A DNA stretch of 64,000 nucleotides, taken from sequence record PZ338877.1, one strand, 5' to 3'. The notes under the pieces were generated by a model, which saw only the letters and a program-made list of their open reading frames with translations, did not search any database and was not told where the DNA came from. The DNA is from a phage. Positions 1-64,000 of this stretch are shown piece after piece (within the stretch, counting starts at the first letter, position 1; each line of letters opens with the position of its first letter). The translations under genes were made by a program, and so were the position numbers.

Positions 1-115
1 TTTAAGCATTTTAACTTGCCTCTTAATTCACAATAAGAAAGTCCTAAAAAGAACCCTAGTAAGACAGAACCTATGAACAACCCAATAATACTCTCTGCCA
101 TGTCTAACATCCAAC

Positions 116-159
116 AAAAAAAAAAAAGGTGATGTAAGCCTATCAAGACCCACATCACC
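116..159 (-). terminator. rho-independent terminator downstream of nrdD
   Basis: 8-bp stem GGTGATGT/ACATCACC (128-135/152-159) followed on minus strand by a 12-nt U-tract (116-127). Confidence 0.65.
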
Positions 160-169
160 TTGTCAAGTT

Positions 170-2314
170 TTACATAGAAATTCTATCACGAATCTCAGCG
201 ATTTTTGCATCGTTCATTCGGGATTCACCTTTAATCTTAGTCCATCCAAGATACCCACATACCCTATTAATCACAGAGATATCATGTGAATGGCAAACCT
301 CACATTCTTCAACATCAGCCTTTGGTCTGTTGCCACAATGTTCGCAGATTGCTAAGTCAAAGTTAAGTCCTTGATAAAAACCTTTCAACATACCTCTTGT
401 AATACAACTTTTAAGTGCTGGTAAGTTTTCTGGGTTAGCTACCCTTACATACTGGATTCTGCCACCTCTACAGATATGGAAGAATGGTTCTTCTAAGTCC
501 TGCTTCTCAAATGGTGAGATGTCTGCTGCAACATTCATATGGAAACTGTTTGTAAAGTATTCCTTGTCAGAGACACCTTTAATAACGCCAAACATATCTC
601 TGAACTGTTTTAGCTGAGTCCCACAAAGTGATTCTGCTGGAGTACCATATACCGCATACAAGAAGCCATCTTCGTTCTTAAACTCTTCAGTTTTCATGTT
701 AATGTATGCCAGAACATCGTATGCAAAACTATAGCTTCCAACTTCATGAAGTCGTTTACCTTCAGCAAGAACAGACAGCTCATCAAGAGCAGTAACCCCA
801 AAAGAAGCTGTGAAGGACTTCACGATATCCCAACCAACCTTGTCAGTAGGTTTCTTAGTCCCTTTGTACAGACCACCTTGTGTGAATGCAAGAGGGTTAG
901 AACTTGCTGGCATATTAGCAATCATTTCGTAGCGTTTCTTGTGGAAGCTGCGAATCATCTCTAGGTACTTATCAAGCTCTTTCCAGAAATCTAAACCATT
1001 CTCTTTAGAATACTGGTAAATCATTGGCAAGTTCAAAGATACAGCACCAATGTTAGCACGTCCAACGTAGAACTCTTCTCCATTCTCGTTAAGATATGGG
1101 GATAAGAAAGCTCTGCAACCCATCGGTGAAATTACCTTGCCAGAACGCTCAAAAGCCTCTGCTACAGCACCATGACCAGATACACTTAAGAAATCTGGAT
1201 ACATAGCTTTAGAGCAACACTCAATAGCTTTACTGTACAGTTGACCTTGACAGATATTCTCATCGTGTCTCTTCTGGTCATGAATATAAACCAGTTTAGG
1301 GAATACAACAGGCTTCTTACTCTTACCTTGTCCATTCATGCGAACATCAAGAATGGTGTTTGCAATCATGTATTGTAGTCGGTTGTCTTCATTAGACATG
1401 TCTGAGTCAAGTAAACCAAATGTTAAAGTTGTGAATGCAAAATCACCACGGCTGCAAGGTACAGTATTCAGTTTCATCTCTAGTGACTGGAAGCCTTGAG
1501 TTAATTCAATCTGTAGCTGCTCCATGACATAATTATGGTAATGTTCTTTAGGAATACCGTAGGATGCTGCTTTCTCAGCATGATAGCGTAGAGACTTCTT
1601 AGCATACGGTACAAGTACCTTATCAATCTCTGCTAAAGTAAATCCACCAAATTGCTGTGCAGTTGCTGAAAGAACTACATCACCGATAACCTGTAAGGCT
1701 GACAGCACAGACTTTGGTTCACAGTATTCAATGCCGGACATTTCAAAGCCACCTTTCAGTACTTTACCAATGTCGAACAGACAACAGTTGATACCACCAA
1801 AAATTAGGTCTCTCAAGTCGTGAATGTAGATAAACCCTTTCTCAATGGCTTCAAGTTCCTCTGGTGTGAGATGGTACTGTTTAAAGATTTCTTTAGTCAG
1901 ATAACCACGAATAATTGAACCTTTTGTAGAAATTAAACTGCTGTCAAAGTTAGCATTTTCACGGTCACCTAAGAAGAGCGTGTCCTTAGTCTTTTGGTAA
2001 AGCTCATCCCAATTTTGAGCAACCTCTTTACGGTAATTTCTATATGTTGAGTAAGACTCATAAATCTCGTGATTGACTTCTGCCAAAGCACCTTCAACAA
2101 TACTGTGAATATCATTTACTGAAATGAGCAAATTATTCTGCTTAGTGGACTTTACCAGAATCCTCATAAATGCTGACTCAAGAGCTTGGGTAACATCTGG
2201 TGGGAGTTCTTTATATCCAACCCTGTTAGCTGACTTAGTTACTGCTGCTAAAACTTTTTTGATATCCGGTTCTTCAAGTGAGCCATTCTTTTTAATAATT
2301 TGTACTTTGTTCAT
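170..2314 (-). CDS. nrdD: anaerobic ribonucleoside-triphosphate reductase (class III RNR)
   Basis: 714 aa; C-terminal Zn-ribbon (CEHCG...CEVCH) followed by glycyl-radical motif RVCGYLG; overall NrdD-like length and layout. Confidence 0.88.
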   Translation of the reverse strand: MNKVQIIKKNGSLEEPDIKKVLAAVTKSANRVGYKELPPDVTQALESAFMRILVKSTKQNNLLISVNDIHSIVEGALAEVNHEIYESYSTYRNYRKEVAQNWDELYQKTKDTLFLGDRENANFDSSLISTKGSIIRGYLTKEIFKQYHLTPEELEAIEKGFIYIHDLRDLIFGGINCCLFDIGKVLKGGFEMSGIEYCEPKSVLSALQVIGDVVLSATAQQFGGFTLAEIDKVLVPYAKKSLRYHAEKAASYGIPKEHYHNYVMEQLQIELTQGFQSLEMKLNTVPCSRGDFAFTTLTFGLLDSDMSNEDNRLQYMIANTILDVRMNGQGKSKKPVVFPKLVYIHDQKRHDENICQGQLYSKAIECCSKAMYPDFLSVSGHGAVAEAFERSGKVISPMGCRAFLSPYLNENGEEFYVGRANIGAVSLNLPMIYQYSKENGLDFWKELDKYLEMIRSFHKKRYEMIANMPASSNPLAFTQGGLYKGTKKPTDKVGWDIVKSFTASFGVTALDELSVLAEGKRLHEVGSYSFAYDVLAYINMKTEEFKNEDGFLYAVYGTPAESLCGTQLKQFRDMFGVIKGVSDKEYFTNSFHMNVAADISPFEKQDLEEPFFHICRGGRIQYVRVANPENLPALKSCITRGMLKGFYQGLNFDLAICEHCGNRPKADVEECEVCHSHDISVINRVCGYLGWTKIKGESRMNDAKIAEIRDRISM

Positions 2315-2334
2315 TATTGCCCCTTTACATGCTA

Positions 2335-2356
2335 AAAAGGTCTCCGAAGAGACCCT
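2335..2356 (-). terminator. hairpin terminator between small ORF and nrdD
   Basis: stem GGTCTC/GAGACC with CGAA loop, A5 on plus side giving U-tract on minus strand. Confidence 0.45.
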
Positions 2357-2362
2357 TTCATT

Positions 2363-2569
2363 TTAAATCTTTTTAGAAAACTTCGAAAAGAGTTCTCTTA
2401 GTTTTTCAGTGATGCCTAACTGTATCTCTAATATTTCAAAGATAACCCATAGTAACATGGCTCCGAACAACGAACCTTGTTCAAAATCAGTAAATAGGTT
2501 AACAACAAGCATACCAATTACAATAGCTGGTGCATCAACAACCAAACCTTCCCAAAGGCGTTTAAGCAT
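2363..2569 (-). CDS. small hydrophobic (membrane) protein
   Basis: 68 aa ORF between nrdD and redoxin; hydrophobic core VVDAPAIVIGMLVVNLF and LFGAMLLWVIFEIL. Confidence 0.4.
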   Translation of the reverse strand: MLKRLWEGLVVDAPAIVIGMLVVNLFTDFEQGSLFGAMLLWVIFEILEIQLGITEKLRELFSKFSKKI

Positions 2570-2804
2570 TGTTCACCTCTGCCATGAAATTCTGTAGCGT
2601 TCCAACAGGTTTTAGGTTTTGACCGTCAGTTTTCATGATGAATGGCATCTGACGAACTGGCATCTGTGCAATATCCATCAGGTCTGACAGTTCATAATCC
2701 TGCCCTAACATTCTCACAACATGGTCAATACCACGAGCTTTCGCAAAATTCTTTGCAGTCTCACACTGAGGGCATCCAGTTTTGGAGTAAATTACATAAG
2801 TCAT
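2562..2804 (-). CDS. nrdH: glutaredoxin-like redoxin (NrdH-type) for RNR
   Basis: 80 aa, CPQC redox motif near N-terminus, located immediately upstream of nrdB/nrdA. Confidence 0.7.
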   Translation of the reverse strand: MTYVIYSKTGCPQCETAKNFAKARGIDHVVRMLGQDYELSDLMDIAQMPVRQMPFIMKTDGQNLKPVGTLQNFMAEVNNA

Positions 2805-3877
2805 TAAGGAACCTCTAAAAATCCACTATTCAAATCATCTACAACAGTATTCAATAAATACGCACCGTTCTGTTGCTCCTGATTAGCATTCTGCTCTTTA
2901 TCAATTTCCATCTTCTTAATCATATACTTCAAAGGTGGTTCTTTAGGAGCTACAAAATCTCTGGGAATGCCAAACATATCATACAGTGGGGCAGCATTAT
3001 AGTAAACCCACTCATGAAGAAGCTTTGTATTTAACCCAACTACAGCACGTCCTTCAGAGAAGATATAATACGACCATTTTTCTTCACTTTCAACTACTTC
3101 ATCTAAGATTACTTTAATCTCTGGAAGAATTTGTTGGAAAGCTTTTTGCCACTCATCATCTCTTAAAGTTTCTTTTAAAACTTCAATATCAATTTTAGTG
3201 TGAAGGATTTCATCAAGCATAATTTTCTGGACAGCTTGAGCAATACCTTGAAATTTATCTTGAGCATCAAGTGCAAAAGTACATGCAAAGGATGCCATAA
3301 AAGAAATGCCTTCAAGTGCAGTCACTGCAAATAGACCTTTTAGAATCACTTTATGGAAGTGTAAAGGGTCTTTGTCCAGAAGCGAGTCACGGACATAACT
3401 CAGACGATAGTTTATGCCTTCATCTAGTAATTCTTCAAGAACACGATTCACAGTTTTTAATCGGTCTTGTACAGCAATGTTCTGGTTAATCTCATCTAAG
3501 ATTGTTTCAGGATTTTTAATACATTGCCTTACAATCTCTGAGTAAGTAAGAGCATGTAGGTTTTCAATCTCAGACTGCTTCATAATTGCAGTTGCATAAA
3601 TATCATCAGAGATGAATGGTGCAAAGGCAAATGCTAAGCTCTTAGCAACTTGGGTGTCTGCTTCCCACTGCCACTTAAGAATCTCAAGCATTACACCTGA
3701 CATTGATGCTGGCACACTCTCAAAATCAAGACGTGATTGCTCAAAAGGGAACTCATCTTCTGACCAATCTTGTGCTTTTTGTTGTTTATAGAGTTCAAAG
3801 ATTTTTGGGTAGTGCTTATTAAGTGAGTCAAATGTTTTTCTCTCACCACCTAAAAAGATTGGGTGTTGGTTAATCAT
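2804..3877 (-). CDS. nrdB: ribonucleotide reductase class Ia beta subunit
   Basis: ferritin-like di-iron protein of NrdB length adjacent to nrdA; start moved to internal ATG (MINQHP) with AAGGAG RBS to remove overlap. Confidence 0.82.
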   Translation of the reverse strand: MINQHPIFLGGERKTFDSLNKHYPKIFELYKQQKAQDWSEDEFPFEQSRLDFESVPASMSGVMLEILKWQWEADTQVAKSLAFAFAPFISDDIYATAIMKQSEIENLHALTYSEIVRQCIKNPETILDEINQNIAVQDRLKTVNRVLEELLDEGINYRLSYVRDSLLDKDPLHFHKVILKGLFAVTALEGISFMASFACTFALDAQDKFQGIAQAVQKIMLDEILHTKIDIEVLKETLRDDEWQKAFQQILPEIKVILDEVVESEEKWSYYIFSEGRAVVGLNTKLLHEWVYYNAAPLYDMFGIPRDFVAPKEPPLKYMIKKMEIDKEQNANQEQQNGAYLLNTVVDDLNSGFLEVP

Positions 3878-4131
3878 AGTGTGATTTCTCCTTTCTTTAT
3901 CATCTCTAAGGCTTGTTTTCTGTCTAAAACTTCCCAATTTTCTTTGTTAAACATGTCATAAGGTCTTGCATAGATTTTACCATCTGCTGTAGAGATGTAA
4001 GAGACACCAGCGACCCATGAGTCATCATTTTGTTTTATCATCATATCTGTGCTACTCACATAGTACAGCGTTTTCCGAGGTTTATGGAGCAAATATATGG
4101 GCCACTCATGATTTGCTATTAAATCTTTCAT
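3874..4131 (-). CDS. hypothetical protein
   Basis: ORF between nrdA and nrdB; start set at MKDLIANHEW with GGAG RBS, ATGA overlap with nrdB start. Confidence 0.45.
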   Translation of the reverse strand: MKDLIANHEWPIYLLHKPRKTLYYVSSTDMMIKQNDDSWVAGVSYISTADGKIYARPYDMFNKENWEVLDRKQALEMIKKGEITL

Positions 4132-4186
4132 AGTTTCTCCAAAGTTAATTTTAGAGGGTCTTTTACGACCCTCGTAGTTATTAAAA

Positions 4187-6421
4187 CTAAACACCACAAC
4201 CCTCGCAATAAGCATCTTGCAGTGCAGATTTACCTACACCAATGCGACTGTTAAGGTAGTACATGGTTTTCATACCTACTGAGTTGGCATAAATCATGTA
4301 CTTCAAAGCTTGAGCCAATGATACCTTCTTAGACTTTGCATAGTCAACATAGAAATCTGAAGAGATAGCTTGACCAGTGAACTTTTGAAAAATTGCATAA
4401 CAATCAATCAGGTCAAAGGTGTCAATATCCCAAGCAATTTCATAGACATACTTCAACTCTTCGTAATCTGGAACAATAAACAGTACGTTACCAGTTGCAG
4501 ACTTTTTAGTTAAAATAAAGTCACGAATTGGGTACAAGCCATTTGTCGTATTAGTTGCCAGTGAAGAACTCTCATTAGGCATGTAAGCTTCTAATACAGA
4601 GTTACGGATTCCACCATTTTCTTTAATACGTTGTGCTAAGTCATCCCAATCATAACGAAGTTTTGCATCATGCTTCTCATCAATCTTCCTGTTAGCTGTC
4701 TTTGGAGGAACCCAACCTTCAGGATATTTAGTGAACTGCATATACTCAGGCACACCACGTTCTTTAGCAAGTCTTAAAGAAGCTTCGTGTAAGTAGTAAG
4801 AGTGCATTTCAGCAAGCTCATGAAGCTTCGTCTTACCTGCTCTTGAAGAGTAGTTCACGTAGTTTTTCGCAAGGTAATGAGCCACATTTGTAAGGCCAAT
4901 CCCAACAGAACGACGCTTCTGGACATGGTTACGCATCGACGGATACGGATAATCCATAAGGTCAATAACGGAGTCAACCATTGCAAGAGCATAATAAGCA
5001 ACGTCAGCGTATTCATCTTCTGAAATTCTCCCTGCAACCAAACTAGCTAGGAAGCAAAGAGCTACCTCACCATCCTCTTTCACAGCGTCATCTCTGTAAA
5101 GGTCTGTCTCTTTCTCAAAGCCGTACACTGGCAACACAATTTCCATACAAAGATTTGACATCTTCAAAGGCTCTTTAAATGGTGTATGTGTGTTTGCATT
5201 ATTTGTGAAGAATGGATACACACGGCCTGTTGCATAACGCTGCTGGATAAACAGTTTAGCAATTTCACGAGCCTTTACTCGTCTGTGCTTAACACCTGAA
5301 TGCACTGCATGACCAACTGCCATAGCAAACTCATCAGCAGATGCTGTGTAGAACATGTCATAGAGCTTTGGTGCATCCTTGTAAGAGAATAGTAACCAGT
5401 CTGTATCATATTGAACACACTGCCAGAAATAATCATTTGTACCAAATGAGTAGTCCATCTCGTTAATACGTTTAGAAGGAACCGTTGTAGGATGCTTCAA
5501 ACGCAGTAAATCTTCAATCTGCGGGTCTAGAGCAGTGTAGAAGTTGTTAGCTGAACCACCACGACTCTTCTGTTTGTTTGCCTCTACAGATGAGCGTACA
5601 AGCTTGTAATAAGGCAGTTTACCCATGTGCTCAATAGTATTTTGACGGATACCATCACCAATAGTACGAGTCTCCATCAGCATCCCAATGCCAGCTTGCT
5701 TTGTAGTCATATCATAAGCAACCTTTGCAGCAATGCCTAGAGATTCAGCGGTATCATTTGCCTTAATCAAACAGCACGACGCATAACCTGATTTAGTAGC
5801 TCTTAAACCATTCAGATAAGGCGTAGGAGCGTTAATCTTCAGGTCAGATAGGTAAGTGTACAGCTTAATCACATCTTGCAGCCTACGGTGCTTTGGTTGC
5901 TTCTCAAAGGCTTTCATAGCCATACCCATAAACATAAATTGTGGTGACTCAAAAAGTCTTCCTGTTTTAATATCACGGATACCATACTTGTCTCTGAACT
6001 GTTTCAGGACTGCATAACCGTAAGAGATGTCTTTTGAGTGCACAATGTACCCTTGCAGATATTCAAGCTCTTCCTGAGAATAGTCCATCTTCTCCCAAAG
6101 TCCTGCTCTCTCCATATTTTTAACAAAGGTAACCAGCGTAGGAACCTTAGTAAAGCCTCCAAAGGCTTCTTTGTAGATAATCCCCAGAAGTAGCCGTCCA
6201 GCCATGTCTGAGTACTCTTGAGTTTGTTTATCAACACAAACATCAATCATGGCTTGGTGCATCTCTTTTGTAGTGCAACCCTCGTAGACACGTTTCATGG
6301 CTTCCATAGTGACTTCTGACCAGATAATTCCACGCTTATCTGCCCATGATGCCCACTTATTCAGTCTTTCTGGGTCAAAGTTTACTACTGTACCGTTTGA
6401 TTTTTTAATTGTCTTAATCAT
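4187..6421 (-). CDS. nrdA: ribonucleotide reductase class Ia alpha subunit
   Basis: 744 aa; C-terminal CEGCGV redox cysteine pair; typical RNR large-subunit size and context with nrdB. Confidence 0.88.
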   Translation of the reverse strand: MIKTIKKSNGTVVNFDPERLNKWASWADKRGIIWSEVTMEAMKRVYEGCTTKEMHQAMIDVCVDKQTQEYSDMAGRLLLGIIYKEAFGGFTKVPTLVTFVKNMERAGLWEKMDYSQEELEYLQGYIVHSKDISYGYAVLKQFRDKYGIRDIKTGRLFESPQFMFMGMAMKAFEKQPKHRRLQDVIKLYTYLSDLKINAPTPYLNGLRATKSGYASCCLIKANDTAESLGIAAKVAYDMTTKQAGIGMLMETRTIGDGIRQNTIEHMGKLPYYKLVRSSVEANKQKSRGGSANNFYTALDPQIEDLLRLKHPTTVPSKRINEMDYSFGTNDYFWQCVQYDTDWLLFSYKDAPKLYDMFYTASADEFAMAVGHAVHSGVKHRRVKAREIAKLFIQQRYATGRVYPFFTNNANTHTPFKEPLKMSNLCMEIVLPVYGFEKETDLYRDDAVKEDGEVALCFLASLVAGRISEDEYADVAYYALAMVDSVIDLMDYPYPSMRNHVQKRRSVGIGLTNVAHYLAKNYVNYSSRAGKTKLHELAEMHSYYLHEASLRLAKERGVPEYMQFTKYPEGWVPPKTANRKIDEKHDAKLRYDWDDLAQRIKENGGIRNSVLEAYMPNESSSLATNTTNGLYPIRDFILTKKSATGNVLFIVPDYEELKYVYEIAWDIDTFDLIDCYAIFQKFTGQAISSDFYVDYAKSKKVSLAQALKYMIYANSVGMKTMYYLNSRIGVGKSALQDAYCEGCGV

Positions 6422-6440
6422 TTTTAAATCCTACAGATGA

Positions 6441-6461
6441 AAAGAGCCTCCGAAGAGGCTC
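6441..6461 (-). terminator. hairpin terminator
   Basis: stem GAGCCTC/GAGGCTC with CGAA loop between 112-aa ORF and nrdA. Confidence 0.4.
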
Positions 6462-6467
6462 CCTAGT

Positions 6468-6806
6468 TTAAATCTTGAAAATTTGCTCATTCTGCCACAT
6501 ATCGTAAAACTTATCACTTACCTTTGTGACTGAAGATGTGTGCATACAATTCAGGGAGAACCATGATGATGTATTATTATCCATAATTGTTTCAAGCTTT
6601 TGTGTAACGTTCACATCCATGTCTGCAACAACGTAATTACCTCGCATCTTGCAAACAATTCTCCCAAACAAGATTGCACTTCTACCTCTTCGGTCATCAC
6701 AGTACATAACTGTGTCTCCGTGCTTAACGTCTTGTCCGATACTGTCAACACCTAACTTAGCACCTGAGATAATGTCATCATAAGATAACTTTTTCGCTTT
6801 AGACAC
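6468..6806 (-). CDS. hypothetical protein
   Basis: 112 aa ORF in co-oriented gene string. Confidence 0.5.
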   Translation of the reverse strand: MSKAKKLSYDDIISGAKLGVDSIGQDVKHGDTVMYCDDRRGRSAILFGRIVCKMRGNYVVADMDVNVTQKLETIMDNNTSSWFSLNCMHTSSVTKVSDKFYDMWQNEQIFKI

Positions 6807-7131
6807 GGTATTTCTCCAAGTTTCTTTTTAGATATAACCAACCATAGTCAGTTCTTTCTACACCCATGAAGAGTGGAGCCATCACAACTTTCCCAAAAGT
6901 ATTTCTGTGTAGGCAGATTTCAAAGGAATACTCTTTCTCGATATCAATCCCATATTTGTACAGGACTGCTTTTAAAACTTGTTCATTATCCAGAAGTGTA
7001 TCTGGAGTCTCACCATACTTCTCAAGTAACGGGTCATTCATAAACACCGTCATAGAAATATTGTAGTTTGAGAAGTGGCTCTTCTGAGCCACAACCTCTT
7101 TATTAATGTTCTGTGAATCCATTATAACCAA
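6799..7131 (-). CDS. hypothetical protein
   Basis: 110 aa ORF, short overlap with neighbours typical of phage operons. Confidence 0.5.
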   Translation of the reverse strand: MVIMDSQNINKEVVAQKSHFSNYNISMTVFMNDPLLEKYGETPDTLLDNEQVLKAVLYKYGIDIEKEYSFEICLHRNTFGKVVMAPLFMGVERTDYGWLYLKRNLEKYRV

Positions 7132-7858
7132 CCCCTTTTAACCAGCACTTCAGGTTATTAGCATCATAATTCAGTTTCGGGTATGAGGTTACATGGAACT
7201 GCTCACCATCGTAGTAGACAATATCTGCAATCCATAGTCCATTCTCTTTACAGAAATCTTTATCTGCTTTAGAGGTAATTGGATTAACTTCTACAAAACC
7301 ATCTACACCCAAATCCTTTAAGCTACCTACAATACCTTTGCAGATAACGCATGTCTCAGATACTACCACAAAAAGTTCTTGGCTTTCAAGCTCTACAATG
7401 TATTCACCAAGCTGTACTTTAGGGAGATTTGATTGCTTCATAATCTTCCCATCGGCTGCACGAACAATTGCATACCACTCTTTACCATCAACTACTGACA
7501 TTCTGATAACACACTCTTGACCAGTACGCTTCTCAACATCTGCAAGACGTTTTAAAGCTTCTTCATAGTCGTCTGTGTACTTCAGGTCATTATTATGGCA
7601 AACAGCTTCCATAGCGCCATTGTGGTCATGTTGCGACAGATAAATTAGACCGTCAAGAACATATTGCAAATCTGCCTGAGCATCCAGTGTCTCAATGGGG
7701 TCTTTCTCTTCAATTGCTTTTACAAGCTCTTTTGCTTCTTCAAGCATACACAGAGACTGAGATTTCAAAGACTCCCAATACTCATCACTGTAAGGTTGCT
7801 TTTGAGTGTTCCCACAACGAAGGTTCCAGTTTTTTACTGATTCTCTTGAGTTAAACAT
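7103..7858 (-). CDS. MazG-like nucleotide pyrophosphohydrolase domain protein (putative)
   Basis: N-terminal region LEEAKELVKAIEEKD...DAQADLQYVLDGL resembles MazG/HisE EExxE...D motifs; C-terminal half uncharacterised. Confidence 0.4.
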   Translation of the reverse strand: MFNSRESVKNWNLRCGNTQKQPYSDEYWESLKSQSLCMLEEAKELVKAIEEKDPIETLDAQADLQYVLDGLIYLSQHDHNGAMEAVCHNNDLKYTDDYEEALKRLADVEKRTGQECVIRMSVVDGKEWYAIVRAADGKIMKQSNLPKVQLGEYIVELESQELFVVVSETCVICKGIVGSLKDLGVDGFVEVNPITSKADKDFCKENGLWIADIVYYDGEQFHVTSYPKLNYDANNLKCWLKGVGYNGFTEH

Positions 7859-8082
7859 TCTGACTCCTTAAAATATTTGTTAACCTTTAGCTCTCGCGTT
7901 TCAATATACTCCAGATGCTCACGTAGCTCTTGACGTTTAAGCATTAGGTGCTGCATTTGGGATTCAACAGCTTCAACTTCTTTAATTATTGACTCTCTGG
8001 CATTTGCAAGAATGCGCTCAAGTTCTTCAATCTTGCTGTCAACTTTTGCTACATGACTCACAGCTTTACTTTTGTTAAACAT
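7834..8082 (-). CDS. hypothetical coiled-coil protein
   Basis: ORF with start moved to first ATG (MFNKSK); track start is TTG. Confidence 0.4.
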   Translation of the reverse strand: MFNKSKAVSHVAKVDSKIEELERILANARESIIKEVEAVESQMQHLMLKRQELREHLEYIETRELKVNKYFKESECLTQENQ

Positions 8083-8103
8083 TTTATTCTCTCTCAATAG
8101 TTA

Positions 8104-8601
8104 TCAAGCACAGTTTGCTTTCATTACCTTATGGATTCTTTTTTCAGCATCTTCATAAGTTTCTTTAGTAATAAACTTAATTGCTGCAATGTTGGCATTG
8201 TAGAAGAGTCTGAGCTTAGAGTCAATCCTTTTTGTCATTACATCGAATTTATGTTGGAGGTTTGCTTCACCATAAACTAGGCCACCTTTCGTGTAGTAGG
8301 TTTGGATAATGTAAAAGTCAAAAAATTCTTTTCCAAAGCTCTCGATATCTTTTTTAATATACTCAGAAGAAGTCTCATAAGTCATCCAATCACTCTCCTT
8401 AGTGACTACCTTCTTCCGAGTCTTGCCAGCAACTTTTCTTTTGGTCACACTATTAAGCTGTTTCTTTCCGATATAATATTGTCCGGTCTTCTTACAGTGT
8501 ACTAAATAGACAAAACCAAAATGTTTAGTGGGGTCAACTTCCCCACATAAAGATACCCAATGACCATAGGTAGGACAATTACCAAATCCTTTAATCTTCA
8601 T
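8104..8601 (-). CDS. GIY-YIG nuclease domain protein (putative homing endonuclease-like)
   Basis: GFVYLVHCKKTGQYYIGKK matches GIY-(x9-11)-YIG motif. Confidence 0.45.
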   Translation of the reverse strand: MKIKGFGNCPTYGHWVSLCGEVDPTKHFGFVYLVHCKKTGQYYIGKKQLNSVTKRKVAGKTRKKVVTKESDWMTYETSSEYIKKDIESFGKEFFDFYIIQTYYTKGGLVYGEANLQHKFDVMTKRIDSKLRLFYNANIAAIKFITKETYEDAEKRIHKVMKANCA

Positions 8602-9631
8602 TCATACACGGCTCCCAATTATATTTCTTAAAAGAGAAATTATCTTTTGGATTTCTCTCTTGATATGCTATCCAGAAATGCTGTTCCATTAACTCTAATG
8701 GTGTTTTGGTAACAGTCTGTCCATCCCATGATACATAGGTATAAGACTCTTTTTTAGCATAGAGTTCATAGATAGCATCAAGACACTCTTTATAAGTCTC
8801 TTTACCATCTAAAGCATTCATCACAGCTACTTTTCCAGCACCTTTAAGTCCGAAGTAGTTGTCTGCATTATCCCCAGCAACAGCCTGATAACACAAGAAT
8901 TTAAAACCTACACCAACTGTTTTTGCAGCTTTTGGTTTTGATTTGATAGGGCAATCCCAGATATCACCAACATTATTATCAGCAATAAAAATTAGTGGTG
9001 ACTTTTCATAAGTCATATCAATACAATAAGTACCTTCAGCTTGTCGAAGGTCTTTGTCAATACTCATAAGAGCAGCTTTCTTACCCATCTTTTCAGCTTT
9101 AGCAATAACGATTGAGTCGGCTTCGAAGCCACCCTTTAAGAGTTTGAACTCTGGTCTGGATAAAAGATATTCACGACAAGCAACTAAGTGTGTTGGTGTG
9201 ACAGCCTCTTTACGGTTACCTTGATATTGGTGCTCAAGACCTTTAATGTCTTTATGTTTATGCACACCTTTCTCTGTTAAGTAACCTACCCAAATTCTTT
9301 CTTTACCAACAACCTTAAGCCATTCCTGAAGAACCTGCTGAGTAGCCATGATAGCTTCTTTTTCACTCTTAGCTTCTTTCCAAGTCTGTCTTTCCCATTC
9401 ATCCTCATCAAATGTTAGGCCAAGCTCTTCCACAAAGATTCTCTGGTCTGCTAACCATCTTGCAGCATCTTTTGCATTATCAAATGGTTCAGACTCTTCT
9501 GCTGTGAGTTTATTGACGTATTTATATTTTGCTTTCTCAACTACACAAGCACCTTTATAGGCAATACTGTCAGAGTCAATAAAGACATGTGTAACTGAAT
9601 CGGGAAGTTTTGTTAGCGTATACTTCTCCAT
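8591..9631 (-). CDS. 5'-3' exonuclease / flap endonuclease
   Basis: 346 aa; N-terminal acidic cluster VFIDSDSIAYK and H3TH-like GDNADNYFGLKGAGK typical of FEN/5'-3' exo family. Confidence 0.7.
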   Translation of the reverse strand: MEKYTLTKLPDSVTHVFIDSDSIAYKGACVVEKAKYKYVNKLTAEESEPFDNAKDAARWLADQRIFVEELGLTFDEDEWERQTWKEAKSEKEAIMATQQVLQEWLKVVGKERIWVGYLTEKGVHKHKDIKGLEHQYQGNRKEAVTPTHLVACREYLLSRPEFKLLKGGFEADSIVIAKAEKMGKKAALMSIDKDLRQAEGTYCIDMTYEKSPLIFIADNNVGDIWDCPIKSKPKAAKTVGVGFKFLCYQAVAGDNADNYFGLKGAGKVAVMNALDGKETYKECLDAIYELYAKKESYTYVSWDGQTVTKTPLELMEQHFWIAYQERNPKDNFSFKKYNWEPCMNED

Positions 9632-9693
9632 TGTGACTCTCCATATGAAAAAGCCCCATACTAAGTACAGGGCTTTAAAGTAACTTTTAGAGA

Positions 9694-10551
9694 TTAGTCT
9701 TCTGTATCGAAGTCTTCATCTTCTTCATCATCTGGGTCTGGCAAGTCTTCATCGTCACCATCATCAGAATCATTCGAAGGTTTGTGGTCTTTTGCGTCTT
9801 CTTCAGTGATTTCACCATTATCTTCAACACCATCAAGACCAAGCATAGCTAGTTCGTCTTCATCCAGTTCAGGTTCACCGTTAGCACCGTTACCACCAGT
9901 GTAAGGTACAAGAGTATCAATGATAAACTGTTCCTGAATAGGTTTTGTCAGAACATTGTTCTCAAAAGTGTAGAAGTGAGTAGAAAGAATCACACTACCA
10001 AAAGAACCGTTACCGACTGCAATATCTGGATGAATTACATCATAGTTCTTGTCATCTTCATGCTTATCAGATGCTTGAGCTTTGATTTTCTTCATCGGCT
10101 GTTTAACAGCTACACGCTTACCGTTTACTTCTTCAATCAGCATTACAGGGAATGACTGTTTAGCTGTCCACACAGCACCATCTTTATAAGCTGCTGCACG
10201 ACTTACTTTCAGGATGTAGTAAGTGTCTGCTTCAAATGGTGGTTTGCAACCAAACTTCTCTTCGAAGTCATCTGCATCAACTGCTTCAGTAGTAACTTTA
10301 TCCCAACCTTCTGGGTTTTTCTTAGACTTAGTGAACTCTTTAAACAGTTTGTTACCATCTTCTGCAAGAATTGAAACACTGTAGTTGCAGTCTTTGCCTG
10401 GGAATTTCTTATCAATGGATTTACCTTTTCCCGGACGTGGTGAAGTGTTCAGGTAATAAAACCAAACATCTTTCAGCAGGTAACGCAGAGTTTGACGTTC
10501 AGTACCGTTGTACTTCTCTACCGGAGCTTTCATTTTAACAACTTTAGACAT
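9694..10551 (-). CDS. single-stranded DNA-binding protein (putative)
   Basis: 285 aa with strongly acidic C-terminal tail (DEDLPDPDDEEDEDFDTED) like phage SSBs; sits in replication cluster. Confidence 0.4.
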   Translation of the reverse strand: MSKVVKMKAPVEKYNGTERQTLRYLLKDVWFYYLNTSPRPGKGKSIDKKFPGKDCNYSVSILAEDGNKLFKEFTKSKKNPEGWDKVTTEAVDADDFEEKFGCKPPFEADTYYILKVSRAAAYKDGAVWTAKQSFPVMLIEEVNGKRVAVKQPMKKIKAQASDKHEDDKNYDVIHPDIAVGNGSFGSVILSTHFYTFENNVLTKPIQEQFIIDTLVPYTGGNGANGEPELDEDELAMLGLDGVEDNGEITEEDAKDHKPSNDSDDGDDEDLPDPDDEEDEDFDTED

Positions 10552-10623
10552 TATTTAAACCTCTATCTCAATTTATGAAGAGTACCAATTCTAGTTTGTT
10601 GATACTCTATTGTCAAATATTAA

Positions 10624-10773
10624 TTACTGGAAGTTGTGCTTATCTTTAGAAGCTGCTTTACGTGCAGTTTTTCCAGTTCTTACACGTTTCTCTTCATAGT
10701 ATTTTGCTGGTTTACCAGCAGTGGCTTTTAAGGAATCCCCAAAAACTTTTTCAAATGCTTTAGAGTGTTTCAT
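10624..10773 (-). CDS. small basic protein (49 aa)
   Basis: ORF below track threshold: MKHSKAFEKVFGDSLKATAGKPAKYYEEKRVRTGKTARKAASKDKHNFQ with GGAG RBS 8 nt upstream. Confidence 0.3.
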   Translation of the reverse strand: MKHSKAFEKVFGDSLKATAGKPAKYYEEKRVRTGKTARKAASKDKHNFQ

Positions 10774-11025
10774 GATATTCTCCGATATACTTGATATTCA
10801 AACACATTTTCTTTAATTATAAACAGCCAACTAATATTATGCTGAGGTAGCGCAATGATGACCGTAATCATGCTCTGGTGGAAATCTTGTTTTATCTCAA
10901 CTCCCCCATTGCATTTCATGTGGAGCATTCTATAGAACCTATCAATCTTTGTCAAACACTCTTCCTGAAATTTATTTAAACTTTTTTCTTCAAAGAAGGG
11001 TGTGAACCCCTCTCTTTTATAACTA

Positions 11026-13011
11026 TCACTCAGTTTCGAATGGGTAGTCATCTGTATCCTCACTTAATACAGGTGGAATCGTTGAGCTTTGACGCTGTTC
11101 TTCAGTATAGACTTCACCAGTCTCATGGTCAAACACTTCATCCTCATAATGAGGTAAAGAGTCATCGTAATGGTCTTCAGCTTCACCAATACCAAACTGT
11201 TGGCGAATATTTTCTGCTGCACCATCAATGTCAACACCACATCCAGAAGCTTTGATAAGGCGTCCTGTATCTGGATTGTACCAAGTATGACCAGCAATAC
11301 CTGTTGACTTACCATGACGACGACACTTAGTTAACTTGATTTTTGTCAAGTTTTTCTTAACAGGGTCTGGGTCAACCTTGTTACGCATTAACAGAATGTT
11401 GTTCATAGAAATCTGGAAGTATGCACCAGAACCCTTGATATCCTCTTCAGAGATATCTCCACCTTCAGAGTTAGCTTTCTGACCACCTGCACTTTTACGA
11501 ACGTGACAGACGTTAACCTGTGCATACTGGTAGCGTTTGCAACGACGCAATAGCTCAGACAAAACTTCCTCTTCATCAGTATCTGAACGTGACAGAGCCA
11601 ACGTAATAGGGTCAAGAATAATAATCTTACAGTCTAAACTGTTAACAAGGTAGTCAACAAACTCTAGCAGGTTATCTTGGTCAATTGCCCCTTGATGGTC
11701 AACGATATGTATACGACGACCTTTAGACAGTTCTGCGTGTGCCCCTTTTAATTCATCCCAATCCCGTTCATCATAAGGAATCTCAGAAATCTGTTTGCTC
11801 AGGTGGATTGCACAGAGCATCTCCATCAACTCTTCATAGGTATCTTCTACAGGAATTACACCGATATTATAATCAGTTTCTTTCCAAGCGGAATAAATCA
11901 TCTCACGAGTGTAAGCTGACTTACCTACTGAAGATGGTGCTGCAATAGTTGTAATCTCACCTAAACCATAGCCACCATAAGTCAATCTGTTCAAATCACC
12001 GAAAGATTCTGGGAAAGGAATCAATGGAATCTGACCACGATTCTTCATTGCCTCAAAACCATCTGCAAAGTTCTTGATACCAGCAGGGCAGTAACGAGGA
12101 GCATTGTAGATACGCTGCTTAAATCCTTCCAGAACTGTATCTTTCTCTTTATAGAACTTTGTCCACCATTCGTTAAGGTCTTTTACACCTTCTGGATACT
12201 GGAATAAACGAACCTTCTCAATAGGGAGGATACCAGCAGCCTCTTTTGTAGCTTTAGCACCTGCTTCATCGTTATCAAAGCACAAGTAAATCTCATCAAA
12301 TGATGTGATGTACTGATAGTTGTCTTTGATAGACTTAATGTTTGCACCTGATGGAACAGATACGTGACAGTAATTCTTACGACGAGACTTATCTTTAATT
12401 GCCAGAGAAGTCATGTAGATTGCCGTGGCACACTCCATCTCACCTTCCCAGATGAATAGACGGTTACCACCTTCTGGAGCAATCCATGAACCGAACATTG
12501 CCAGTTCACCTTTAATGTCTCCAACACCACCTGAAAAGTCTTTTAACTTTCCACGTAGATGTTCTTTTGGGTGGTCTTCTGGGTAGCGGTGACGAACACG
12601 GTAACCAACATGCTCTAGCTTGCCATCTTCATTGCGTTTGTAAGTTGGGTAGAAATGTGCGTCAATTTCACCGTCACTGTCAATGTCAACCTTGATGCCT
12701 AAACGCTCAAGGACTTTTGCAGGAATCTTCCTGTCTTTCAAGTCCATTGCTTCTAGGTTTTCTTTTACATCATCTAAATCCATTCCACGGAAAGTACGGT
12801 TTTTATTATCTGAACCAGTAGAATAAGTACTCACGATTTGTCCTTTATCAAAATCCCACTCTGGGAAACCTTTGTTACAGCTAAAGCAAGTCATTGAATA
12901 AGAATCATCGTCATGATGGTAGATTGAACCAGCATCTGATGAACCACAACGTGGACATGCACAATGACCAATAAACTGACCAGCCTCTTTTAATTTACGA
13001 CCTTTAGACAT
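11026..13011 (-). CDS. DNA primase-helicase (T7 gp4-like)
   Basis: N-terminal Zn-ribbon CxxC...CxxC, central primase region, C-terminal helicase with Walker A APSSVGKS; start set at ATG (MSKGRK) with GAAGAGG RBS. Confidence 0.85.
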   Translation of the reverse strand: MSKGRKLKEAGQFIGHCACPRCGSSDAGSIYHHDDDSYSMTCFSCNKGFPEWDFDKGQIVSTYSTGSDNKNRTFRGMDLDDVKENLEAMDLKDRKIPAKVLERLGIKVDIDSDGEIDAHFYPTYKRNEDGKLEHVGYRVRHRYPEDHPKEHLRGKLKDFSGGVGDIKGELAMFGSWIAPEGGNRLFIWEGEMECATAIYMTSLAIKDKSRRKNYCHVSVPSGANIKSIKDNYQYITSFDEIYLCFDNDEAGAKATKEAAGILPIEKVRLFQYPEGVKDLNEWWTKFYKEKDTVLEGFKQRIYNAPRYCPAGIKNFADGFEAMKNRGQIPLIPFPESFGDLNRLTYGGYGLGEITTIAAPSSVGKSAYTREMIYSAWKETDYNIGVIPVEDTYEELMEMLCAIHLSKQISEIPYDERDWDELKGAHAELSKGRRIHIVDHQGAIDQDNLLEFVDYLVNSLDCKIIILDPITLALSRSDTDEEEVLSELLRRCKRYQYAQVNVCHVRKSAGGQKANSEGGDISEEDIKGSGAYFQISMNNILLMRNKVDPDPVKKNLTKIKLTKCRRHGKSTGIAGHTWYNPDTGRLIKASGCGVDIDGAAENIRQQFGIGEAEDHYDDSLPHYEDEVFDHETGEVYTEEQRQSSTIPPVLSEDTDDYPFETE

Positions 13012-13204
13012 TAGCACCTCTTCGTTGTAGTTCTGCCTTCAATCCATTTTCAATCTTGTCCAGTTCATGAATTTCATCTGCAATCTCTTTCCTTCGTGAT
13101 TCAACTCTCTTAAGACGTTCAATCATTACCTCATTGGAAAGAGATGAGAGTTCCACTAAACGATGGTCAATAACTTTGAAATTATCTTTTACTCTCATCT
13201 TCAT
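13004..13204 (-). CDS. hypothetical coiled-coil protein
   Basis: 66 aa ORF overlapping primase start by 8 nt. Confidence 0.4.
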   Translation of the reverse strand: MKMRVKDNFKVIDHRLVELSSLSNEVMIERLKRVESRRKEIADEIHELDKIENGLKAELQRRGANV

Positions 13205-13212
13205 TCTCTCTT

Positions 13213-13956
13213 TTAAATTTTCAGGATAGCTCTTAGCTTACTTTCAAGGTCTTCAAGAGTACCATTATTATGGATAATGTCACGTGCATATTTGGTAGAA
13301 ATTCCATTTTCTGAAACATGTGATGAAACTTTATCCACATTGTCTCTTTTTACTTCAATAGTTTGGTGTGCAAATCTGCTCAACCACTCAGCTTCAGAGT
13401 CAAACCTTAAGTCACTGATTAAAACAACACCCTCTTGATTCCTAAGTGAACAAGATTCAAAGAAGCGAACCATCCGTTTTTCGAGGTCTTTAGCCCAGAA
13501 TTTGTCACCCATAACTTTACGGATAACTTCAGTGCCCCAAATCTGTTGAATTTGTCTTGATGAGAATTTATACTTCTTGCTAAATCCAAGACGTGTCAAT
13601 AGAGTCGGTTTAGCAACTTTCTTAAGCTCCATGATTAATCGTCCGGTTAACTCTGACATAAGCTTAAAGTCCATATGGTAACGCTCATCTCTGAAGGTGA
13701 ACTCAATAGCTTCCGTAACTTTAGGCATAAGTTCAGGGTATGATAAATCAAAAACCTGTGGAGTCTCTTTAGTTTCGCCGTAAAGGTCATTCCATGTTAA
13801 GTCAAATATCTTTGATGCAGATAGTTTAAGATTGTCTGCATAGGCCATTACTGCAACATTGTAACCATACTCATCTTCTAAGATATTCTTGACAATAGAA
13901 CATGATGTGTCTTTTCCAGAACGTGCCTTTCCAGTAAATGCAATAATACTACTCAT
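13213..13956 (-). CDS. deoxynucleoside monophosphate kinase
   Basis: P-loop FTGKARSGKDT near N-terminus as in phage dNMP kinases; start set at MSSIIAF with AAGGGA RBS. Confidence 0.65.
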   Translation of the reverse strand: MSSIIAFTGKARSGKDTSCSIVKNILEDEYGYNVAVMAYADNLKLSASKIFDLTWNDLYGETKETPQVFDLSYPELMPKVTEAIEFTFRDERYHMDFKLMSELTGRLIMELKKVAKPTLLTRLGFSKKYKFSSRQIQQIWGTEVIRKVMGDKFWAKDLEKRMVRFFESCSLRNQEGVVLISDLRFDSEAEWLSRFAHQTIEVKRDNVDKVSSHVSENGISTKYARDIIHNNGTLEDLESKLRAILKI

Positions 13957-14017
13957 TCTATTTCCCTTCATTACTAAAAAGCCCCCAACTAAGGAGGCTT
14001 GTAAGGTTTATAAAGAC

Positions 14018-14830
14018 TTAGTGCAGTTGGTCGGTATTAATCTGTGAATACTCTTTTTCAGCCATAGCTGATACTTGCTTCACAAAATCATCACCGAAGT
14101 TAATACGCAGTTTCTCTTCAATGATTGAAGCACCAATATTTACCAAAACGTCATTGATTGCTTGCATACTGACACCACCAGTCATCTCCTCAACGAACTC
14201 AATGGTTACACCCAACATCTGAGAAAGTTGGATTAGTGCAACGATATTCATCATTGTAGAAATAGCTGGAATCATCAGAGCGACCTTCACCTGTAGTGGT
14301 TCTACATCAGCTACAGAATCATCTTTCACAGCTTCTTCTAAAGAATCTTTAGTTTGCTGGATAATCTCTTTGATTCGTGGGGTTAACTCTTCTACACCCC
14401 AATCAAGTTTTTCATATCGTGAAAGCTTCTCTTCCATGCGCTTCTCAAGAGCAGCCATAACAGCACTTGTTGATGTAATGATTGTATCAATAAGGGAATC
14501 ATTATCCTGAGTCAGCAACAGTTCTTTATTTTCGTCTGACATCCTGATATAGTCATTCTTTTGCATTTCATAAAAAATGAACTCAGCAAGTGCGTCAACA
14601 CCAACAGCGATAGATGCCAGAGCTAGTGAAGTGTCTGTCAACATCATGTTAACCTGTTCTGCAAAAGCACCGTTATCAGACTTGTCTTTAGGCAAGTTAT
14701 AGCTTGCAGGCATAAACCGTTCTGTGTAGTTGTTTCCACGAAGAATCATAGCCATGCTTTCTACGGCATTGATTAAGAATGCTTCGTCAACACCTTTTTC
14801 TTTAAGCATCTGGTCTACAGTAGTGTTCAT
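14018..14830 (-). CDS. hypothetical protein
   Basis: 270 aa ORF. Confidence 0.5.
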   Translation of the reverse strand: MNTTVDQMLKEKGVDEAFLINAVESMAMILRGNNYTERFMPASYNLPKDKSDNGAFAEQVNMMLTDTSLALASIAVGVDALAEFIFYEMQKNDYIRMSDENKELLLTQDNDSLIDTIITSTSAVMAALEKRMEEKLSRYEKLDWGVEELTPRIKEIIQQTKDSLEEAVKDDSVADVEPLQVKVALMIPAISTMMNIVALIQLSQMLGVTIEFVEEMTGGVSMQAINDVLVNIGASIIEEKLRINFGDDFVKQVSAMAEKEYSQINTDQLH

Positions 14831-14831
14831 A

Positions 14832-15254
14832 TTATTTCTCTCTCAGTTGGTTAAGTTTCTTTCTAGAACATTTTAAGTTTTCTGATGAAGAAAAGTCAAG
14901 TGTCTTTTCAGAACGTGGATAGTAATGTCTATCCCAAGAAGTTTCAACATCGTTAATCAGTGACGCTAGATTACACAGGTCTGTACCACTTTGCAACTTC
15001 TTTTTAAGAGAATCAAGTAAAGCAACTGTGTCTTTAGCTTTACGCCTCGCTGTAGCAACATCTTTCATATGCTCAAATACAGAGCATTTTAAGTCATCTT
15101 CATAGTTTTCAGACAACTCTATTTCATGTTGTATATCAACCATTCTCCTGTGATGGTGAGCATATTCCCGTTGAGCAGCAATGTCAAGTTCTTCCAACTT
15201 CTGCAAAGCTCTAACAAAGTCAGCTATGTCTGGGTGAACAAACATTTTCTGCAT
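14832..15254 (-). CDS. hypothetical protein
   Basis: 140 aa ORF, last gene of minus-strand block before divergent intergenic region. Confidence 0.5.
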   Translation of the reverse strand: MQKMFVHPDIADFVRALQKLEELDIAAQREYAHHHRRMVDIQHEIELSENYEDDLKCSVFEHMKDVATARRKAKDTVALLDSLKKKLQSGTDLCNLASLINDVETSWDRHYYPRSEKTLDFSSSENLKCSRKKLNQLREK

Positions 15255-15428
15255 GTAAGCCTCTTTTAAGTAACTATTAAGTTTTAATCTTTTATCTTAA
15301 CGTATTCTATACGTTATACTTTAAAGCTTTTTAAAAGCTATTAAATAATCTTTTAAGAGTTTTAAAGTATCTGTATAGTTAAACTGTTAAGTAACCTTTT
15401 AAGTAAAAACCCACTTCGCAAAGATTAA

Positions 15429-15466
15429 CACCTTGTCAAGTACATTGTCAACTTGCTTTTTATAAT
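15429..15466 (+). promoter_or_regulatory. conserved motif CACCTTGTCAAGTACATTGTCAAC plus TATAAT, upstream of DNA polymerase
   Basis: 24-nt motif repeated almost identically at 57419-57442; TATAAT at 15461-15466; spacing not canonical sigma70. Confidence 0.4.
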
Positions 15467-15511
15467 TTTTTGCAGTAATGTATGTGGTTAATGATTTTAG
15501 AGGGAGTAAAA

Positions 15512-18211
15512 ATGGAAAACGTAGATTTTAAAAACTTACATTTAGTTGGTGATACAGAAACTGATGGTTTACTCCTTGAGTTCACTAAAGTGCACGTAAT
15601 GGCTTTCGCAGACTATAAATCTGACGATGAAGAGCCACCTGTATGGGTCTTTACAGATGAGCCTATCCTCGGTCACAAGTATACCAAGTACATTAAGGGT
15701 GGTTTGCGTGAAGGTGTTGAGTTTGCGTTAAAGGCAAAACGACTTTGCATCCATAATGGTCTGGGGTATGACTGGTGGGTTTTCAATCACATTGCACCTG
15801 ATTTGTGGAACTTTGATAATCCAAAGTGTAAGCCGTGGAGTAATTTCTTTCAGGATTCTCTTATCCAGTCTCGTGTTCAGTGGATGGATAGACCAACTCC
15901 AAAGGGCTATAAAGGTGCTCATGGTTTGGCTGCATGGGGTGCTCGTGTTGGTGTCCGTAAACCAGAGATTGAACATTGGGGTGTGTGGAATGCAGAAATC
16001 TTCACTCGTGTTGTAGAAGATATCCGTATCAACGCCAAAACTAAACGTGCATTGGATAATGAATATCTGAAGCTAAAGAAGTGTGGCGTAGACACCTATG
16101 AAACCTATATGCGAGCTAAAGAGACATCTTTCTGGATGAGTCAACAGGCTATCAATGGTTGGAAAGCTGATAAAGAGCTTATGGAGTTCCATGTAAAGGA
16201 ACTTGACAAGTTGACTAATGAGCTTGCTTCAGAAGTTGAACCACACCTTCCACCAACTATTAAGACCAAAGGTAAAGTCACTGGAGAAGAGTTTGCAAAA
16301 GCTTGGAATGAGTATGTTGAAACATTCGGTCATGCAGATGGACTGAAGAGAATTACCAAGTACCCTAAGACAAAGTATCGTCAACAGGTACGTAACGGTG
16401 AGATGCAGACATATGAAATCAAGCCATTTGGTAAACCAACTACAAAGATTTTTAACATTGAAAAGAGAAATTGCTATACACCAACCAACTCTGTAACTGG
16501 TGAAGAGTACAAGGAAGGTTTTGTAGCAATGAAGGATGCTCGTGCAATTTGCAATGAGTTGAACGCAAAGATTGGTAAGAAATGCAAAGACTGGAAGCCA
16601 GTAAAAACAGTTAAAACTGTGAAGTACTATAACAGTCATGTTGTTAACCACTTTGAGCTTGAGTCAAGTCGCTACACAGGTTTGATTGATGCACCATATA
16701 CACCAATTGAGTTCGAAGTTTCTCGTATGACTCAGGTAGCAGTTGTTAAAGACTACTTGAAATCAGTTGGTTGGATTCCAGATGACTGGAACTACAAGAA
16801 AGACTCAGATGGTCGTCCTGTTAAGGTTTGTCGTTTTAAAGACAACAAAAAGATGATTACAAAACATCCTAAGTGGCAGGAGATGGTTGAACGGTGTGGT
16901 TTGAGTTATGTTGAACATGAAGGTGTCCAGTACATTGAGCATAACTGGTCTGTGAAGAAGTACACAGATTTGCTTGAACCTTGCTTAATCCGTACTTCAC
17001 CAAAACTTACTGAATCATCTTATGATACGATTGAAGGTGAGCTTGGACAGAAGATTGCTAAGTACTATACTTTGATGCACAGACGCAGAACTATTGAGAA
17101 CTCAAAGGATGATGAAAAAGGTTGGTTGAACCAGATTCGTCCTGATGGTCGCCTTAGTGCTGGTGCAATGGTGTTTGGTACTTCAACTGGACGTATGACA
17201 CAATATGGTATTGTAAACGTACCGTCTGGTGCTGCTGTCTATGGGGAACCAATGAGGGCAGTGTGGATTTGTGAAGAAGGCACTAATGTTGTCTCTGTAG
17301 ATATGAACTCAGCCCAGCTAGTTCTTCTTTGTAACTTTATGGGTGACAAAGACTTCACCAAAGCGGTAACGCAAGGTAAAGAAGAGATTGAGTTTATTCG
17401 TCAAGAAGATGGACGCTATTACTGCAAACACTTTGATGAGTACCTCAACCCAGAGATTGATAAGTACCTTCGCTATGACTCTGAGAATGACCTTTACGTT
17501 GTCTATTCAGGGACTGATGCACACACACTGAACAGTATTTACTTTAGCTTGAATGATGAGCAGGATATCTTGACTTGCCGAGCTACTCAGGATGAGAACC
17601 TTCTCCATGAGATTAGCAAGGGTCGTAAGAAAGCTAAGAATGGTATCTATGCACTGCTGTTCGGTGCAGGCGATGAGAAGTTTGCTAAGACGATTAAAGC
17701 TGCAACTACTCAGGAAGGCGCACTGACTAAACAGACTTACTTTATTCGTTTGCCTAAAATTAAGAAACTGCTAGATGACTTGGAAGCTGACTACAAAGCG
17801 ACTAAAAAGGCACTTGAAGAGGTGTTTGGTAAGACTGCTGCAATCTCTAAAGGGGGTTTTGTAAAGGTTGCTGGAGCTTGGTTGTGGTGTAAATCTCCAC
17901 ACAAACTGTTGAACTATCTTTTGATGGGTTCAGAGGCGCAGATTCAAAATGAGGCAATTAACCTTGCTTGTCGTCGTATGATTGACGAAGGTTTGATGAA
18001 GTTGAATGGTCGTCAACCAGCTATTGGTGCTCGTTTGCTCTGCGCATATCACGATGAGACGAGTTGGGAATGTCCAGAAAGTATGACGGCAGATGTGAAA
18101 GCAGTTACTGACTGGTATTATGGACAAGCTTCTAAAAACTTAGGTCTTAAGAAAGAAACACTTGTTACAGGTACTGGTAAGGTTGGTAAAAGCTGGCTTG
18201 AGGTGCACTAA
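15512..18211 (+). CDS. DNA polymerase, family A (Pol I-like) with 3'-5' exonuclease domain
   Basis: Exo I motif GDTETDG; motif B KKAKNGIYALLFG; motif C YHDE; AGGGAG RBS before ATG at 15512. Confidence 0.88.
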   Translation: MENVDFKNLHLVGDTETDGLLLEFTKVHVMAFADYKSDDEEPPVWVFTDEPILGHKYTKYIKGGLREGVEFALKAKRLCIHNGLGYDWWVFNHIAPDLWNFDNPKCKPWSNFFQDSLIQSRVQWMDRPTPKGYKGAHGLAAWGARVGVRKPEIEHWGVWNAEIFTRVVEDIRINAKTKRALDNEYLKLKKCGVDTYETYMRAKETSFWMSQQAINGWKADKELMEFHVKELDKLTNELASEVEPHLPPTIKTKGKVTGEEFAKAWNEYVETFGHADGLKRITKYPKTKYRQQVRNGEMQTYEIKPFGKPTTKIFNIEKRNCYTPTNSVTGEEYKEGFVAMKDARAICNELNAKIGKKCKDWKPVKTVKTVKYYNSHVVNHFELESSRYTGLIDAPYTPIEFEVSRMTQVAVVKDYLKSVGWIPDDWNYKKDSDGRPVKVCRFKDNKKMITKHPKWQEMVERCGLSYVEHEGVQYIEHNWSVKKYTDLLEPCLIRTSPKLTESSYDTIEGELGQKIAKYYTLMHRRRTIENSKDDEKGWLNQIRPDGRLSAGAMVFGTSTGRMTQYGIVNVPSGAAVYGEPMRAVWICEEGTNVVSVDMNSAQLVLLCNFMGDKDFTKAVTQGKEEIEFIRQEDGRYYCKHFDEYLNPEIDKYLRYDSENDLYVVYSGTDAHTLNSIYFSLNDEQDILTCRATQDENLLHEISKGRKKAKNGIYALLFGAGDEKFAKTIKAATTQEGALTKQTYFIRLPKIKKLLDDLEADYKATKKALEEVFGKTAAISKGGFVKVAGAWLWCKSPHKLLNYLLMGSEAQIQNEAINLACRRMIDEGLMKLNGRQPAIGARLLCAYHDETSWECPESMTADVKAVTDWYYGQASKNLGLKKETLVTGTGKVGKSWLEVH

Positions 18212-18272
18212 TTAGTATTGACAAGGTGCTCATGGAAGAGTACCTTATACAATATCTTATATAGGAGGGCTT

Positions 18273-18482
18273 ATGAGCCACCGTGGAAGAACCCATGCAG
18301 CGATGATGAAAGGTGCTTCAAAGGAAACTATCAAGAACCGTAAGCAGAAGTTGTTTGAGAGGATGAACAGACTAATTGACAATTCATCTCTTTCAGGTTC
18401 TGAGAAGGTTTTCTTGAAAGGTAACCTGAAAAGCATTGCACAAGAGCTTATTGATATTGAATATTGGAGACACCAAAAATGA
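18273..18482 (+). CDS. hypothetical protein
   Basis: 69 aa, AGGAGG RBS; preferred over antisense ORF 18257-18511. Confidence 0.5.
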   Translation: MSHRGRTHAAMMKGASKETIKNRKQKLFERMNRLIDNSSLSGSEKVFLKGNLKSIAQELIDIEYWRHQK

Positions 18483-18691
18483 CACTTGCAGACGTTATCC
18501 AGCAACTTCACGACAATTGCTATACTCCAGAGTTGATTCAGGAGATGCTTATTGTAGTGATGCCTAGCAAGTTCGTAAAAGGTTTTAATCGTGATTATTT
18601 AATGTCTGCGCATATCATTATCGTTGACGGTAAGATTGCAAGAGACCGCACAGGAGTCCTTAAGGGTGAACGTATTAGTATTGACCTCTGA
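18479..18691 (+). CDS. hypothetical protein
   Basis: start at ATG overlapping previous stop (ATGA), GGAG RBS. Confidence 0.45.
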   Translation: MTLADVIQQLHDNCYTPELIQEMLIVVMPSKFVKGFNRDYLMSAHIIIVDGKIARDRTGVLKGERISIDL

Positions 18692-18708
18692 GTATTGGGA
18701 ACACCAAA

Positions 18709-18864
18709 ATGAAACGCAAAGTAAAATTCTTTAGTTTATATGGAAGGGTCGGTAAAGGTTTTGATTGGCAACTGTTACGCTCAGATGTTAAAAGCAACGA
18801 ATTAGCACAACTCATCATAAACTACCGGCGTACATACAGAGAAGTAGAACATCGTGAACAATAA
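18709..18864 (+). CDS. small protein (51 aa)
   Basis: below track threshold; MKRKVKFFSLYGRVGKGFDWQLL...; preceded by same TATTGG(R)(R)ACACCAAAAATG context as previous gene. Confidence 0.3.
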   Translation: MKRKVKFFSLYGRVGKGFDWQLLRSDVKSNELAQLIINYRRTYREVEHREQ

Positions 18865-18879
18865 AACAGGAGATGTGTT

Positions 18880-19116
18880 ATGTGGAAAGCAGTAATTGCA
18901 CTTGGTGTTATTTTTCTAGCTGGCTGCAACCCTTCTTATGAGGATAAAAATGCTTCTTATAGCCTCCCACCAGAGATGCAAGATTGCAAAGTCTATAAGT
19001 TACATGGTGATGCCATAAGCAGAGATATTGTTGTTGTCAGATGTCCAAACTCTCAAACAACAACATCTTATAGCTATGGCAAAAATGGTCAATCACACAC
19101 TACTGTTATTGAGTGA
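18880..19116 (+). CDS. small lipoprotein (candidate superinfection-exclusion or receptor-masking protein)
   Basis: 78 aa; signal peptide with lipobox LAGC (MWKAVIALGVIFLAGC); CAGGAG RBS. Confidence 0.55.
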   Translation: MWKAVIALGVIFLAGCNPSYEDKNASYSLPPEMQDCKVYKLHGDAISRDIVVVRCPNSQTTTSYSYGKNGQSHTTVIE

Positions 19117-19126
19117 GGTTTTCAAG

Positions 19127-19333
19127 ATGGAAGTCCTAGTAAACTATATCTACTGTTATGATGTTGTTCACTCCACTACAACCGTAGCTCAACGTAACCC
19201 AATCGTCCCACGAGAAGGTGAGTTGGTTCGAATCGAGGGTTGGACTTACACTGTGGAAAGCATCATTCATAAGTTTGATGTTGCTGGTGATGTTCAAGTT
19301 ATTGACGTAGAGATTGGTGGTAAGAGAAAATGA
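19127..19333 (+). CDS. hypothetical protein
   Basis: start at MEVLVNY with GAGTGAGG RBS. Confidence 0.4.
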   Translation: MEVLVNYIYCYDVVHSTTTVAQRNPIVPREGELVRIEGWTYTVESIIHKFDVAGDVQVIDVEIGGKRK

Positions 19334-19548
19334 CTGTAGAAGATAAATTTAAGAACGCAGTTCTTACAGAAGATGGTGAGCTTGAAACATTCATTCTTCG
19401 TGTGGATGGTAAGCTATTCCGGTGTCGTTGTGGGTCAAACTGTTTCCATAAACCAGATAAAAATGACTTAGAGCTTTACGCATGTAATGCTTGTTACACT
19501 TGGTATCACTCAGAGGTTAAAAATGACAATTCTGTACAAACAAAATAA
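19330..19548 (+). CDS. zinc-ribbon protein
   Basis: 72 aa with CRCGSNC...CNAC cysteine pairs. Confidence 0.45.
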   Translation: MTVEDKFKNAVLTEDGELETFILRVDGKLFRCRCGSNCFHKPDKNDLELYACNACYTWYHSEVKNDNSVQTK

Positions 19549-20623
19549 AGACGGCTCATTCAACGTCTGGTCATGCATTGCTGTAGGTGACAAAGTTATT
19601 ACAACCTACGGTAAAGAAAATGGCAAGATGATGTTTGAGGAGTACACAGCAGAACCGAAGAACATTGGTAAAAAGAATGAGCGTAACGCTGAACAGCAAG
19701 CTCTCTTTGAAGTTGCTGCTAAGTATAAAAAGCAAGTTGACCGCAAGGGTTACGCTTACACAAAAGAGTCTGCACAGAACACTGAAAAGGTAGGTGTACA
19801 GCTTGCTCACGATGCTGCAAAGGTTAGCCATGCAAAGTATCTGAAGTTCCCTGCTGATGCTCAACCAAAACTTGATGGTGTACGTTGTAGAATTTCAAGA
19901 GATGCTGATTCAGTTAGCTTCACGGCTTATTCTCGTGAGAATACTGTTTACAACGTCCCAGCAGAACTAATCCCAGATTTACTTTTGTTGCTTAAACTGC
20001 ATCCACAAGTTGAAGACTTTGATGGTGAGATTTATGCTCATGGTTGGGACTTAGAAGATATTGTGTCTATGATTAAGAATGCTGACAACCCAGAACGTCA
20101 CCTTCTTAAATTCTACTGGTATGATATCTGTGACAATTTAAAAACTTGGCCTGAGCGTCGTGAAATTATTGATAGCTCACCCATTATTGAGCTTGGTGAT
20201 ACCTGTAGAGTAGTTCCTGTACAGACTATCCGTGTTAACTCTTGGGAAGAGTTTGATGAAGCTCATGATAAGTGGGTTGAAGCTAAGTTTGAAGGTGCAA
20301 TGTACCGTTCAATCTCTGAAGACTCCTTCTATGAGTGTTGTCACCGTTCATACTTCTTGATTAAGCACAAGAAGATGCACACTGAAGAGTTTAAAGTGAC
20401 TGGTGTCAAGACTGATAAACGTGGTCATGGCAAGTTCGTTGTAGAGACTCTTCCTAACGTTTTTGTAGATGTCTCATGGAAGACTACTCATGAGAAGAAA
20501 CAGTATCTTGCTGAGCATCCTGAAGAGTTTATCGGGAAACCTTTAACGGTTCAGTTCCAGAAGATGACTCGTAAAGGGTCTTTACAGTTCCCTGTTGGTC
20601 TCGTTATTAGGGATTATGAATAG
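19523..20623 (+). CDS. ATP-dependent DNA ligase
   Basis: nucleotidyltransferase motif I KLDGVR (compare T7 ligase KYDGVR); about 366 aa. Confidence 0.8.
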   Translation: MTILYKQNKDGSFNVWSCIAVGDKVITTYGKENGKMMFEEYTAEPKNIGKKNERNAEQQALFEVAAKYKKQVDRKGYAYTKESAQNTEKVGVQLAHDAAKVSHAKYLKFPADAQPKLDGVRCRISRDADSVSFTAYSRENTVYNVPAELIPDLLLLLKLHPQVEDFDGEIYAHGWDLEDIVSMIKNADNPERHLLKFYWYDICDNLKTWPERREIIDSSPIIELGDTCRVVPVQTIRVNSWEEFDEAHDKWVEAKFEGAMYRSISEDSFYECCHRSYFLIKHKKMHTEEFKVTGVKTDKRGHGKFVVETLPNVFVDVSWKTTHEKKQYLAEHPEEFIGKPLTVQFQKMTRKGSLQFPVGLVIRDYE

Positions 20624-20811
20624 TGAAAAGAGAGATTATCAAGTTTACAAATCCGGGTGGCTGTTGTCCGGTTCATGATAAGTACCCTAGCAACACTTAC
20701 AAGAATAGGCGCTCTATCAAGAAGAGGTCACTCTTTATTAAGAAAGAGCACAGGCATGTGAGGCGGGTCGTTAAGCAAAATCTTCATAAAACTTTATTAG
20801 AAAGTTGTTGA
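20623..20811 (+). CDS. hypothetical basic protein (GTG start)
   Basis: 62 aa ORF using GTG start; lysine/arginine-rich; weak support. Confidence 0.2.
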   Translation: MKREIIKFTNPGGCCPVHDKYPSNTYKNRRSIKKRSLFIKKEHRHVRRVVKQNLHKTLLESC

Positions 20812-20865
20812 CATAGAAAATTTGGTGAGTATACTGAGCAGCATAAACCAACGGGTACTCACCAG

Positions 20866-20904
20866 CATCACTTAAGGGTCTTCTAAGAGGGTTTTTAAGT
20901 GATG
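20866..20904. repeat. 39-bp palindromic element, copy 1
   Basis: CATCACTTAAGGGTCTTCTAAGAGGGTTTTTAAGTGATG; near-identical copy at 22396-22434. Confidence 0.8.
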
Positions 20905-21035
20905 TACGGCAATGCAAGGCTAGGTCCGGTTATGTCAGGTCGGGTCCGGTTAGGTTCTGTGCGGGTAGTTAGTCTCAGCTACATTAAAATGAGACTTACC
21001 TTTTTAAAAGGTCTTTAAACAGGGTCTTTTAATAA

Positions 21036-21118
21036 GGTTTGGTCTGGTAGGGTAGGTTGGGGTAAGGTTAGGTAAGGTGAGGTAAGGTCGGGTTTAGTAT
21101 GGTATGGGTGGATGGTAG
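21036..21118. repeat. G/T-rich tandem short repeats (GGTNNG units)
   Basis: GGTCTGGTAGGGTAGGTTGGGGTAAGGTTAGGTAAGGTGAGGTAAGGTCGGGTTTAGTATGGTATGGGTGGATGGTAG. Confidence 0.8.
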
Positions 21119-21197
21119 TAGCCACGTTAAAAATCTACCAAGTTTCTAAAGAGTCTTCTGTTGAGGGTTCTTTACAAACAACTTAACAATCAACTAA

Positions 21198-21803
<606 letters not shown>

Positions 21804-21805
21804 TT

Positions 21806-22246
21806 ATGAATACAAAAGCATTAGCAGCAAAGTTTAGTTACGGTGACACTGTATCACATTCTGAGATGGACACCTTCTTAGGGATTGTGAAGCCAACTTA
21901 TCAAGGTGACATTGTTAAGTACGAAGATGAAATGAAGGCTTATGCGCTTACACGTCTAAACCGACTTGAGAAGTTTATTGAGAAGCTTCTTAAAGAAGAG
22001 AAGATTTATCTGGTTGCTTCAATGGGTGTTGGTTATCGTGTGGTTGAACCTAAACATCAAGCAACTATTGCAAAACGCAAAATGTCTGGTAAGATTGGTC
22101 GTGCTTTAAAGCAAGCCACTCAAGCGATTGAGAATGTGAATACTATGGCACTTAGCCACCAAGAACGTTCACGACTAATTGAACAGCAAAACCACTTAGC
22201 TGCTATGAAAGCTAACATTAACAAGCAACGTAGAAAACCTTTCTAA
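21806..22246 (+). CDS. hypothetical protein (cassette gene 2)
   Basis: 146 aa; followed by strong terminator. Confidence 0.5.
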   Translation: MNTKALAAKFSYGDTVSHSEMDTFLGIVKPTYQGDIVKYEDEMKAYALTRLNRLEKFIEKLLKEEKIYLVASMGVGYRVVEPKHQATIAKRKMSGKIGRALKQATQAIENVNTMALSHQERSRLIEQQNHLAAMKANINKQRRKPF

Positions 22247-22257
22247 GTTGACTAGGT

Positions 22258-22280
22258 AGCCTCTTCGGAGGCTCCTTTTT
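22258..22280 (+). terminator. rho-independent terminator
   Basis: stem AGCCTC/GAGGCT with TTCG loop then TTTTT. Confidence 0.65.
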
Positions 22281-22310
22281 AAAAGGTCTTTTAAGAGGGT
22301 CTTTTAATGA

Positions 22311-22365
22311 GGTAAGGTGCGGTCTGGTAAGGCATGGTATGGTTGGGTGAGGTGAGGTATGGGTA
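22311..22365. repeat. G/T-rich tandem short repeats
   Basis: GGTAAGGTGCGGTCTGGTAAGGCATGGTATGGTTGGGTGAGGTGAGGTATGGGTAG. Confidence 0.8.
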
Positions 22366-22395
22366 GTTAATCGGAGCTACATTAAAATTCGATTA

Positions 22396-22434
22396 CATCA
22401 CTTAAGAGTCTTCTAAGAGGGTTTTTAAGTGATG
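22396..22434. repeat. 39-bp palindromic element, copy 2
   Basis: CATCACTTAAGAGTCTTCTAAGAGGGTTTTTAAGTGATG; 10-bp arms CATCACTTAA/TTAAGTGATG. Confidence 0.8.
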
Positions 22435-22437
22435 CTC

Positions 22438-22512
22438 GGTCGGGTTTGGTCGGGTTTGGTAGGGTGTGGTTCGGTATGGTGTGGTTTGGTGTGGTATGGT
22501 ATGGTATGGAAG
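22438..22512. repeat. G/T-rich pentamer-like tandem repeats (GGTNT)n
   Basis: GGGTTTGGTCGGGTTTGGTAGGGTGTGGTTCGGTATGGTGTGGTTTGGTGTGGTATGGTATGGTATGG. Confidence 0.8.
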
Positions 22513-22545
22513 GATGGCAGTAGCCTTATAAAAAATCTGCCAAAT

Positions 22546-22589
22546 AAGCTATAAAATCTGTTGACAAGTCAGGTGTTATAGCTTATTTT
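22546..22589 (+). promoter_or_regulatory. sigma70-like promoter with overlapping operator-like inverted repeat
   Basis: TTGACA (22561-22566) - 17 nt - TATTTT; flanked by 8-bp inverted repeat AAGCTATA/TATAGCTT; about 45 nt upstream of 22634 gene. Confidence 0.35.
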
Positions 22590-22633
22590 TATACTCAATG
22601 TAATACAAAATTTAATATAACTTTGAGGTCATT

Positions 22634-23017
22634 ATGAAAAAGATTTTATTAGCTGCTGCAATGGTTATGGCAATGAATTTATCAGTCAATGCAACAGAAC
22701 TCCCCAATGTGGACTTATCAGGTGTTCCAGAAGACACTTGCCAGATTGTAAAAGGTGTCGCTCTAGCTAATGGCGAGCTACTTAAACCAATCTCTGAAGA
22801 ATCTTTAACAGAGATGACGGATAAGGTAACTGACTATCAGTATCGTGTTCTTGCAGAGTATTTCCTGCAATCTGCAAACATTAAAGAGAAGCACCATGAG
22901 GATATTGATGTACAGGCTATGCTCAATCATCGTATTCAGTTTAAAGAAGATTTGATGCAAAAAGCTATGTACGGTGTTGAGTATTTCTTAGAAAACAGAA
23001 GCTGCACAGGTATTTGA
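22634..23017 (+). CDS. secreted/periplasmic protein
   Basis: 127 aa; N-terminal signal peptide MKKILLAAAMVMAMNLSVNA with A-x-A cleavage context. Confidence 0.5.
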   Translation: MKKILLAAAMVMAMNLSVNATELPNVDLSGVPEDTCQIVKGVALANGELLKPISEESLTEMTDKVTDYQYRVLAEYFLQSANIKEKHHEDIDVQAMLNHRIQFKEDLMQKAMYGVEYFLENRSCTGI

Positions 23018-23018
23018 T

Positions 23019-23231
23019 ATGGCTCTTAAAAAGTTACATCCCAGAAGCGGTTATGGTAAGATAATTGATGATACAGACGGCTTTACAGTCTTTACAGTTA
23101 TCTGTCAAGATGATTCACAGATTGAAAAGGCTCTTGATGATTATCTTAATGATGAACGTGAAAAGGTTAGGGCTACAAACATAGATTCATTGATTGACAC
23201 TTCACGCAAACGGAAGAAGAAAGATGAATGA
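23019..23231 (+). CDS. hypothetical protein
   Basis: 70 aa, basic C-terminus. Confidence 0.4.
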   Translation: MALKKLHPRSGYGKIIDDTDGFTVFTVICQDDSQIEKALDDYLNDEREKVRATNIDSLIDTSRKRKKKDE

Positions 23232-23523
23232 GGTTTTTGACCCTTATGCTCCACAAGATGATTGGGAGGCTGACAGAGAGGCTGAAATGGAAAGCTATAT
23301 TTGTCCAATGGATGTAGACGAAATGAGAGATTTCGTTGCACATCGTTTTAAGAGAGAGATTAAATCCAGAGGTCTTTCTCAAGAGCAAGTTGCTAAAATT
23401 TGTGGTATCTCTCAGGCTCGTGTATCCAACATAGTCAATCTCACTGGTAATGTCTCTCTTGAGTTTATGTTGGAAGTATGCGAAAAATTTGGTGTTAATT
23501 TTAATTTAAGGCTGGCAGATTAA
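23224..23523 (+). CDS. helix-turn-helix transcriptional regulator (XRE/Cro-like)
   Basis: HTH-like segment LSQEQVAKICGISQARVSNIVN; start at MNEVF overlapping previous stop. Confidence 0.55.
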   Translation: MNEVFDPYAPQDDWEADREAEMESYICPMDVDEMRDFVAHRFKREIKSRGLSQEQVAKICGISQARVSNIVNLTGNVSLEFMLEVCEKFGVNFNLRLAD

Positions 23524-23524
23524 T

Positions 23525-23884
23525 ATGAAACGTGAAAACATTATCCACTCTGAAAACTTCGCATTAGGCTTTTATGGTGTGCCTACTCACCTTGAAAAGC
23601 ATTACGGTGCTAAGATTCTTTCCAATCTCATTATGGCTTACAAAGATGGTAAGATTAAGCATACTGAGAAGAAGCGAGTCATGGGATACATGGCTGTAGG
23701 TTCAGCAATCTCGAACATTAAACTGGAAACAACAAGTAATAAAATTGTAAAAGACCACTTTATCCAAGAGCTTTACCACAATCTTGATGGTGTAGATGTT
23801 CAGGCTGTTTGGTTGGATGTTGATGGTCACAACTACACAAGTTTCGTTTTCAAAAATGATGACATCAAGTGTCTGTTCCCATAA
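23525..23884 (+). CDS. hypothetical protein
   Basis: 119 aa ORF. Confidence 0.5.
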   Translation: MKRENIIHSENFALGFYGVPTHLEKHYGAKILSNLIMAYKDGKIKHTEKKRVMGYMAVGSAISNIKLETTSNKIVKDHFIQELYHNLDGVDVQAVWLDVDGHNYTSFVFKNDDIKCLFP

Positions 23885-23897
23885 TAGGTGATTAGTT

Positions 23898-24413
23898 ATG
23901 ATTGATATCTTCTTACAAGATGCTCATGCAGATTTCCTTAAAGAGATGCTTAAAAAGTTTATGGCTTCACAGTATGAGAATGAAGCATCTTTTAAAATAG
24001 TTACGTGTGGCGACGAAGCTGGTTTTGTTGAGATTGAACATGAAGGTACTGGAAAGACTGTTTGCAAGTTACCTGATAGTATGTTCTCTAATACATTCTT
24101 AACAAAGACTAGTATCAATGTTAAGCTGGTTCCACAGATTGAAACATACTCTGGTACAGATTATCCTAAAGGCTTTAAATCACTGATGAAGCACTTCTTA
24201 GATGATTTCGTAAGTAATCTTATTAGTGAGGTAACAGAAAGCCGTACAATATTAACTGTAGAGAACATCGGAGGAACTATCAGGATTACTTCTGACCGCT
24301 ACTCTATGAGCCTCTTCGACTTCGTTCCTAAGAACTTTGATGGTATTCTGGATGAAGAAGATGACTGTGTAGACTTTATATTGGTTCTTGAGCCAGTTTT
24401 TGAGGTTAAATAA
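23898..24413 (+). CDS. hypothetical protein
   Basis: 171 aa ORF. Confidence 0.5.
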   Translation: MIDIFLQDAHADFLKEMLKKFMASQYENEASFKIVTCGDEAGFVEIEHEGTGKTVCKLPDSMFSNTFLTKTSINVKLVPQIETYSGTDYPKGFKSLMKHFLDDFVSNLISEVTESRTILTVENIGGTIRITSDRYSMSLFDFVPKNFDGILDEEDDCVDFILVLEPVFEVK

Positions 24414-24674
24414 ATGAAAATTGAACACTGCTATGAGTCTGATGGAACACCTATCCGTTGTCCACATTGTGGATGTACAGACTTGCAAGGTGAAGTTCAT
24501 GTGATTGTTAATGGTCATATAGCTGAAGAAAGTACTACATGTGTTGGTTGTGGTGAGCATCTATCATTCTGGGCTTATGGTTCATACCAACCTACACCAC
24601 ACTTAATCTACCATAGTAATAAAGCTGTGAAGAATGTTATCAACTGGTTCATTAAGAAAGGATTTATAAAATGA
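24414..24674 (+). CDS. zinc-ribbon protein
   Basis: CPHCGC...CVGCGE cysteine pairs. Confidence 0.45.
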   Translation: MKIEHCYESDGTPIRCPHCGCTDLQGEVHVIVNGHIAEESTTCVGCGEHLSFWAYGSYQPTPHLIYHSNKAVKNVINWFIKKGFIK

Positions 24675-25216
24675 TTAAACTAATTTTTGCAAGTGGTGAA
24701 AATGGGGAGTTTGGTACTCCAACTGGTATGCCGTGGCCTCGACATAAACAGGACATGCAAGAGTTTAAGAGGCTCACTAAAAATAACTTAGTAGTGATGG
24801 GTAATGAGACTTTTAAGACTCTGGGGAGTAAACCTTTACCAGAACGTGCAAACCTCATCTTAACAAACTCTGTACCATACTTAGGCATAGACTTTGGCAA
24901 AGATGAAGTAATGTATGCTAAAGCCAGCAAAGAATCCTTTGGAGCATTTTTGAAGTATCTTGATAGCTCTATTGATGAAGATGTCTTTGTAATTGGTGGT
25001 GCAGGTGTCCTTGTCGATGCTTTACCGTATGCTGATGTAGTGTTCCATACAGTTTTCCATAAAGTTACTGAAGAGGCCACTGTACATTTACCTTTTGAAA
25101 ACTTCTTTGAGAAGTTGTATGATAACCGTGTATTTACAAAGGTACAGTCAAAACCATCAGAGGATGGTAAAGCAACTTTTGAAATTTATGTTCCACAAGT
25201 AAAAGGACAATTTTGA
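24671..25216 (+). CDS. folA: dihydrofolate reductase
   Basis: 181 aa; N-terminal IFASGENGEFG...MPWP motif typical of DHFR; directly upstream of thymidylate synthase. Confidence 0.8.
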   Translation: MIKLIFASGENGEFGTPTGMPWPRHKQDMQEFKRLTKNNLVVMGNETFKTLGSKPLPERANLILTNSVPYLGIDFGKDEVMYAKASKESFGAFLKYLDSSIDEDVFVIGGAGVLVDALPYADVVFHTVFHKVTEEATVHLPFENFFEKLYDNRVFTKVQSKPSEDGKATFEIYVPQVKGQF

Positions 25217-25217
25217 T

Positions 25218-26117
25218 ATGTCACAAGCAGATTCGAGTTACAAAAATATCCTGAACCATGTTTTGTCAGTTGGTGAACTGCGTACTACACGAACTGGAGA
25301 TGTTATCTCTGCATTTGCTCCACCTCAGTTTCGTTTTGATATGCGAACTGGTTTCCCGCTCTTAACATCTAAACAGGTGTTTACACGGCAAGTTATTGGG
25401 GAAGCTTTATGGTTCCTGAATGGTGAGAATAAGCTGGGTGAACTCCGTTACCGCACTTGGGGTGAAAATGATGGAGAACGTTGGACTATCTGGTCAGATG
25501 ATTTTAAACGCTGGTTAAGCTCTAATTATTCTTCTGAACAGGATTGGTTAGAGGATGCAGGTGGAAGAATCTACGGAGTTCAGTGGAGAAACTTTGAAGG
25601 TCATAATGGTTGTGTTGTAGACCAGTTAGAAACCTTAGTAACAAAGATGAAGGGTGATATCACAGACCGTTACATGCTAGTTAATGCTTGGAATGCAGCA
25701 GATATTGCAGCAAACTCAATGGCTTTAGCACCTTGTCATGTTCTGTTTCAGATTTATATCACTAATGAAGGTGAAGTTGACTTACAATGGTATCAGCGTT
25801 CAGTAGACACCTTTTTAGGACTTCCGTTTAATATTGCATCTTATGGTTTTATTCTGGAAGTTCTTTGTAAGATGACTGGATACACTCCACGGTACTTGAT
25901 AGGTGTCTTTGGAGATACTCAGATTTATCAGAACCATATGAAGCAGGTTTATGAACTGATGAGCAATGAAGAGTTCCATGCACCTACTTTTGAGATTGGT
26001 CTACAACTTAATACTTTAAGTGACCTGAAACATCTCACTGCAAGTGACTTTATTGGTGGCATTATCAACTACCAACATGCAGGGAAGATTGAAGCACCTT
26101 TGTCAGTAGGTAAATAA
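25218..26117 (+). CDS. thyA: thymidylate synthase
   Basis: 299 aa; active-site region ALAPCH and conserved ThyA-like blocks; ORF uninterrupted (no intron). Confidence 0.85.
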   Translation: MSQADSSYKNILNHVLSVGELRTTRTGDVISAFAPPQFRFDMRTGFPLLTSKQVFTRQVIGEALWFLNGENKLGELRYRTWGENDGERWTIWSDDFKRWLSSNYSSEQDWLEDAGGRIYGVQWRNFEGHNGCVVDQLETLVTKMKGDITDRYMLVNAWNAADIAANSMALAPCHVLFQIYITNEGEVDLQWYQRSVDTFLGLPFNIASYGFILEVLCKMTGYTPRYLIGVFGDTQIYQNHMKQVYELMSNEEFHAPTFEIGLQLNTLSDLKHLTASDFIGGIINYQHAGKIEAPLSVGK

Positions 26118-26124
26118 AACAAAA

Positions 26125-26148
26125 AAGGCTCCCGTAAGAAGGAGCCTT
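26125..26148. terminator. hairpin terminator between convergent genes
   Basis: 8-bp stem AAGGCTCC/GGAGCCTT; A-tract on plus side gives U-tract for the minus-strand gene. Confidence 0.5.
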
Positions 26149-26153
26149 AAACT

Positions 26154-26525
26154 TTACTTTTCAGTATTCTTTGTGTTCTTCTCAGTAATAGCTTGGAGGG
26201 CTGATACTGATTGAGCCAGATTGTTAACACTATCAGAGAATTTATCAAGAGTCTTAGTAAGTTTTGCGTTCTCACCCTTAACATTCTCTAACTGGACTTT
26301 CTGGTTCTCCATCCCTAGCTGAAGCAGCCTCATATCAGACTGTAAATCACGAATAGCTGAATAATTACTTTTGGAATAATTATCTAACTGCTGTAACTTT
26401 GTTGTGATAGACACTTCTTGCTTACCATCCGAGACTTGCATGGTGGTATACATCCCAATAACACTAAAAATACCAACTACAATTGCACCAATATTATTTT
26501 TAAAAGCTTCCTCTAGCCACTTCAT
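26154..26525 (-). CDS. membrane-anchored coiled-coil protein (candidate lysis/spanin-like or fibre-assembly)
   Basis: 123 aa; N-terminal TM IGAIVVGIFSVIGMYTTM then coiled-coil region. Confidence 0.4.
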   Translation of the reverse strand: MKWLEEAFKNNIGAIVVGIFSVIGMYTTMQVSDGKQEVSITTKLQQLDNYSKSNYSAIRDLQSDMRLLQLGMENQKVQLENVKGENAKLTKTLDKFSDSVNNLAQSVSALQAITEKNTKNTEK

Positions 26526-26719
26526 TTATTCTCCCCCTTAAAAGCTTTTTCTAAGTTATCTACGAACTCATCATCAATAGGTGTGTCTGTCTTACTCGCA
26601 AGGTATCTTGCAAGCCTAAAGAACACTTTCTCAATCATGTATTCACTTAGAAGGGATAAAATGAGTTTCCAGAAGAAGCTACCTAGATTTTTTAGAAGAA
26701 TTGCTAGGATTGTAGGCAT
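26522..26719 (-). CDS. small membrane protein
   Basis: 65 aa, hydrophobic N-terminus; ATGA overlap with downstream gene. Confidence 0.35.
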   Translation of the reverse strand: MPTILAILLKNLGSFFWKLILSLLSEYMIEKVFFRLARYLASKTDTPIDDEFVDNLEKAFKGENK

Positions 26720-26798
26720 TTAATCACCTCATCAGCCAAGATGGTGAGAATACCCATAAAGAATATTAACACCATCTTAACAATCAGTCAATAAGGGA

Positions 26799-29144
26799 TT
26801 AAGCAGTTCTTACCCAAGCCATTAACTTGTAGAACTGGTTAGTAACACTAAATGCTGAACCAGAACCTGTACCCCCAGTGTTACCACTTACTGTGTGACT
26901 GTGAGCACCAATACCAACTGAGTGAGCGTGGTTACCAGCAGACGCAGCAGTACCACTTACAGAGTGGGTGTGAGCACCGTTAGCATCAGTGTAACCCGGC
27001 CCTGAACCAACGTATGCACCACCACCACCAGAATAGTGCTGTGAGTTCTGACCAATCCACGAAATAGAGTGGTTGTGGTTACCAGCAGATGAAGTAGAGC
27101 CACTTACAGAGTGACTGTGAGCACCAGTTGTGTTAGTGTTTTTTGTTCCGTAGTCAAAAGATGAAGTGGTAGCAGAAAAACTGTGAGTGTGTGAAGGCAA
27201 GTTCCCAACAGCTAACGTCACAGAGTCTGAACCACCAGTTGTAGCAACATCTGAACCGTTTGCTGCTGCAATTCTGATAGTTCTACCAACACCATTGTTG
27301 AGGTACGTCCAAGTTAGACCAGGCAGTGCTGTATTAGGGTCAACATTACTGTTAAACCATGTCACAATACCCACTGGATAGATTTTATTAAGGTCTGTAG
27401 AATCACTTACTGCCTGTGCAATCTTCTGGTCAGTTTCAGTTTTAGTGTATGCACCAAGCTCTGAAGGGGTTGGTTTAAATGCCGTTGAATACAACTGTGC
27501 AGTTCCAACATATTCTCCATCTGACCCATAAGCATATGTGAAGACATCAAGACCTTTAGACCCATATGTAAAAGAAATACCTCTAGCATGAGCAATACCA
27601 GCAGAATGTGCTACATGGATGGCTAAATCTTTCATACCCTGCTCAATATCGTTGTTTCTTACAAACCCTGAATAGTCTTTATTGAATGATGCTGTGTCAT
27701 CCAACCTATTAGTTGTCCTTACCATTAAAGATTGGTTTAACAGTTTTGTTTTTAAGAAATATCTAGCATCAATGTTAGTCCAATCTGAAGGCTGAACTTG
27801 ACCAATGATTTTCACATTTTTATTCAACAAGAAAACATCTTGCATATAAATCGTAGTTGCAGTGCTGCTGTTATGGATAATAAGTCTTTCTGGGTTGGAT
27901 GATTCCCCATTCCCAATGTACCACCTTCTAACACCATCAGCATTATGACCAGCAAAGTATAGCTCTCCGTCTTGTGTAGTATTCTTTAGCTGTAACAATG
28001 AGCCATTCTGATTAATAATCTGTGCAGACCTGAAAGTGTTCACATCACTTAACTTAGCAAGATTACTCAAAGTTCCTGCTGGGATGTATCTAGCGTCAAT
28101 GTTAGTCCAATCTGAAGGCTGAACTTGACCAGTGATTTTCACAGTCTTAGTAGTGGTAATCACATTTGACAAAGAGATAGTTGTACTCGTGGTGTAGTTA
28201 TGTAGGTTGACTACAGAATCAGAGTTATCAGTCCCTAAGTAGAACTTGTTTGTCCCATCAGCTTTCTGACCAAGCAGGTATAGCCCAGTTGCATCAGAGG
28301 CATTTTTAATAACTAGCACAGCATTATCTCTAGTGATATTGAACTCTCCTACAAAATTATTAATACCCCTGAAGGTGTTATTACCAACTAGCTGTGCAAA
28401 TCTCTGATTAGCTGCCGTCTGTGTGAAGTATCTAGCATCTAAGTTAGACCAATCAGAAGGTTGAACTTGACCAGTAATCTGGAGAGACTTGTTCACAGTG
28501 ATTAAGCTATCCAAAATAGCTACATATGCACCAGATTTAACATTTTTTAAAACAAGATTGTCTGTACCTTTGTTATCATTACCTAGATACCACCTGTTAG
28601 TACCATCTGCATCTTGACCGCGAATATACAGCGGCATTCCTTGTGTAATATTCTTAACAATAATAGTTTCATTATCAGATAGAATATTTTGAGTACCTCT
28701 AAAGGTGTTACTTGCAGCCAATCTTGAGTATCTTGCATCATTCTCTTCATTAGTTCTCATCCCAAGCTCATTAGGGCTTGGCTTATTCAGAGTATGATAA
28801 ACAGTTGCCGACCTTGAAGCATCTGCAATAGTTAGTTTAAGGCCATTTGCGTTAATTTTAAAAGTCTTTAAAACATCCCCGATATTAATCTCAGAAGAGC
28901 CTGTTGGGTCAAAGACTGCCTTACCACCATAAAGTAACTTAACAATCCCTAAGTCACCCGTCATAGTACTACCAGCAATCTGGACAAATCTCTCAAGCTT
29001 AAAAGACGCTAAGAAGTCTTGATAGGTCATTCGACGGTCTTCATCACCTAGCATTTCAGGTCTCTTTTTAACCCTGACATGGAGAAGGTCGTCTGAACGA
29101 ATTGTATCAATTGAGTTTAATTCACTCAACTTGTAATCTGCCAT
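26799..29144 (-). CDS. long tail fibre with HxH-rich distal tip
   Basis: about 782 aa from internal ATG ([10 protein letters not shown]) with AAGAGG RBS; three tandem ~110-aa repeats each ending QVQPSDW(S/T)N(L/I)DARY; C-terminal Gly/Ser/His-rich HxH repeats. Confidence 0.7.
27700..28750 (-). repeat. three tandem ~330-bp intragenic repeats in tail fibre gene
   Basis: near-identical DNA blocks TATCTAGC(A/G)TC(A/T)A(T/A)GTTAG(T/A)CCAATC(T/A)GAAGG(C/T)TGAACTTGACC at 27762, 28087, 28429. Confidence 0.8.
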
Positions 29145-29190
29145 TATAAATTTTCCTCTTAAAAGGGGCTTTATAGCCCCTGTAAAGAAA

Positions 29191-30339
29191 TTAAGCTGTT
29201 CTCTGCCATACATACAATACGAAGGATGGCTGTTCAACACTAAATGCTTGACCAGAACCAGTTGTACCAGTTGTACCAGAGTGTGAATGCTCACCTGCTC
29301 CGGTTACTGTTACTGTTGCTGAGTGGTTGTGGGAACCAATTGCAACAGTATGGCTGTGAGCACCAATACCAACCGTGTGATTATGCGCACCAATTGCTAC
29401 AGAGTGAGTGTGGTTGTTAGCTGTTGTCAATGTAGCTCTTGGGTCATAGCTTGCCCCCTCAACCGATAAACCTCTCCAGCCACCATCAGCATAGCCACGG
29501 TTAATGAATGTTGTTTGTGTTAAACCAGCAGAACTTGTTGTTCTGTTGCCATAGTCATAAGTAGATACGGTCTTGGTTCCGTAGTCAAACGTGGTAGTTC
29601 CTTTAGTACCATAATCAAAAGCACTGATAGAGGCCGTTGCACCATGAGTGTGACCACCACCAGTGACGTACACTGAGTGGGTATGTGCAGGGATGTTATT
29701 AACCGTCAGTGCAGTAGTCTGTGAACCAAACGTTGAACCAACTGGCCTAGAATCACTATCATAACCTACAAGTGCTCTCCCTTTTGAGACTAACTCCCAA
29801 GTACCTCCACAAATTAAATATGTAGAGGGGTTTGCAGGATTCATAGAGAGATGGATAGTACCTACTGGATAAGAAGCCTGAACAGCCTTGTACAAGTTAT
29901 TTACTGCTCTTGCTGTAGCATACTTATCTGCATCTTCATTATAAAGGTTAGATGTTGTCCAGTTCTGGACATTACTTAAACCAACCTGTGCCTTAGTTGT
30001 ATTGTGTGGGTTGCTCTTGTCATTAATATGCTCTTGAATAAGGCTATTAACCTCTTCTGAAGACATAATCTGGAGATTTTTTCTTGCCTCAGCTACATTA
30101 ACAATATCTGATAAGTTATTTGCAGCGACTAACTGAAGAGCATTAATAACATTATCTAAACCAATTTGTGTCTTAGTAACACCATGAGGGTTATTTCTTA
30201 GGCTTGAGTGTGGAGCAAGTAATTGCTCAAGAGTACATCTCTTATCCTCAATACCCTGCTTAAGATGGAAGATATCACTAAGGTCAATTGGTAAGGCTGC
30301 TTGAGGCAAGGCACTAATTTGAATTTCACCTACTGCCAT
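29191..30339 (-). CDS. tail fibre / receptor-binding protein with HxH-rich tip
   Basis: 382 aa; C-terminal HTHSV...GAHNHTV...GAHSHTV repeats and C-terminal end homologous to long fibre. Confidence 0.65.
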
Positions 30340-30341
30340 TA

Positions 30342-38360
<8,019 letters not shown>

Positions 38361-38361
<1 letters not shown>

Positions 38362-38600
38362 TACATTTTTCCTGCTCTTCTAAGTTCGTTGTAAGCAATT
38401 TCCTCTTTATACGACCTCTGAATTTCAAGAAATTGTCTCAATGATAATAAATCAGAGAATGTCATAGCAAAGAGTTGGTCAAGTGTTTCTTTACACCCTT
38501 CCATACCATAAATAGCAAGCACAAATTTCATCTCGTCTGCTTCTTCATAGGTTGCCTCTACAGCAGCATCAGTCAGTGGTGTCTGTAGAGTGTTACCCAT
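38361..38600 (-). CDS. tail assembly chaperone, frameshift extension (T part of G-T)
   Basis: 79-aa ORF in -1 frame relative to upstream chaperone; reachable by -1 slip at UUUUUUC. Confidence 0.6.
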
Positions 38601-38602
38601 GT

Positions 38603-39001
38603 TTACTGAGAAGTTAGGCTTTTGAAAATGCTTGCTTCGAAAAAACTTCCGAAGTTTGCCTCCAGCGCAAATGCTAAGTAATCAATAAATTCACCATAGT
38701 TTGCTTGGAAGTATGTATCAATATTGAGTGGGAAGTCATCAACAGTTGCCCCTTGAAATAGCAGGGTAGCCATTTCTTCTAGGTTAATTTCCTCAATTCT
38801 GTCAAAACAAGCTTCAACAAGTTCTTTAAATGGAACCATTGGAGCTTCTTTCTTATCTTTATCCGTCAGACTTGATAGCATCTGTGCAAATGTTGGAACA
38901 ACAATTTTACCCAACTTCATAGACATCTTAATACCGTCTCTTGCCCCAAGCAGAATGATATTTACTTTCTTACCATTAATTACTCTAGATTCTGTTTTCA
39001 T
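38603..39001 (-). CDS. tail assembly chaperone (G-like)
   Basis: 132 aa between tail tube and tape measure, contains slippery site near 3' end. Confidence 0.65.
   Translation of the reverse strand: MKTESRVINGKKVNIILLGARDGIKMSMKLGKIVVPTFAQMLSSLTDKDKKEAPMVPFKELVEACFDRIEEINLEEMATLLFQGATVDDFPLNIDTYFQANYGEFIDYLAFALEANFGSFFEASIFKSLTSQ
38639..38645 (-). promoter_or_regulatory. programmed -1 ribosomal frameshift slippery heptamer U_UUU_UUC
   Basis: heptamer in zero frame (codons UUU UUC = FF of ...GSFFEAS) 12 codons before stop of 132-aa ORF; -1 frame continues without stop into 79-aa ORF. Confidence 0.6.
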
Positions 39002-39030
39002 TGTGATTCCTTAATACTTTTAAAAGAAAC

Positions 39031-39062
39031 AAAAAAGGGGAAGACCTTTTAAAGTCTCCCCC
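39031..39062 (-). terminator. rho-independent terminator after tail tube gene
   Basis: stem GGGGAAGAC/GTCTCCCCC with U-tract on minus strand. Confidence 0.55.
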
Positions 39063-39074
39063 TTATAGGATTTA

Positions 39075-39521
39075 TTAAACACTTGACGCTGGAATTGTAG
39101 AAGTGTAGTCTAGCTTCTCACAACCAAAAATCCAAGTTTTAGAGTTCTGGTCACGACCAAGTTCAATCTGTGGCAATTCCTGCAACCAAGCATTAATACC
39201 AGTTGCCAGAACAGAGCCTGATGGGTCGTAGATTACGAAGTTAGAAGAGATATCTTCTTCAAGTTCCATATTGTCTTGTTTAGCTTGAATTGCAGAAAGC
39301 ATCTGGTTAGAGAGAGAAGTCTGCATTAGCTCAATCTCAATAGTACCTGTCTTGTCTGCATTTCTTGTCAGAGCAACTTGACCACCTGCACCTACAACTG
39401 GTGTAATAAGTGGTGATGTTCTCTGTAGACGTAAGAATGAGTCTGGGGCAAAGCCTTCAATAGCAATGCCGTTCCAGCTACATACAACGTCTTTAGGGGA
39501 ATATTGCTGATACATAGCCAT
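39075..39521 (-). CDS. tail tube protein
   Basis: 148 aa directly downstream of sheath gene, followed by terminator. Confidence 0.6.
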   Translation of the reverse strand: MAMYQQYSPKDVVCSWNGIAIEGFAPDSFLRLQRTSPLITPVVGAGGQVALTRNADKTGTIEIELMQTSLSNQMLSAIQAKQDNMELEEDISSNFVIYDPSGSVLATGINAWLQELPQIELGRDQNSKTWIFGCEKLDYTSTIPASSV

Positions 39522-39536
39522 TCCAATTTACCTCTA

Positions 39537-40889
39537 TTATTCGTAAGCCACTGTACCTTTCAAGTCAACATCCAAGATAGCACCTGCTAAGATACCTGCG
39601 AAGGTAACGTCTTTCAGGATACGAGCTTTCTTGTCTGCCAAAGCAACTTGAGAGGCTTTAGGAACATTAACTGTGTAAGATGACAGGAAGTTTCTGTTAA
39701 CTGCTCTTTGTAGAGAGGTTTCAATGACTTGACGAATACGGGTAATACCAGTATCATCATAAGTAATCTTACCACCCTTCTGATTAATTAGCAAGTCTCT
39801 CAGAGAAGTTTTCAGGTCTGATTCTAACCAGTCAACACCACGGATGATGTCAATCCATTCCCCACCAGAAGTAATCCCTCTACGAACCACTGGAACACCA
39901 CCATCAAGGTCAATAAAGTTACAGTGACGTGCATCTAAAGCAGACTTCTGAATACTTGTCAGAGGTCTCTGATTAGATGGCTGTAGAGAAGCAGTTACAC
40001 CAGTTAACTGCGCATTACCCCAAGCAATTGAACCTGCATCATATGGAGCACCATAAGCAATGTATGCCATCTCTGGATAATCTTCTGCCGCTGTGTGATG
40101 CCACAAACAAACTGTACGAGTGTACATATTCTTAGCAAGCTGTGCTGGGACATCATTTGCACTAGCCAATTCTGTACCTTGTAGTGCTGCTACATCAGAG
40201 TTAGCCGTGAAGAAGACTTTCTTACGAGCCTGAATCTCGGAAGCCATTGCTAAGACAAACTGTTGAGTTCTATCTTCTGCTGCAATGAAATACCAGTCGG
40301 TAGAGTAAGTTTCGATGGCTGCCAGAGCAGTTGATGCTGTATCAGCAGTTGTACTTGCAACATATACAGTCTGTGCTGTAGTTGTTACTTTCACAAAGTC
40401 ATTATCACCAGCTTTGGTAATAATCATTGTGGCAGAACCATTGCTACCAGTTACGTTCACAGAAACCTTATCTTTGATTGTTGGGTCAGCTTCAATCTGT
40501 GTTTTAAACTGTTGCAACACGTTTTCAGCAGTGTCTTCAGATTGTGCTGTATACTGATATGGTTGAGAAATTCCACCGCCAGCAGCTACAGTAATTGAGT
40601 AGTCTGTACTTTCAGTAACGGCATTAGGAATTGATACAGTGTACTGCATAGCACGTCTACCAATATAAAGCTGAGTTACTTTAGGAGTCTGACTCCAAAG
40701 TTGTTTAGCAGCCTTATATGCAGCAGTATTCTCATCGAAATCTTCAGCAACTTCAGTTAAGGAAGTGTAACCACGAACTCTTTCTTCAAAATTATCTGTT
40801 GAAGCTAAGAATAGTGGCAAACCAAAACCTTCTCTTGTAGTTCCTGCGGTGTTCAATGTAATATCTACATTAACAATTGGATTCCACAT
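39537..40889 (-). CDS. tail sheath protein
   Basis: 450 aa, position upstream of tube; sheath-like size. Confidence 0.65.
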   Translation of the reverse strand: MWNPIVNVDITLNTAGTTREGFGLPLFLASTDNFEERVRGYTSLTEVAEDFDENTAAYKAAKQLWSQTPKVTQLYIGRRAMQYTVSIPNAVTESTDYSITVAAGGGISQPYQYTAQSEDTAENVLQQFKTQIEADPTIKDKVSVNVTGSNGSATMIITKAGDNDFVKVTTTAQTVYVASTTADTASTALAAIETYSTDWYFIAAEDRTQQFVLAMASEIQARKKVFFTANSDVAALQGTELASANDVPAQLAKNMYTRTVCLWHHTAAEDYPEMAYIAYGAPYDAGSIAWGNAQLTGVTASLQPSNQRPLTSIQKSALDARHCNFIDLDGGVPVVRRGITSGGEWIDIIRGVDWLESDLKTSLRDLLINQKGGKITYDDTGITRIRQVIETSLQRAVNRNFLSSYTVNVPKASQVALADKKARILKDVTFAGILAGAILDVDLKGTVAYE

Positions 40890-41489
40890 TTATTTTACCC
40901 CTTTGGAGTCTACATCTAGATGGATAGTATATTCTGGTGGCTCTTGTCCTTCTTCATAAACCAACTCACCATCAACAATGACACGCTCAATAATACTTCC
41001 ACGTTCATCTTTCAGGACTGAGTTTTTTACAAGTGTTACAACAAGAGGTGCAGAATTTTCGAAATCTGTATTGAGATAAGTATAATCATTTGGGATTGCT
41101 CCAGTGTCTAGCACTGTAGCTCCTGTTTCTTCAAGGATTAAATCTCTGACTGAACTCATCTCTAATCGTTGTTTAAGCTCAAGCATAATACTGTGAGCAC
41201 CTTTACCATTTACCGTAATCAATACAGGAATCTGAAAAGCAATTCTGTAACAAACTACATCATCCTCAACAAACTTATCAAGAACCCAACCATAAGGTGT
41301 TGCAGCATCTTGACAGTATACGGTGATAAATGGTTGGTCAGGTTTTAAACCTTTGTCATTTGAGTTATCAGAAGGGTAAGCTCTAATTACGTTTGGCCTA
41401 TTATTTTTATCACGAGCTAGTCTGTGACCAATAACATCCACTAAGGTTCTAACTAGACCTTTTTCAAGTTCTGCTGTTTCTAACTGCAT
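40890..41489 (-). CDS. tail completion / neck protein (putative)
   Basis: 199 aa between head and tail modules. Confidence 0.35.
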   Translation of the reverse strand: MQLETAELEKGLVRTLVDVIGHRLARDKNNRPNVIRAYPSDNSNDKGLKPDQPFITVYCQDAATPYGWVLDKFVEDDVVCYRIAFQIPVLITVNGKGAHSIMLELKQRLEMSSVRDLILEETGATVLDTGAIPNDYTYLNTDFENSAPLVVTLVKNSVLKDERGSIIERVIVDGELVYEEGQEPPEYTIHLDVDSKGVK

Positions 41490-41865
41490 TCATTTTATCC
41501 CTTCTAATAATGATATATTCGTAATGGGACGTATGGGCTAATTGTTGTGACCAATCCATAGTCATAAATACTTCATACTCATGACCATCAATCATAACAA
41601 TGTCAGACTCATTCCACTCTACATCATCTGAAGTTCTAAGTTTATATGTAGTATACAGGATTCTTGTATCGGTGAGTCTAATACCTTCCGGTAAAGCAAT
41701 CTGTGTACCGTTCTTTACAGAACCTTTGATGTATGGCTGAATATTACCTTTGCAGTTAACCTCAACAATATCTTGTGAAGATACCCAATCACCATCATCA
41801 TTATAATAACCGTCTTCAGAGACTTTACGCTTTACTACAAAGCTGTGTCTGTTTAAGAGTCTCAT
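41464..41865 (-). CDS. head-tail joining protein (putative)
   Basis: 133 aa, ATGA overlap with upstream gene. Confidence 0.35.
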   Translation of the reverse strand: MRLLNRHSFVVKRKVSEDGYYNDDGDWVSSQDIVEVNCKGNIQPYIKGSVKNGTQIALPEGIRLTDTRILYTTYKLRTSDDVEWNESDIVMIDGHEYEVFMTMDWSQQLAHTSHYEYIIIRRDKMNAVRNSRT

Positions 41866-42344
41866 TTTTTAATACCCTTCTTAGTAGAAATTTTATAAGC
41901 AAGGTTCTCCCTTAAGTCACCTGTCTCAACAAGAGGTGCGTTAAAACCTTTTTTCTTGACTGTGGAAGGTGCGTTAGGAGGGAGGATAGCAGAATTACCA
42001 AAACCTCTTTTAATTGCCTTTTGAGCATTCTTTGCAAATGCTTCTAAGGTATCTGAAGGGTCTGTGTTGAGACTGCTAAGTTGCTTATATAGATTCTTCT
42101 TAGTCTGCTCTAACAAGGTCTGTCTGTTTAGCATCATAGTGATTTCAAACAACCTACGATATACTTTACCAGAAGCTGAGGGAACCCCAATAACTTCTTG
42201 TAAATACATTAAAGCAGGATAAGAAAAACCAGAGCTATGTTGACCTTGTTCTTGAAAATACCCAACTTGAGCATTAGCCGTTTGCAAGTTCTTCATAGCC
42301 CCGACTAATTTTGCTCTAGCGGGGTGAATAACCCTTTTAACCAT
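41862..42344 (-). CDS. head-tail adaptor / virion morphogenesis protein (putative)
   Basis: 160 aa. Confidence 0.4.
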   Translation of the reverse strand: MVKRVIHPARAKLVGAMKNLQTANAQVGYFQEQGQHSSGFSYPALMYLQEVIGVPSASGKVYRRLFEITMMLNRQTLLEQTKKNLYKQLSSLNTDPSDTLEAFAKNAQKAIKRGFGNSAILPPNAPSTVKKKGFNAPLVETGDLRENLAYKISTKKGIKK

Positions 42345-42793
42345 TATTCATCTCGCTCGATAATAAATACGCCATTAACACGGTTGCAGTAATCTCTGCC
42401 TTCGTATCTGGCAGCATCACCATATTCTGTGTATTTCTTGACAGAGCAAGGATTCTGACGACGCATGTCAATGTCACACTGATTAATACCACCTGCATAT
42501 GGCAGTCCTGAAACAGAGCTTTTAACAAGGTCGTCATAAACAGCTTTCAGAGATTTGAATCTGGAAGAGTTACGTAAATAAACACCACCAACCTTCTCAT
42601 CTCCCATCTTGGCTACTTGAAAGAGTAAATATTTAAGAGCTTTGATGGCTGCTTTCTTTTCATCCTTTCCAGATTCTAGATAGAACCACTCTAGCACAGA
42701 CTGCTCAATAAGAATCTCATCATTATTGGTGTCTGTGCAGAGGATTCTTACTCTATCAAGAGGGTTATTGGCTGGGTCGCCTGTATAACACAT
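42344..42793 (-). CDS. head completion / connector protein (putative)
   Basis: 149 aa downstream of major capsid. Confidence 0.4.
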   Translation of the reverse strand: MCYTGDPANNPLDRVRILCTDTNNDEILIEQSVLEWFYLESGKDEKKAAIKALKYLLFQVAKMGDEKVGGVYLRNSSRFKSLKAVYDDLVKSSVSGLPYAGGINQCDIDMRRQNPCSVKKYTEYGDAARYEGRDYCNRVNGVFIIERDE

Positions 42794-42813
42794 TCATAAC
42801 CCTCCTAAATTTA

Positions 42814-43920
42814 TCAGCCACCTTTAGCGTCAGCACGAACATCTACCAGCAACTGAGGACGAGTACAGTATGGCAGCATGTAAGAGTGAGCTTCGAAGTC
42901 AATACCTTCGTCACGGTCTTTTTCGTATTCGAATACGTACAGTTCCTGACCAAGTGTATTTGCATAACCCATCTTAGGACATGGGCCATATGCCACTTCG
43001 AAGATGTTGTTTGCTTCACCCAGCATAGAAACGTTAGGGAAAGCATGGCCTACACCAACAGTTGCTGCTACGCTATCAATGCTCACCAGAGTGTGAACCT
43101 TACCACGCTTGTCTTTGAACTTACCGTTGTACTGGACAAACTTAACACCACCGTAGTAGAAAGTGTTCATATGAGCCTGAACGCCGTCAGTACCACCAGT
43201 TCTCAGAGAACCAGTAATCTGTTGCCAAGCCAGTGGAGTCTGCTGTGCAAGATAAGCGTCACGAATCTTAGGATGCTTAACCAGTTTGCTGAAGAATACA
43301 CGGTCAACAACTACGTGAATTTCTTCACCGTTGATTACAGTGCCAGTCTTCGCTTCGTCTTCCATGTGCATACGCAGTTCTTCAATAGATGCGTCGATGT
43401 CAGCATTAGGGTTGTCAAGGTCGAAGTAAACAGTCTTCTTCTCAACGTCGAACTGCTTGTACAGGTCAGCATACAGCGTACCACGAGCATCAACAACTTT
43501 ACCCTTCAGAGCTTGCATAAATAGGAACTCACGAGTAATATCGAACTTGGTACGAATCTTCATCAGCTTCTTAGCACGTACTACAGCTTCAGTAGTCAGT
43601 TCGTTTGCAGTGCCTGGCTGACGTACACCCTGAATTTCATCAGGAGTGATGCTTTCAACTTCTTTGAAGTACATCATTGGGAAGCTGATTTGACGAACAC
43701 GCTCAGGTGCGCTAGTCTCTGCTTTACGGCTATCACGGTCTACCGCATCAAGCAAGCTAACATCCCAATCAGTCAAGTCCATAAGGAAAGTAGTTTGGGT
43801 GATTGGTGCTGAACGGAACAGACCTAAGTTGGAAATATACCCATAAGTATTTGGGATAGACTGGACTTCACCAGTCAGGTCAGCAAGGAAAAATCTGCTT
43901 TTTTCAGAATTAGTCAACAT
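42814..43920 (-). CDS. major capsid protein
   Basis: 368 aa, downstream of protease/scaffold and decoration-like gene. Confidence 0.7.
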   Translation of the reverse strand: MLTNSEKSRFFLADLTGEVQSIPNTYGYISNLGLFRSAPITQTTFLMDLTDWDVSLLDAVDRDSRKAETSAPERVRQISFPMMYFKEVESITPDEIQGVRQPGTANELTTEAVVRAKKLMKIRTKFDITREFLFMQALKGKVVDARGTLYADLYKQFDVEKKTVYFDLDNPNADIDASIEELRMHMEDEAKTGTVINGEEIHVVVDRVFFSKLVKHPKIRDAYLAQQTPLAWQQITGSLRTGGTDGVQAHMNTFYYGGVKFVQYNGKFKDKRGKVHTLVSIDSVAATVGVGHAFPNVSMLGEANNIFEVAYGPCPKMGYANTLGQELYVFEYEKDRDEGIDFEAHSYMLPYCTRPQLLVDVRADAKGG

Positions 43921-43953
43921 TGTAAAATTCTCCAGAATGTCTTATTATTGTTA

Positions 43954-44331
43954 TTACAGGCCAGTTGGTACGAAATCAATACCTTTAGCAGCCAGAGCTT
44001 TCTTGACTTCAGTAGCGTCAACGCTTGATTCAAGAGTCAGCATGTCTTTCAGTTCTGCGTCACGGTAAATACCAACAACTTTCAACTGACCATGATAAGA
44101 CAGTTGCAGGTCTGCGTAGAAATTAACGATACATACAGAGTCTGCTTGGGCTTCTTCTCCAGCTTGTACCTTAGTACCATCTGCTTTCAGAACTTCGCCT
44201 ACACGGTATTCTGTAGATGCCTGTGGGGTGTACTCTTTACGAGAGTGGCCTGTTGGGGTAACCTGTTCCCAAAGAATGATATCATTCAGAGGTTCTCTTT
44301 TACCTAACTTAGTAAAACCTTGATATGCCAT
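43954..44331 (-). CDS. head decoration / scaffold-associated protein (putative)
   Basis: 125 aa between protease and capsid genes. Confidence 0.35.
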   Translation of the reverse strand: MAYQGFTKLGKREPLNDIILWEQVTPTGHSRKEYTPQASTEYRVGEVLKADGTKVQAGEEAQADSVCIVNFYADLQLSYHGQLKVVGIYRDAELKDMLTLESSVDATEVKKALAAKGIDFVPTGL

Positions 44332-44342
44332 TATTGTGTTCC

Positions 44343-45689
44343 TTATTTGATAAGAGATTTTAGAGCATTCTGGAGAGCCAGTTTGCGTTGTTCAGCGGTG
44401 TCTTCGGAAGCATTCTTAGCTGGTTCTTTTTCTTCTTCAACCAAATCAGCTTCGCCGTCATTACCCACTTCTTCCATAGCGTTGGAATGTTCAAGAACAG
44501 CACCAGCAGTTTCTTTCAGCTTGGTAATTTCTGATTCTTTTTCTTCCATTGCAGAAGCATGGGATGCGATAGTTTCATTAAGTTTCTGGTTAGCACCTTC
44601 CATAGCATTCATAAACAGAACACTCAGAGGGTTATCAAGACCAGCACCTAAAATAGTCGTTGCAGCTTCTTTTGCATCAAATCCAAAAGCTTCAGCAGAA
44701 GCAGAAATCTTATTAGTCAAATCTGACAAAGCAGCTTCCTGTTCTTTAGCTTTCATTTGAGCAACCTGAAGACGCAAAGCTTCTAGTTCTTGCTTTTCTT
44801 GTTCAGTCATTTCTTCACCTGAATTGTTAACGTTTAAACTTACAGGAGCCTCTTCAGAACCTTGTAAGTAATTTAAGAAATCATCTTGAGACATGATTGA
44901 GTTAATTAAACCAAGTTCAAGAGCTTCCTGAGCAGAATAAACATTCGCCTCAGTATTCTTTACAGCTTCTTCAGAGAGATTACGAGATTCAGCTACAAAA
45001 CCTGTGAAGGTTGCGTAGGTATCATTAATTCTCTTTTGAAGTCTTTCTTTGCTTTCTTCTGAAAGTGCTTGGAATGGTGAACCCATACCTTTAAACTCAC
45101 CAGCTTTGATGACGTTAATTGTTACGCCATTCTTTTCAAATGCCTTAGTCAATTCCTGATGAACCATGATTACACCAATAGAACCAACATCTGCATCTGG
45201 TGATGCAATAATTTCTTCAGCAGAAGATGCAAGAGCATATGCAGCGGAACAAGCGAACTCATCTACATAAGCAATAATTTTCTTTTGGCCTCTTGAAGCC
45301 ATAATGTGACGTGCTAATTCAAAGCAACCTGAAGCTTCACCACCACCAGAATCAATATGCAGAACAATAGTCTTAATTGACTCATCTGCTAAAGCTTCGT
45401 CAAAGCCTCTACGTAAACCTTCATAAGAGCTTAAACCACCTGTACACATTGCATCAATGAATGTCATACGATGAGTTAAACCACCCATAATAGGAATAAT
45501 AGCAATGTCATCTTTTACTTTTAAAAGACTTCTTGCTTCACCTTTGGGTTTATCAAAGTTTACTGCTGCTTGGACATCACCCAGCAATCTGTTATTCACA
45601 TAAGTTGCTGCTGAGTGAGCTAATGATTCAGTGGCTAGTAAAGGTTGGTTGAATAATCTATCAGCAAGTCTGAAGATATTCGAACTCAT
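44343..45689 (-). CDS. prohead protease (S49/ClpP-like) fused to scaffold-like C-terminal domain
   Basis: 448 aa; protease-like N-terminal domain (GGGEASGCFELA, SAAYALA) and C-terminal coiled-coil Glu/Ala/Lys-rich region. Confidence 0.65.
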   Translation of the reverse strand: MSSNIFRLADRLFNQPLLATESLAHSAATYVNNRLLGDVQAAVNFDKPKGEARSLLKVKDDIAIIPIMGGLTHRMTFIDAMCTGGLSSYEGLRRGFDEALADESIKTIVLHIDSGGGEASGCFELARHIMASRGQKKIIAYVDEFACSAAYALASSAEEIIASPDADVGSIGVIMVHQELTKAFEKNGVTINVIKAGEFKGMGSPFQALSEESKERLQKRINDTYATFTGFVAESRNLSEEAVKNTEANVYSAQEALELGLINSIMSQDDFLNYLQGSEEAPVSLNVNNSGEEMTEQEKQELEALRLQVAQMKAKEQEAALSDLTNKISASAEAFGFDAKEAATTILGAGLDNPLSVLFMNAMEGANQKLNETIASHASAMEEKESEITKLKETAGAVLEHSNAMEEVGNDGEADLVEEEKEPAKNASEDTAEQRKLALQNALKSLIK

Positions 45690-45700
45690 TTTTACTCACC

Positions 45701-46033
45701 CTATTTGTTTAAATCTACAGAGACTGAAGAGATAACATAGATACCTTCTTCAGCAAAGAATTGAGGTTTGCTAAGAGCACCAGTTGCCACGCATTTATTG
45801 TTAGCATCCCACAAGCTATAGTGTGAGACCGTTGCAGAAGCTGGGACAGTAATATTAACTGTGTCTTCTGAGGCAATTAAGCCATTATCCGGTTCAGAAA
45901 AATAAATAGCCACTGGCTGAGTAACCTTATTTGCTGTAGGGTCTGCCGTTGGGTCTACATTGTGTAAAATAATAGTCGTTGGGGTTAGCGTGGCGAGGAT
46001 TTTATTCTTACCATCAATAGTTAATGTTCCCAT
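45701..46033 (-). CDS. hypothetical head protein
   Basis: 110 aa. Confidence 0.4.
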   Translation of the reverse strand: MGTLTIDGKNKILATLTPTTIILHNVDPTADPTANKVTQPVAIYFSEPDNGLIASEDTVNITVPASATVSHYSLWDANNKCVATGALSKPQFFAEEGIYVISSVSVDLNK

Positions 46034-46533
46034 TAATTAAACCTTACTTTTTGTTTAAGGACTGTTGAATGGTTACCAGATTCATCTACCACATTTACAA
46101 TCATATCATATACTTTACCTTTGACAAGTACTTTGTAATCATTTTGTGAAAAAATGTATTCAAGTCTGTTTGTTTCTTTATTAACTGTCATTGGAGATTG
46201 AAATGCAGTGTCGAGGGTAATGAAAGCGGCTTCAATGCTATTAACATTGATACGTTTATTCTCGCAGTTATATAACTTTACACCCAAAAGGCATGAACTG
46301 TCAAATGGAATTTTAACAATTTCACTACAATTTCCTGAAATAAACGGTTTTCCACTCATTGGTGCATCAAGTAACCTACAAATAGTGAAAACGTCAGAGA
46401 TTCCACCATCACTAACATAACCTGAAAGGCTGACCCTTGAGCCAGCCTCTACAGATAGCTTATCAGTAATGATAAGGACACCTCTATACGAATGCACTCG
46501 TGTAGCATTTGAAATAGAGATAACTTCAGCCAT
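46033..46533 (-). CDS. hypothetical head protein
   Basis: 166 aa. Confidence 0.4.
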   Translation of the reverse strand: MAEVISISNATRVHSYRGVLIITDKLSVEAGSRVSLSGYVSDGGISDVFTICRLLDAPMSGKPFISGNCSEIVKIPFDSSCLLGVKLYNCENKRINVNSIEAAFITLDTAFQSPMTVNKETNRLEYIFSQNDYKVLVKGKVYDMIVNVVDESGNHSTVLKQKVRFN

Positions 46534-48008
46534 TATTTATTTGCCTTATTTGCTGTGCTTGGGTCTTTTGCTGAAGGTGTCTTTGCAGTACCTTCTCCAG
46601 CGGTCTTATAACCATCTCCTGAACGGCTTTGGCTATTCGGAGAAAGCTTTTCAGATACTGGCTGAGACTCATCAGCAGGAGGAAGACCAATATGCTCTCT
46701 AAGTTTGTTAGATAGCTCTTTGTCAACTTCCAAAGCACCTACTGCAACAGTCTTCTGAATATAAGAACCAATTGCTTCAAGGTCTGGAGTTTCGATATCA
46801 TCATATGTGATTTGTACATGTTCTTCATCATCCCACATATTAAGAGCATAAGTCTGCGCAACTAAATCACGGTTAATTACGTTCTTAATTTGCTTCAGCA
46901 GAATATCTACTGACATTGCTAATAAGCTTGTCTTAGAATCTGCAAGAGAGAATGAACCATATTTTGACTGACCCATAGCAAGAACATCTGACATAAATGC
47001 CATCATAATCTGCTTAGAATACCTGTCAATAATAGAACCTGTGTCATATGCTTTAGCACCCTGTCTAGAAACTAATGAGAACTCAAAAATATCCTCTTTA
47101 GTATCTGGGTCGATATATCTAGGCCAGATTAAACCTGCTCTGTCGTTAGCAATCATATCATTAACAACAGTTTTGCAGTATTGTACGAAAGCTTTCTTTT
47201 CAGGTTCTGCATTTTCATCCAGATAATCTGGTGGTAAACCAATCTTTGGCATACCCACTAAGTCTCTTGAAACACCAACAGCTTCATACTCTTCAATCTG
47301 TACTTTATACTTCCACGGTACATAAGCATTAAGTAATGGTGAACGACCTTCTGGGTTACCATACTCATCATCATACTTAAACAGCATGAATTTAGCTCGT
47401 GGGAGTTTTCTTGTTAGTGGTCTTTCTCCAAGATTAATTGCTCCAGCAATATGTGAAACATTTCTCAGATTTTGTCTTACACCAGTAACTTTTCTAAAGT
47501 CTTCGTCAAAATACCACTTATCAAGTGTTGACTGGTTTCTGATTGGTAATTTAGCCCACCCAATTAGACCATCATCAAATTTTGACTGATACTTTCCTTT
47601 CTTACCCTGACGTTTCTTATAAACCTTTTCGTTAACACAGAACCCATAAGTGCAGAATGACATTACAGAGTTAATAAAATCTGCCCAATCATGCTCCATG
47701 TCATCCATTAAAGAATTAAAGAAGTCTGCTCTTTCAAGCATTTTAGGGTCTTGCTCTTTTCCCTTTGGAGGTACGAATCTCCAGTTGACTTTTCTGACAA
47801 ACATCTTAATAATATTTACAGATGCTGCTACAGCAGGGTCACGCATCATTAATTGGAAAGTTTTAATACTTTCAGGGAACCTTAGTGCCTGACGAGGTTC
47901 TTCATAGATTCTACCATTCTTAACCTTCAGACCCAAAGAACCTACTTCACCCATTCTAAATGGTGGTAAGCTTTCTTGTGTTTCTGTAATTTCTGCCATT
48001 CTTCTCAC
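46533..48008 (-). CDS. portal protein
   Basis: 491 aa immediately downstream of terminase large subunit. Confidence 0.75.
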   Translation of the reverse strand: MRRMAEITETQESLPPFRMGEVGSLGLKVKNGRIYEEPRQALRFPESIKTFQLMMRDPAVAASVNIIKMFVRKVNWRFVPPKGKEQDPKMLERADFFNSLMDDMEHDWADFINSVMSFCTYGFCVNEKVYKKRQGKKGKYQSKFDDGLIGWAKLPIRNQSTLDKWYFDEDFRKVTGVRQNLRNVSHIAGAINLGERPLTRKLPRAKFMLFKYDDEYGNPEGRSPLLNAYVPWKYKVQIEEYEAVGVSRDLVGMPKIGLPPDYLDENAEPEKKAFVQYCKTVVNDMIANDRAGLIWPRYIDPDTKEDIFEFSLVSRQGAKAYDTGSIIDRYSKQIMMAFMSDVLAMGQSKYGSFSLADSKTSLLAMSVDILLKQIKNVINRDLVAQTYALNMWDDEEHVQITYDDIETPDLEAIGSYIQKTVAVGALEVDKELSNKLREHIGLPPADESQPVSEKLSPNSQSRSGDGYKTAGEGTAKTPSAKDPSTANKANK

Positions 48009-48015
48009 CTAGCTA

Positions 48016-49632
48016 TCAACGTCTAAGCCCCTCATATGGGTTTCCTCTCACTAAGTCTGTGTGAGCACCCATTGATGGTGGCTTGAATAATTTAACTTCG
48101 TTAAGACTGTTGAAAGCATCACTGGTAGCATCCACTTGGTCATCTTTAGTTTTACCGTCACCACAAAAACCTTCAAGTTCTTGAAAGTAAGCTTCGTTCC
48201 AACTGCCTCTCAAGACTTTTACAAGTCCAGCTTCAGAAGCAGCAGAAAATCCCGCAAAGCGGGTAACTTTATCTTTATTTGTTGGTTTAGCTCTTGCGCG
48301 ATAACCTTTCTCGGCAAGTTTCCTGATGAGGGATGTTGCATAGGATTTACCAGCAGCGCCTGGGTCTTGAGGGATAAAAATACCAGTTCGCTTACCGTCA
48401 CTTTCAGCAGTCAAATTAATTTGTGTTTCGACTCCAGAGGGTCTATCTCTAAATCTTACTACATCAATGATATAATAGCAACCGTCTTTTTTAGATTTAC
48501 CCATCTTAACACCCGCTGTCCAGTCTGGGTTAGGGTTAATTTCAGATGGTAAAGTTGCTGCTAAGTCCCATGCTCTGACATCAAACACATCTTCTGGGAG
48601 TGAATCAACAATCTCACACCATTGTCTTTGCCAATAGTTTGAACCTTCTGCACGAGCCTTCCAGTTACCGAAACGAAGTCTTGCAACGTTTACAGGTGTG
48701 TTGTTTTCCAACTTACCACGATACTTAGGCTCTAAGAAGTCAAGAATTGGGTTATCATCAATCGTACCAGAGATGAAGGTGTATGTCTGAGGAATCTCAA
48801 GAGGGAACATTTCAAGAATCTTGTCTCTCTCCCAATCAGAAACCATCACACCATCATTCATAACATACCAACGAATACGACCACATTTCTCAGGGTCTGG
48901 GTAACCTTCTTCATCTAAGAATGGCTCTACCCAATCATAAATGAAGTGGTCTCTATCTGGGTTCATAGAAATCTTCATGTATGAATCGCCTTCAGCACCA
49001 GAACGTAGACGGGTCTGTAGGTATGAAATCTGTGAAGCAGAAAAGTGCGTACCTTCGTCAAAGTAGATAGCTGAGTACTCAATACCCTGATGACCTTCAG
49101 CGTGCTTTTCAAGTTCTAGGTAGGTAAACTTAATAGTTGCCCCAGAAGGGAACGTGATAGTCATCTTCTGCTCGTGAGGAACCCCACCAAACTTACCAAA
49201 TAGTTTCTTTGCAGCAGGCCATAAACCACCTTGTAACTGTGTTGTATTTCGACGGAAATATACAGCGTTATAGTTAGGGTCTTCAATAAACCTTAAAGAG
49301 TCCATTAACAATGCAGCAGTCTTACCAGCACCAGCAGCACCACCATATAGAACCAAGTCAGCATTAGTATTTAAAAAGACCTCTTGAGAACCCGGCTGAG
49401 GGGCTACATAGTTCTTATCAGTCATCAATTTGAAGATAAGTCTAACTTGGTCTGGTGTGTATCTTAATAAAGTCAGAATTTGAGTTGGAAGGAATTTAGA
49501 GGGGTCTTTACCGAATGATTTGATAATTTCTTTTACTTCATCAGAAAGCCCCAACTCTCCAGCTAGGACTTTCCTAACATCTTCCACTCGCTTCTGCTTA
49601 ACAGCATTTAAGTCCATTAAGCACCTCCGCAA
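48016..49632 (-). CDS. terminase large subunit
   Basis: 538 aa; Walker A LYGGAAGAGKTAAL; C-terminal nuclease-like region. Confidence 0.85.
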   Translation of the reverse strand: MRRCLMDLNAVKQKRVEDVRKVLAGELGLSDEVKEIIKSFGKDPSKFLPTQILTLLRYTPDQVRLIFKLMTDKNYVAPQPGSQEVFLNTNADLVLYGGAAGAGKTAALLMDSLRFIEDPNYNAVYFRRNTTQLQGGLWPAAKKLFGKFGGVPHEQKMTITFPSGATIKFTYLELEKHAEGHQGIEYSAIYFDEGTHFSASQISYLQTRLRSGAEGDSYMKISMNPDRDHFIYDWVEPFLDEEGYPDPEKCGRIRWYVMNDGVMVSDWERDKILEMFPLEIPQTYTFISGTIDDNPILDFLEPKYRGKLENNTPVNVARLRFGNWKARAEGSNYWQRQWCEIVDSLPEDVFDVRAWDLAATLPSEINPNPDWTAGVKMGKSKKDGCYYIIDVVRFRDRPSGVETQINLTAESDGKRTGIFIPQDPGAAGKSYATSLIRKLAEKGYRARAKPTNKDKVTRFAGFSAASEAGLVKVLRGSWNEAYFQELEGFCGDGKTKDDQVDATSDAFNSLNEVKLFKPPSMGAHTDLVRGNPYEGLRR

Positions 49633-49638
49633 ATAGAA

Positions 49639-49839
49639 TTATTCAGAGTCTGTAGCAGTCTCTTCTTTCTTAACTTCGAACTTTGCATCAACAGCATCAA
49701 GAAGTGCATCCATAGATGCTTCTTTGATATCAATACCTGTTGCTACAGACAATCTGTCTGCAATTGCCATGATAGTATTCTGCATAAATTCTAGCTTCTT
49801 ATTAGCTTCATAAAGTTCTTTATAAACGGTCTCGCTCAT
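49639..49839 (-). CDS. hypothetical small protein upstream of terminase (possible small terminase-associated)
   Basis: 66 aa. Confidence 0.3.
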   Translation of the reverse strand: MSETVYKELYEANKKLEFMQNTIMAIADRLSVATGIDIKEASMDALLDAVDAKFEVKKEETATDSE

Positions 49840-49964
49840 TATGTTTTCTCCAAATAATTAACCATGTTTCCCCTTAAAAAAGACGGTACAGAGACCGTCA
49901 AGGAGAAACCACAATGTACGTCAGAGACATACTGTATAAGGCTTCTTATAAAGTATAACTCTGT

Positions 49965-50024
49965 AAAAAAGCCCTGTCTAAAAATACTCTTCGGTAGCGA
50001 AAGGAAGAATACTTATAGCAGGGC
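49965..50024 (-). terminator. terminator at 3' end of tRNA array
   Basis: long imperfect hairpin closed by GCCCTG/CAGGGC followed by U6 on minus strand, about 40 nt downstream of tRNA-Cys. Confidence 0.55.
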
Positions 50025-50061
50025 ATTATTATTATTTTAATTGAGAGAGAGTAAAATAACT

Positions 50062-50137
50062 TGGAGAATCCGAAGGGACTCGAACCCTTATAAACCTGTT
50101 TTGCAGACAGGCACATATCCATTTCTGTCACGGATTC
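50062..50137 (-). tRNA. tRNA-Cys (anticodon GCA)
   Basis: minus-strand cloverleaf: T-arm AAGGG-ACTCGAA-CCCTT, anticodon arm CCTGT-TTTGCAG-ACAGG, acceptor CGGATTC, CCA encoded. Confidence 0.8.
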
Positions 50138-50141
50138 AAAT

Positions 50142-50234
50142 TGGAGGAAGATACCAGACTTGAACTGGTACACCGATTTCTCAGCTACTGGCAGTTTAGC
50201 AAACTGCTCCCTTACCTTTTAGGGTTAATCTTCC
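50142..50234 (-). tRNA. tRNA-Ser (anticodon GCU), class II
   Basis: T-arm ACCAG-ACTTGAA-CTGGT, anticodon arm GCAGT-TTAGCAA-ACTGC, 21-nt variable arm, 7-bp acceptor, CCA encoded. Confidence 0.75.
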
Positions 50235-50235
50235 A

Positions 50236-51033
50236 TTATTTCTGTAATGCGTTCTTCATTTCTGGTGTTGCAATAGTGTCAATCACACCAGTTTTACAAG
50301 CATCATCAAACCAGTCTGGTAAGATACCTGCTAAGAACCCATTGATATTCGTTTTAAGGTACTCTGCAATAAGGGCAGCTTCTTCTTCAATCATCTGCAC
50401 AACTTCATCTGCATAAGCTGTAATCTTCGAGATACCTTCATTAATCTTACTAACAGCTTGATTAGCTAAATCAGAAATAGTATCAAGACCTTTATCAATA
50501 GCATCCTGTAAGTCGCTTAATACACCATTAACGCCATCTAGTGTGCTGTTAATTGTATCCATAGCTTTTTGACCATACTCTGTAGCAACACCCATAATAC
50601 CACTAAATGGTGTACAACCAACTTGCTCTCCTGCTGCACCCATAACATTGGAGTAGCCTTTTGCTACCTGCATACGTGAGGAAAACTCATCAATAGATTT
50701 TTGACCATAATCTGTCAATGTTTTAGTAGTTGCTGTAGTGCTTGTCAGACTCGTTGTAAAGCTATTAAGCAGAACTGTTGTAAGTCCAGCAGCAATGAGC
50801 TTATCCTTCATTGTAGGGTCTGTTACAGAGCTAATAGAGCTTACAAGTGATGTAGAGGCAGCTACGGTTCCACCTAGAACTGCTGCACCAGTAATAAGGG
50901 GATTAGAAAACCCTCTACCGGTTTTTAAGAGATTAAAAATCTCCTTACCTTGTTCTGTCATCTCTTTCATTAAGCACCTTTGAAATTGGTAGTCCAGTGG
51001 GATTTGAACCCTCTTCTCATGTTTTTCAGACAC
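50236..51033 (-). CDS. hypothetical Ser/Thr/Ala-rich protein embedded in tRNA array
   Basis: 265 aa ORF between tRNA-Ser and tRNA-Phe. Confidence 0.45.
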   Translation of the reverse strand: MSEKHEKRVQIPLDYQFQRCLMKEMTEQGKEIFNLLKTGRGFSNPLITGAAVLGGTVAASTSLVSSISSVTDPTMKDKLIAAGLTTVLLNSFTTSLTSTTATTKTLTDYGQKSIDEFSSRMQVAKGYSNVMGAAGEQVGCTPFSGIMGVATEYGQKAMDTINSTLDGVNGVLSDLQDAIDKGLDTISDLANQAVSKINEGISKITAYADEVVQMIEEEAALIAEYLKTNINGFLAGILPDWFDDACKTGVIDTIATPEMKNALQK

Positions 51034-51063
51034 GCGCTTTAACCATATAAGCTACTTGGACTA
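50987..51063 (-). tRNA. tRNA-Phe (anticodon GAA)
   Basis: T-arm GTGGG-ATTTGAA-CCCTC, anticodon arm CATGT-TTTTCAG-ACACG; ends approximate. Confidence 0.65.
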
Positions 51064-51068
51064 TAAAT

Positions 51069-51144
51069 TGGGGTGACCTACGGGATTTGAACCCGTATAG
51101 ACCATGTTCACAGCATGGGTCATTACCATTTATGATAAGGCCAC
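51069..51144 (-). tRNA. tRNA-His (anticodon GUG)
   Basis: T-arm ACGGG-ATTTGAA-CCCGT, anticodon arm CCATG-TTCACAG-CATGG, D-stem TCAT/ATGA, CCA encoded. Confidence 0.8.
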
Positions 51145-51175
51145 ATTTAAGGACTCTCGTAAGAATCCTTAGAAG

Positions 51176-51251
51176 TGGCAGCGGCATAAGGATTTGAACC
51201 TTAATAAGACAGCTTCAGAGACTGCTGCATTGCCAGTTATGCTATACCGCT
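51176..51251 (-). tRNA. tRNA-Gln (anticodon CUG)
   Basis: T-arm TAAGG-ATTTGAA-CCTTA, anticodon loop TTCAGAG (rc CTCTGAA), D-stem GCAT/ATGC, CCA encoded. Confidence 0.75.
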
Positions 51252-51256
51252 AAATT

Positions 51257-51335
51257 TGGTACTCCATATCGGATTCGAACCGATACATAACACAGATTTT
51301 AAGTCTGGCCTCTCTGCCAATTGGAGTAATGGAGC
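51257..51335 (-). tRNA. tRNA with Leu-type anticodon UAA, short variable region
   Basis: T-arm ATCGG-ATTCGAA-CCGAT, anticodon loop TTTTAAG (rc CTTAAAA), 7-bp acceptor; only 79 nt. Confidence 0.6.
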
Positions 51336-51337
51336 AT

Positions 51338-51413
51338 TGGCGGGGGATGTTGGAATTGAACCAACTTCTTCGATTTCAAAGACCGAGGTTTTAACCTTGT
51401 AAACTAATCCCCT
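51338..51413 (-). tRNA. tRNA-Gln (anticodon UUG)
   Basis: T-arm GTTGG-AATTGAA-CCAAC, anticodon arm TCGAT-TTCAAAG-ACCGA, D-stem GTTT/AAAC, CCA encoded. Confidence 0.75.
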
Positions 51414-51421
51414 TTAAATCT

Positions 51422-51979
51422 TTACTTTCTTAGTGGATGAATAAAGAATGCCAACATAACTCTTTCCCTTGAGAATGCTCTTTCTTCTGGGACAACACTT
51501 TTAAGTTTCCATCCAACATAAATTCTCCAGTAGAATTGTTTACCAAAGACTTTAATTGATGGGATAAAGGCGAATAATCCCCAAGCATTACTGTTCCACA
51601 TTAGGAGATAACCTGTCTGATTATCTTCAGGGTCAGAACTTACGTTGATATTACCTTTCCACTTAGTAACATCTTTTACATCTCTTCCTAACACATGGTA
51701 AGAGAAGTTATAAGCTTTGTTTCTCCAGAGCCATCCAACTCTCTGCAAATAGACACCCAGCTTACCAATCTTTCTAATCTTAGCCCATCTTTTAATGTGA
51801 CCTTCATCACCATCAATTGGGTTGTCATATGTCTCCATCCATCTGAATCCGAAAGGTAGATGTCCTTTCTTCTCACTATAGAATGGAACTACAAAAGGTG
51901 CTAAGATAACTGCTAAGGTTGCTGCCAATGGGTCTAACAAAGCTAGGAAAATCCATGAAGCATACTTCAAATATCTCAT
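51422..51979 (-). CDS. membrane protein embedded in tRNA array
   Basis: 185 aa; N-terminal hydrophobic helices (ASWIFLALLDPLAATLAVILAPFVVPF). Confidence 0.45.
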   Translation of the reverse strand: MRYLKYASWIFLALLDPLAATLAVILAPFVVPFYSEKKGHLPFGFRWMETYDNPIDGDEGHIKRWAKIRKIGKLGVYLQRVGWLWRNKAYNFSYHVLGRDVKDVTKWKGNINVSSDPEDNQTGYLLMWNSNAWGLFAFIPSIKVFGKQFYWRIYVGWKLKSVVPEERAFSRERVMLAFFIHPLRK

Positions 51980-51998
51980 CTAAATAGCCTCTTTAAAT

Positions 51999-52074
51999 TG
52001 GTGCAGGATAAGGGATTCGAACCCCTATTAACAGCTTCGTAGACTGCTGCTCTATCCATTTGAACTAATCCTGC
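51999..52074 (-). tRNA. tRNA-Arg (anticodon ACG)
   Basis: T-arm AAGGG-ATTCGAA-CCCCT, anticodon loop TTCGTAG (rc CTACGAA), acceptor GCAGGAT/ATCCTGC, CCA encoded. Confidence 0.8.
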
Positions 52075-52188
52075 TTACCTACAAGAACACCATACAGTTT
52101 TTCACAATCTTTGTTTTTACGTCTGTTTAGGTATGACGCTCTAAACTTTTTTGCTATTGACTTATCACTCATAGTGCTCTCCCAAAAT

Positions 52189-52266
52189 TGGTGTTCCAAG
52201 ACGGATTCGAACCGTCACTAGTACAAGGTTTGAGCTTGCATCCTCTGCCAATTGGGATATTGGAAC
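52189..52266 (-). tRNA. tRNA with Leu-type anticodon CAA, class I-like (78 nt)
   Basis: T-arm GACGG-ATTCGAA-CCGTC, anticodon arm ACAAG-GTTTGAG-CTTGC, perfect acceptor GTTCCAA/TTGGAAC, A73, CCA encoded. Confidence 0.65.
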
Positions 52267-52267
52267 A

Positions 52268-52342
52268 TGGTGCTCACTAAAGGACTTGAACCTTTTTCTT
52301 CATCTTGTAAGGGTGATGTTTTACCATATAAACTAAGCGAGT
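52268..52342 (-). tRNA. tRNA-Val (anticodon UAC)
   Basis: T-arm AAAGG-ACTTGAA-CCTTT, anticodon loop TTGTAAG (rc CTTACAA), D-stem GTTT/AAAC. Confidence 0.7.
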
Positions 52343-52437
52343 ATGAAAGAGGTCTGAAGTTGTGCCGCTCACTCAACTCCGTGGAATTTGTTACGGTCTT
52401 CAGTTGACACCAGCGGTCTTTCACTTGACCTCTGAAT
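52343..52437 (-). ncRNA. structured non-tRNA element inside tRNA array (candidate small RNA)
   Basis: 95 nt between tRNA-Val and tRNA-Thr; closing 7-bp helix AGAGGUC/GACCUCU plus internal inverted repeats; lacks T-loop consensus; contains a GGTCTTCAG motif copy. Confidence 0.3.
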
Positions 52438-52513
52438 TGGTGCTCCCACAAGGATTCGAACCCTGATAAGTTGCTTACAAGGCAACCGTAATAGCCAATT
52501 ATACGATAGGAGC
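52438..52513 (-). tRNA. tRNA-Thr (anticodon UGU)
   Basis: T-arm CAAGG-ATTCGAA-CCCTG, perfect anticodon stem GTTGC/GCAAC with loop TTACAAG. Confidence 0.8.
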
Positions 52514-52520
52514 ATTAATT

Positions 52521-52595
52521 TGGAGCATCCAGAGGGAATCGAACCCTCAACCTCAGTTTGGAAGACTGTAATTTTCCCGTTTAAACTATGGATGC
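52521..52595 (-). tRNA. tRNA-Gly (anticodon UCC)
   Basis: T-arm GAGGG-AATCGAA-CCCTC, anticodon loop TTGGAAG, perfect acceptor GCATCCA/TGGATGC. Confidence 0.8.
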
Positions 52596-52601
52596 ACTAA
52601 T

Positions 52602-52677
52602 TGGTGGAGTCACTGAGAATTGAACTCAGTTCCCAAGTTTGCAAAACTCGAATTTTAACCATATAAACTATGACCCC
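52602..52677 (-). tRNA. tRNA-Ala (anticodon UGC)
   Basis: T-arm CTGAG-AATTGAA-CTCAG, anticodon arm CAAGT-TTGCAAA-ACTCG. Confidence 0.7.
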
Positions 52678-52683
52678 AATGTT

Positions 52684-52759
52684 TGGTACAGGTGGAGGGA
52701 ATTGAACCCATCGTCTTACTGATTAAGAGTCAGCCGCATAACCATTTTGCTACACCTGC
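52684..52759 (-). tRNA. tRNA-Lys (anticodon CUU)
   Basis: anticodon stem CTGA/TCAG with loop TTAAGAG; acceptor ACAGGTG/CACCTGC; paralogous to tRNA at 53998-54073. Confidence 0.7.
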
Positions 52760-52766
52760 ATTGATT

Positions 52767-52844
52767 TGGTAGGAGACAAGGGATTCGAACCCTCAAACAC
52801 CAACTTCTAAGGATGGTAGGTTTACCAATTACCGTCAATCTCCC
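52767..52844 (-). tRNA. tRNA with Leu-type anticodon UAG, class I-like (78 nt)
   Basis: T-arm AAGGG-ATTCGAA-CCCTC, anticodon arm CCAAC-TTCTAAG-GATGG, A73, CCA encoded. Confidence 0.6.
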
Positions 52845-53097
52845 ATTAAATCTTTTTAGAGAACTTCTAAGAACCTAAGCAACAAGGTTCCACAACAAGC
52901 TGTAATAACCTTAGAAGCCCTCTAAAAAGACCTAAATATGTCTTTGCATAGTCTTGTTTAATCCGGTGACTAGAACCTTTGGAGAGCTTGATATTATCTC
53001 TTCTCCGTGACACCTACTAGGTGCTTTATCAGTGTGTACGACAATACACGAGGGATAAACCGAAAATGCGAGCAAGCATGACGGTGTAAATCTTATT

Positions 53098-53188
53098 AGG
53101 CGGTAAGTAAAGGAGTCGAACCCTCACCGTATCTCTACAGTGGCAACAGTTTTCAAGACTGTTTGGCTGCCATTAGCCGCTACCTACC
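53098..53188 (-). tRNA. tRNA-Ser (anticodon UGA), class II
   Basis: T-arm AAAGG-AGTCGAA-CCCTC, perfect anticodon stem ACAGT/ACTGT with loop TTTCAAG, long variable arm. Confidence 0.7.
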
Positions 53189-53201
53189 CCTAATAAGACT
53201 T

Positions 53202-53284
53202 TGGCATGGGACGGAGGAGTTGAACCCCTTTGAAACGGTTTTGGAGGCCGTTGCTCATGCCTTAGAGTCTTAACATCGTCCCAC
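53202..53284 (-). tRNA. atypical tRNA-Trp-like gene (anticodon core CCA, 9-nt anticodon loop)
   Basis: T-arm GGAGG-AGTTGAA-CCCCT, acceptor ATGGGAC/GTCCCAC, CCA encoded; anticodon stem AACGG/CCGTT encloses 9 nt (tRNA sense CCUCCAAAA); D region about 8 nt longer than canonical. Confidence 0.5.
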
Positions 53285-53426
53285 ACTATAATTCGAAGCT
53301 TACCGTATTTTCGCAACACTGTAAAGCCCCTTCTCAGATTATTTACATGTTCTGGAAAACATGAGATACAGACCACCTCCTTACACGGAGACCCGATAAG
53401 GTCGTCTAAGCAATCTGCTAACTATT

Positions 53427-53503
53427 TGGCACACCCTACAGGATTCGAACCTGTAACTAACGATTTAGAAGACCGTTGCTCTATCCAATTGAACTAAGGG
53501 TGC
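53427..53503 (-). tRNA. tRNA-Arg (anticodon UCU)
   Basis: T-arm ACAGG-ATTCGAA-CCTGT, anticodon arm ACGAT-TTAGAAG-ACCGT, D-stem GCTC/GAAC. Confidence 0.8.
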
Positions 53504-53839
53504 ATTAATCTTTAAAGACTCTCTTAGAAAGCCCTTAAAGATGCCCACCTTATTAATCATACCGTGGGCGAGTACGCCAAATTCTTTGATGAGGGATTGG
53601 AAGACCTCACTGGTGTTTAGCCTATCAAGCTACTGCCAGAAAAACATTGTCGTTTGCATTTATTTTAAATTTGCAAAATAGACGCTACGCAACGAAAACT
53701 ATTCAGAATATGTACAACAAATTTCCCCACATTGTGTTACGTCTAACGCTCATGTATTGGTGTTTGAATTATACATATTGTGAAGTATTTTAGTTACTAT
53801 AAAGTGGTCACATCTTAATGTCAACAACTTTATTGAAAT

Positions 53840-53915
53840 TGGTACTGGTAGGTGGAATCGAACCACCGATGTTCCCTTATCAGGGGAGTGTTATAACCTT
53901 CTTAACTATACCAGC
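53840..53915 (-). tRNA. tRNA-Ile (anticodon GAU)
   Basis: T-arm GGTGG-AATCGAA-CCACC, anticodon loop TTATCAG, acceptor ACTGGTA/TACCAGC. Confidence 0.8.
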
Positions 53916-53916
53916 T

Positions 53917-53993
53917 TGGAGGTTCAGATGGGAATCGAACCCACATTCATAGGGCTTATGAGACCCCTGCATTACCTTATCTGCGACTGAACC
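53917..53993 (-). tRNA. tRNA with CAU anticodon (Met/fMet; three G-C pairs in anticodon stem)
   Basis: T-arm ATGGG-AATCGAA-CCCAC, anticodon arm AGGGC-TTATGAG-ACCCC, perfect acceptor GGTTCAG/CTGAACC. Confidence 0.75.
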
Positions 53994-53997
53994 ATAT

Positions 53998-54073
53998 TGG
54001 TAGAAGTGGAGGGATTCGAACCCATCGCCTGTCAGATTAAAAGTCTGCCGCATCACCATTCTGCTACACTTCC
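53998..54073 (-). tRNA. tRNA-Lys (anticodon UUU)
   Basis: anticodon stem CAGA/TCTG with loop TTAAAAG; acceptor AGAAGTG/CACTTCC. Confidence 0.7.
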
Positions 54074-54275
54074 ATTAAATTACCTTTGCAGTAACCTACG
54101 CAGACCTTGCTAAAGGGTCTGTAGAGTCATTTCCTCTTAAGCTAATCTAGAATCATGCTAAGGAAATTCATCGGCACTCATGGGACGACATAATTAGCCA
54201 CATAAGCTACTGCAAAGATAATTACCAGACCGTTGTTTATCATCTTAAGTGCTACCATTACACCAACTCGACATC

Positions 54276-54321
54276 TGCCGAGTGAAGGAATCGAACCTTC
54301 GCCTTTTCTTTACCGGAGAAA
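54276..54321 (-). pseudogene. tRNA-like fragment (3' half only)
   Basis: intact T-arm GAAGG-AATCGAA-CCTTC and 3' acceptor strand plus a 5-7-5 hairpin, but no complementary 5' acceptor strand; anticodon loop has C at position 33. Confidence 0.35.
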
Positions 54322-54336
54322 TAGATTGTTTAAGTT

Positions 54337-54360
54337 TTGCTGTAAACGGTCTTCTGTAAA
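54337..54360. repeat. short repeat family copy (TTGCTGTAAACGGTCTTCTGTAAA)
   Basis: one of 4-5 copies of TTGCTG(Y)A(W)(W)(Y)GGTCTTCTG within tRNA array. Confidence 0.7.
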
Positions 54361-54423
54361 TTTGTTGAGCCAGACCAAGTTTTAAATTTTTCAAAATTAA
54401 ATTGGCTTGAAATTTTAAGTAAC

Positions 54424-54444
54424 TTGCTGTATTTGGTCTTCTGC
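54424..54444. repeat. short repeat family copy (TTGCTGTATTTGGTCTTCTGC)
   Basis: same motif family. Confidence 0.7.
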
Positions 54445-54530
54445 TCCTTTAAAGAATACTCGTAAGAACTCTTTAAGGGAGGGGCTAAATAGCCCTCTCA
54501 AAACATCATCTTGAAATACTTATTATAATT

Positions 54531-54608
54531 TGGCGGTTACGAAGGGATTTGAACCCTCATCATCTCCCGTGACAGGGGAGTATTTTAACCAGATTAAACT
54601 ACATAACC
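54531..54608 (-). tRNA. tRNA-Asp (anticodon GUC)
   Basis: T-arm AAGGG-ATTTGAA-CCCTC, perfect anticodon stem CTCCC/GGGAG with loop GTGACAG. Confidence 0.8.
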
Positions 54609-54614
54609 TTTATT

Positions 54615-54702
54615 TGGTGTGCCGTGTAGGAGTCGAACCTACCGAGTCTCAATGACAAGGGATTTACAGTCCCCACCGCTACCATCTACGGGATAACGAC
54701 AC
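54615..54702 (-). tRNA. tRNA-Tyr (anticodon GUA), class II
   Basis: T-arm GTAGG-AGTCGAA-CCTAC, anticodon arm AGGGA-TTTACAG-TCCCC, 15-nt variable arm. Confidence 0.75.
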
Positions 54703-54773
54703 ATTTTATTATTCTATTCAGGCTAAGGACTTGCACCTTACAAATCGGTGAGCAATCGCTTCTCTCCTAAATT

Positions 54774-54850
54774 TGGCGGTTAGTCAGGGATTCGAACCCT
54801 GTGCCATTCGCTTAACAGGCGACCGCACATACCTTATGTGCTTCCTAACC
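54774..54850 (-). tRNA. tRNA-Asn (anticodon GUU)
   Basis: T-arm CAGGG-ATTCGAA-CCCTG, anticodon loop TTAACAG, D-stem GCAC/GTGC. Confidence 0.7.
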
Positions 54851-54902
54851 TTAATACATTGCCAGACCGTGTTTTTTTCTTTTATCCGCAAAAAGTAGTT
54901 TG

Positions 54903-54927
54903 TTGCTGCATACGGTCTTCTGCAAAA
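54903..54927. repeat. short repeat family copy (TTGCTGCATACGGTCTTCTGCAAA)
   Basis: same motif family, immediately 3' of tRNA at 54929. Confidence 0.7.
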
Positions 54928-54928
54928 T

Positions 54929-55005
54929 TGGAGGCGGGTGCAGGAGTCGAACCTGCCGATACCATGCTAATGAGACATGTGAGACGCCCTTTCTCTATAC
55001 CCGCA
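54929..55005 (-). tRNA. tRNA with CAU anticodon (second copy; Met or Ile2-type)
   Basis: T-arm GCAGG-AGTCGAA-CCTGC, anticodon arm CATGC-TAATGAG-ACATG; 1:72 unpaired; U at position 37. Confidence 0.6.
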
Positions 55006-55069
55006 ATTCTTAATGACCAGACCAAATCTCTTCTTTGTCCGATTTACCTTCAGATGAATAAGATTAAGT

Positions 55070-55094
55070 TTGCTGTAATTGGTCTTCTGTCAAA
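55070..55094. repeat. short repeat family copy (TTGCTGTAATTGGTCTTCTGTCAAA)
   Basis: same motif family, immediately 3' of tRNA-Glu. Confidence 0.7.
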
Positions 55095-55096
55095 AC

Positions 55097-55174
55097 TGGC
55101 GTTCCAGAAGGGATTTGAACCCTCAAATATCCACTTTGAAAGAGTGGTGACTTTACCATTTTGTCTACTGGAAC
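55097..55174 (-). tRNA. tRNA-Glu (anticodon UUC)
   Basis: T-arm AAGGG-ATTTGAA-CCCTC, perfect anticodon stem CCACT/AGTGG with loop TTGAAAG, perfect acceptor. Confidence 0.8.
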
Positions 55175-55181
55175 ATTAATT

Positions 55182-55258
55182 TGGTCTCTGTTGGAGGACT
55201 TGAACCTCCGGCCTTACCGCCCCAAACGGAACGCTCTACCAAGCTGAGCTAAACAGAG
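55182..55258 (-). tRNA. tRNA-Pro (anticodon UGG)
   Basis: T-arm GGAGG-ACTTGAA-CCTCC, anticodon loop CCCCAAA, D-stem GCTC/GAGC, perfect acceptor. Confidence 0.8.
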
Positions 55259-55423
55259 ATAAACTTTTCAAACTCTATGTAACCACTTTAACATTATTTT
55301 TTAGTGGTTGTCAAGAACTTTTTTAAAATATTTTTCAGTATCTTAGAAAAGCTCTCATTTCGTTTCTATGTAGAACATATTAAAGGGTATCAAACACATT
55401 GTCAATACCCTTTTTAAAACTTT

Positions 55424-56839
55424 TTACCAGATGTAACGGTCAATCATTACTGCTTTGAGCATTACGCTGATTGGGTCAAACTTCTCACCGCCAAGAAGAG
55501 CTTTTAAAGTGGCTGGAGAGAACCCTGATACCATTGCTACACCATTATCCTTAACAGATACTTCGCAAGTACCATTACGGTTTGCTAAGTACCAGAATAC
55601 TAGTTGCGGCATTTCGTATCCAGCTTTTTTGTACTTACTCTGAATTGCTTCAAAGTTTGTACGACCATTTGCACCATCAACCTGATTAAACTCCATATCA
55701 GAGAAGATAATGAGCTTACTTGGCATATCTTTCTGAGTCAAGTTGTTTCTCTTACCTACCTCAAGGATACGGTCAAAAGCTGCTTGTAAGTTAGTTGAGC
55801 CATATTCAACATGACGCATTACCTGACGGTGACGGTTTCGTAAATCACCACTCAGTTCAATGAAATGAGGGTTTGTTGAATAGACCATTAACTCATCTTT
55901 AAAGCAACCTGTATTGCGTTCTGCTACATACAAGGCAAGTGATACACCAATATCAAGGGCAGTAATTGAGCCAAGATTCACCCAAGACATTGAGCTTGAA
56001 ACATCAGTCATACATAAGATGTTTTCACCTTCTGCCATCCAGTTTGGTAGTGCTTTCCACTGCTCATTAGCGACATCAGCATTACCATACTTGATAGATT
56101 TAATCACATCGTATGGGTAAACAGCACCAGCGTTAATCTTGGCCTCACCTTTTGAGAGGGACTCGATGTAAGCTTTGTAACGTTCCCCATCTTTACGGCT
56201 AAAGAGCTTTTGGTAACGTGCAGCAGCGAGTGAAGGAATCTTGCTGTAGTCAATCTTACCAAACTCATTAGCAGAGATTTTTTGCTCAACCGTATCAGAT
56301 AGTGCAGATAACAGTGTGCGATACTCCTTCTCACTTAAGTTTGCAAACTTACAGAAACGTTTTACAAACTGTTTATGGCGTGGTTTTACTCGTGGCAACC
56401 ACTTAGCTGCTAAACCTGCTGTTGCAGGGTCTAGTAATGCTGATTCTAAATGTTTGAAGGCATCTGTCTCAAAACGAGTACCTACGAAGATTTTGAAGTC
56501 ATCAAAACGACCAAGTTCTGCAATCTTATCCATAATGCGAAGAACCTGTGTAGGTTCTAAAACTTTATCTTCAATTGCTTGAAGTAAAACAGTTCGGAAA
56601 GCTTTACGCTCACCCATACCTTCTCGTACATCTCGCATATGCAGTAAAATACGAACTGCAACATCAACATCCTCACGCAAAGCTTTGTAGAACAGGTCTG
56701 GTAAGATTTCTACATTGCTACGGCTTGAGCCAGCGGCTTTGTAAAAATCTACCAGAGCAGACATTGATGAAGTATGGTTTACAGCACCATTTTCAGTTCG
56801 ACCTGCATGAAGGTGCGCATGTTTAAATAACTCGCTCAT
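55424..56839 (-). CDS. vWA-domain protein with N-terminal helical domain (Ro60/TROVE-like or DUF2828-like, putative)
   Basis: 471 aa; C-terminal von Willebrand A fold with MIDAS-like DVSSSMS and later LIIFSDMEFN; N-terminal about 270-aa helical region; first gene upstream of tRNA array. Confidence 0.55.
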   Translation of the reverse strand: MSELFKHAHLHAGRTENGAVNHTSSMSALVDFYKAAGSSRSNVEILPDLFYKALREDVDVAVRILLHMRDVREGMGERKAFRTVLLQAIEDKVLEPTQVLRIMDKIAELGRFDDFKIFVGTRFETDAFKHLESALLDPATAGLAAKWLPRVKPRHKQFVKRFCKFANLSEKEYRTLLSALSDTVEQKISANEFGKIDYSKIPSLAAARYQKLFSRKDGERYKAYIESLSKGEAKINAGAVYPYDVIKSIKYGNADVANEQWKALPNWMAEGENILCMTDVSSSMSWVNLGSITALDIGVSLALYVAERNTGCFKDELMVYSTNPHFIELSGDLRNRHRQVMRHVEYGSTNLQAAFDRILEVGKRNNLTQKDMPSKLIIFSDMEFNQVDGANGRTNFEAIQSKYKKAGYEMPQLVFWYLANRNGTCEVSVKDNGVAMVSGFSPATLKALLGGEKFDPISVMLKAVMIDRYIW

Positions 56840-56919
56840 ATTTTACTCTCTTCTCTCATTGTTGTTTGATGTGACAGACTTTAGAGCAACTTTGTAGAGT
56901 CTGTCAACACCTTTTAAAA

Positions 56920-57291
56920 TTATTTTTTGAGAGTCGCTACAGCAGAGAACGTTGGTTTGTTATCTGTCTGTGGCTGACCACCATTATCAGTGGTCTTCTT
57001 AGTGTCTGCTGCAAGTGCTTTCATCTCACCTGCTGAGTGAGTAAAGATAGTTTTACCGACCTCAATCATGCTCTTGATGGTTACGTCATCTGTGTTTAAC
57101 CCGAACTCTGCAAGTTTGGCAGCGTCCCTTGTAACAATCGCCTCAAACAACTTTGCAGCAAACTCAGCAGAATTATCAATGGTCAGTTGAGCTTTTACGA
57201 GTGAGCTTTTGTTACGTGAACCTTTTGGTCTTCCAGATGGGTTACCAGACTGGCCTTTTTTAAACTGGCCTTTGTTTGTTCTGTTTTTCAT
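56920..57291 (-). CDS. hypothetical protein with basic N-terminal GNPSGRPKG (AT-hook-like) motif
   Basis: 123 aa; N-terminus KGQFKKGQSGNPSGRPKGSRNK. Confidence 0.45.
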   Translation of the reverse strand: MKNRTNKGQFKKGQSGNPSGRPKGSRNKSSLVKAQLTIDNSAEFAAKLFEAIVTRDAAKLAEFGLNTDDVTIKSMIEVGKTIFTHSAGEMKALAADTKKTTDNGGQPQTDNKPTFSAVATLKK

Positions 57292-57418
57292 TGGTATGCC
57301 TCTTATAAGACCTCTTAAAAGGCTTTTAAGATAAAAGATAGATATCCAGAAAGATATCTGTTTAAATAGCCTTTTTAGAGGAACCTTTTAAGTTATCTTC
57401 TAAGTATTTATAAGCCTA

Positions 57419-57495
57419 CACCTTGTCAAGTACTTTGTCAACAACTTTTTTAGCTTGCAATAGTTCTTGACTTGTTGTATGGATTACTGTACCAT
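57419..57495 (+). promoter_or_regulatory. conserved motif CACCTTGTCAAGTACTTTGTCAAC followed by sigma70-like promoter
   Basis: motif near-identical to 15429-15452; downstream TTGACT (57467-57472) - 17 nt - TACCAT (57490-57495). Confidence 0.45.
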
Positions 57496-57540
57496 CTTAC
57501 TTAAAGCTGTAGGTCTGCCTTGTTCTACAAAGGAGACTTA

Positions 57541-57702
57541 ATGAGAAAATCAAACAACCCGAAGAAAGGTAAAAATACCAATCACTGTAAGGAATCAAAA
57601 AGGGTAGAGTTACTCTACTATTCATCCTCTGAAATTGGTCTGTACCTGTTCTTTCAAAATTACAGAAGACAAGAGGATTATCTATGTGTAGTTCCCAATT
57701 AG
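57541..57702 (+). CDS. hypothetical small basic protein
   Basis: 53 aa from ATG with AAGGAG RBS. Confidence 0.3.
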   Translation: MRKSNNPKKGKNTNHCKESKRVELLYYSSSEIGLYLFFQNYRRQEDYLCVVPN

Positions 57703-57917
57703 AAATCGCAGATATTATAGATTTATATCAAACTGCAAAGAGTCATGGCTATATAACCTCAATTGGAAAGAATAGTCACTACGATGCTTTGACTGGAATG
57801 TATTTCAGGGCAATGGCTCAATCTAGTGAACAGCACTTGATGGTTTCTTCCAGTGAGTTTACTTCGTTTCTCTATTGCAGCAAAATCATAAATCGCAGGA
57901 GAACTGAAAAATGTTAA
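57684..57917 (+). CDS. hypothetical protein
   Basis: 77 aa, AAGAGG RBS. Confidence 0.4.
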   Translation: MCSSQLEIADIIDLYQTAKSHGYITSIGKNSHYDALTGMYFRAMAQSSEQHLMVSSSEFTSFLYCSKIINRRRTEKC

Positions 57918-58501
57918 CAGTAAGTTTTAATTACAATAGTGATGGCTCTGTATCAATTAATTCACCATATGCAAATGACCTATTGAAAGAGCTAGTTAAT
58001 CAGTGTGATAGAGGTCTTCACTATGTCCCAAATTCTTTCAAGCAGAAGACTATTGCTAATAACTTGATGCGTGTGACGGTTACAACATCAAATCCAAACT
58101 ACGACATTGATAGTGAAAGCCCTTATTCTTTAGTGGCTCTTGGAGAGTGCAGTCAATTTAAACTTGTATGCCACGACTCAGAAACATTTCTTAAGGTGTT
58201 TTCCAACCTTATTCACAATAATAAGTACGGGTATGTTGACGGTAGTGCAAACTTCTATCCAGCAAACTATACATGCCTATTGATTGATAATATGAGAAGT
58301 AGCAAGCAAGAGCCTACAGAAATCTCATTTGATGTGAACTCTAGTCCAGACGCAGAAACAAGTAACAACTTTGATATGAGTTACGCGCTATCACTTAGCA
58401 AGAAATCCGAGTTCATTGATTATGTCAATGGATTTGGTTTTAAGTTTGACGAGAACATGAATCTCAAAAAACTTAAGAACCTACTTAAGACCAAAGCTTA
58501 A
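57911..58501 (+). CDS. hypothetical protein
   Basis: 196 aa, AGGAG RBS. Confidence 0.5.
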   Translation: MLTVSFNYNSDGSVSINSPYANDLLKELVNQCDRGLHYVPNSFKQKTIANNLMRVTVTTSNPNYDIDSESPYSLVALGECSQFKLVCHDSETFLKVFSNLIHNNKYGYVDGSANFYPANYTCLLIDNMRSSKQEPTEISFDVNSSPDAETSNNFDMSYALSLSKKSEFIDYVNGFGFKFDENMNLKKLKNLLKTKA

Positions 58502-58548
58502 GTATAAACAGGGGCTAATGCCCCTTTATCTATTTATAAGGATATTTA

Positions 58549-58920
58549 ATGAAGGCTAAGAGTGCAAAAGACTTTTATTGCTTCCTACAATCCTATATCA
58601 ATTCCGTGGAGAAAGGTGATAGATATAATCTTAAAGATGTTATTGCATCACCTTTAACATGGAGACTTAGCAAATGGCCTGAAGAAGATATCACACCCAC
58701 TAGTAAACAACCTACCTACATCCCAGATATTAATCTCCCAGATTCAGATAAGTTATTGTACCCAATGTTCCACATTGTTGGGCTTGGTACATTTCTTATG
58801 GATATCCAGTATGTAATCGGTAAAGGTTATAAGGTTGAAGGTATCGTTGTTGGTGATGTGTCTCCACAACATAAAGGCTATTTTAGATTAAACGCACGTT
58901 TAGAGGCTAAAAAGAAATGA
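58549..58920 (+). CDS. hypothetical protein, paralog of N-terminal domain of downstream Ig-like protein
   Basis: 123 aa; shares motif (F)(L/F)MD(I/L)QYVI..GK with 58917-59801 product. Confidence 0.5.
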   Translation: MKAKSAKDFYCFLQSYINSVEKGDRYNLKDVIASPLTWRLSKWPEEDITPTSKQPTYIPDINLPDSDKLLYPMFHIVGLGTFLMDIQYVIGKGYKVEGIVVGDVSPQHKGYFRLNARLEAKKK

Positions 58921-59801
58921 TTAAAGCAAAGACTTACCCAGACTTCAAAGAATTTGTAAAGGGCTTCATTGCAAATGTAAAAGCTGGTAAGAGATATGAT
59001 TTTAGAACATATCAAGAAGCTATTTTACCACTCACCTATAGCTCATATTGGCCTGAAGCTGATATTGCAGAGGTTAAGAAGTTTGACTACAAACCAGACT
59101 ACAAAGTTCCTTTTAGTGATGAACTCCTTTACAGTGTTGGCGCACAGATGAGAACTGCTGATTTCTTCATGGATTTACAGTATGTAATCATCAACGGTAA
59201 AGATGTTGACACAATTTACTGTGAATGGTTGGCAAGAGTTAAGCCGTTCTCAATGCTGAATGCTAAGTTGAAAGATGCCATCACACCACCATCAATCACT
59301 CAGCAACCAACAAACCAAACAGTCAATGAAGGTGGAACGCTTACTCTAAGTGTTGTTGCATCTAATGCCACTGGTTATCAGTGGAAGAAAGATGGTGAGG
59401 ACATCTCCAGTGCCACTTCTGCAACTTACACAAAACAATCCGTAGCGCCTGCTGATGCTGGTTCATATACTTGTGTTGTATCTGGAGAGGGTGGGACAAG
59501 TGTCACCTCAGATGCAGCAACAGTGACTGTGAATGCCTTACCAGTTATCACTCAACAACCATCCAATCAAGAAATCACTGAAGGTGATACCTTAACACTG
59601 AGTGTTGTGGCAACAGGTGCAACAGGTTACCAGTGGAAGAAAGGTGAGGAAGTCATCCCAGACGCAACTGCTGCAACTTACACTAAAGAAGGTGCAACCG
59701 CTGCTGATGCAGGAAGCTACACCTGTGTAGTAACTGGCGCAGGTGGCTCTGTAACATCTAATGCAGCAACAGTTACAGTTAACCCAACAGGGGAGGCATA
59801 A
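58917..59801 (+). CDS. protein with two tandem immunoglobulin-like domains
   Basis: 294 aa; C-terminal half has two about 83-aa repeats (...TLTLSVVA..ATGYQWKK.GE.I..AT.ATYTK...A.AADAGSYTCVV.G.GG..TS.AATVTVN) with I-set-like W and C. Confidence 0.6.
   Translation: MIKAKTYPDFKEFVKGFIANVKAGKRYDFRTYQEAILPLTYSSYWPEADIAEVKKFDYKPDYKVPFSDELLYSVGAQMRTADFFMDLQYVIINGKDVDTIYCEWLARVKPFSMLNAKLKDAITPPSITQQPTNQTVNEGGTLTLSVVASNATGYQWKKDGEDISSATSATYTKQSVAPADAGSYTCVVSGEGGTSVTSDAATVTVNALPVITQQPSNQEITEGDTLTLSVVATGATGYQWKKGEEVIPDATAATYTKEGATAADAGSYTCVVTGAGGSVTSNAATVTVNPTGEA
59281..59780 (+). repeat. tandem ~250-bp intragenic repeat encoding Ig-like domains
   Basis: two near-identical DNA/protein units. Confidence 0.7.
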
Positions 59802-60265
59802 TGCAACTCTCAAGAAAAGGTTTAGAAGCCATTAAGTTCTTTGAAGGTCTGAAGTTAGAGGCTTACGAAGACTCTGCCGGAATCCCAACAATTGGGTATG
59901 GTACAATCCGTATTGACGGAAAACCTGTTAAGATGGGTATGAAAATTACTGCTGAACAGGCTGAACAGTATCTTCTTGCAGATGTTGAGAAGTTCGTTGC
60001 AGCAGTGAATAAAGCTATCAAGGTTCCAACTTCTCAGAACGAGTTCGATGCACTTGTAAGTGAAACATACAACATCGGTATCACAGCTATGCAGGATTCT
60101 ACATTTATCAAGCGCCACAATACTGGTAATAAGGTAGGTTGTGCAGAAGCTATGCAGTGGTGGAACAAGGTTACAGTCAAAGGTAAGAAGGTCACTTCAA
60201 ACGGCCTGAAAAACAGACGTAGAATGGAAGCTGACATTTATCTTGACAGTGTATATCCAAAGTAA
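59801..60265 (+). CDS. endolysin, GH24 lysozyme
   Basis: 154 aa; catalytic triad spacing E-x8-D-x5-T in FEGLKLEAYEDSAGIPTIGYG; no N-terminal TM. Confidence 0.8.
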   Translation: MQLSRKGLEAIKFFEGLKLEAYEDSAGIPTIGYGTIRIDGKPVKMGMKITAEQAEQYLLADVEKFVAAVNKAIKVPTSQNEFDALVSETYNIGITAMQDSTFIKRHNTGNKVGCAEAMQWWNKVTVKGKKVTSNGLKNRRRMEADIYLDSVYPK

Positions 60266-60274
60266 TATCTTCAT

Positions 60275-60299
60275 AGGCTCCTTCGGGAGCCTTTTTTAT
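60275..60299 (+). terminator. rho-independent terminator after endolysin
   Basis: stem AGGCTCC/GGAGCCT with TTCG loop followed by TTTTTT. Confidence 0.7.
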
Positions 60300-60316
60300 T
60301 TTCTAAGGAGAAAATT

Positions 60317-60715
60317 ATGAAGCTTTGGGCTAGTGACTTTGGGACTTTTAAGTACACTCGTAATGGTTCACTTGTACGCATCATTGGGAGTAACGTTGTT
60401 ACAGTTGGTGATAGGGTACATACAATGTTCACCGTTGAATTGGTTGAACTCTCACCTATTGAGGCTGCTAATAACGGTTTATTCAAATTTGAGACTTACC
60501 ATGTAAATGAGCATGGACAATTTAATACTCTAGGTGAAAGTGGCCTTGATATTATTTCAGAGAACCCATTGACAAGAGAGCAGCTTGCAGGTTACTATAA
60601 AACCATTCTTGAGAGAACTTTGGCAACACATGAGAATGAAGCCAGATATCACATTGAACGGTGTGAAGTTCTAAAAGCAAAAATCGAACAAGCAGAGAGA
60701 GGTTTTTATGAATAA
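60317..60715 (+). CDS. hypothetical protein
   Basis: 132 aa, AAGGAG RBS. Confidence 0.5.
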   Translation: MKLWASDFGTFKYTRNGSLVRIIGSNVVTVGDRVHTMFTVELVELSPIEAANNGLFKFETYHVNEHGQFNTLGESGLDIISENPLTREQLAGYYKTILERTLATHENEARYHIERCEVLKAKIEQAERGFYE

Positions 60716-61115
60716 AGATGTTAGAGATATTAAAGTAAAGGTTGACACATTTGGTCATGATGGTCGAGAAGACATTGGTTTTGCCGACGCAGTAATATTC
60801 AAGTGCAATGGAGATTTATGCCTTTGTTTTACAGGGTCTGGAAGCACCCTTCATCGAGTGCGAGATGATGAAGATGGTTGCCCTGTATTTGGTTGGTTTG
60901 ACAGGGAGTTCCCTCTTTACGCAATCCACTACCCAGATGGTAGTGAAGACTGGACGACTCAATCAATCTTTGATGAGCTTAACGGTGTTCCAGTTGAGCA
61001 AGAAGAAGAAGAAGAGCAAGAACCTGTTGAACTCACCTTCACTTTTATCAAAGAAGAGACTGTTGGGGACTTATCAGTAACTGAAGCAATCCAAGTTACA
61101 CAGGTTATTCGTTAA
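60708..61115 (+). CDS. hypothetical acidic protein
   Basis: 135 aa with EQEEEEEQE stretch. Confidence 0.5.
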   Translation: MNKDVRDIKVKVDTFGHDGREDIGFADAVIFKCNGDLCLCFTGSGSTLHRVRDDEDGCPVFGWFDREFPLYAIHYPDGSEDWTTQSIFDELNGVPVEQEEEEEQEPVELTFTFIKEETVGDLSVTEAIQVTQVIR

Positions 61116-61408
61116 TGAGTAAAGTACAGGTTATTTTCCCTATTTGTGACTTCTCACTAGAGCGTGAACTTGACCTGTACGAAGAAATTACTGACGAAAT
61201 CATCTGGTCTGTTGTAGAAGAGGCTATCAAGAAACTGTATGGTGGCCTCTTAAATCCATCAAGTAAAAAGCTCAACACTAAACAAGTAGCTGATACGTAC
61301 ACTTCATACGATGCCTACAACAAACCTTTTGAGAATACCTGCTTTGACCTTATGGTAGGTAATAATAAAGTCAACTATTTCTTCGTCAGAGAGTTTAACG
61401 ATGAGTAA
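61115..61408 (+). CDS. hypothetical protein
   Basis: 97 aa. Confidence 0.45.
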   Translation: MSKVQVIFPICDFSLERELDLYEEITDEIIWSVVEEAIKKLYGGLLNPSSKKLNTKQVADTYTSYDAYNKPFENTCFDLMVGNNKVNYFFVREFNDE

Positions 61409-61745
61409 GCTCCACGTAACGGTCTATAAAAACTTCTCAGATATCAAAGAGTCTTTAACCAATAAGCTTGACATGCAACGGAAAAGACTCTTTTTGATGT
61501 ATGACATTGACAACTACAACCATCCTAAAGAGTTTAACTACAAAGATGGTACAAAGGTTGTTGAATTTGAAGATTCTGTAACGGTGTATGTCAAACACGA
61601 CTTACCAGCAAAGTATATAGGGATGTTAGAGTACTACATATTCAAACATACAGGTATGCGTGGTGAATCTGTCAAGATATCTTCTATAGAAGTTTTTGAG
61701 AAACCTAACACACAACTTAAAAAGTATTTAATGAGGAAACTGTAA
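61401..61745 (+). CDS. hypothetical protein
   Basis: 114 aa. Confidence 0.45.
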   Translation: MSKLHVTVYKNFSDIKESLTNKLDMQRKRLFLMYDIDNYNHPKEFNYKDGTKVVEFEDSVTVYVKHDLPAKYIGMLEYYIFKHTGMRGESVKISSIEVFEKPNTQLKKYLMRKL

Positions 61746-62326
61746 TGTCCGAAGAGCAACAGGATATTATCCCACAAGTAACATTAGTCCAACATTTTGG
61801 AAACATTGAAGGGTGTGTTGCACTTTTTCAACCAAGTATCAATTCCCCTGCAAAAGTTTGCAAGTTGACTATGAATGTTAATAACATTAGTGTCTGCCTT
61901 GTTGATGAAGTCCAGTACTTCAAGTTTAATGACAGAGAAGTTGATGCTGCACTTTTGAAGTATCGAGCTAGTCTCGAAAAAGATATTGACCATAAAGAAC
62001 TTGTAACACTGTTTGGTGACCTTCACAAGCTTCTTGAAAAGGTTATGAAGCGTACATACTACATGAATAATGGTTCAATTATCACCACCCTAATTTCACC
62101 GTGTATCTCAGAGCCAATTCTGACCGATGATGGCGGGTACTATGTTGTAGCATCAGCAGATTCTGACTGGTGGATGAAAAATACAGCACTGAAGACAGTG
62201 ATTGAAGCCATTCGTGAGCATATCCCTTCATTCAGCCCGTGGAAAGGGAAAGGTGATGAATTTATCGCACTATTGAGTGAAGAGAGCAACAAGCGCAGCG
62301 CATTACTGCCTAAAAAATACTCTTGA
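61745..62326 (+). CDS. hypothetical protein
   Basis: 193 aa. Confidence 0.5.
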   Translation: MSEEQQDIIPQVTLVQHFGNIEGCVALFQPSINSPAKVCKLTMNVNNISVCLVDEVQYFKFNDREVDAALLKYRASLEKDIDHKELVTLFGDLHKLLEKVMKRTYYMNNGSIITTLISPCISEPILTDDGGYYVVASADSDWWMKNTALKTVIEAIREHIPSFSPWKGKGDEFIALLSEESNKRSALLPKKYS

Positions 62327-62398
62327 CCAAGTATACAATATTAACTATGATGGGAGCTATCGAGAGGTAGTTCCCTTTTTAGTTTCTGGAGAATAGAT

Positions 62399-62944
62399 AT
62401 GCCTAAAGTGAAAGAACACGATAAAATTATTTTGTATGTTAAACAGAACCCTTCAAAGAGTGTGGAGGCTGTTGTAACACATATCTCGCATACTGGCACA
62501 GTTTATTTTCGACCACTGAAGAACTTAGACTTTGACATAACACCAAACCACACATTTAGTACCTCCGCAAGACTGTGTGCAGGAACTGTATACTCAACTG
62601 CTGAGATTGAGTCTTTAGCTTTCACAGGTGCTTACAAGAACTTTATAGGGATTGCTTTAAAGGACTCTGAGGAATCTTTTAAATTTTTCATGGATGCTGC
62701 CAATGGTGGTCGTAGATATACCATGCCAGTCTTTAAGAAAGTTGATACAGAGATTGTCAACAAGTGCGAAGAAATTAGCAGTGACCTGAAGGAACTTAAG
62801 GCATCTGTGCAGAATGCAATTTACATTATTGAAAAGAATCACTTAGAAGTTCTTTTCAGAGATATGCTGAAAGCAGGGTTTACTCCAGACGAAATTACAA
62901 GAGAAACTCAACGTCAGTTCAGAAATGCTATGGTGAAAGAATGA
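62399..62944 (+). CDS. hypothetical protein
   Basis: 181 aa. Confidence 0.5.
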   Translation: MPKVKEHDKIILYVKQNPSKSVEAVVTHISHTGTVYFRPLKNLDFDITPNHTFSTSARLCAGTVYSTAEIESLAFTGAYKNFIGIALKDSEESFKFFMDAANGGRRYTMPVFKKVDTEIVNKCEEISSDLKELKASVQNAIYIIEKNHLEVLFRDMLKAGFTPDEITRETQRQFRNAMVKE

Positions 62945-63159
62945 AAAAGCTAACTACAGTTGAAGATTACTACAGGCTGTCTCTATTAGAACAATACCGT
63001 AGAAGTCAGAATATCAGAAAATGCTATGGTAAACACGCTGAAGGTGACTTTTACCGTTGCTACGATGCAGATTTAAAAGGTGTAACACCTAGAGGGAAAG
63101 TCCTGCAAAGACTTGTTGACCTTGAGTGGAACAAACGATTGAGAGAGGTTGGAAAATGA
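62941..63159 (+). CDS. hypothetical protein
   Basis: 72 aa. Confidence 0.4.
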   Translation: MKKLTTVEDYYRLSLLEQYRRSQNIRKCYGKHAEGDFYRCYDADLKGVTPRGKVLQRLVDLEWNKRLREVGK

Positions 63160-63659
63160 TTTACGAAGAAAGATACAAGATAGATTATCAGGATACTCGT
63201 CATCATACTTCTTTGAGAGTAACCAAACCAAATGGAGATACCGGTATCATAGCACATTTTGGTGGTGATTATTGGTACGGTACAGGTTGCTTTGAAGGCT
63301 ACAATAAAGAATACTTGAAAGCTTTCTACAGAGACTTTACAAATGACTACAACAGGGTTGTTGATGAAAAGAATAAGTGCATTAAGCATGAACACCATGC
63401 CAGAGGTTGTTTAAGTACGGTAATGGTACTGGCATTTTTCCTAGCAACATTACTGGCAGTGTTAGCAATCAGTTCCATAGCTCAAGACTTAACCATTGCA
63501 CAGATTACTGCAAAGGTATATGATGTTTGGTACTTGTATGCTGTCCCTTTAGTTGGTATCATCATCGCACTAATGAGATTCAGAGTTCATAAGAAACGTC
63601 TTAAGGATTCTGAGGTTAAACTTGAAGAGGTAAGTAAAGAATGCAACCTACAATTATAG
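63156..63659 (+). CDS. membrane protein (two predicted TM helices)
   Basis: start at MIYEERY with GAGAGG RBS; C-terminal hydrophobic segments VMVLAFFLATLLAVLAISSIA and LYAVPLVGIIIALM. Confidence 0.45.
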   Translation: MIYEERYKIDYQDTRHHTSLRVTKPNGDTGIIAHFGGDYWYGTGCFEGYNKEYLKAFYRDFTNDYNRVVDEKNKCIKHEHHARGCLSTVMVLAFFLATLLAVLAISSIAQDLTIAQITAKVYDVWYLYAVPLVGIIIALMRFRVHKKRLKDSEVKLEEVSKECNLQL

Positions 63660-63735
63660 CTGTATGTGTTCGTTTTGCAATCGCTGAAATGATTAACAAG
63701 GCAATCTTAAAAGATGCCTATGGAGAAACTAAGTA

Positions 63736-63960
63736 ATGATTAAGACACCTGTACCAATTTTTGGATTTCCTTCTATTGAAGAGTTCAAAGTTTATCTTGA
63801 CAAAAACTTTTACAATGAGCAGCCTGTTACTCTACTGAAGAGTGACTTATCAGAGCTTCTTGATATGGTTATCAAGGCAACTTCTGAGAAGGAACCTGAA
63901 CAGAAAGCTGAGAAGAAGACTAGTAAGAAATCTGAAAAGAAGACTGAAAAGTCTGAGTAG
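63736..63960 (+). CDS. hypothetical protein with Lys/Glu-rich C-terminus
   Basis: 74 aa. Confidence 0.45.
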   Translation: MIKTPVPIFGFPSIEEFKVYLDKNFYNEQPVTLLKSDLSELLDMVIKATSEKEPEQKAEKKTSKKSEKKTEKSE

Positions 63961-64000
63961 TAGCTTGAGGGGTTACTTGATAGCCCCTTTGTAGAAACTT

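What the first reader, a model, noticed from the sequence alone, without database searches (positions are those of the whole stretch)
50062..55258. Array of 27 tRNA genes decoding all 20 amino acids, with CCA encoded
By manual cloverleaf parsing the array contains 27 tRNA genes in 5.2 kb, all on the minus strand and nearly all with the 3' CCA template-encoded. They cover Ala, Arg x2, Asn, Asp, Cys, Gln x2, Glu, Gly, His, Ile, three Leu-type anticodons, Lys x2, two CAU tRNAs, Phe, Pro, Ser x2, Thr, a Trp-like gene, Tyr and Val. A complete set suggests strong codon-usage or translational autonomy from the host. Two protein genes (50236-51033 and 51422-51979, the latter a membrane protein) are embedded in the array.
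Basis: seen in the sequence. Interest (0 to 1): 0.5.

Follow-up and report, generated by a model that had tools for sequence, protein, structure and literature searches.

The report
Phage tRNA operon hiding Y-like RNAs
This is the well-known tRNA gene cluster of a Felix-O1-type phage of E. coli/Salmonella (26 normal tRNAs plus one odd tryptophan-type tRNA), and its apparently empty gaps hold four unannotated small RNAs that look like the partners of the Ro60-like RNA-binding protein encoded next door.

Summary
Rfam supports 24 at its curated threshold. The 27th, Trp-like gene is missed by both finders. It is nevertheless conserved, and compensatory changes support all four of its arms. It is non-canonical: 8-bp acceptor stem, 4-bp T stem, extra linker, anticodon CCA, G73 and an encoded CCA end.

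The window is a Felixounavirus, 95-97% identical to phages in which the same 26 tRNAs are already annotated, so the array itself is known. The anticodon set favours codons this AT-rich phage uses more than E. coli does. Published work reports that Felixounaviruses carrying their own tRNA-Ser(UGA) grow on a host lacking that tRNA.

Less ordinary content lies in the gaps. Four small RNAs share a closing stem plus U-N-CAGCAA, and one carries a permuted tRNA-like module in the order seen in bacterial YrlA Y RNAs. The gene immediately upstream encodes a DUF2828 protein whose predicted fold matches Ro60. A model of the short RNA hit 38 times in 66 distant DUF2828 loci, always on the gene strand and beside the gene. 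A tmRNA-like tag template also sits in the array.

The parts
55182..55258 (-). tRNA-Pro (UGG), CCA encoded
   Evidence: ARAGORN; Rfam 57.7 bits
55097..55174 (-). tRNA-Glu (UUC), CCA encoded
   Evidence: 60.6 bits
55014..55092 (-). Y-like RNA 1 (short form): outer helix UGAC/GUCA, internal loop AGA/G, helix AGACCAA/UUGGUCU, then UUACAGCAA and a variable hairpin
   Evidence: fold; conserved in all Felixounavirus loci; model R1 47.9 bits, but it is a seed of that model; weak Rfam Dicty_Class_I_RNA hit, 19.7 bits
54929..55005 (-). tRNA with anticodon CAU no. 2; atypical: U1xC72 mismatch, U73, U37
   Evidence: ARAGORN; not found by Rfam even at E<=10
54859..54925 (-). Y-like RNA 2 (short form)
   Evidence: R1 46.3 bits as a seed
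54774..54850 (-). tRNA-Asn (GUU)
54615..54702 (-). tRNA-Tyr (GUA), long variable arm
   Evidence: ARAGORN; below the Rfam tRNA gathering score (tRNA-Sec model 29.6 bits); annotated tRNA-Tyr in relatives
54531..54608 (-). tRNA-Asp (GUC)
   Evidence: 65.2 bits
54368..54445 (-). Y-like RNA 3 (short form)
   Evidence: R1 47.5 bits as a seed
54222..54359 (-). Y-like RNA 4 (long form): the same closing stem and UUUACAGCAA, then V hairpin, T arm (GAAGG-UUCGAUU-CCUUC), closed acceptor-like hairpin (ACUCGGC-AGAU-GUCGAGU) and D arm (GUGU-AAUGGUA-GCAC). This is a permuted tRNA-like module in the V-T-AS-D order of YrlA
   Evidence: fold; 12 distinct homologues are 98.5% paired, with 3 compensatory pairs (11 cells) in the acceptor-like stem and 0/500 shuffles reaching the covariation score; Rfam tRNA model hits the V/T/3'-acceptor part at 22.6 bits; YrlA domain order from PMC4201824
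53998..54073 (-). tRNA-Lys (UUU)
53917..53993 (-). tRNA with anticodon CAU no. 1 (G1-C72 paired, U73); could be Met elongator or Ile2, undecided
53840..53915 (-). tRNA-Ile (GAU)
53796..53824 (-). sigma-70-like promoter (TTGACA-17-TATAGT, 11/12), internal to the array
   Evidence: The total number of promoter-like sites is not above the shuffled expectation; the argument rests on score, strand and intergenic position
53622..53657 (-). tmRNA-like tag template GCA AAC GAC AAU GUU UUU CUG GCA GUA GCU UGA UAG (ANDNVFLAVA, two stops), with no in-frame start codon; it lies in a 286-nt structured RNA region, 53504-53789
   Evidence: Rfam tmRNA 15.9 bits and tmRNA_permuted 20.3 bits, both below threshold; the frame is kept with synonymous GAC/GAU and UGA/UAA changes in relatives; no start codon; no tRNA-like domain found
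53427..53503 (-). tRNA-Arg (UCU), reads AGA
   Evidence: 62.8 bits
53202..53284 (-). non-canonical Trp-type tRNA: 8-bp acceptor stem, 9-nt linker, 3-bp D stem, anticodon arm ACGGC-CUCCAAA-ACCGU, 4-bp T stem, G73, CCA encoded
53099..53188 (-). tRNA-Ser (UGA), the only tRNA without a full encoded CCA
   Evidence: (31.1 bits)
52767..52844 (-). tRNA-Leu (UAG), short variable loop
52684..52759 (-). tRNA-Lys (CUU)
52602..52677 (-). tRNA-Ala (UGC)
52521..52595 (-). tRNA-Gly (UCC)
52438..52513 (-). tRNA-Thr (UGU)
52268..52342 (-). tRNA-Val (UAC)
52189..52266 (-). tRNA-Leu (CAA), short variable loop
51999..52074 (-). tRNA-Arg (ACG)
51422..51979 (-). embedded ORF, 185 aa, DUF7338 / PHROG 2143, hydrophobic N-terminus, function unknown
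   Evidence: homologues also sit in or near tRNA clusters of larger phage contigs
51338..51413 (-). tRNA-Gln (UUG)
51257..51335 (-). tRNA-Leu (UAA), short variable loop
51176..51251 (-). tRNA-Gln (CUG)
51069..51144 (-). tRNA-His (GUG)
50987..51062 (-). tRNA-Phe (GAA)
50236..50973 (-). embedded ORF, 245 aa from the ATG at 50973, DUF7217 / PHROG 2114, function unknown
50142..50234 (-). tRNA-Ser (GCU)
50062..50137 (-). tRNA-Cys (GCA)
55285..55405 (-). two sigma-70-like promoters (TTGACA-17-TAATAT at 55405-55377; TTGACA-18-TAAAGT with a TG extension at 55314-55285) between the Ro60-like gene and tRNA-Pro
49882..49899 (-). intrinsic-terminator-like hairpin followed by a T run, downstream of the last tRNA
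55424..56839 (-). Ro60-like protein gene, 471 aa: DUF2828 + DUF7788 (vWA-type, with DVSSSMS), PHROG 850 'RNA-binding protein'
   Evidence: Pfam; PHROGs; AlphaFold2 pLDDT 88.9; the top 11 Foldseek PDB hits are all Ro60/TROVE, E 3e-8 to 4e-6, TM 0.44-0.65 normalised to the query; Bas63 gp130 is described as Ro60-like and as a counter to the Ppl defence (PMC11482910)

Best explanation
This is the conserved tRNA operon of a Felixounavirus, a Felix-O1-type myovirus of E. coli and Salmonella.

**Transcription and processing (inferred).** At least two transcription units, driven by sigma-70-type promoters, produce polycistronic precursors. Host enzymes cut these into 26 canonical tRNAs and one non-canonical Trp-type tRNA. 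Because CCA is encoded in nearly all of them, as in E. coli genes, they can mature by the host's ordinary 3'-trimming route.

**The decoder set.** It has a U34 tRNA in every four-codon box, plus readers of AGA, UUA, UUG, AAG and CAG. It is therefore biased towards the A/U-ending and rare codons that this 39% G+C phage uses far more than its host. It covers all 20 amino acids. It can keep phage translation going when host tRNAs are limiting, degraded or absent. Function is shown experimentally only for tRNA-Ser(UGA) in related phages.

**The operon is not tRNA-only.** Four Y-like small RNAs are interleaved with the tRNAs: three short ones and one with a permuted tRNA-like module. They most likely assemble with the Ro60-like DUF2828 protein encoded immediately upstream into an RNP. 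This RNP would be analogous to Ro60-Y RNA particles. Work on phage Bas63 reports that its Ro60-like gp130, which I infer to be the orthologue of this gene, counters the Ppl defence system.

**What is shown and what is inferred.**
- Shown here: the genes, their structures and covariation, the Ro60-like predicted fold, and the strand-specific linkage of RNA and gene across distant phages.
- Inferred: transcription and processing, aminoacylation identities, physical binding of the RNAs to the protein, and orthology with Bas63 gp130.
For: **tRNAs and their known status**
- 26 ARAGORN tRNAs, 24 of them above the Rfam threshold.
- The identical array is annotated in 95-97% identical Felixounaviruses. 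Published genus-wide re-annotation reports 17-23 tRNAs per genome (PMC8300805).
- CCA is encoded in 25 of 26.
- Cognate codons are enriched relative to E. coli.
- Felixounaviruses infect Syn61-delta-3, and phages carrying a seryl-tRNA restore reading of TCA/TCG (PMC12269064).
- The Trp-type gene is supported by covariation in all four arms.

**Y-like RNAs**
- The motif CAGAAGACC...GGTCTGG occurs four times in the window, all in gaps of the array. The same four elements are present in nearly all Felixounavirus and Mooglevirus loci retrieved.
- The acceptor-like stem of the long form has three unrelated sequences that all pair.
- Model R1 finds nothing else in the 64 kb at E < 0.05.
- In 66 non-seed loci whose DUF2828 protein is only 29-47% identical, R1 finds 38 hits at E <= 0.01. 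All are on the gene strand, and nearly all lie within about 300 nt of the gene.
- In 38 control loci (391 kb, several of them tRNA-rich) only one locus is hit.
- Long forms in distant loci hit Rfam YrlA below threshold (39.2 bits, E 4e-5).

**Protein**
- The predicted fold matches Ro60 over the full length.
- The Bas63 study calls gp130 Ro60-like and speculates that Y RNAs hide among the tRNAs.
Against: - No expression, processing or aminoacylation data exist for this phage.
- The Bas63 tRNAs were mostly dispensable on four laboratory hosts.
- The E. coli codon table was recalled from memory, and the enrichment test is modest (p = 0.013).
- The closing-stem motif differs from the GNCGAAN0-1G/CGAA motif of known bacterial and phage Y RNAs.
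- The Rfam YrlA model does not hit the window's long form even at E <= 10.
- The protein has no sequence-level match to Ro60 in the PDB.
- Covariation measured on the short-form seed alignment is circular, because the seeds were chosen for having a perfect stem.
- The Trp-type gene has a 9-nt linker and an 8/4 stem arrangement. No standard finder accepts it, so it may not be charged.
Confidence: 0.85

Rival explanations
1. The main benefit of the tRNA set is defence evasion rather than codon matching. Phage copies would replace host tRNAs that are cleaved by anticodon nucleases or other tRNA-targeting defences, or that decay when the host shuts down. This overlaps with the main explanation rather than excluding it.
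For: - The set covers every amino-acid box rather than only rare codons, including tRNAs for codons not enriched in the phage (GAA, AAA, CAG, UUC).
- The Bas63 study cites both ideas and finds the tRNAs only conditionally useful.
- The neighbouring Ro60-like gene is itself reported as an anti-defence factor.
Against: - Anticodon loops were not compared with the host's here, so there is no evidence of nuclease-evading changes.
- The codon-enrichment signal and the Syn61-delta-3 result are explained by plain decoding.
Confidence: 0.35
2. The four stem-plus-UNCAGCAA elements are only processing or stability hairpins of the tRNA precursor, or remnants of tRNAs. On this view they have no relation to the Ro60-like protein.
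For: - They lie between tRNAs in one operon.
- The long form clearly derives from a tRNA.
- One control locus, L044, has two such elements inside a 19-tRNA array with no DUF2828 gene within the 10-kb stretch held.
- The array also contains other repeated hairpins with UACG tetraloops.
Against: - All 38 hits in distant loci are on the gene strand and abut the DUF2828 gene, whether or not tRNAs are near.
- tRNA-rich control loci lack them.
- The single-stranded UACAGCAA and the A-G...C-U-G stem base are kept at 29-47% protein identity. This is more than a processing hairpin needs.
- The L044 contig is 183 kb, so it may carry the gene outside the locus held.
Confidence: 0.15
3. The Trp-like gene is a decayed or repurposed tRNA-like RNA (a decoy, regulator or pseudogene) and not a working tRNA-Trp. 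In that case the phage relies on the host for Trp.
For: - It is rejected by default ARAGORN and by Rfam at threshold.
- It has a 9-nt linker between acceptor and D stems, a 3-bp D stem, a C31xA39 mismatch and a 4-bp T stem.
- UGG is not enriched in the phage.
Against: - It is strongly conserved, with compensatory changes in all four arms. This includes a homologue on a 121-kb contig of a different phage type.
- The 8+4 stack equals the canonical 7+5 length.
- From my knowledge of E. coli tRNA-Trp, the anticodon loop CUCCAAA, G73 and, in most relatives, A1-U72 match the TrpRS identity set.
- CCA is encoded.
Confidence: 0.35
4. The array is largely neutral cargo that persists by linkage and contributes little to fitness.
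For: - tRNAs were mostly non-essential in Bas63 on four hosts.
- tRNA number varies from 17 to 23 among annotated genus members.
- Insertions and deletions occur between tRNAs, for example the 71-nt segment 54703-54773 that is absent from C600M2.
Against: - Order and sequence are conserved across hundreds of isolates and into Mooglevirus.
- Compensatory changes preserve the structures.
- A functional requirement has been shown on Syn61-delta-3.
Confidence: 0.08

Closest known systems
tRNA clusters of Felix O1 and other Felixounavirus/Ounavirinae phages (and, more broadly, of T4, T5 and KVP40-type phages)
   Same: The gene order and anticodons are the same as annotated in phages C600M2, CL1 and pinkbiff at 95-97% identity. 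The cluster sits between the terminase region and a conserved 'RNA-binding protein' gene. Its U34-rich decoder set matches AT-rich codon usage.
   Different: Nothing material differs for the 26 tRNAs. The database records inspected do not annotate the Trp-type gene or the four Y-like RNAs. One record labels Tyr as 'tRNA-OTHER'.
Bacterial and phage Ro60 (Rsr)-Y RNA systems: YrlA/YrlB of Salmonella, Yrn1 of Deinococcus, mycobacteriophage YrlA, and Thermus phage phiLo Ro60 with Yrl1/Yrl2
   Same: - Small RNAs are encoded next to a ring-plus-vWA protein.
- The 5' and 3' ends pair into a stem that has an internal loop.
- One RNA carries a tRNA-like module in the order V, T, acceptor-like stem-loop, D, exactly as in YrlA.
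- Shorter partners without that module exist, like YrlB.
- Long forms in related loci score sub-threshold hits to Rfam YrlA.
   Different: - The protein belongs to DUF2828/DUF7788, not Pfam TROVE, and has no sequence-level hit to Ro60 structures.
- The conserved RNA motif is A-G-R...Y-C-U-G plus U-N-CAGCAA, not GNCGAAN0-1G/CGAA.
- The RNAs are embedded in a tRNA operon.
- There are four copies.
Dictyostelium Class I RNAs (Rfam RF01414)
   Same: - Both are RNAs of about 42-65 nt whose ends form a short stem beginning with a conserved G.
- An unpaired (C)CUUACAGCAA motif directly follows the 5' strand.
- The middle is variable, and the 3' end is ...C-UG.
- The Rfam model aligns full-length to the window's element 1 (19.7 bits) and to short forms in five distant phage loci (23-29 bits).
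   Different: - All scores are below the gathering score of 41.5.
[quoted passage not shown]
- Their known direct binder is an RRM protein.
- Homology versus convergence is untested.
tmRNA (SsrA), including permuted two-piece forms
   Same: The segment 53622-53657 matches the tag-template consensus: an A-rich leader, then GCA AAC GAC..., a hydrophobic ...LAVA end and tandem stops in a hairpin loop. It has no start codon.
   Different: No alanine-accepting tRNA-like domain was found. ARAGORN calls no tmRNA, and the Rfam scores are far below threshold.
Non-canonical tRNAs with altered stem lengths (tRNA-Sec 8/5; 'allo-tRNAs' 8/4 and 9/3). This comparison rests on my own knowledge.
   Same: The Trp-type gene has an 8-bp acceptor stem and a 4-bp T stem, and it gives a weak hit to the Rfam tRNA-Sec model.
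   Different: It has no long variable arm, its anticodon is CCA, it has G73, and it carries an extra linker before the D stem.

Membership tests
Canonical bacterial-type tRNA | Cloverleaf accepted by tRNA finders or a covariance model | tested here: met
   26 by ARAGORN and 24 at the Rfam gathering score. The Trp-type gene fails both at default settings.
Canonical bacterial-type tRNA | 7-bp acceptor stem, 5-bp T stem and a 2-nt linker to the D stem (asked of the Trp-type gene) | tested here: not met
   It has an 8-bp acceptor stem, a 4-bp T stem and a 9-nt linker, supported by covariation.
Canonical bacterial-type tRNA | Aminoacylation and use in translation | not testable with these tools
   The only evidence is literature on tRNA-Ser(UGA) of related Felixounaviruses.
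Class II tRNA-Leu | Long variable arm | tested here: not met
   The three Leu-anticodon tRNAs have variable loops of 4-7 nt. Two of them (UAA, CAA) keep a Leu-like D loop, AAUUGGCAGAG; Leu-UAG carries UAAUUGGUAAA. All three have A73.
Ro60 / TROVE protein | HEAT-repeat ring plus C-terminal vWA domain with a MIDAS motif | tested here: met
   The AlphaFold2 model (pLDDT 88.9) matches Ro60 structures over the full length, E 3e-8 and TM up to 0.65. The next hits match only the vWA domain. A DxSxS-type motif, DVSSSMS, is present.
Ro60 / TROVE protein | Sequence membership of Pfam TROVE | tested here: not met
   Pfam gives DUF2828 + DUF7788 only. There is no PDB sequence hit to Ro60.
Y RNA (YrlA type, Rfam RF02553) | Encoded next to the Ro60-type gene | tested here: met
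   The elements lie 0.3-1.2 kb downstream on the same strand in the window. In distant loci 38 of 38 model hits are on the gene strand, beside the gene.
Y RNA (YrlA type, Rfam RF02553) | tRNA-like module in the order V, T, acceptor-like stem-loop, D, enclosed by a 5'/3' stem | tested here: met
   Element 4, compared with the description in PMC4201824.
Y RNA (YrlA type, Rfam RF02553) | GNCGAAN0-1G / CGAA motif near the 5' end | tested here: not met
   The 5' strand reads ACAGAAGACC. It resembles the motif but does not match it.
Y RNA (YrlA type, Rfam RF02553) | Score at or above the Rfam gathering score (69 bits) | tested here: not met
   There is no hit in the window at E <= 10. Related loci reach 39.2 and 28.7 bits.
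Y RNA (YrlA type, Rfam RF02553) | Physical binding to the Ro60-type protein | not testable with these tools
   Needs RIP or EMSA.
Dictyostelium Class I RNA (RF01414) | Terminal stem plus the 11-nt motif CCUUACAGCAA next to the 5' strand | tested here: inconclusive
   Eight or nine of the 11 nt (UUACAGCAA) are present at the same position, with the same G...C-UG stem base. Scores are 19.7-28.9 bits against a gathering score of 41.5.
tmRNA | Tag reading frame without a start codon, ending in a hydrophobic Ala-rich tail and a stop codon | tested here: met
   ANDN(V/A)FLAVA followed by two stops. The frame is conserved with synonymous changes.
tmRNA | Alanine-accepting tRNA-like domain (acceptor stem with a G3-U70 pair, T arm, CCA) | tested here: not met
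   None was found by ARAGORN, by Rfam or by inspection.

The most novel reading that the evidence does not exclude
The gaps of this tRNA operon may encode members of a widespread, undescribed family of phage small RNAs. Their signature is a terminal stem A-G-R...Y-C-U-G followed by U-N-CAGCAA. They come in short forms and in long forms that carry a tRNA-like module. On this reading they are the cognate 'Y RNAs' of the DUF2828 branch of Ro60-like proteins.

The same architecture and motif define the Class I RNAs of Dictyostelium, whose function has stayed unknown since they were described in 2004. Those RNAs could therefore be the eukaryotic counterpart, that is, partners of a DUF2828-type protein. 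[quoted passage not shown]
Probability: 0.25. Interest if true: 0.8.

Novelty: new member of a known kind. Interest (0 to 1): 0.5.

Why it matters
It is the annotated tRNA cluster of a well-sampled phage genus. Its biological point, decoding autonomy, already has experimental backing from recoded-host studies.

**What adds value is the unannotated content.**
- The 2024 Bas63 study guessed that Y RNAs hide among the 'tRNAs' next to the Ro60-like gp130, which counters the Ppl defence. It did not identify them. This analysis gives coordinates, a consensus and a covariance model for four candidates, so the hypothesis can be tested directly by RIP, EMSA and motif mutants.
- The RNA-gene linkage extends over very distant phages. 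That would define the RNA ligand of the whole DUF2828 family, which also has eukaryotic members according to its Pfam description (recalled from memory).
- A conserved 8/4 Trp-type tRNA and three tRNA-Leu species without a variable arm are natural test cases for synthetase identity rules.
- Automated finders miss the Trp-type gene, so tRNA counts from automated finders may under-report such genes.

Tried and rejected
**Searches that found nothing**
- Rfam at gathering score, on the window and on 20 related loci, returned only tRNA and one true tmRNA in L159. No known family covers the Y-like elements.
- A PDB sequence search with the protein profile gave no Ro60 hit. Only fold comparison shows the relationship.

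**Ideas tested and dropped**
- A connecting, 'anticodon-stem-like' helix in element 4 (CUUAA/UUAAG or AUCU/AGAU) is not preserved in L020 or L081, so I left it out of the tested structure.
- A hairpin-ribozyme or archaeal bulge-helix-bulge reading of the CAGAAGACC/GGUCUGG stem does not fit the loop geometry.
- DNA-level explanations for the elements (inverted-repeat mobile element, terminator) are rejected. The hits are strand-specific (38 of 38), and the stems contain G-U pairs that would be C-A mismatches on the other strand.
- Covariation on the short-form seed alignment A3 looks strong. I discount it because the seeds were selected for a perfect stem. The non-circular evidence is the model search of non-seed and control loci.
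- I looked for a tRNA-like domain that would make the tag template a real tmRNA and found none.

**Resources that were unavailable**
- Checking whether Dictyostelium has a DUF2828 protein failed: the AlphaFold database library was not available, the 2011 pull-down paper is not held, and a search for DDB_G0281243 returned only the paper that mentions it.
- The supplement of Chen et al. 2014 that lists phage YrlA RNAs is not held.

**Not attempted or not resolved**
- The identities of the two CAU tRNAs (Met, initiator-like or Ile2) could not be decided from sequence.
- Orthology with Bas63 gp130 was not checked directly. It is inferred from genus membership, from the gene's position upstream of the tRNAs and from near-universal conservation of the gene.

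Full report

ARAGORN on the whole 64-kb window returns 26 tRNA genes and nothing else.

Rfam's tRNA model supports 24 at its gathering score. It misses tRNA-Tyr and the CAU tRNA at 54929-55005, and the latter is not found even at E <= 10. CCA is template-encoded in 25 of 26. Ser-UGA ends GCC followed by U.

The two embedded ORFs exist. The first should start at the ATG at 50973, giving 245 aa as annotated in phage C600M2.

**2. The 27th, 'Trp-like' gene**

Default finders do not call it. ARAGORN relaxed to -ps80 reports 'tRNA-???' at 53289-53202, and the Rfam tRNA-Sec model gives 23 bits.

The sequence folds as follows:
- an 8-bp acceptor stem (GUGGGACG/CGUCCCAU);
- a 9-nt linker;
- a 3-bp D stem with a GG-containing loop;
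- an anticodon arm ACGGC-CUCCAAA-ACCGU;
- a 5-nt variable loop;
- a 4-bp T stem;
- G73 and CCA.

It is present in every Felixounavirus and Mooglevirus locus I retrieved, and on a 121-kb contig of another phage type, L025. On 10 distinct sequences the cloverleaf is 95.5% paired, against 35-54% for slid controls. Seven pairs carry changes on both sides, spread over all four helices, and 0 of 500 shuffles reach that value.

From my own knowledge of E. coli tRNA-Trp, the anticodon loop, G73 and (in most relatives) an A-U first pair match the TrpRS identity set. The 8+4 stack has the canonical 12-bp length. I therefore regard it as a real, conserved, non-canonical Trp-type tRNA. Whether it is charged is unknown.

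**3. What the window is**

The array is 95-97% identical to more than 200 Felixounavirus genomes. In phage C600M2 the same 26 tRNAs are annotated in the same order, and pinkbiff annotates all but one of the two CAU tRNAs. A genus-wide comparison reports 17-23 annotated tRNAs per genome, located at the end of the genomes as deposited. The array itself is therefore already known.

**4. How the tRNA part most likely works**

The three best sigma-70-like sites on the correct strand sit in intergenic positions. Two lie upstream of tRNA-Pro (55405-55377 and 55314-55285). One is internal (53824-53796, 11 of 12 matches). A terminator-like hairpin follows the last tRNA, at 49899-49882. The total count of promoter-like sites is no higher than in shuffled sequence, so this reading rests on score and position only.

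The set has a U34 tRNA in all seven four-codon boxes that are read this way, ACG for CGN, and both members of the Leu UUR, Lys and Gln pairs.

I compared the codon usage of 62 long ORFs of the window with an E. coli table recalled from memory. The Watson-Crick cognate codons of the phage tRNAs are enriched: mean log2 +0.37 against -0.66, p = 0.013. The leaders are AGA (6.4x), CUA, CCA, ACA, UCA, UUA, GCA and GUA.

Published work states that eight of the phages able to infect Syn61-delta-3 are Felixounaviruses. That host lacks serT and serU. The same work states that natural phages carrying tRNA-Ser(UGA) restore reading of TCA and TCG. One such phage, REP10, appears among the close relatives of this window.

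Set against this, the tRNAs of the Felixounavirus Bas63 were mostly non-essential on four laboratory hosts.

**5. The three Leu-anticodon tRNAs**

They are 78-79 nt long, with variable loops of only 4-7 nt, so they lack the long arm of class II tRNA-Leu. Two of them (UAA and CAA) keep a D loop like that of E. coli tRNA-Leu (AAUUGGCAGAG), and Leu-UAG has the related UAAUUGGUAAA. All three keep A73. From established work on E. coli LeuRS identity, which I cite from memory, the long arm is not required for charging. Leu identity is therefore plausible but untested.

**6. The gaps are not empty: four Y-like RNAs**

The motif CAGAAGACC...GGTCTGG occurs four times in the window, all on the minus strand in gaps of the array. 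Each element folds as follows:
- an outer 3-4-bp helix, which differs in sequence among the four copies but pairs in each;
- an AGA/G internal loop;
- a helix AGACC-NNN/NNN-GGUCU;
- the single-stranded motif U-(A/G/U)-CAGCAA.

Three elements are short. The fourth (54222-54359) contains, in order, a V hairpin, a perfect T arm, a closed acceptor-like hairpin, the dinucleotide UG and a D arm. This is a circularly permuted tRNA-like module.

That is the V-T-AS-D order described for bacterial YrlA Y RNAs. Across 12 distinct homologues the T and D arms are invariant. The acceptor-like stem appears in three unrelated, fully paired versions. Overall pairing is 98.5%, with 3 pairs and 11 cells changed on both sides, and 0 of 500 shuffles reach the covariation score.

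**7. The neighbouring gene**

The ORF immediately upstream of the array (55424-56839, 471 aa) is DUF2828 + DUF7788 in Pfam and 'RNA-binding protein' in PHROGs. A profile search finds no Ro60 sequence in the PDB.

An AlphaFold2 model (pLDDT 88.9, pTM 0.89) matches Ro60 over its full length. The top 11 Foldseek hits are all Ro60/TROVE: Xenopus Ro60, Deinococcus Rsr and Thermus phage phiLo Ro60. Their E-values run from 3e-8 to 4e-6, with TM up to 0.65. The next hits cover only the vWA domain.

The PhageMaP preprint on Bas63 reports three things:
- gp130, directly upstream of the tRNA stretch, is structurally Ro60-like;
- gp130 counters the Ppl defence;

They did not identify them. The four elements above, which lie in unannotated gaps rather than among the tRNAs, are the obvious candidates. 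Orthology with gp130 is inferred from genus, position and near-universal conservation of the gene.

**8. Does the RNA travel with the gene?**

I retrieved 80 loci with a profile of the protein. Seventy-five of them, from environmental phages, encode proteins 39-47% identical to the window's. A few more, at 29-40% identity, came from an earlier single-sequence scan.

A pattern scan showed intergenic elements next to the gene with the consensus AA[A-G-R-NNNN]-U-N-CAGCAA-variable-[NNNN-Y-C-U]-G. Some are short (44-65 nt). Some are long and carry T, AS and D modules.

I built covariance model R1 from 23 short forms. The results were:
- **In the window, with filters off.** R1 finds only the three seed elements (46-48 bits) and a partial hit on element 4. 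The next best hit has E = 0.09.
- **In 66 non-seed loci (476 kb, both strands).** R1 finds 38 hits at E <= 0.01. All 38 are on the gene strand, and nearly all lie within about 300 nt of the gene's ends.
- **In 38 control loci (391 kb).** These were chosen through a different protein, and several are tRNA-rich. Only one locus is hit. Its 10-kb stretch lacks the gene, but its contig is 183 kb.

This is non-circular evidence of linkage. By contrast, the covariation measured on the seeds themselves is circular, and I discount it.

Rfam at E-value threshold gives sub-threshold YrlA hits to long forms (39.2 bits, E 4e-5; and 28.7 bits). It also gives full-length Dicty_Class_I_RNA hits to short forms in five loci, at 23-29 bits against a gathering score of 41.5.

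**9. Comparison with known Y RNAs**

The architecture, the genomic linkage and the tRNA-like module are those of Ro60-Y RNA systems. Such systems are already known in mycobacteriophages, CcrColossus, Bacillus phage G and Thermus phage phiLo.

The differences are:
- the protein family (DUF2828, not Pfam TROVE);
- the RNA motif (not GNCGAAN0-1G/CGAA);
- the failure of the YrlA model on the window.

I therefore say it works like a Y RNA system. I file it as a new member or variant, not as YrlA proper.

**10. The Dictyostelium resemblance**

Class I RNAs are 42-65 nt long. They have a short terminal stem with an invariant 5' G, an unpaired 11-nt motif next to the 5' strand and a variable remainder. 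They are reported to be unique to dictyostelids and to have unknown function. The Rfam consensus (GaUcuC-CUUACAGCAA...GagAuC-UG) coincides with the phage consensus in stem base, motif and 3' end.

The RNA DdR-21 pulled down GuaB, NdkC, the RRM protein CIBP and an uncharacterised protein, DDB_G0281243. I could not test whether that protein, or any Dictyostelium protein, is DUF2828-like. This remains a lead.

**11. A tmRNA-like tag template**

Downstream of the internal promoter, 53657-53622 reads GCA AAC GAC AAU GUU UUU CUG GCA GUA GCU UGA UAG (ANDNVFLAVA, two stops). It is preceded by an A-rich leader, and the stops lie in a hairpin loop. This resembles SsrA tags, and the segment aligns to the tag region of Rfam's permuted-tmRNA model at 20.3 bits, below threshold.

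There is no in-frame start codon. Relatives keep the frame through GAC/GAU, UGA/UAA and one Val/Ala change. No tRNA-like domain was found, so its function is unexplained.

**12. Verdict**

The finding is confirmed and its interpretation supported. As stated, however, it describes a known and annotated feature of a well-sampled phage genus.

The added value lies in the unannotated genes inside the array:
- a conserved non-canonical Trp-type tRNA;
- four Y-like RNAs that match a published but unresolved hypothesis about the adjacent Ro60-like anti-defence protein;
- a tag-template-like RNA.

I score overall interest at 0.5. That combines low interest for the array itself with substantially higher interest for the RNA-protein module, if experiments confirm binding.

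Noticed in passing
L091/L093/L094 about 5670-5910; L173 4384-5110; L158 2747-2969; L118 2705-2927; L106 149-438; L167 2324-2941 (many others in L101-L175): Small RNAs with a terminal stem (A-G-R...Y-C-U-G) followed by U-N-CAGCAA sit beside DUF2828/Ro60-like genes in very diverse environmental phages. They often occur in tandem. Some carry a permuted tRNA-like module. No Rfam family reaches threshold on them.
   Followed up: yes
window 55014-55092 (-), and short forms in L108, L133, L143, L166, L173: These RNAs share stem base, motif (UUACAGCAA) and 3' end (C-UG) with the Dictyostelium Class I RNA consensus. They repeatedly give full-length but sub-threshold hits to RF01414. DDB_G0281243, a Class I RNA pull-down protein of unknown function, would be worth testing for a DUF2828-type fold.
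   Followed up: partly
window 53504-53789 (-), tag at 53622-53657: A tmRNA-like tag template (ANDNVFLAVA followed by two stops, no start codon, stops in a hairpin loop) lies downstream of the strongest promoter-like site. It is conserved with synonymous changes in relatives. No tRNA-like domain was found. A degenerate copy of its hairpin (GCAGUAGCUUAUGUGGCUAA) lies at about 54186-54205.
   Followed up: partly
window 51257-51335, 52189-52266, 52767-52844 (-): All three Leu-anticodon tRNAs lack the long variable arm (loops of 4-7 nt). They keep A73, and two of them keep a Leu-type D loop. L025 also has a 77-nt tRNA-Leu(UAG).
   Followed up: partly
window 54929-55005 (-): The second CAU tRNA has an unpaired 1:72 position (U opposite C), U73 and U37, and it is invisible to the Rfam tRNA model. 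An unpaired 1:72 position is a hallmark of bacterial initiator tRNA, but the three G-C pairs typical of an initiator's anticodon stem are absent. Its identity is undecided.
   Followed up: partly
window 53099-53188 (-): tRNA-Ser(UGA) has the anticodon of the serT tRNA deleted in Syn61-delta-3, which published work implicates in Felixounavirus growth on that host. It is the only tRNA here without a complete encoded CCA (it ends GCC, then U), and it has the lowest Rfam score of the accepted tRNAs (31.1 bits).
   Followed up: no
window 54096-54124 (-) and 52345-52437 (-): A mini-hairpin, CUACAGACC-CUUUAGCAA-GGUCUGCGUAG, looks like a collapsed copy of the Y-like stem and motif. A longer stem-closed segment (AGAGGUC...GACCUCU) contains CUGAAGACCGUAACAAAUU, possibly a decayed fifth element.
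   Followed up: no
window about 51151-51168, 54453-54472, 53511-53540 and 52850-52930 (-): Hairpins built on CUUAAAG/CUUUAAG-type arms recur between tRNAs. Two of them cap a UACG tetraloop, for example GGAUUCU-UACG-AGAGUCC. They may be processing or stability elements.
   Followed up: no
window 54703-54773 (-): A 71-nt segment between tRNA-Asn and tRNA-Tyr is absent from phage C600M2, where the two tRNAs are 9 nt apart. It contains a T-loop-like GGUGCAAGUCC and may be a tRNA remnant.
   Followed up: no
L159 5619-6092; L101-L175 generally: DUF2828/Ro60-like genes in distant phages are usually flanked by same-strand tRNA genes. In L159 the gene is flanked by a bona fide tmRNA (70.9 bits). The protein, its small RNAs and translation-related RNA genes seem to form a recurring module.
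   Followed up: partly
window 51422-51979 (-); L026-L050: Homologues of the embedded DUF7338 protein recur on contigs of 140-180 kb and of about 120 kb (sizes typical of T4-like and T5-like phages). Several sit inside or beside tRNA clusters (for example 18-19 tRNAs in each of L039-L041, L043 and L044), which hints at a tRNA-related role.
   Followed up: no
L044 6456-6526 and 6739-6814: Two strong hits of model R1 (39.6 bits each) lie inside a 19-tRNA array of a 183-kb contig. No DUF2828 gene lies within the 10-kb stretch held. Whether the gene lies elsewhere on that contig is unknown.
   Followed up: partly
window 52065-52172 (-): A 35-aa ORF (MSDKSIAKKF...), annotated as hypothetical in C600M2, overlaps the 5' end of tRNA-Arg(ACG) by about 10 nt. 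Whether it is coding is doubtful.
   Followed up: no

Follow-up and report, generated by a model that had tools for sequence, protein, structure and literature searches.

Three leucine tRNA genes with short variable loops in the tRNA array of a Felix O1-like phage

A long variable arm defines bacterial tRNA-Leu in textbooks. The Escherichia coli genes leuZ (UAA), leuX (CAA), and leuW (UAG) are 85-87 nt long and possess a variable stem-loop of 13-15 nt. Only one biochemical study has dealt with a type I tRNA-Leu from bacteria, the tRNA-Leu(CAA) of Streptomyces coelicolor, which has a 5-nt variable loop and coexists with type II tRNA-Leu and a single LeuRS (Fan et al. 2019, PMC6614811). In that study E. 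coli LeuRS charged type II tRNA-Leu only and was unable to leucylate the Streptomyces type I tRNA; type I charging was ascribed to a special leucine-specific domain, and five nucleotides were the minimum variable loop for type I activity. Other work on the E. coli enzyme points the opposite way. Its determinants are A73, A15-U48, G18G19, A20a, and elbow pairs, while neither the sequence nor the fold of the arm correlates with leucylation and arm-less variants stay active (Giege & Eriani 2023, PMC9976931). As summarized in that review, E. coli LeuRS charges arm-less leucine tRNA bodies as long as they retain A73 and the D/T tertiary interactions (Asahara 1993/1998, Larkin 2002, cited in PMC9976931). 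In crystal structures of E. coli LeuRS with tRNA-Leu, however, the variable arm contacts K809 and R811 of the C-terminal domain (PMC12360207), contacts whose loss may reduce charging efficiency.

Leucine tRNAs with short variable loops are also known from animal mitochondria and from phages. A73 and A14 serve as identity elements in animal mitochondrial tRNA-Leu (PMC9976931), and the genes described here also have these bases, but the mitochondrial D/T architecture is different and often degenerate, the tRNA is served by its own mitochondrial LeuRS, and its sequence showed no specific relationship to the phage genes. Salmonella phage 5/BF23, a T5-like member of the Demerecviridae, carries in its tRNA array two 77-nt type I leucine tRNAs, tRNAL1 (UAG) and tRNAL2 (UAA) (AJ604531), whereas the Leu(UAG) of T5 itself is of normal size, 85 nt. 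When the tRNA-Leu(UAA) of phage 5 is given a CUA anticodon it is an 'effective amber suppressor' (GenBank AJ604531), and the tRNA is thus charged and used in an enteric host irrespective of its anticodon. The suppressor record covers a subfamily with G13/U21 in the D loop, distinct from the C13/G21 type discussed below, and does not name the inserted amino acid.

The window, the whole 64,000-nt stretch of phage DNA that was analyzed (PZ338877.1), contains an array of 26 tRNA genes on the minus strand (50062-55258), delimited with ARAGORN and Rfam. Felixounavirus genomes carry arrays that are 94-97% identical to this one, and the phage is a Felixounavirus (Felix O1-like coliphage). Three minus-strand genes of the array are type I tRNA-Leu genes recognized by both programs: Leu(UAA) at 51257-51335 (79 nt, 47.5 bits in Rfam), Leu(CAA) at 52189-52266 (78 nt, 47.0 bits), and Leu(UAG) at 52767-52844 (78 nt, 40.0 bits). 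Each score exceeds the gathering score of 29 bits for the Rfam tRNA family (RF00005), although that of Leu(UAG) is the lowest within the array. Both programs returned the coordinates, anticodons, and lengths given in a preliminary description of the sequence, which had also noted A73, an encoded CCA, and variable regions of about 6-7 nt in these genes; the first two are present in all three, and the variable regions measure 7, 6, and 5 nt in the cloverleaves.

The ARAGORN cloverleaves and a fold by hand were concordant for the three genes. Divided by structural element, Leu(UAA) is GCUCCAU UA CUC CAAUUGGCAGA GAG G CCAGA CUUAAAA UCUGU GUUAUGU AUCGG UUCGAAU CCGAU AUGGAGU A CCA; Leu(CAA) is GUUCCAA UA UCC CAAUUGGCAGA GGA U GCAAG CUCAAAC CUUGU ACUAGU GACGG UUCGAAU CCGUC UUGGAAC A CCA; and Leu(UAG) is GGGAGAU UG ACG GUAAUUGGUAAA CCU A CCAUC CUUAGAA GUUGG UGUUU GAGGG UUCGAAU CCCUU GUCUCCU A CCA. 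With a canonical 5-bp anticodon stem assumed, the variable regions are GUUAUGU in Leu(UAA), ACUAGU in Leu(CAA), and UGUUU in Leu(UAG), and each ends in U48. None is the region of more than 10 nt with a stem-loop that marks a type II tRNA; rather, loops of 5-7 nt stand beside leucine-type bodies, as in type I tRNA-Leu, where the loop is about 5 nt. The first base pair is G1.U72 in Leu(UAA) and Leu(UAG) and G1-C72 in Leu(CAA). Each anticodon loop is intact and includes U33 and A35; that of Leu(UAA) contains A36A37A38, and Leu(CAA) has C38 where E. coli leuX has A38, a difference expected to prevent modification by MiaA and, in consequence, by TrmL. Leu(UAG) is the least regular of the three, as its D-arm is 18 nt, one nucleotide longer than the others, with a weak stem, and its anticodon stem contains a U.U mismatch. 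Single-sequence MFE folding gave a cloverleaf for Leu(CAA) only, with z-scores that were not significant, and says little for tRNAs, whose cloverleaf it often misses.

The preliminary description had allowed that re-folding might reveal a missed long arm; none was found, and 78-79 nt leaves no room for one. A hidden long arm or an intron is excluded by this length and by ARAGORN searches in which introns and pseudogenes were allowed. Additionally, long variable arms are present elsewhere in the same array, in Ser(GCU) (50142-50234, 93 nt), Ser(UGA) (53099-53188, 90 nt), and Tyr(GUA) (54615-54702, 88 nt), all on the minus strand, and ARAGORN assigned to each a clear extra stem-loop with a 4-5-bp stem. 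The absence of the arm is therefore specific to the leucine genes rather than an artefact of detection.

A D-arm motif shared by two of the genes, which had been described as unusual, was located in Leu(UAA) and Leu(CAA): CTCTGCCAATTGG occurs on the plus strand at 51312-51324 and 52243-52255, and the RNA strand reads CCAAUUGGCAGAG. The motif is, however, part of a standard bacterial tRNA-Leu D-arm with the geometry of E. coli leuZ, leuX, and leuW. It comprises a 3-bp stem and an 11-nt loop containing AAUUGGxAGA, and leuW has AAAUUGGUAGA in the matching 3-bp plus 11-nt frame. The D stems are CUC/GAG in Leu(UAA) and UCC/GGA in Leu(CAA), C13.A22 is unpaired in both, and the 11-nt loop is that of a class II-type D-arm. 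The bodies of these two tRNAs thus join a class II D-arm to a class I variable loop. Leu(UAG) possesses U8, AAUUGG, U48, and UUCGAAU, with the register of its longer D-arm uncertain.

Leucine identity was assessed with a signature consisting of U8, a 17-nt D-arm with a 3-bp stem and unpaired 13:22, A14A15, G18G19 in register, A20a, U48, and A73. Leu(UAA) and Leu(CAA) carry the full E. coli leucine signature, a set independent of the long arm, and also have the T-loop residues U54, U55, C56, and A58. Among the matches listed, the full signature was present in 67 of 82 short and 39 of 56 long leucine tRNAs, and in none of 75 serine tRNAs, none of 40 tyrosine tRNAs, and 3 of 846 other class I tRNAs; within that set it is almost exclusive to tRNAs with leucine anticodons. 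A nearest-neighbor isotype test, applied to whole sequences minus the anticodon and variable region and with a leave-one-out accuracy of 70%, placed 47 of the 82 short leucine tRNAs beside long ones, but the neighbors of the window's Leu(UAA) and Leu(CAA) were not leucine tRNAs. The best scores in this test were low, and its reference was biased toward non-leucine tRNAs with AAUUGG D loops, a bias that came from the scan pattern. The pattern of the first viral scan had also caught many non-leucine tRNAs, and for this reason the genome scan used a register-specific pattern that included the anticodon. Because of the biased reference and the 70% accuracy, the test was replaced by the identity signature and by grouped comparisons, in which the closest relatives of the window genes were other type I leucine tRNAs at 0.71-0.82 identity.

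The phage genes share with leuZ, leuX, and leuW their anticodons, A73, U8, U48, and encoded CCA, as well as the 3-bp D stem and 11-nt loop (R)AAU(U/C)GGUAGA; leuZ also has G1.U72. They differ in length (78-79 nt), in having 5-7 unpaired nucleotides in place of the variable stem-loop, and at position 13, which is C in the phage and G or A in the host. Core identity to the three host genes is 0.47-0.58, so that the phage genes are not recent copies of them. An origin from host genes was rejected on this ground and because a BLAST search of 5,426 complete E. coli genomes gave no match to Leu(CAA).

Actinobacterial type I genes resemble the window's Leu(UAA) and Leu(CAA) in the CAAUUGGCAGA D loop (C13/G21) and in variable loops of the form ..AGU, and the UCC-CAAUUGGCAGA-GGA D-arm of Leu(CAA) is identical in Leu(CAA) of Rhodococcus and Bifidobacterium. 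The S. coelicolor type I tRNA is likely to share this C13/G21 D-loop type. The actinobacterial genes, however, are chromosomal, in GC-rich hosts whose LeuRS is reportedly adapted to type I, whereas those of the window are phage-borne; moreover, the S. coelicolor tRNA has C48, while the window genes have U48 and must work with an enterobacterial LeuRS. The tRNAL1 gene of phage 5/BF23 is about 84% identical to the window's Leu(UAG), a likeness that extends to the T arm and the mismatched anticodon stem, but the phage 5/BF23 tRNAs differ in that their D loop is of the G13/U21 type (GAAUUGGCAUA) and their variable loop is GUUUU. Finally, the engineered arm-less E. coli tRNAs are laboratory constructs, whereas the phage genes are natural and conserved and keep exactly the elements that those constructs required.

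Homologues in related phages, a search for which had been suggested at the outset, proved to be near-identical in hundreds of phage genomes, Felix O1 among them. Leu(UAA) matches 264 phage records, 216 of them at an identity of at least 99%; the copy in Felix O1 (AF320576), which bears the annotation tRNA-Leu, is 100% identical. Leu(UAG) matches 355 phage records, and Leu(CAA) is near-identical in VpaE1 and ASO1B. The anticodon stem of Leu(UAG) has been wholly and compensatorily replaced in VpaE1, ASO1B, and Wc4, and across Felixounavirus lineages it takes the forms ccatc/gttgg, tctcg/cgaga, and gcttc/gtagc. In an alignment of 48 phage type I leucine tRNAs, including the three of the window, 97.6% of cells were paired, and in 19 of 20 pairs both partners had changed. 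The covariation score was 1.025, compared with 0.26 for shuffles and at most 0.2 for slid registers, and none of 500 shuffles equaled the observed value. Invariant in these 48 sequences are G1, U8, A14, A15, G18, G19, A20a, U33, A35, U48, and A73.

Other phages with short-arm leucine tRNAs include T5-like, Vequintavirinae, Aeromonas, Xanthomonas, and Lactobacillus phages, and many Actinomycetota carry such genes on the chromosome. In a sample of viral contigs picked by a tRNA-Met pattern, and hence unbiased for leucine, short variable regions occurred among the matches listed in 21 of 65 leucine, 2 of 57 serine, and 1 of 28 tyrosine tRNAs. This difference is as expected if LeuRS alone tolerates loss of the arm. 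The C13/G21 D loop was found in 104 of the 120 bacterial type I leucine genes among the matches listed. Full-text literature searches found no paper on type I tRNA-Leu in phages. The form is common in phages and actinobacteria, and the window genes belong to a known but little-noticed kind rather than being a one-off.

From their gene structure, conservation, covariation, identity-element content, and wide distribution, together with phage codon usage, the three genes probably encode functional leucine tRNAs of hybrid architecture that are charged by the host LeuRS and supply the UUA, UUG, and CUA codons favored by the phage. The hybrid retains the class II-type leucine D-arm, with G18G19 in the leucine register, and has a class I-type loop of 5-7 nt ending in U48 in place of the long stem-loop. 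The leucine tRNAs would be co-transcribed with the remaining array and matured by host RNases, CCA being already encoded. Host LeuRS, presumably without a strict need for the long arm, would add leucine by reading A73 and, in the D/T hinge and elbow, U8-A14, A15-U48, G18G19, and A20a, but not the anticodon, while SerRS and TyrRS, being dependent on a long arm, should pass over these tRNAs. What we infer is that E. coli or Salmonella LeuRS leucylates the three tRNAs, that their bases are modified, and that they serve in translation. Leu(UAA) is predicted to decode UUA and UUG, Leu(CAA) to decode UUG, and Leu(UAG) to decode CUA and CUG, possibly also CUU. The leucine codons of the window's open reading frames include 26% UUA, 12% CUA, and 15% CUG, compared with roughly 13%, 4%, and 50% in E. 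coli. UUA, UUG, and CUA are used far more by the AT-rich phage than by E. coli, and the host isoacceptors that read them are minor species.

Felix O1- and T5-group coliphages carry conserved type I leucine tRNAs that would be useful only if an enterobacterial LeuRS charges them. Such tRNAs are natural, easily tested substrates for asking what purpose the long arm serves, and they bear on the engineering of compact or orthogonal leucine tRNAs and on why phages carry their own tRNAs.

The short arm could be an adaptation rather than a tolerated loss, by which the phage tRNA escapes a nuclease or other factor that recognizes type II tRNAs or the extra arm of tRNA-Leu, an explanation we regard as unlikely. 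The factor might be an effector of host defense or part of an attack on host tRNA-Leu that the phage induces; leucine decoding would then outlast the destruction of host tRNA-Leu, and the escape would add to the translational role rather than replace it. In T-even infection a host tRNA-Leu isoacceptor is cleaved. Arm loss has recurred in several D-loop subfamilies and in many unrelated phage groups, which hints at selection over accident. Furthermore, phage tRNAs are cited as countering tRNA-cleaving defenses (van den Berg 2023, Azam 2023, and PARIS, cited in PMC10644984), human SLFN11 is cited as preferring type II tRNAs (cited in PMC13462974), and bacterial Schlafen tRNases act against T5-like phages (PMC13056530). 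In the literature searched, however, we found no bacterial nuclease with specificity for type II tRNAs or for the leucine arm, and no type II-specific bacterial Schlafen; characterized bacterial Schlafens cleave either the anticodon arm of tRNA-Lys, tRNA-Met, tRNA-Ala, and other tRNAs or the T-loop of most tRNAs. Phages with short leucine tRNAs retain long-arm serine and tyrosine tRNAs, type I leucine genes are ordinary chromosomal genes in Actinomycetota, and the Wc4 and Xanthomonas X1 phages carry type I and type II leucine tRNAs side by side. The stronger form of this idea, that phages repeatedly dropped the long leucine arm as a liability and that type I leucine tRNAs are invisible to a putative nuclease or toxin recognizing the extra arm, seems to us slightly more doubtful still; if true, the leucine codons of AT-rich phages would still be decoded while host tRNA-Leu is inactivated, perhaps by an SLFN11-like defense effector.

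The preliminary description had offered two alternatives, non-canonical leucine tRNAs or tRNAs of another identity carrying leucine anticodons. The evidence favors the first, leucine tRNAs with a class I variable loop, and not the second, in view of the complete leucine signature in Leu(UAA) and Leu(CAA). That the three tRNAs accept another or an ambiguous amino acid, so that UUA, UUG, and CUA are recoded or blurred in infected cells, is accordingly improbable. A class I shape with A73 is common to many class I isoacceptors, and both the nearest-neighbor result and the failure of E. coli LeuRS to charge the Streptomyces tRNA are in keeping with such a reading. Against it, the D-arm and hinge signature is nearly absent from other class I tRNAs among the matches listed, the fairer grouped comparison leads to type I tRNA-Leu, one body plan spans three different leucine anticodons, and the anticodon bases that the synthetases of other A73 isoacceptors (Ile, Val, Met, Phe, Lys, and others) rely on are absent here (PMC9976931). 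Phage leucine codon usage also appears ordinary. Nothing suggests the altered decoding of UUA, UUG, and CUA that had been raised as a possible effect, and ordinary codon supply is the better reading.

That the genes are decaying relics, or serve a non-translational role as decoy, processing signal, or recombination site, is the least probable explanation of all: the low Rfam score and weak D stem of Leu(UAG), the 'tRNA-OTHER' or 'pseudo' tags that some GenBank records give its homologues, and a chimera in phage FG1m that arose by recombination between two of the leucine genes are outweighed by Rfam scores well over threshold, near-invariance across hundreds of genomes, compensatory stem changes with strong family-wide covariation, encoded CCA, intact anticodon loops, and the suppressor function of the related phage 5 tRNA. 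The genes also matter for annotation, since some pipelines attach the labels 'OTHER' or 'pseudo' to them. In Felix O1 and its relatives these leucine genes are already annotated, and codon supply, their most likely role, is an ordinary one.

On the minus strand of the window, ARAGORN identifies an array of 26 tRNA genes (50062-55258), in which all three of the previously described leucine-anticodon tRNAs are confirmed: tRNA-Leu(UAA) at 51257-51335 (79 nt), tRNA-Leu(CAA) at 52189-52266 (78 nt), and tRNA-Leu(UAG) at 52767-52844 (78 nt). They score 47.5, 47.0, and 40.0 bits, respectively, with the Rfam tRNA model (gathering score, 29 bits). The ARAGORN cloverleaves and a hand fold give the same layouts for all three genes, that of Leu(UAA) being GCUCCAU-UA-CUC-CAAUUGGCAGA-GAG-G-CCAGA-CUUAAAA-UCUGU-GUUAUGU-AUCGG-UUCGAAU-CCGAU-AUGGAGU-A-CCA. 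Each carries A73 and an encoded CCA, as had been claimed. The variable regions, put at about 6-7 nt in the preliminary description, are indeed short: GUUAUGU in Leu(UAA), ACUAGU in Leu(CAA), which otherwise follows the plan of Leu(UAA), and UGUUU in Leu(UAG), which at 5 nt lies outside that range. In Leu(UAG), moreover, the D stem is weak and the anticodon stem contains a U.U mismatch. Refolding reveals no missed long arm, and none could be hidden because the genes comprise only 78-79 nt in total; allowing ARAGORN introns and pseudogenes left the result unchanged. In the same array Ser(GCU) (93 nt), Ser(UGA) (90 nt), and Tyr(GUA) (88 nt) have a clear extra stem-loop by ARAGORN; the shortness of the variable region is thus genuine and restricted to the Leu genes.

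The D-arm shared by two of these genes had been considered unusual, but it is in fact a typical tRNA-Leu D-arm. The shared motif CTCTGCCAATTGG (plus strand, 51312-51324 and 52243-52255; RNA strand, CCAAUUGGCAGAG) lies in the same frame as in the long-armed isoacceptors of E. coli K-12, leuZ (UAA), leuX (CAA), and leuW (UAG), of 87, 85, and 85 nt, whose D-arms consist by ARAGORN of a 3-bp stem and an 11-nt loop reading GAAUCGGUAGA, AAAUCGGUAGA, and AAAUUGGUAGA, respectively. The phage Leu genes are thus hybrids of a class II-type Leu D-arm and a class I-type variable loop. G1.U72 is also present in leuZ, and phage Leu tRNAs, whether short (35/82) or long (19/56), carry this pair more often than other class I tRNAs do (97/839).

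Leucine identity in E. coli is determined by A73, A14, the A15-U48 Levitt pair, G18G19, and A20a, and further by the elbow pairs G18:U55, G19-C56, and U54:A58; the anticodon and the sequence and fold of the long arm are irrelevant, and armless variants remain active (Giege & Eriani, PMC9976931). A signature drawn from these determinants (U8, a 17-nt D-arm, a 3-bp stem, unpaired 13:22, A14A15, G18G19 in register, A20a, U48, and A73) was counted over approximately 1,100 distinct phage tRNAs. It is complete in 67 of 82 short and 39 of 56 long Leu tRNAs, in none of the 75 Ser or 40 Tyr tRNAs, and in 3 of 846 other class I tRNAs. The reference loci were gathered by a pattern requiring AATTGGYANA, and the resulting enrichment of this motif in some non-Leu tRNAs works, if anything, against the test rather than for it. 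Every item is present in the window UAA and CAA genes; the UAG gene has A73, U8, U48, and AAUUGG, its register being uncertain because the D-arm contains one extra nucleotide. The preliminary description had left a choice between non-canonical Leu tRNAs and tRNAs of another identity carrying Leu anticodons. The complete signature of the UAA and CAA genes, so rare in other class I tRNAs, favors the former, and another identity is not likely despite the contrary points on charging considered below.

Short-armed Leu tRNAs are found in diverse phages. The T5-like Aeromonas phage AhP_Mru1 encodes three of 77 nt together with Ser tRNAs of 85-90 nt, and long Ser and Tyr arms are kept in Salmonella phage 5 and BF23 (Tequintavirus; two Leu of 77 nt), Cronobacter phage EspYZU14 (Vequintavirinae; 77 and 78 nt), Xanthomonas phage X1 (unclassified Caudoviricetes with a 200-kb genome; one of 77 nt and two of 85-86 nt), and Lactobacillus phage LpeD (Herelleviridae; three of 74-77 nt). 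Retention of the Ser and Tyr arms in the same phages is expected if LeuRS alone tolerates arm loss. T5 itself has a normal Leu(UAG) of 85 nt, and Pectobacterium phage Wc4 has a mixed set, a 78-nt UAG gene and an 87-nt UAA gene. In LpeD (NC_048677; locus L003, 2460-5827) ARAGORN identifies 15 tRNAs, the three type I Leu among them, in a region devoid of tRNA annotation in the RefSeq record. Among the 134 matches listed from a pattern scan of IMG/VR (at least 120 contigs), 49 are Leu tRNAs of 75-80 nt. A less biased sample, 120 viral contigs picked by a tRNA-Met pattern, contains variable regions of 8 nt or less in 21/65 distinct Leu tRNAs, versus 2/57 Ser and 1/28 Tyr; allowing for a few apparent miscalls among the 21, the type I share of viral Leu tRNAs is fairly put at a quarter to a third. 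Alignment of 48 phage type I Leu tRNAs, including the three window genes, revealed invariant G1, U8, A14, A15, G18, G19, A20a, U33, A35, U48, U54 U55 C56, A58, A73, and CCA. In this alignment 97.6% of cells are paired, both-sided changes occur in 19 of 20 pairs, and the covariation score is 1.025, compared with 0.26 for shuffles and at most 0.2 for slid registers. Pair 1-72 is G-C or G.U only.

Felixounavirus genomes, among them CL1, C600M2, and JH2, share 94-97% identity with the window array, and the homologous tRNAs to be sought in related phages proved abundant. Of 264 phage records matching Leu(UAA), 216 do so at 99% identity or more, including that of Felix O1 (AF320576), in which a 100% identical gene is annotated as tRNA-Leu; Leu(UAG) matches 355. 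The tRNAscan-SE-based annotation of ASO1B likewise identifies them as Leu-TAG, Leu-CAA, and Leu-TAA; in a few records the UAG homologue is entered as 'tRNA-OTHER' or 'pseudo'. Between Felixounavirus lineages the Leu(UAG) anticodon stem has been swapped whole in a compensatory manner, reading ccatc/gttgg in the window, tctcg/cgaga in VpaE1 and ASO1B, and gcttc/gtagc in Wc4. The differing VpaE1/ASO1B stem is fully Watson-Crick, and the position of the window U.U mismatch is also mismatched in T5-like and Vequintavirinae homologues. The 'Leu(CAA)' of Salmonella phage FG1m (PP068123; locus L002, 4999-5076) is a chimera with a mismatched acceptor stem, its 5' part derived from Leu(CAA) and its last 16 nt (ccgatatggagtacca) from Leu(UAA). 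Two type I Leu genes apparently recombined across their common T arm, an event that appears to have removed the intervening Arg(ACG), DUF7338 ORF, and Gln(UUG).

GTDB species genomes were scanned with a register-specific pattern combining the D loop, a Leu anticodon, and short spacing. All but one of the matches listed are Leu tRNAs of 73-78 nt, most of them in Actinomycetota (Nocardia, Rhodococcus, Gordonia, Mycobacterium, Corynebacterium, Arthrobacter, Bifidobacterium, and others), in keeping with the type I tRNA-Leu(CAA) characterized in Streptomyces coelicolor (Fan et al. 2019, PMC6614811). The actinobacterial genes look like ordinary chromosomal genes, because at the listed loci the Leu gene is usually the sole tRNA within 8 kb; a minority of loci are dense arrays of up to 26 tRNAs in 8 kb. 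The bacterial genes (loci L129-L248) are mostly UAA and CAA; their D-arm is GCC-CAAUUGGCAGA-GGC, and CCAGU and ACAGU are examples of their variable loops. The window UAA and CAA genes belong to a C13/G21 subfamily (D loop CAAUUGGYAGA, variable loops ending AGU or GUU) that comprises, among the matches listed, 35 viral and 104 of 120 bacterial type I genes, and none of the type II Leu compared. A G13/U21 subfamily (D loop GAAUUGGYAUA, variable loop GUUUU) is found in T5-like phages and has type II relatives, and the window UAG gene resembles an A13/A21 subfamily. With anticodon and variable region removed, core identities of the window genes are 0.71-0.82 to other viral type I Leu, 0.66-0.74 to bacterial type I Leu, 0.59-0.70 to type II Leu, and 0.47-0.58 to leuZ, leuX, and leuW; a search of 5,426 complete E. 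coli genomes gave no match to Leu(CAA). These results rule out trimmed host copies and indicate that the window genes belong to type I lineages circulating among phages. Arm loss, or acquisition of the type I form, probably occurred more than once.

The G+C content of the window is 39.3%, and Leu codons in its ORFs are CUU (27.5%), UUA (26%), CUG (15%), UUG (13%), CUA (12%), and CUC (6%). In E. coli, CUG accounts for approximately half of Leu codons, UUA for about 13%, and CUA for about 4%, and UUR and CUA are read by minor isoacceptors encoded in single copy. The three phage tRNAs would most likely serve a classical codon-supply role, providing for UUR and CUA, the codons of these minor host isoacceptors. 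We infer that host LeuRS would charge them, because the identity set is complete, the long arm is dispensable in the literature, and tRNAL2 of phage 5, a 77-nt type I Leu(UAA), makes an effective amber suppressor when given a CUA anticodon (GenBank note, AJ604531). That note leaves the inserted amino acid unstated, and tRNAL2 is of another subfamily than the window UAA and CAA genes. Against charging, the Streptomyces type I tRNA-Leu(CAA) is not charged by E. coli LeuRS, from which Fan et al. concluded that this enzyme charges type II only (PMC6614811), a result that likely bears on the C13/G21 body type. The Streptomyces tRNA, however, has C48 (PMC6614811), which breaks the A15-U48 pair needed by E. 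coli LeuRS, whereas U48 is present in 81 of 82 phage short Leu genes. In E. coli LeuRS-tRNA-Leu structures the variable arm contacts K809 and R811 of the C-terminal domain (PMC12360207), and charging of an armless tRNA may therefore be less efficient. Leu(CAA) additionally has C38, versus A38 in leuX, which given known determinants (PMC9976931) should block i6A37 and hence Cm34. The weak D stem and mismatched anticodon stem of Leu(UAG) likewise count against.

The simplest reading of arm loss is relaxed constraint together with deletion bias on a tRNA whose synthetase can do without the arm. Escape from a factor recognizing type II tRNAs is improbable: human SLFN11 has such specificity, according to work cited in PMC13462974, and T5-like phages are restricted by bacterial Schlafen tRNases (PMC13056530), but the bacterial Schlafen enzymes studied to date either cleave type I tRNAs or cut most tRNAs in the T-loop, and the literature searched yielded no Leu-arm-specific nuclease. 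In Felix O1 and hundreds of relatives the genes already carry a tRNA-Leu annotation, and type I tRNA-Leu is known from mitochondria (PMC9976931) and Streptomyces (PMC6614811). Our full-text literature search found no statement that phages, coliphages included, commonly encode it, and phages are unmentioned in Fan et al. (PMC6614811). The hosts of coliphages with type I Leu have type II Leu only. The window genes are of moderate interest because they bear directly on the claimed specificity of E. coli LeuRS, which is testable by simple assays.

Directly upstream of the array is a 471-aa ORF (55424-56839, minus strand; Pfam DUF2828 and DUF7788), called an 'RNA-binding protein' in the records of VpaE1 and FG1m and without a sequence match to any solved structure; its position adjoining the tRNAs suggests a possible RNA-handling role. 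Long gaps in the array (54074-54531, 53189-53427, and 53504-53840, minus strand), in which ARAGORN with introns allowed finds nothing, gave weak matches in an RNA-family search: a partial tRNA at 54283-54333 (22 bits), a tRNA-Sec-like match at 53208-53282 (23 bits), and a tmRNA-like match at 53504-53693 (15.9 bits). These matches may represent degenerate tRNAs or stable RNAs like those of T5; in the equivalent Asp-Lys gap the ASO1B record places a 'tRNA-Thr-GGT' of 129 nt. Two ORFs embedded in the array, encoding a 185-aa DUF7338 protein (51422-51979, minus strand) and a 265-aa DUF7217 protein (50236-51033, minus strand), are kept at the same positions in relatives.

What the first reader, a model, noticed from the sequence alone, without database searches (positions are those of the whole stretch)
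52343..52437. 95-nt structured non-tRNA element wedged between tRNA-Val and tRNA-Thr
The segment lies within 1-2 nt of the flanking tRNAs. It is closed by a 7-bp helix (AGAGGUC...GACCUCU in RNA sense) and has further internal inverted repeats (CUGAAG/CUUCAG, CCGCU/AGCGG), but no T-loop consensus or recognisable cloverleaf. It contains a variant of the GGTCTTC(W)G motif repeated elsewhere in the array. It would be co-transcribed and excised with the tRNAs, making it a candidate small RNA.
Basis: seen in the sequence. Interest (0 to 1): 0.6.

Follow-up and report, generated by a model that had tools for sequence, protein, structure and literature searches.

The report
Conserved structured RNA between phage tRNAs
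A 95-base stretch between two tRNA genes of a Felix O1-type phage is a conserved, folded, non-tRNA RNA element present in every sequenced relative checked, a new example of the still-unexplained small RNAs that some phages carry inside their tRNA gene clusters.

Summary
The window comes from a Felix O1-like phage (Felixounavirus). Its 26 tRNA genes lie on the - strand. Positions 52343-52437 are exactly the spacer between tRNA-Thr and tRNA-Val.

The spacer is not a tRNA and matches no Rfam family. It is single-copy, and all 253 Felixouna-, Moogle- and Suspvirus records covering the locus have it. It is at least as conserved as the flanking tRNAs. An 80%-identical copy sits just after tRNA-Gly in Avunavirus phages, a different subfamily. 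Erwinia phage phiEa21-4 lacks it.

A 27-nt core (GUCAACUGAAGACCGUAACAAAUUCCA) is almost invariant. The G-U wobbles fit only the tRNA-sense transcript.

Best reading: a discrete small RNA cut out by the tRNA-maturation nucleases that works in trans, analogous to T4 RNAC/RNAD. This is inferred. No expression data exist and the function is unknown.

The core shares a C(W)GAAGACCGU motif with four other structured spacers. One of them holds a covarying, circularly permuted tRNA-like fold resembling a Y RNA.

The parts
52343..52437 (-). The whole 95-nt element, which is the complete spacer between tRNA-Thr and tRNA-Val
   Evidence: ARAGORN coordinates. Covariance model R1 scores it at 121.8 bits and finds a single copy in the window.
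52438..52513 (-). Upstream tRNA-Thr(tgt) with encoded CCA. Trimming of its 3' end would define the 5' end of the element.
52268..52342 (-). Downstream tRNA-Val(tac). RNase P cleavage at its 5' end would define the 3' end of the element (inferred).
52434..52437 (-). 5' linker AUUC. With the last A of the CCA it forms a short unpaired A/U-rich stretch of the kind RNase E cuts (inferred).
   Evidence: Sequence. The other spacers of the array start the same way, for example CCA-AUUUUG and CCA-GUUUUGA.
52427..52433 (-). P1 5' strand AGAGGUC (RNA positions 5-11)
   Evidence: MFE fold. Pair 9-89 changes G-C to U-A in the Avunavirus lineage, with a G-U intermediate elsewhere.
52348..52354 (-). P1 3' strand GACCUCU (RNA positions 84-90)
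52413..52416 (-). P2 5' strand CCGC (RNA positions 22-25)
   Evidence: 100% paired. G-C changes to A-U in L051, with a G-U intermediate in L071.
52365..52368 (-). P2 3' strand GCGG (RNA positions 70-73). It lies in the loop of the Alt hairpin, so P2 and Alt together form a pseudoknot.
52374..52380 (-). Alt helix 5' strand GGAGUUG (RNA positions 58-64). It excludes P3 and P4.
   Evidence: 100% paired in 29 distinct sequences. Four of 7 pairs vary, one changes A-U to G-C, and no cell is broken. It is part of the MFE fold in Av-05 and L054.
52356..52362 (-). Alt helix 3' strand CAACUUC (RNA positions 76-82), 1 nt upstream of the P1 3' strand
52382..52408 (-). Near-invariant 27-nt core GUCAACUGAAGACCGUAACAAAUUCCA (RNA positions 30-56). 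It contains the C(W)GAAGACCGU motif shared with four other spacer modules.
   Evidence: Identical in 53 of the 54 collected copies; L042 differs at one base (G to A in CCGU). Motif sharing.
52402..52407 (-). P3 5' strand UCAACU (RNA positions 31-36), pairing with 52373-52378 in the rod-shaped alternative fold
   Evidence: MFE fold of Felix-like sequences. No double change and two natural disruptions of the terminal pair.
52393..52396 (-). P4 5' strand CCGU (RNA positions 42-45), pairing with ACGG at 52379-52382 in the rod fold. It is preceded by the 5-nt bulge GAAGA and capped by the loop AACAAAUUCC.
   Evidence: MFE fold. Broken in wV8 (G59A) and L042 (G44A), G-U in the Avunavirus lineage. 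The same CCGU/ACGG pairing closes modules 2 and 4.

Best explanation
The spacer encodes a discrete, single-copy, structured non-tRNA RNA. Its body is about 86 nt and is closed by a 7-bp terminal helix. It occupies a tRNA-sized slot in the phage's tRNA array.

Shown here. It lies on the tRNA-sense strand with no promoter or terminator between it and its neighbours. It is universally conserved in the Felixouna-, Moogle- and Suspvirus clade and in Avunavirus. Three helices are kept by compensatory or wobble changes. P1 pairs the two ends. Alt is a hairpin 1 nt upstream of the P1 3' strand. P2 pairs an upstream CCGC with the loop of Alt. This topology matches a tRNA acceptor stem, T arm and D-loop/T-loop contact, but none of the tRNA sequence signatures are present. 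The near-invariant 27-nt core is either exposed (Alt form) or folded into an apical hairpin with a GAAGA bulge (rod form, P3/P4). The two forms are close in energy.

Inferred. The RNA is transcribed as part of the poly-tRNA precursor and released by the tRNA-maturation nucleases. An RNase E-type cut or exonucleolytic trimming in the A/U-rich 4-5 nt after the upstream CCA would make its 5' end. RNase P cleavage at the 5' end of tRNA-Val would make its 3' end. The paired ends would make it stable. It would then act in trans through the core, most likely as a binding site for a protein, because the same C(W)GAAGACCGU motif is also invariant in four other structured spacers of the array. That makes it a functional analogue of T4 RNAC/RNAD or of small Y-type RNAs. 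Its partner and its benefit to the phage are unknown.
For: The phage is a Felixounavirus and the array is on the - strand. No Rfam family and no tRNA model matches. There is one copy per genome. The element is in 260 phage records at 80-100% identity and in all 253 records that cover Gly to Leu-caa. Among 25 distinct Felix-like haplotypes the element shows 16% variable columns and 95.7% mean identity, against 38% and 85.2% for tRNA-Thr and 16% and 94.2% for tRNA-Val. In Av-05 and TH18 it follows tRNA-Gly, and similarity begins and ends at P1. The block Gly, element, DUF7338 gene is syntenic with Felix at 88%, 77% and 75% nucleotide identity. Covariation: the rod model is 98.3% paired with 2 double-change pairs. 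Alt is 100% paired with 4 of 7 pairs varying. P1+P2+Alt is 98.8% paired with 3 double-change pairs and a covariation score of 0.119, against at most 0.070 for slid controls. The wobble pairs are G-U on the - strand only. No promoter or terminator lies nearby. The motif is shared with four modules, and in the module 4 region compared it is unchanged across genera. T4 RNAC and RNAD are a precedent for stable non-tRNA RNAs flush against tRNAs in a phage tRNA cluster (PMC3014915, PMC9697503).
Against: No transcript data exist, so neither accumulation nor the RNA ends are shown. Variation is small: 29 distinct sequences from essentially three lineages. Each compensatory change is one or a few evolutionary events, and the two robust covariation measures are reached by 13-17 of 500 shuffles, which is suggestive rather than decisive. 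Other long spacers of the array are also 78-91% conserved against the divergent contig L054, so conservation alone does not single this one out. In Av-05 there is no downstream tRNA, so the proposed 3'-end mechanism cannot be general. No complementary target of 11 nt or more exists in the window, and no host match was found. P2 together with Alt needs a pseudoknot with a 2-nt linker, which may be strained. The two may instead belong to different conformers.
Confidence: 0.5

Rival explanations
1. The element is a cis-acting processing or insulator spacer. Its stable hairpin would keep neighbouring tRNAs from misfolding into each other. It would also present the single-stranded A/U-rich linkers to RNase E and RNase P. 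After cleavage it would be degraded and would have no function of its own.
For: In all three lineages it sits 4-6 nt after a tRNA CCA end. Several other spacers of the same array are also closed by long-range helices and start with CCA-(A/G)UUUUG. Those spacers are conserved too.
Against: A purely structural spacer does not need a 27-nt near-invariant sequence in loops and bulges. In Av-05 the element is not between two tRNAs. The upstream tRNA is different there and the downstream neighbour is a protein gene. phiEa21-4 processes Thr and Val with only a 7-nt spacer.
Confidence: 0.2
2. The element is an evolutionary relic with no present function. It could be a decayed tRNA gene or a decayed copy of the CAGAAGACC...GGUCUGG spacer modules. 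Its apparent conservation would reflect the low divergence and frequent recombination of these phages.
For: It fills a tRNA-sized slot with tRNA-like linkers and a 7-bp terminal helix. Its apex looks like a miniature module: CUGAAGACCGU, a 10-nt loop, then ACGG. phiEa21-4 lacks it. Degenerate tRNA-like pieces exist elsewhere in the array.
Against: It is no less conserved than the tRNAs next to it. None of 253 genomes has lost it. It is retained at 80% identity, with compensatory changes, in another subfamily where the surrounding non-coding DNA is not alignable. It has no sequence similarity to the phiEa21-4 tRNA-Trp or to any tRNA model.
Confidence: 0.12
3. The element is a catalytic or switching RNA. 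One option is an undescribed self-cleaving ribozyme that frees the 3' end of the upstream tRNA, as HDV-like theta ribozymes do downstream of phage tRNAs. The other is a two-state switch (rod versus Alt) that responds to a ligand or protein.
For: It always lies directly 3' of a tRNA. A near-invariant core is flanked by covarying helices with a possible pseudoknot. Two mutually exclusive folds are close in energy. Theta ribozymes set a precedent for ribozymes flush with phage tRNAs (PMC10879173).
Against: No Rfam ribozyme or riboswitch model matches, even at E<=10 on 121 nt. Manual threading onto the HDV fold fails. The strand that would have to pair with the first nucleotides after the tRNA is absent, and the 5' linker is not conserved between Felix and Av-05. 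The upstream tRNAs carry an encoded CCA and ordinary short U-rich trailers like the other tRNAs in the array.
Confidence: 0.08
4. The element acts at the DNA level, for example as a protein binding site, a recombination or homing-endonuclease target, or a promoter, or it encodes a micro-protein. It would not act as an RNA.
For: Homing endonuclease genes are inserted nearby in relatives: Felix O1 has an HNH gene between tRNA-Gly and tRNA-Thr. The GGTCTTCWG word is repeated in the array.
Against: The G-U wobble pairs and G-U intermediates are strand-specific and would be A-C mismatches on the other strand or in a DNA cruciform. No promoter-like or terminator-like site lies in or next to the element. 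The overlapping ORFs run into the tRNAs and lack conserved start or stop codons, and an indel (GC-TGG versus GCTTTG) breaks the frames.
Confidence: 0.03

Closest known systems
Phage T4 RNAC and RNAD (species 1 and 2 stable RNAs in the T4 tRNA gene cluster)
   Same: They are non-tRNA small RNAs encoded flush against tRNA genes in a virulent phage's tRNA cluster. T4 rnaD starts 1 nt after tRNA-Arg and rnaC 6 nt after rnaD. Their size class is 119-139 nt against about 90 nt here. They are co-transcribed and processed with the tRNAs. Their function is still unknown (PMC3014915, PMC9697503).
   Different: There is no sequence or structure homology: model R1 finds nothing in the T4 locus. The T4 RNAs carry canonical tRNA-like features at their 3' ends that are absent here: RNAC has a GGTTCGAATCC T-arm and RNAD ends in ...CACCA. 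The T4 RNAs are experimentally detected; this element is not.
tRNA-precursor-derived regulatory RNAs of E. coli (3'ETS-leuZ, the internal spacers of metZWV)
   Same: These are spacer or trailer pieces of poly-tRNA transcripts. They are released by RNase E and RNase P during tRNA maturation and then act in trans (my own knowledge: Lalaouna et al. 2015, Mol Cell). That is the release mechanism proposed here.
   Different: Those RNAs work by base-pairing to Hfq-dependent sRNAs and are shorter and less structured. No complementary partner was found for this element, and it is phage-encoded.
Bacterial Y RNAs (YrlA, YrlB)
   Same: They are 80-130 nt RNAs with a stem formed by the 5' and 3' ends, large internal loops and a conserved protein-binding motif. 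The YrlA family has members in phages (PMC4201824). A sister module in this same array has the YrlA architecture: terminal stem, V arm, T arm, capped acceptor, D arm.
   Different: The focal element has no T or D arm and no GNCGAAN0-1G motif. No Rfam family of any kind matches it. No Ro60 gene is known nearby.
HDV-like theta ribozymes downstream of phage tRNAs
   Same: They are a structured, pseudoknotted RNA placed immediately 3' of a phage tRNA (PMC10879173).
   Different: The fold cannot be threaded onto the HDV P1/P2/P3/P1.1 scheme, no Rfam model of any family (ribozyme families included) matches, and the first nucleotides after the tRNA are not conserved.
The CAGAAGACC...GGUCUGG spacer modules of the same array (undescribed; see Noticed in passing)
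   Same: They share the 10-11-nt motif C(W)GAAGACCGU followed by an A-rich ACA..AA stretch. They lie in the same tRNA-flanked position, and the same CCGU/ACGG pairing is found in modules 2 and 4.
   Different: In the modules the motif is the 5' strand of the closing helix and has a GGUCUGG partner. In the element it sits at the apex, the partner reads ACGGAGUUG, and the closing helix is a different sequence. Avunavirus has the element but no modules in the 3-kb loci held here.

Membership tests
tRNA (including intron-containing and degenerate tRNA) | Cloverleaf with D, anticodon and T arms and a T-loop consensus | tested here: not met
   ARAGORN finds nothing, with introns allowed and with thresholds lowered to 60-80%. 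The Rfam tRNA model gives no hit at E<=10 on 121 nt. A 5-bp T-arm register is broken in the majority sequence (GUUAGC).
tRNA (including intron-containing and degenerate tRNA) | 7-bp acceptor-type helix formed by the two ends, with a hairpin directly 5' of its 3' strand | tested here: met
   P1 (7 bp) and the Alt hairpin 1 nt upstream of the P1 3' strand are both kept by covariation. This is a match of topology only.
Any Rfam 15 family (4227 models) | Match to a curated covariance model | tested here: not met
   Nothing at E<=1 in 6.5 kb. At E<=10 on 121 nt the only hits are two trivial snoRNA fragments on the opposite strand. The Av-05 copy also gives nothing.
HDV-like / theta ribozyme | Nested double pseudoknot in which the first 6-7 nt after the cleavage site form P1 with an internal strand | tested here: not met
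   No internal strand complementary to the post-tRNA nucleotides is conserved: AUUCAG in Felix versus UCUAAA in Av-05. No Rfam model of any family, HDV families included, matches.
HDV-like / theta ribozyme | Self-cleavage in vitro | not testable with these tools
   This needs a transcription and cleavage assay.
Bacterial Y RNA (YrlA/YrlB) | GNCGAAN0-1G motif near the 5' end, and T- and D-arm-like stem-loops | tested here: not met
   Neither the motif nor the arms are present in the 95 nt (sequence; definition from PMC4201824). No Rfam family of any kind, Y-RNA families included, matches.
Bacterial Y RNA (YrlA/YrlB) | Encoded next to a Ro60 (TROVE) gene | not tested
   The neighbouring genes examined were only DUF7338 and small proteins of unknown function. 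The rest of the genome was not screened for TROVE.
T4 RNAC/RNAD-type stable RNAs of phage tRNA clusters | Non-tRNA RNA gene abutting tRNA genes within a phage tRNA cluster, on the same strand | tested here: met
T4 RNAC/RNAD-type stable RNAs of phage tRNA clusters | Homology to T4 rnaC or rnaD | tested here: not met
   R1 finds nothing above noise in the T4 locus, and the sequences are unrelated by eye.
T4 RNAC/RNAD-type stable RNAs of phage tRNA clusters | Accumulates as a discrete stable RNA in infected cells | not testable with these tools
   No transcriptome of a Felixounavirus was found.
CAGAAGACC...GGUCUGG spacer modules of this array | 5' motif C(W)GAAGACC(R)(W) | tested here: met
   CUGAAGACCGU lies at RNA positions 35-45.
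CAGAAGACC...GGUCUGG spacer modules of this array | Distal ..GGUCUGG strand pairing with AGACC.. to close the unit | tested here: not met
   The partner reads ACGGAGUUG, so only CCGU/ACGG pairs. Model R1 does not find the modules (11 bits, E = 4.5).

The most novel reading that the evidence does not exclude
The element could be one member of a set of phage-encoded, tRNA-array-embedded RNAs that share the invariant C(W)GAAGACCGU recognition motif. Another member of the set would be the permuted-tRNA, Y-RNA-like module at 54225-54356. Together they would assemble with one protein partner into an RNP that manipulates host tRNA or RNA repair, turnover or anti-phage defence. Alternatively, the element itself could be a new self-cleaving or switching RNA class that handles tRNA 3' ends.
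Probability: 0.12. Interest if true: 0.8.

Novelty: new member of a known kind. Interest (0 to 1): 0.5.

Why it matters
Felix O1-type phages are classic Salmonella typing phages and common candidates for therapy and biocontrol. Hundreds of genomes are deposited, yet in the records inspected this 95-nt gene-sized element is either unannotated or covered by spurious ORFs.

Small non-tRNA RNAs in phage tRNA clusters have been known since T4 RNAC and RNAD, and their function remains unexplained. This is an independent family with three useful properties: a near-invariant 27-nt core, a small covariation-supported fold, and natural presence/absence contrasts (Felix O1 versus phiEa21-4, and Avunavirus). 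That makes it a tractable second system for asking what such RNAs do.

The motif it shares with four other spacer modules also suggests that the "spacers" of this array are a coordinated set of RNAs rather than filler.

Tried and rejected
1. tRNA with an intron, or a degenerate tRNA. ARAGORN with -i and lowered thresholds found nothing. There is no similarity to the phiEa21-4 tRNA-Trp, which Felix lacks.
2. HDV-like or theta ribozyme. Manual threading failed, and no Rfam model of any family matched.
3. Mimic of the 16S rRNA decoding-site strand (UGAAGUCGUAACAA), an idea from memory. Local alignment to the whole rrnH operon scores at or below the shuffle mean: sense 18 against a mean of 20.7, antisense 20 against 20.7.
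4. Copy of a host sequence. There is no blastn match in 5,426 E. coli genomes. The core pattern is absent from 185,579 bacterial and archaeal genomes.
5. Base-pairing target inside the phage. No complement of 11 nt or more exists, and 9-10-mers occur at chance level. An RNAduplex scan timed out.
6. Protein coding. The ORFs overlapping the element run into the tRNAs and are not conserved.
7. Promoter or terminator. None was found.
8. Functional link to the neighbouring DUF7338 gene. It is syntenic in Felix and Av-05. But contig L054 keeps the element with only 248 nt where that gene would sit, and the protein has no known function.
9. More distant homologues. Degenerate core patterns in IMG/VR and in metagenomes returned only Felix-like or Avuna-like copies plus chance hits. 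R1 found nothing credible in phiEa21-4, RB16, IME-CF2, STML-198 or T4. The best hit, at 15.4 bits, is antisense inside a coding gene.

Full report
**What the window is.** A 1.2-kb stretch around the finding matches 309 phage records. Nearly all are Felix O1-like myoviruses (Felixounavirus and relatives, subfamily Ounavirinae) at 90-99% identity (annotation). ARAGORN finds 26 tRNA genes, all on the - strand, between 50062 and 55258.

**Checking the observation.**
- tRNA-Thr(tgt) is at 52438-52513 and tRNA-Val(tac) at 52268-52342. The reported segment 52343-52437 is therefore exactly the spacer between them.
- In RNA sense it reads AUUC AGAGGUC ... GACCUCU UUCAU. The 7-bp closing helix, CCGCU/AGCGG and CUGAAG/CUUCAG are all present.
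- The minimum-free-energy fold is a long irregular hairpin of -29.9 kcal/mol. Its z-score is -2.47, and 3 of 200 shuffles fold as well, so energy alone is modest evidence.
- No tRNA can be forced onto it. ARAGORN with introns and lowered thresholds finds nothing.
- No Rfam family matches, at E<=1 over 6.5 kb or at E<=10 over 121 nt.
- The repeated word is real. Exact GGTCTTCWG occurs five times on one strand between 52395 and 55089 and only twice in the other ~61 kb.

**Conservation and distribution.**
- blastn with the 95 nt alone finds 260 phage records: 199 at 95% identity or more, 55 at 90-95% and 6 at 80-90%.
- All 253 records that cover tRNA-Gly to tRNA-Leu(caa) contain the element. Records that lack it belong to other genera and match only through the tRNAs.
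- Among 25 distinct Felix-like haplotypes the element has 16% variable columns and 95.7% mean pairwise identity. tRNA-Thr exists as two diverged alleles and has 38% and 85.2%. tRNA-Val has 16% and 94.2%.
- The six 80-90% hits are Avunavirus-type phages of another subfamily, Vequintavirinae (Av-05, TH18 and relatives). There the element directly follows tRNA-Gly and precedes a 75-aa gene and a DUF7338 gene.
- Similarity to Felix begins at the first base of the closing helix and ends at its last base. The larger block is syntenic: tRNA-Gly at 88% nucleotide identity, the element at 77%, and the DUF7338 gene at 75% nucleotide and 81% protein identity. The sequence between these pieces is not alignable.
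- In Erwinia phage phiEa21-4, also an Ounavirinae member, tRNA-Thr and tRNA-Val are 7 nt apart. The element is therefore an insertion or deletion difference within the subfamily.
- Degenerate searches for the core in IMG/VR, metagenomes and 185,579 prokaryotic genomes returned only Felix-like and Avuna-like copies, one more divergent Felix-like contig (L054) and chance hits.
- The element occurs once per genome.
- It has no counterpart in E. coli genomes.

**Structure.** I built covariance model R1 and aligned 54 copies, of which 29 are distinct.

The rod model derived from the MFE fold has four helices:
- P1, RNA positions 5-11 with 84-90
- P2, 22-25 with 70-73
- P3, 31-36 with 60-65
- P4, 42-45 with 56-59

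The rod is 98.3% paired and has two compensated pairs:
- In P1, G-C changes to U-A in the Avunavirus lineage, with a G-U intermediate in another contig.
- In P2, G-C changes to A-U in L051, with a G-U intermediate in L071.

P3 and P4 show no double change. They carry four natural disruptions: wV8 G59A, L042 G44A, TH18 A65C and L054 A65U.

Folding Av-05 and L054 on their own gave a different hairpin, GGAGUUG (58-64) with CAACUUC (76-82). On the alignment this Alt helix is paired in 100% of cells. Four of its seven pairs vary, one changes A-U to G-C, the wV8 change turns a G-U into an A-U, and no cell is broken. Its covariation score is 0.196, against 0.062 for the rod.

Alt excludes P3 and P4 but is compatible with P1. 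With P2 it forms a pseudoknot, because the P2 3' strand lies in the Alt loop. The P1+P2+Alt model is 98.8% paired with three compensated pairs. Thirteen to 17 of 500 shuffles reach the two robust measures, and slid controls fall to 34-47% paired.

Without pseudoknot energy, the rod is favoured by 4-7 kcal/mol in Felix-like sequences. Alt is slightly favoured in Av-05 and L054. The data therefore fit either a pseudoknotted fold or a two-state RNA.

All wobble pairs are G-U on the - strand, so the structure belongs to the tRNA-sense transcript and not to the DNA or the opposite strand.

The topology of P1, Alt and P2 is that of a tRNA acceptor stem, T arm and D-loop/T-loop contact: a terminal 7-bp helix, a hairpin 1 nt upstream of its 3' strand, and an upstream segment pairing with that hairpin's loop. 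The 86-nt body with 4- and 5-nt linkers fills a tRNA-sized slot. None of the tRNA sequence signatures is present, so this is a resemblance and not membership.

**The near-invariant core and its relatives in the array.** RNA positions 30-56 (GUCAACUGAAGACCGUAACAAAUUCCA, window 52382-52408) are identical in 53 of the 54 collected copies across both subfamilies; L042 carries a single G-to-A change.

The core's first part, C(W)GAAGACCGU, recurs in four other spacers of the array: 55089-55017, 54922-54862, 54443-54370 and 54356-54225, all on the - strand. In those spacers it is the 5' strand of a long-range helix closed by ..GGUCUGG. The two variable positions covary between copies: AGACCGU/ACGGUCU, AGACCAA/UUGGUCU and AGACCGUU/AACGGUCU.

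The motif and its partner in module 4 are unchanged in Michonne, Sf13 and EP1. The apex of the focal element (CUGAAGACCGU, a 10-nt loop, then ACGG) looks like a miniature version of such a module. Avunavirus has the element but no modules in the loci held here.

**What it most likely is and does.** No sigma-70-like promoter or intrinsic terminator lies between the nearest upstream promoter-like site (about 53824) and the element or its neighbours. Co-transcription with the tRNAs is therefore the simplest reading.

The upstream tRNA carries an encoded CCA followed by a short A/U-rich single strand and then a stem. The other tRNA-to-spacer junctions of the array look the same. From established E. 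coli tRNA maturation, RNase E cuts just after CCA, exonucleases trim the trailer, and RNase P cuts at tRNA 5' ends. On that basis the element would be released with paired, protected ends. This step is inferred, not shown.

Three features argue for a function of the released RNA itself rather than a role as packing between two particular tRNAs:
- the core is almost unchanged in sequence, not just in structure;
- the element is independent of the identity of its neighbours;
- no genome among more than 250 has lost it.

Because the same motif is invariant in four other structured spacers, a shared protein partner seems more likely than a base-pairing target. No target was found in the window. 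I put this explanation at 0.5.

The rivals are a cis-acting processing spacer (0.2), a functionless relic (0.12), a new ribozyme or switch (0.08) and a DNA-level element or micro-ORF (0.03).

**Comparison with known systems.**
- The closest known kind is the pair of stable RNAs in the T4 tRNA cluster, RNAC and RNAD. They abut tRNA-Arg in the same way and their roles are still unknown (PMC3014915, PMC9697503). There is no homology. The T4 RNAs keep canonical tRNA-like features at their 3' ends, a T arm in RNAC and a CCA end in RNAD, which are absent here.
- Spacer-derived regulators of E. coli tRNA operons, such as 3'ETS-leuZ, share the proposed release mechanism but not the mode of action. This comparison rests on my own knowledge.
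- Y RNAs share the general shape but not the defining motif or arms.
- HDV-like theta ribozymes share the position after phage tRNAs but not the fold.
- I found no mention of this element in the Felix O1 genome paper or in the other literature searches.

**Verdict.** The interpretation as a candidate small RNA is supported by comparative evidence but not by expression data. The fold needs revision. The element is a new, narrow family of a known kind of feature. Interest is moderate (0.5).

Noticed in passing
window 54225-54356 (- strand), in the tRNA-Asp to tRNA-Lys(ttt) spacer: This is a circularly permuted tRNA-like fold. In RNA order it runs: closing strand CAGAAGACCGUU, an arm UUUCU/CCGGUAA/AGAAA, a canonical T arm (GAAGG UUCGAUU CCUUC), acceptor 3' strand ACUCGGC, a 4-nt cap, acceptor 5' strand GUCGAGU, a D arm (GUGU AAUGGUA GCAC), and closing strand AACGGUCUGG. 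ARAGORN calls a cloverleaf once the two halves are swapped. The capped acceptor hairpin covaries across genera: GUCGAGU/ACUCGGC in the window, GGCGUGU/ACACGUU in Sf13 and EP1, and GAAGGGU/ACCCUUC in Michonne. About 246 phage records conserve it, and most of those listed have no annotation under the match. The architecture equals that of the bacterial Y RNA YrlA (PMC4201824). However, it has no 5' GNCGAA motif, and the only Rfam hits at E<=10 are a partial tRNA match and three weak hits to unrelated families. It may be more interesting than the focal finding.
   Followed up: partly
window 55017-55089, 54862-54922, 54370-54443 and 54225-54356 (- strand): These are a family of four structured spacer modules. 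Each begins (U)UUxCAGAAGACC(R)(W)(W)UACAGCAA(A)ACUUAA and ends (W)(Y)GGUCUGG. The long-range closing helix covaries between copies. Two of the modules directly follow the CCA ends of tRNA-Glu and tRNA-Met. Contig L054 has three modules, and phiEa21-4 has none in its tRNA array. Their function is unknown.
   Followed up: partly
window ~53202-53261 (- strand), in the tRNA-Arg(tct) to tRNA-Ser(tga) spacer: This is a degenerate tRNA-like piece with a T arm, a CCA end and a loop containing CCA (CCUCCAAAA). The Rfam tRNA-Sec model scores it at 23 bits and ARAGORN misses it. tRNA-Trp is the one amino-acid specificity ARAGORN does not find in the array, whereas phiEa21-4 has a normal tRNA-Trp.
   Followed up: no
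window 52075-52188 (- strand), between tRNA-Arg(acg) and tRNA-Leu(caa): This 114-nt spacer is present in some relatives and replaced by a 5-nt spacer in others, such as SME50. It contains a 35-44-codon ORF that runs into tRNA-Arg.
   Followed up: no
window 52846-52935: A near-perfect hairpin with 26-nt arms lies in the tRNA-Ser(tga) to tRNA-Leu(tag) spacer (inverted repeat I1). It produced a spurious Rfam MIR473 hit. The spacer is 83% conserved in L054.
   Followed up: no
window 51422-51979 (- strand); L043 2387-2535; L044 2076-2237; L045 2077-2214: The DUF7338 gene that follows the tRNAs here has homologues in T4-like phages (RB16, IME-CF2, STML-198). There it is likewise preceded by tRNA genes and then an unannotated gap of about 140-160 nt. 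By eye, the RB16 gap resembles T4 rnaC (GTAGCG...GTTCGGAATATG). No Rfam family matches the gaps of RB16 and STML-198.
   Followed up: partly
window 52438-52513 and homologous loci: tRNA-Thr occurs as two diverged alleles among otherwise near-identical Felixounaviruses (ACGGTTGCCTTGTAAGCAAC... versus ACACATCCCTTGTAAGGATGG...). The stems differ by compensatory changes, while the adjacent element stays constant. This suggests mosaic exchange of single tRNA genes.
   Followed up: no
L005 1339-1411 (Escherichia phage Av-05): An unannotated tRNA with an atypical T loop (GGCAGAG) lies here. The Rfam tRNA model scores it at 53 bits and ARAGORN misses it.
   Followed up: no
GenBank records GU169904 (Staphylococcus phage SA1), MG065664 (Campylobacter phage A132), OK283618 (Listeria phage LPML1): Records named for unrelated hosts contain Felix O1-like sequence at 78-99% identity. 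They are probably contaminated or chimeric assemblies.
   Followed up: no
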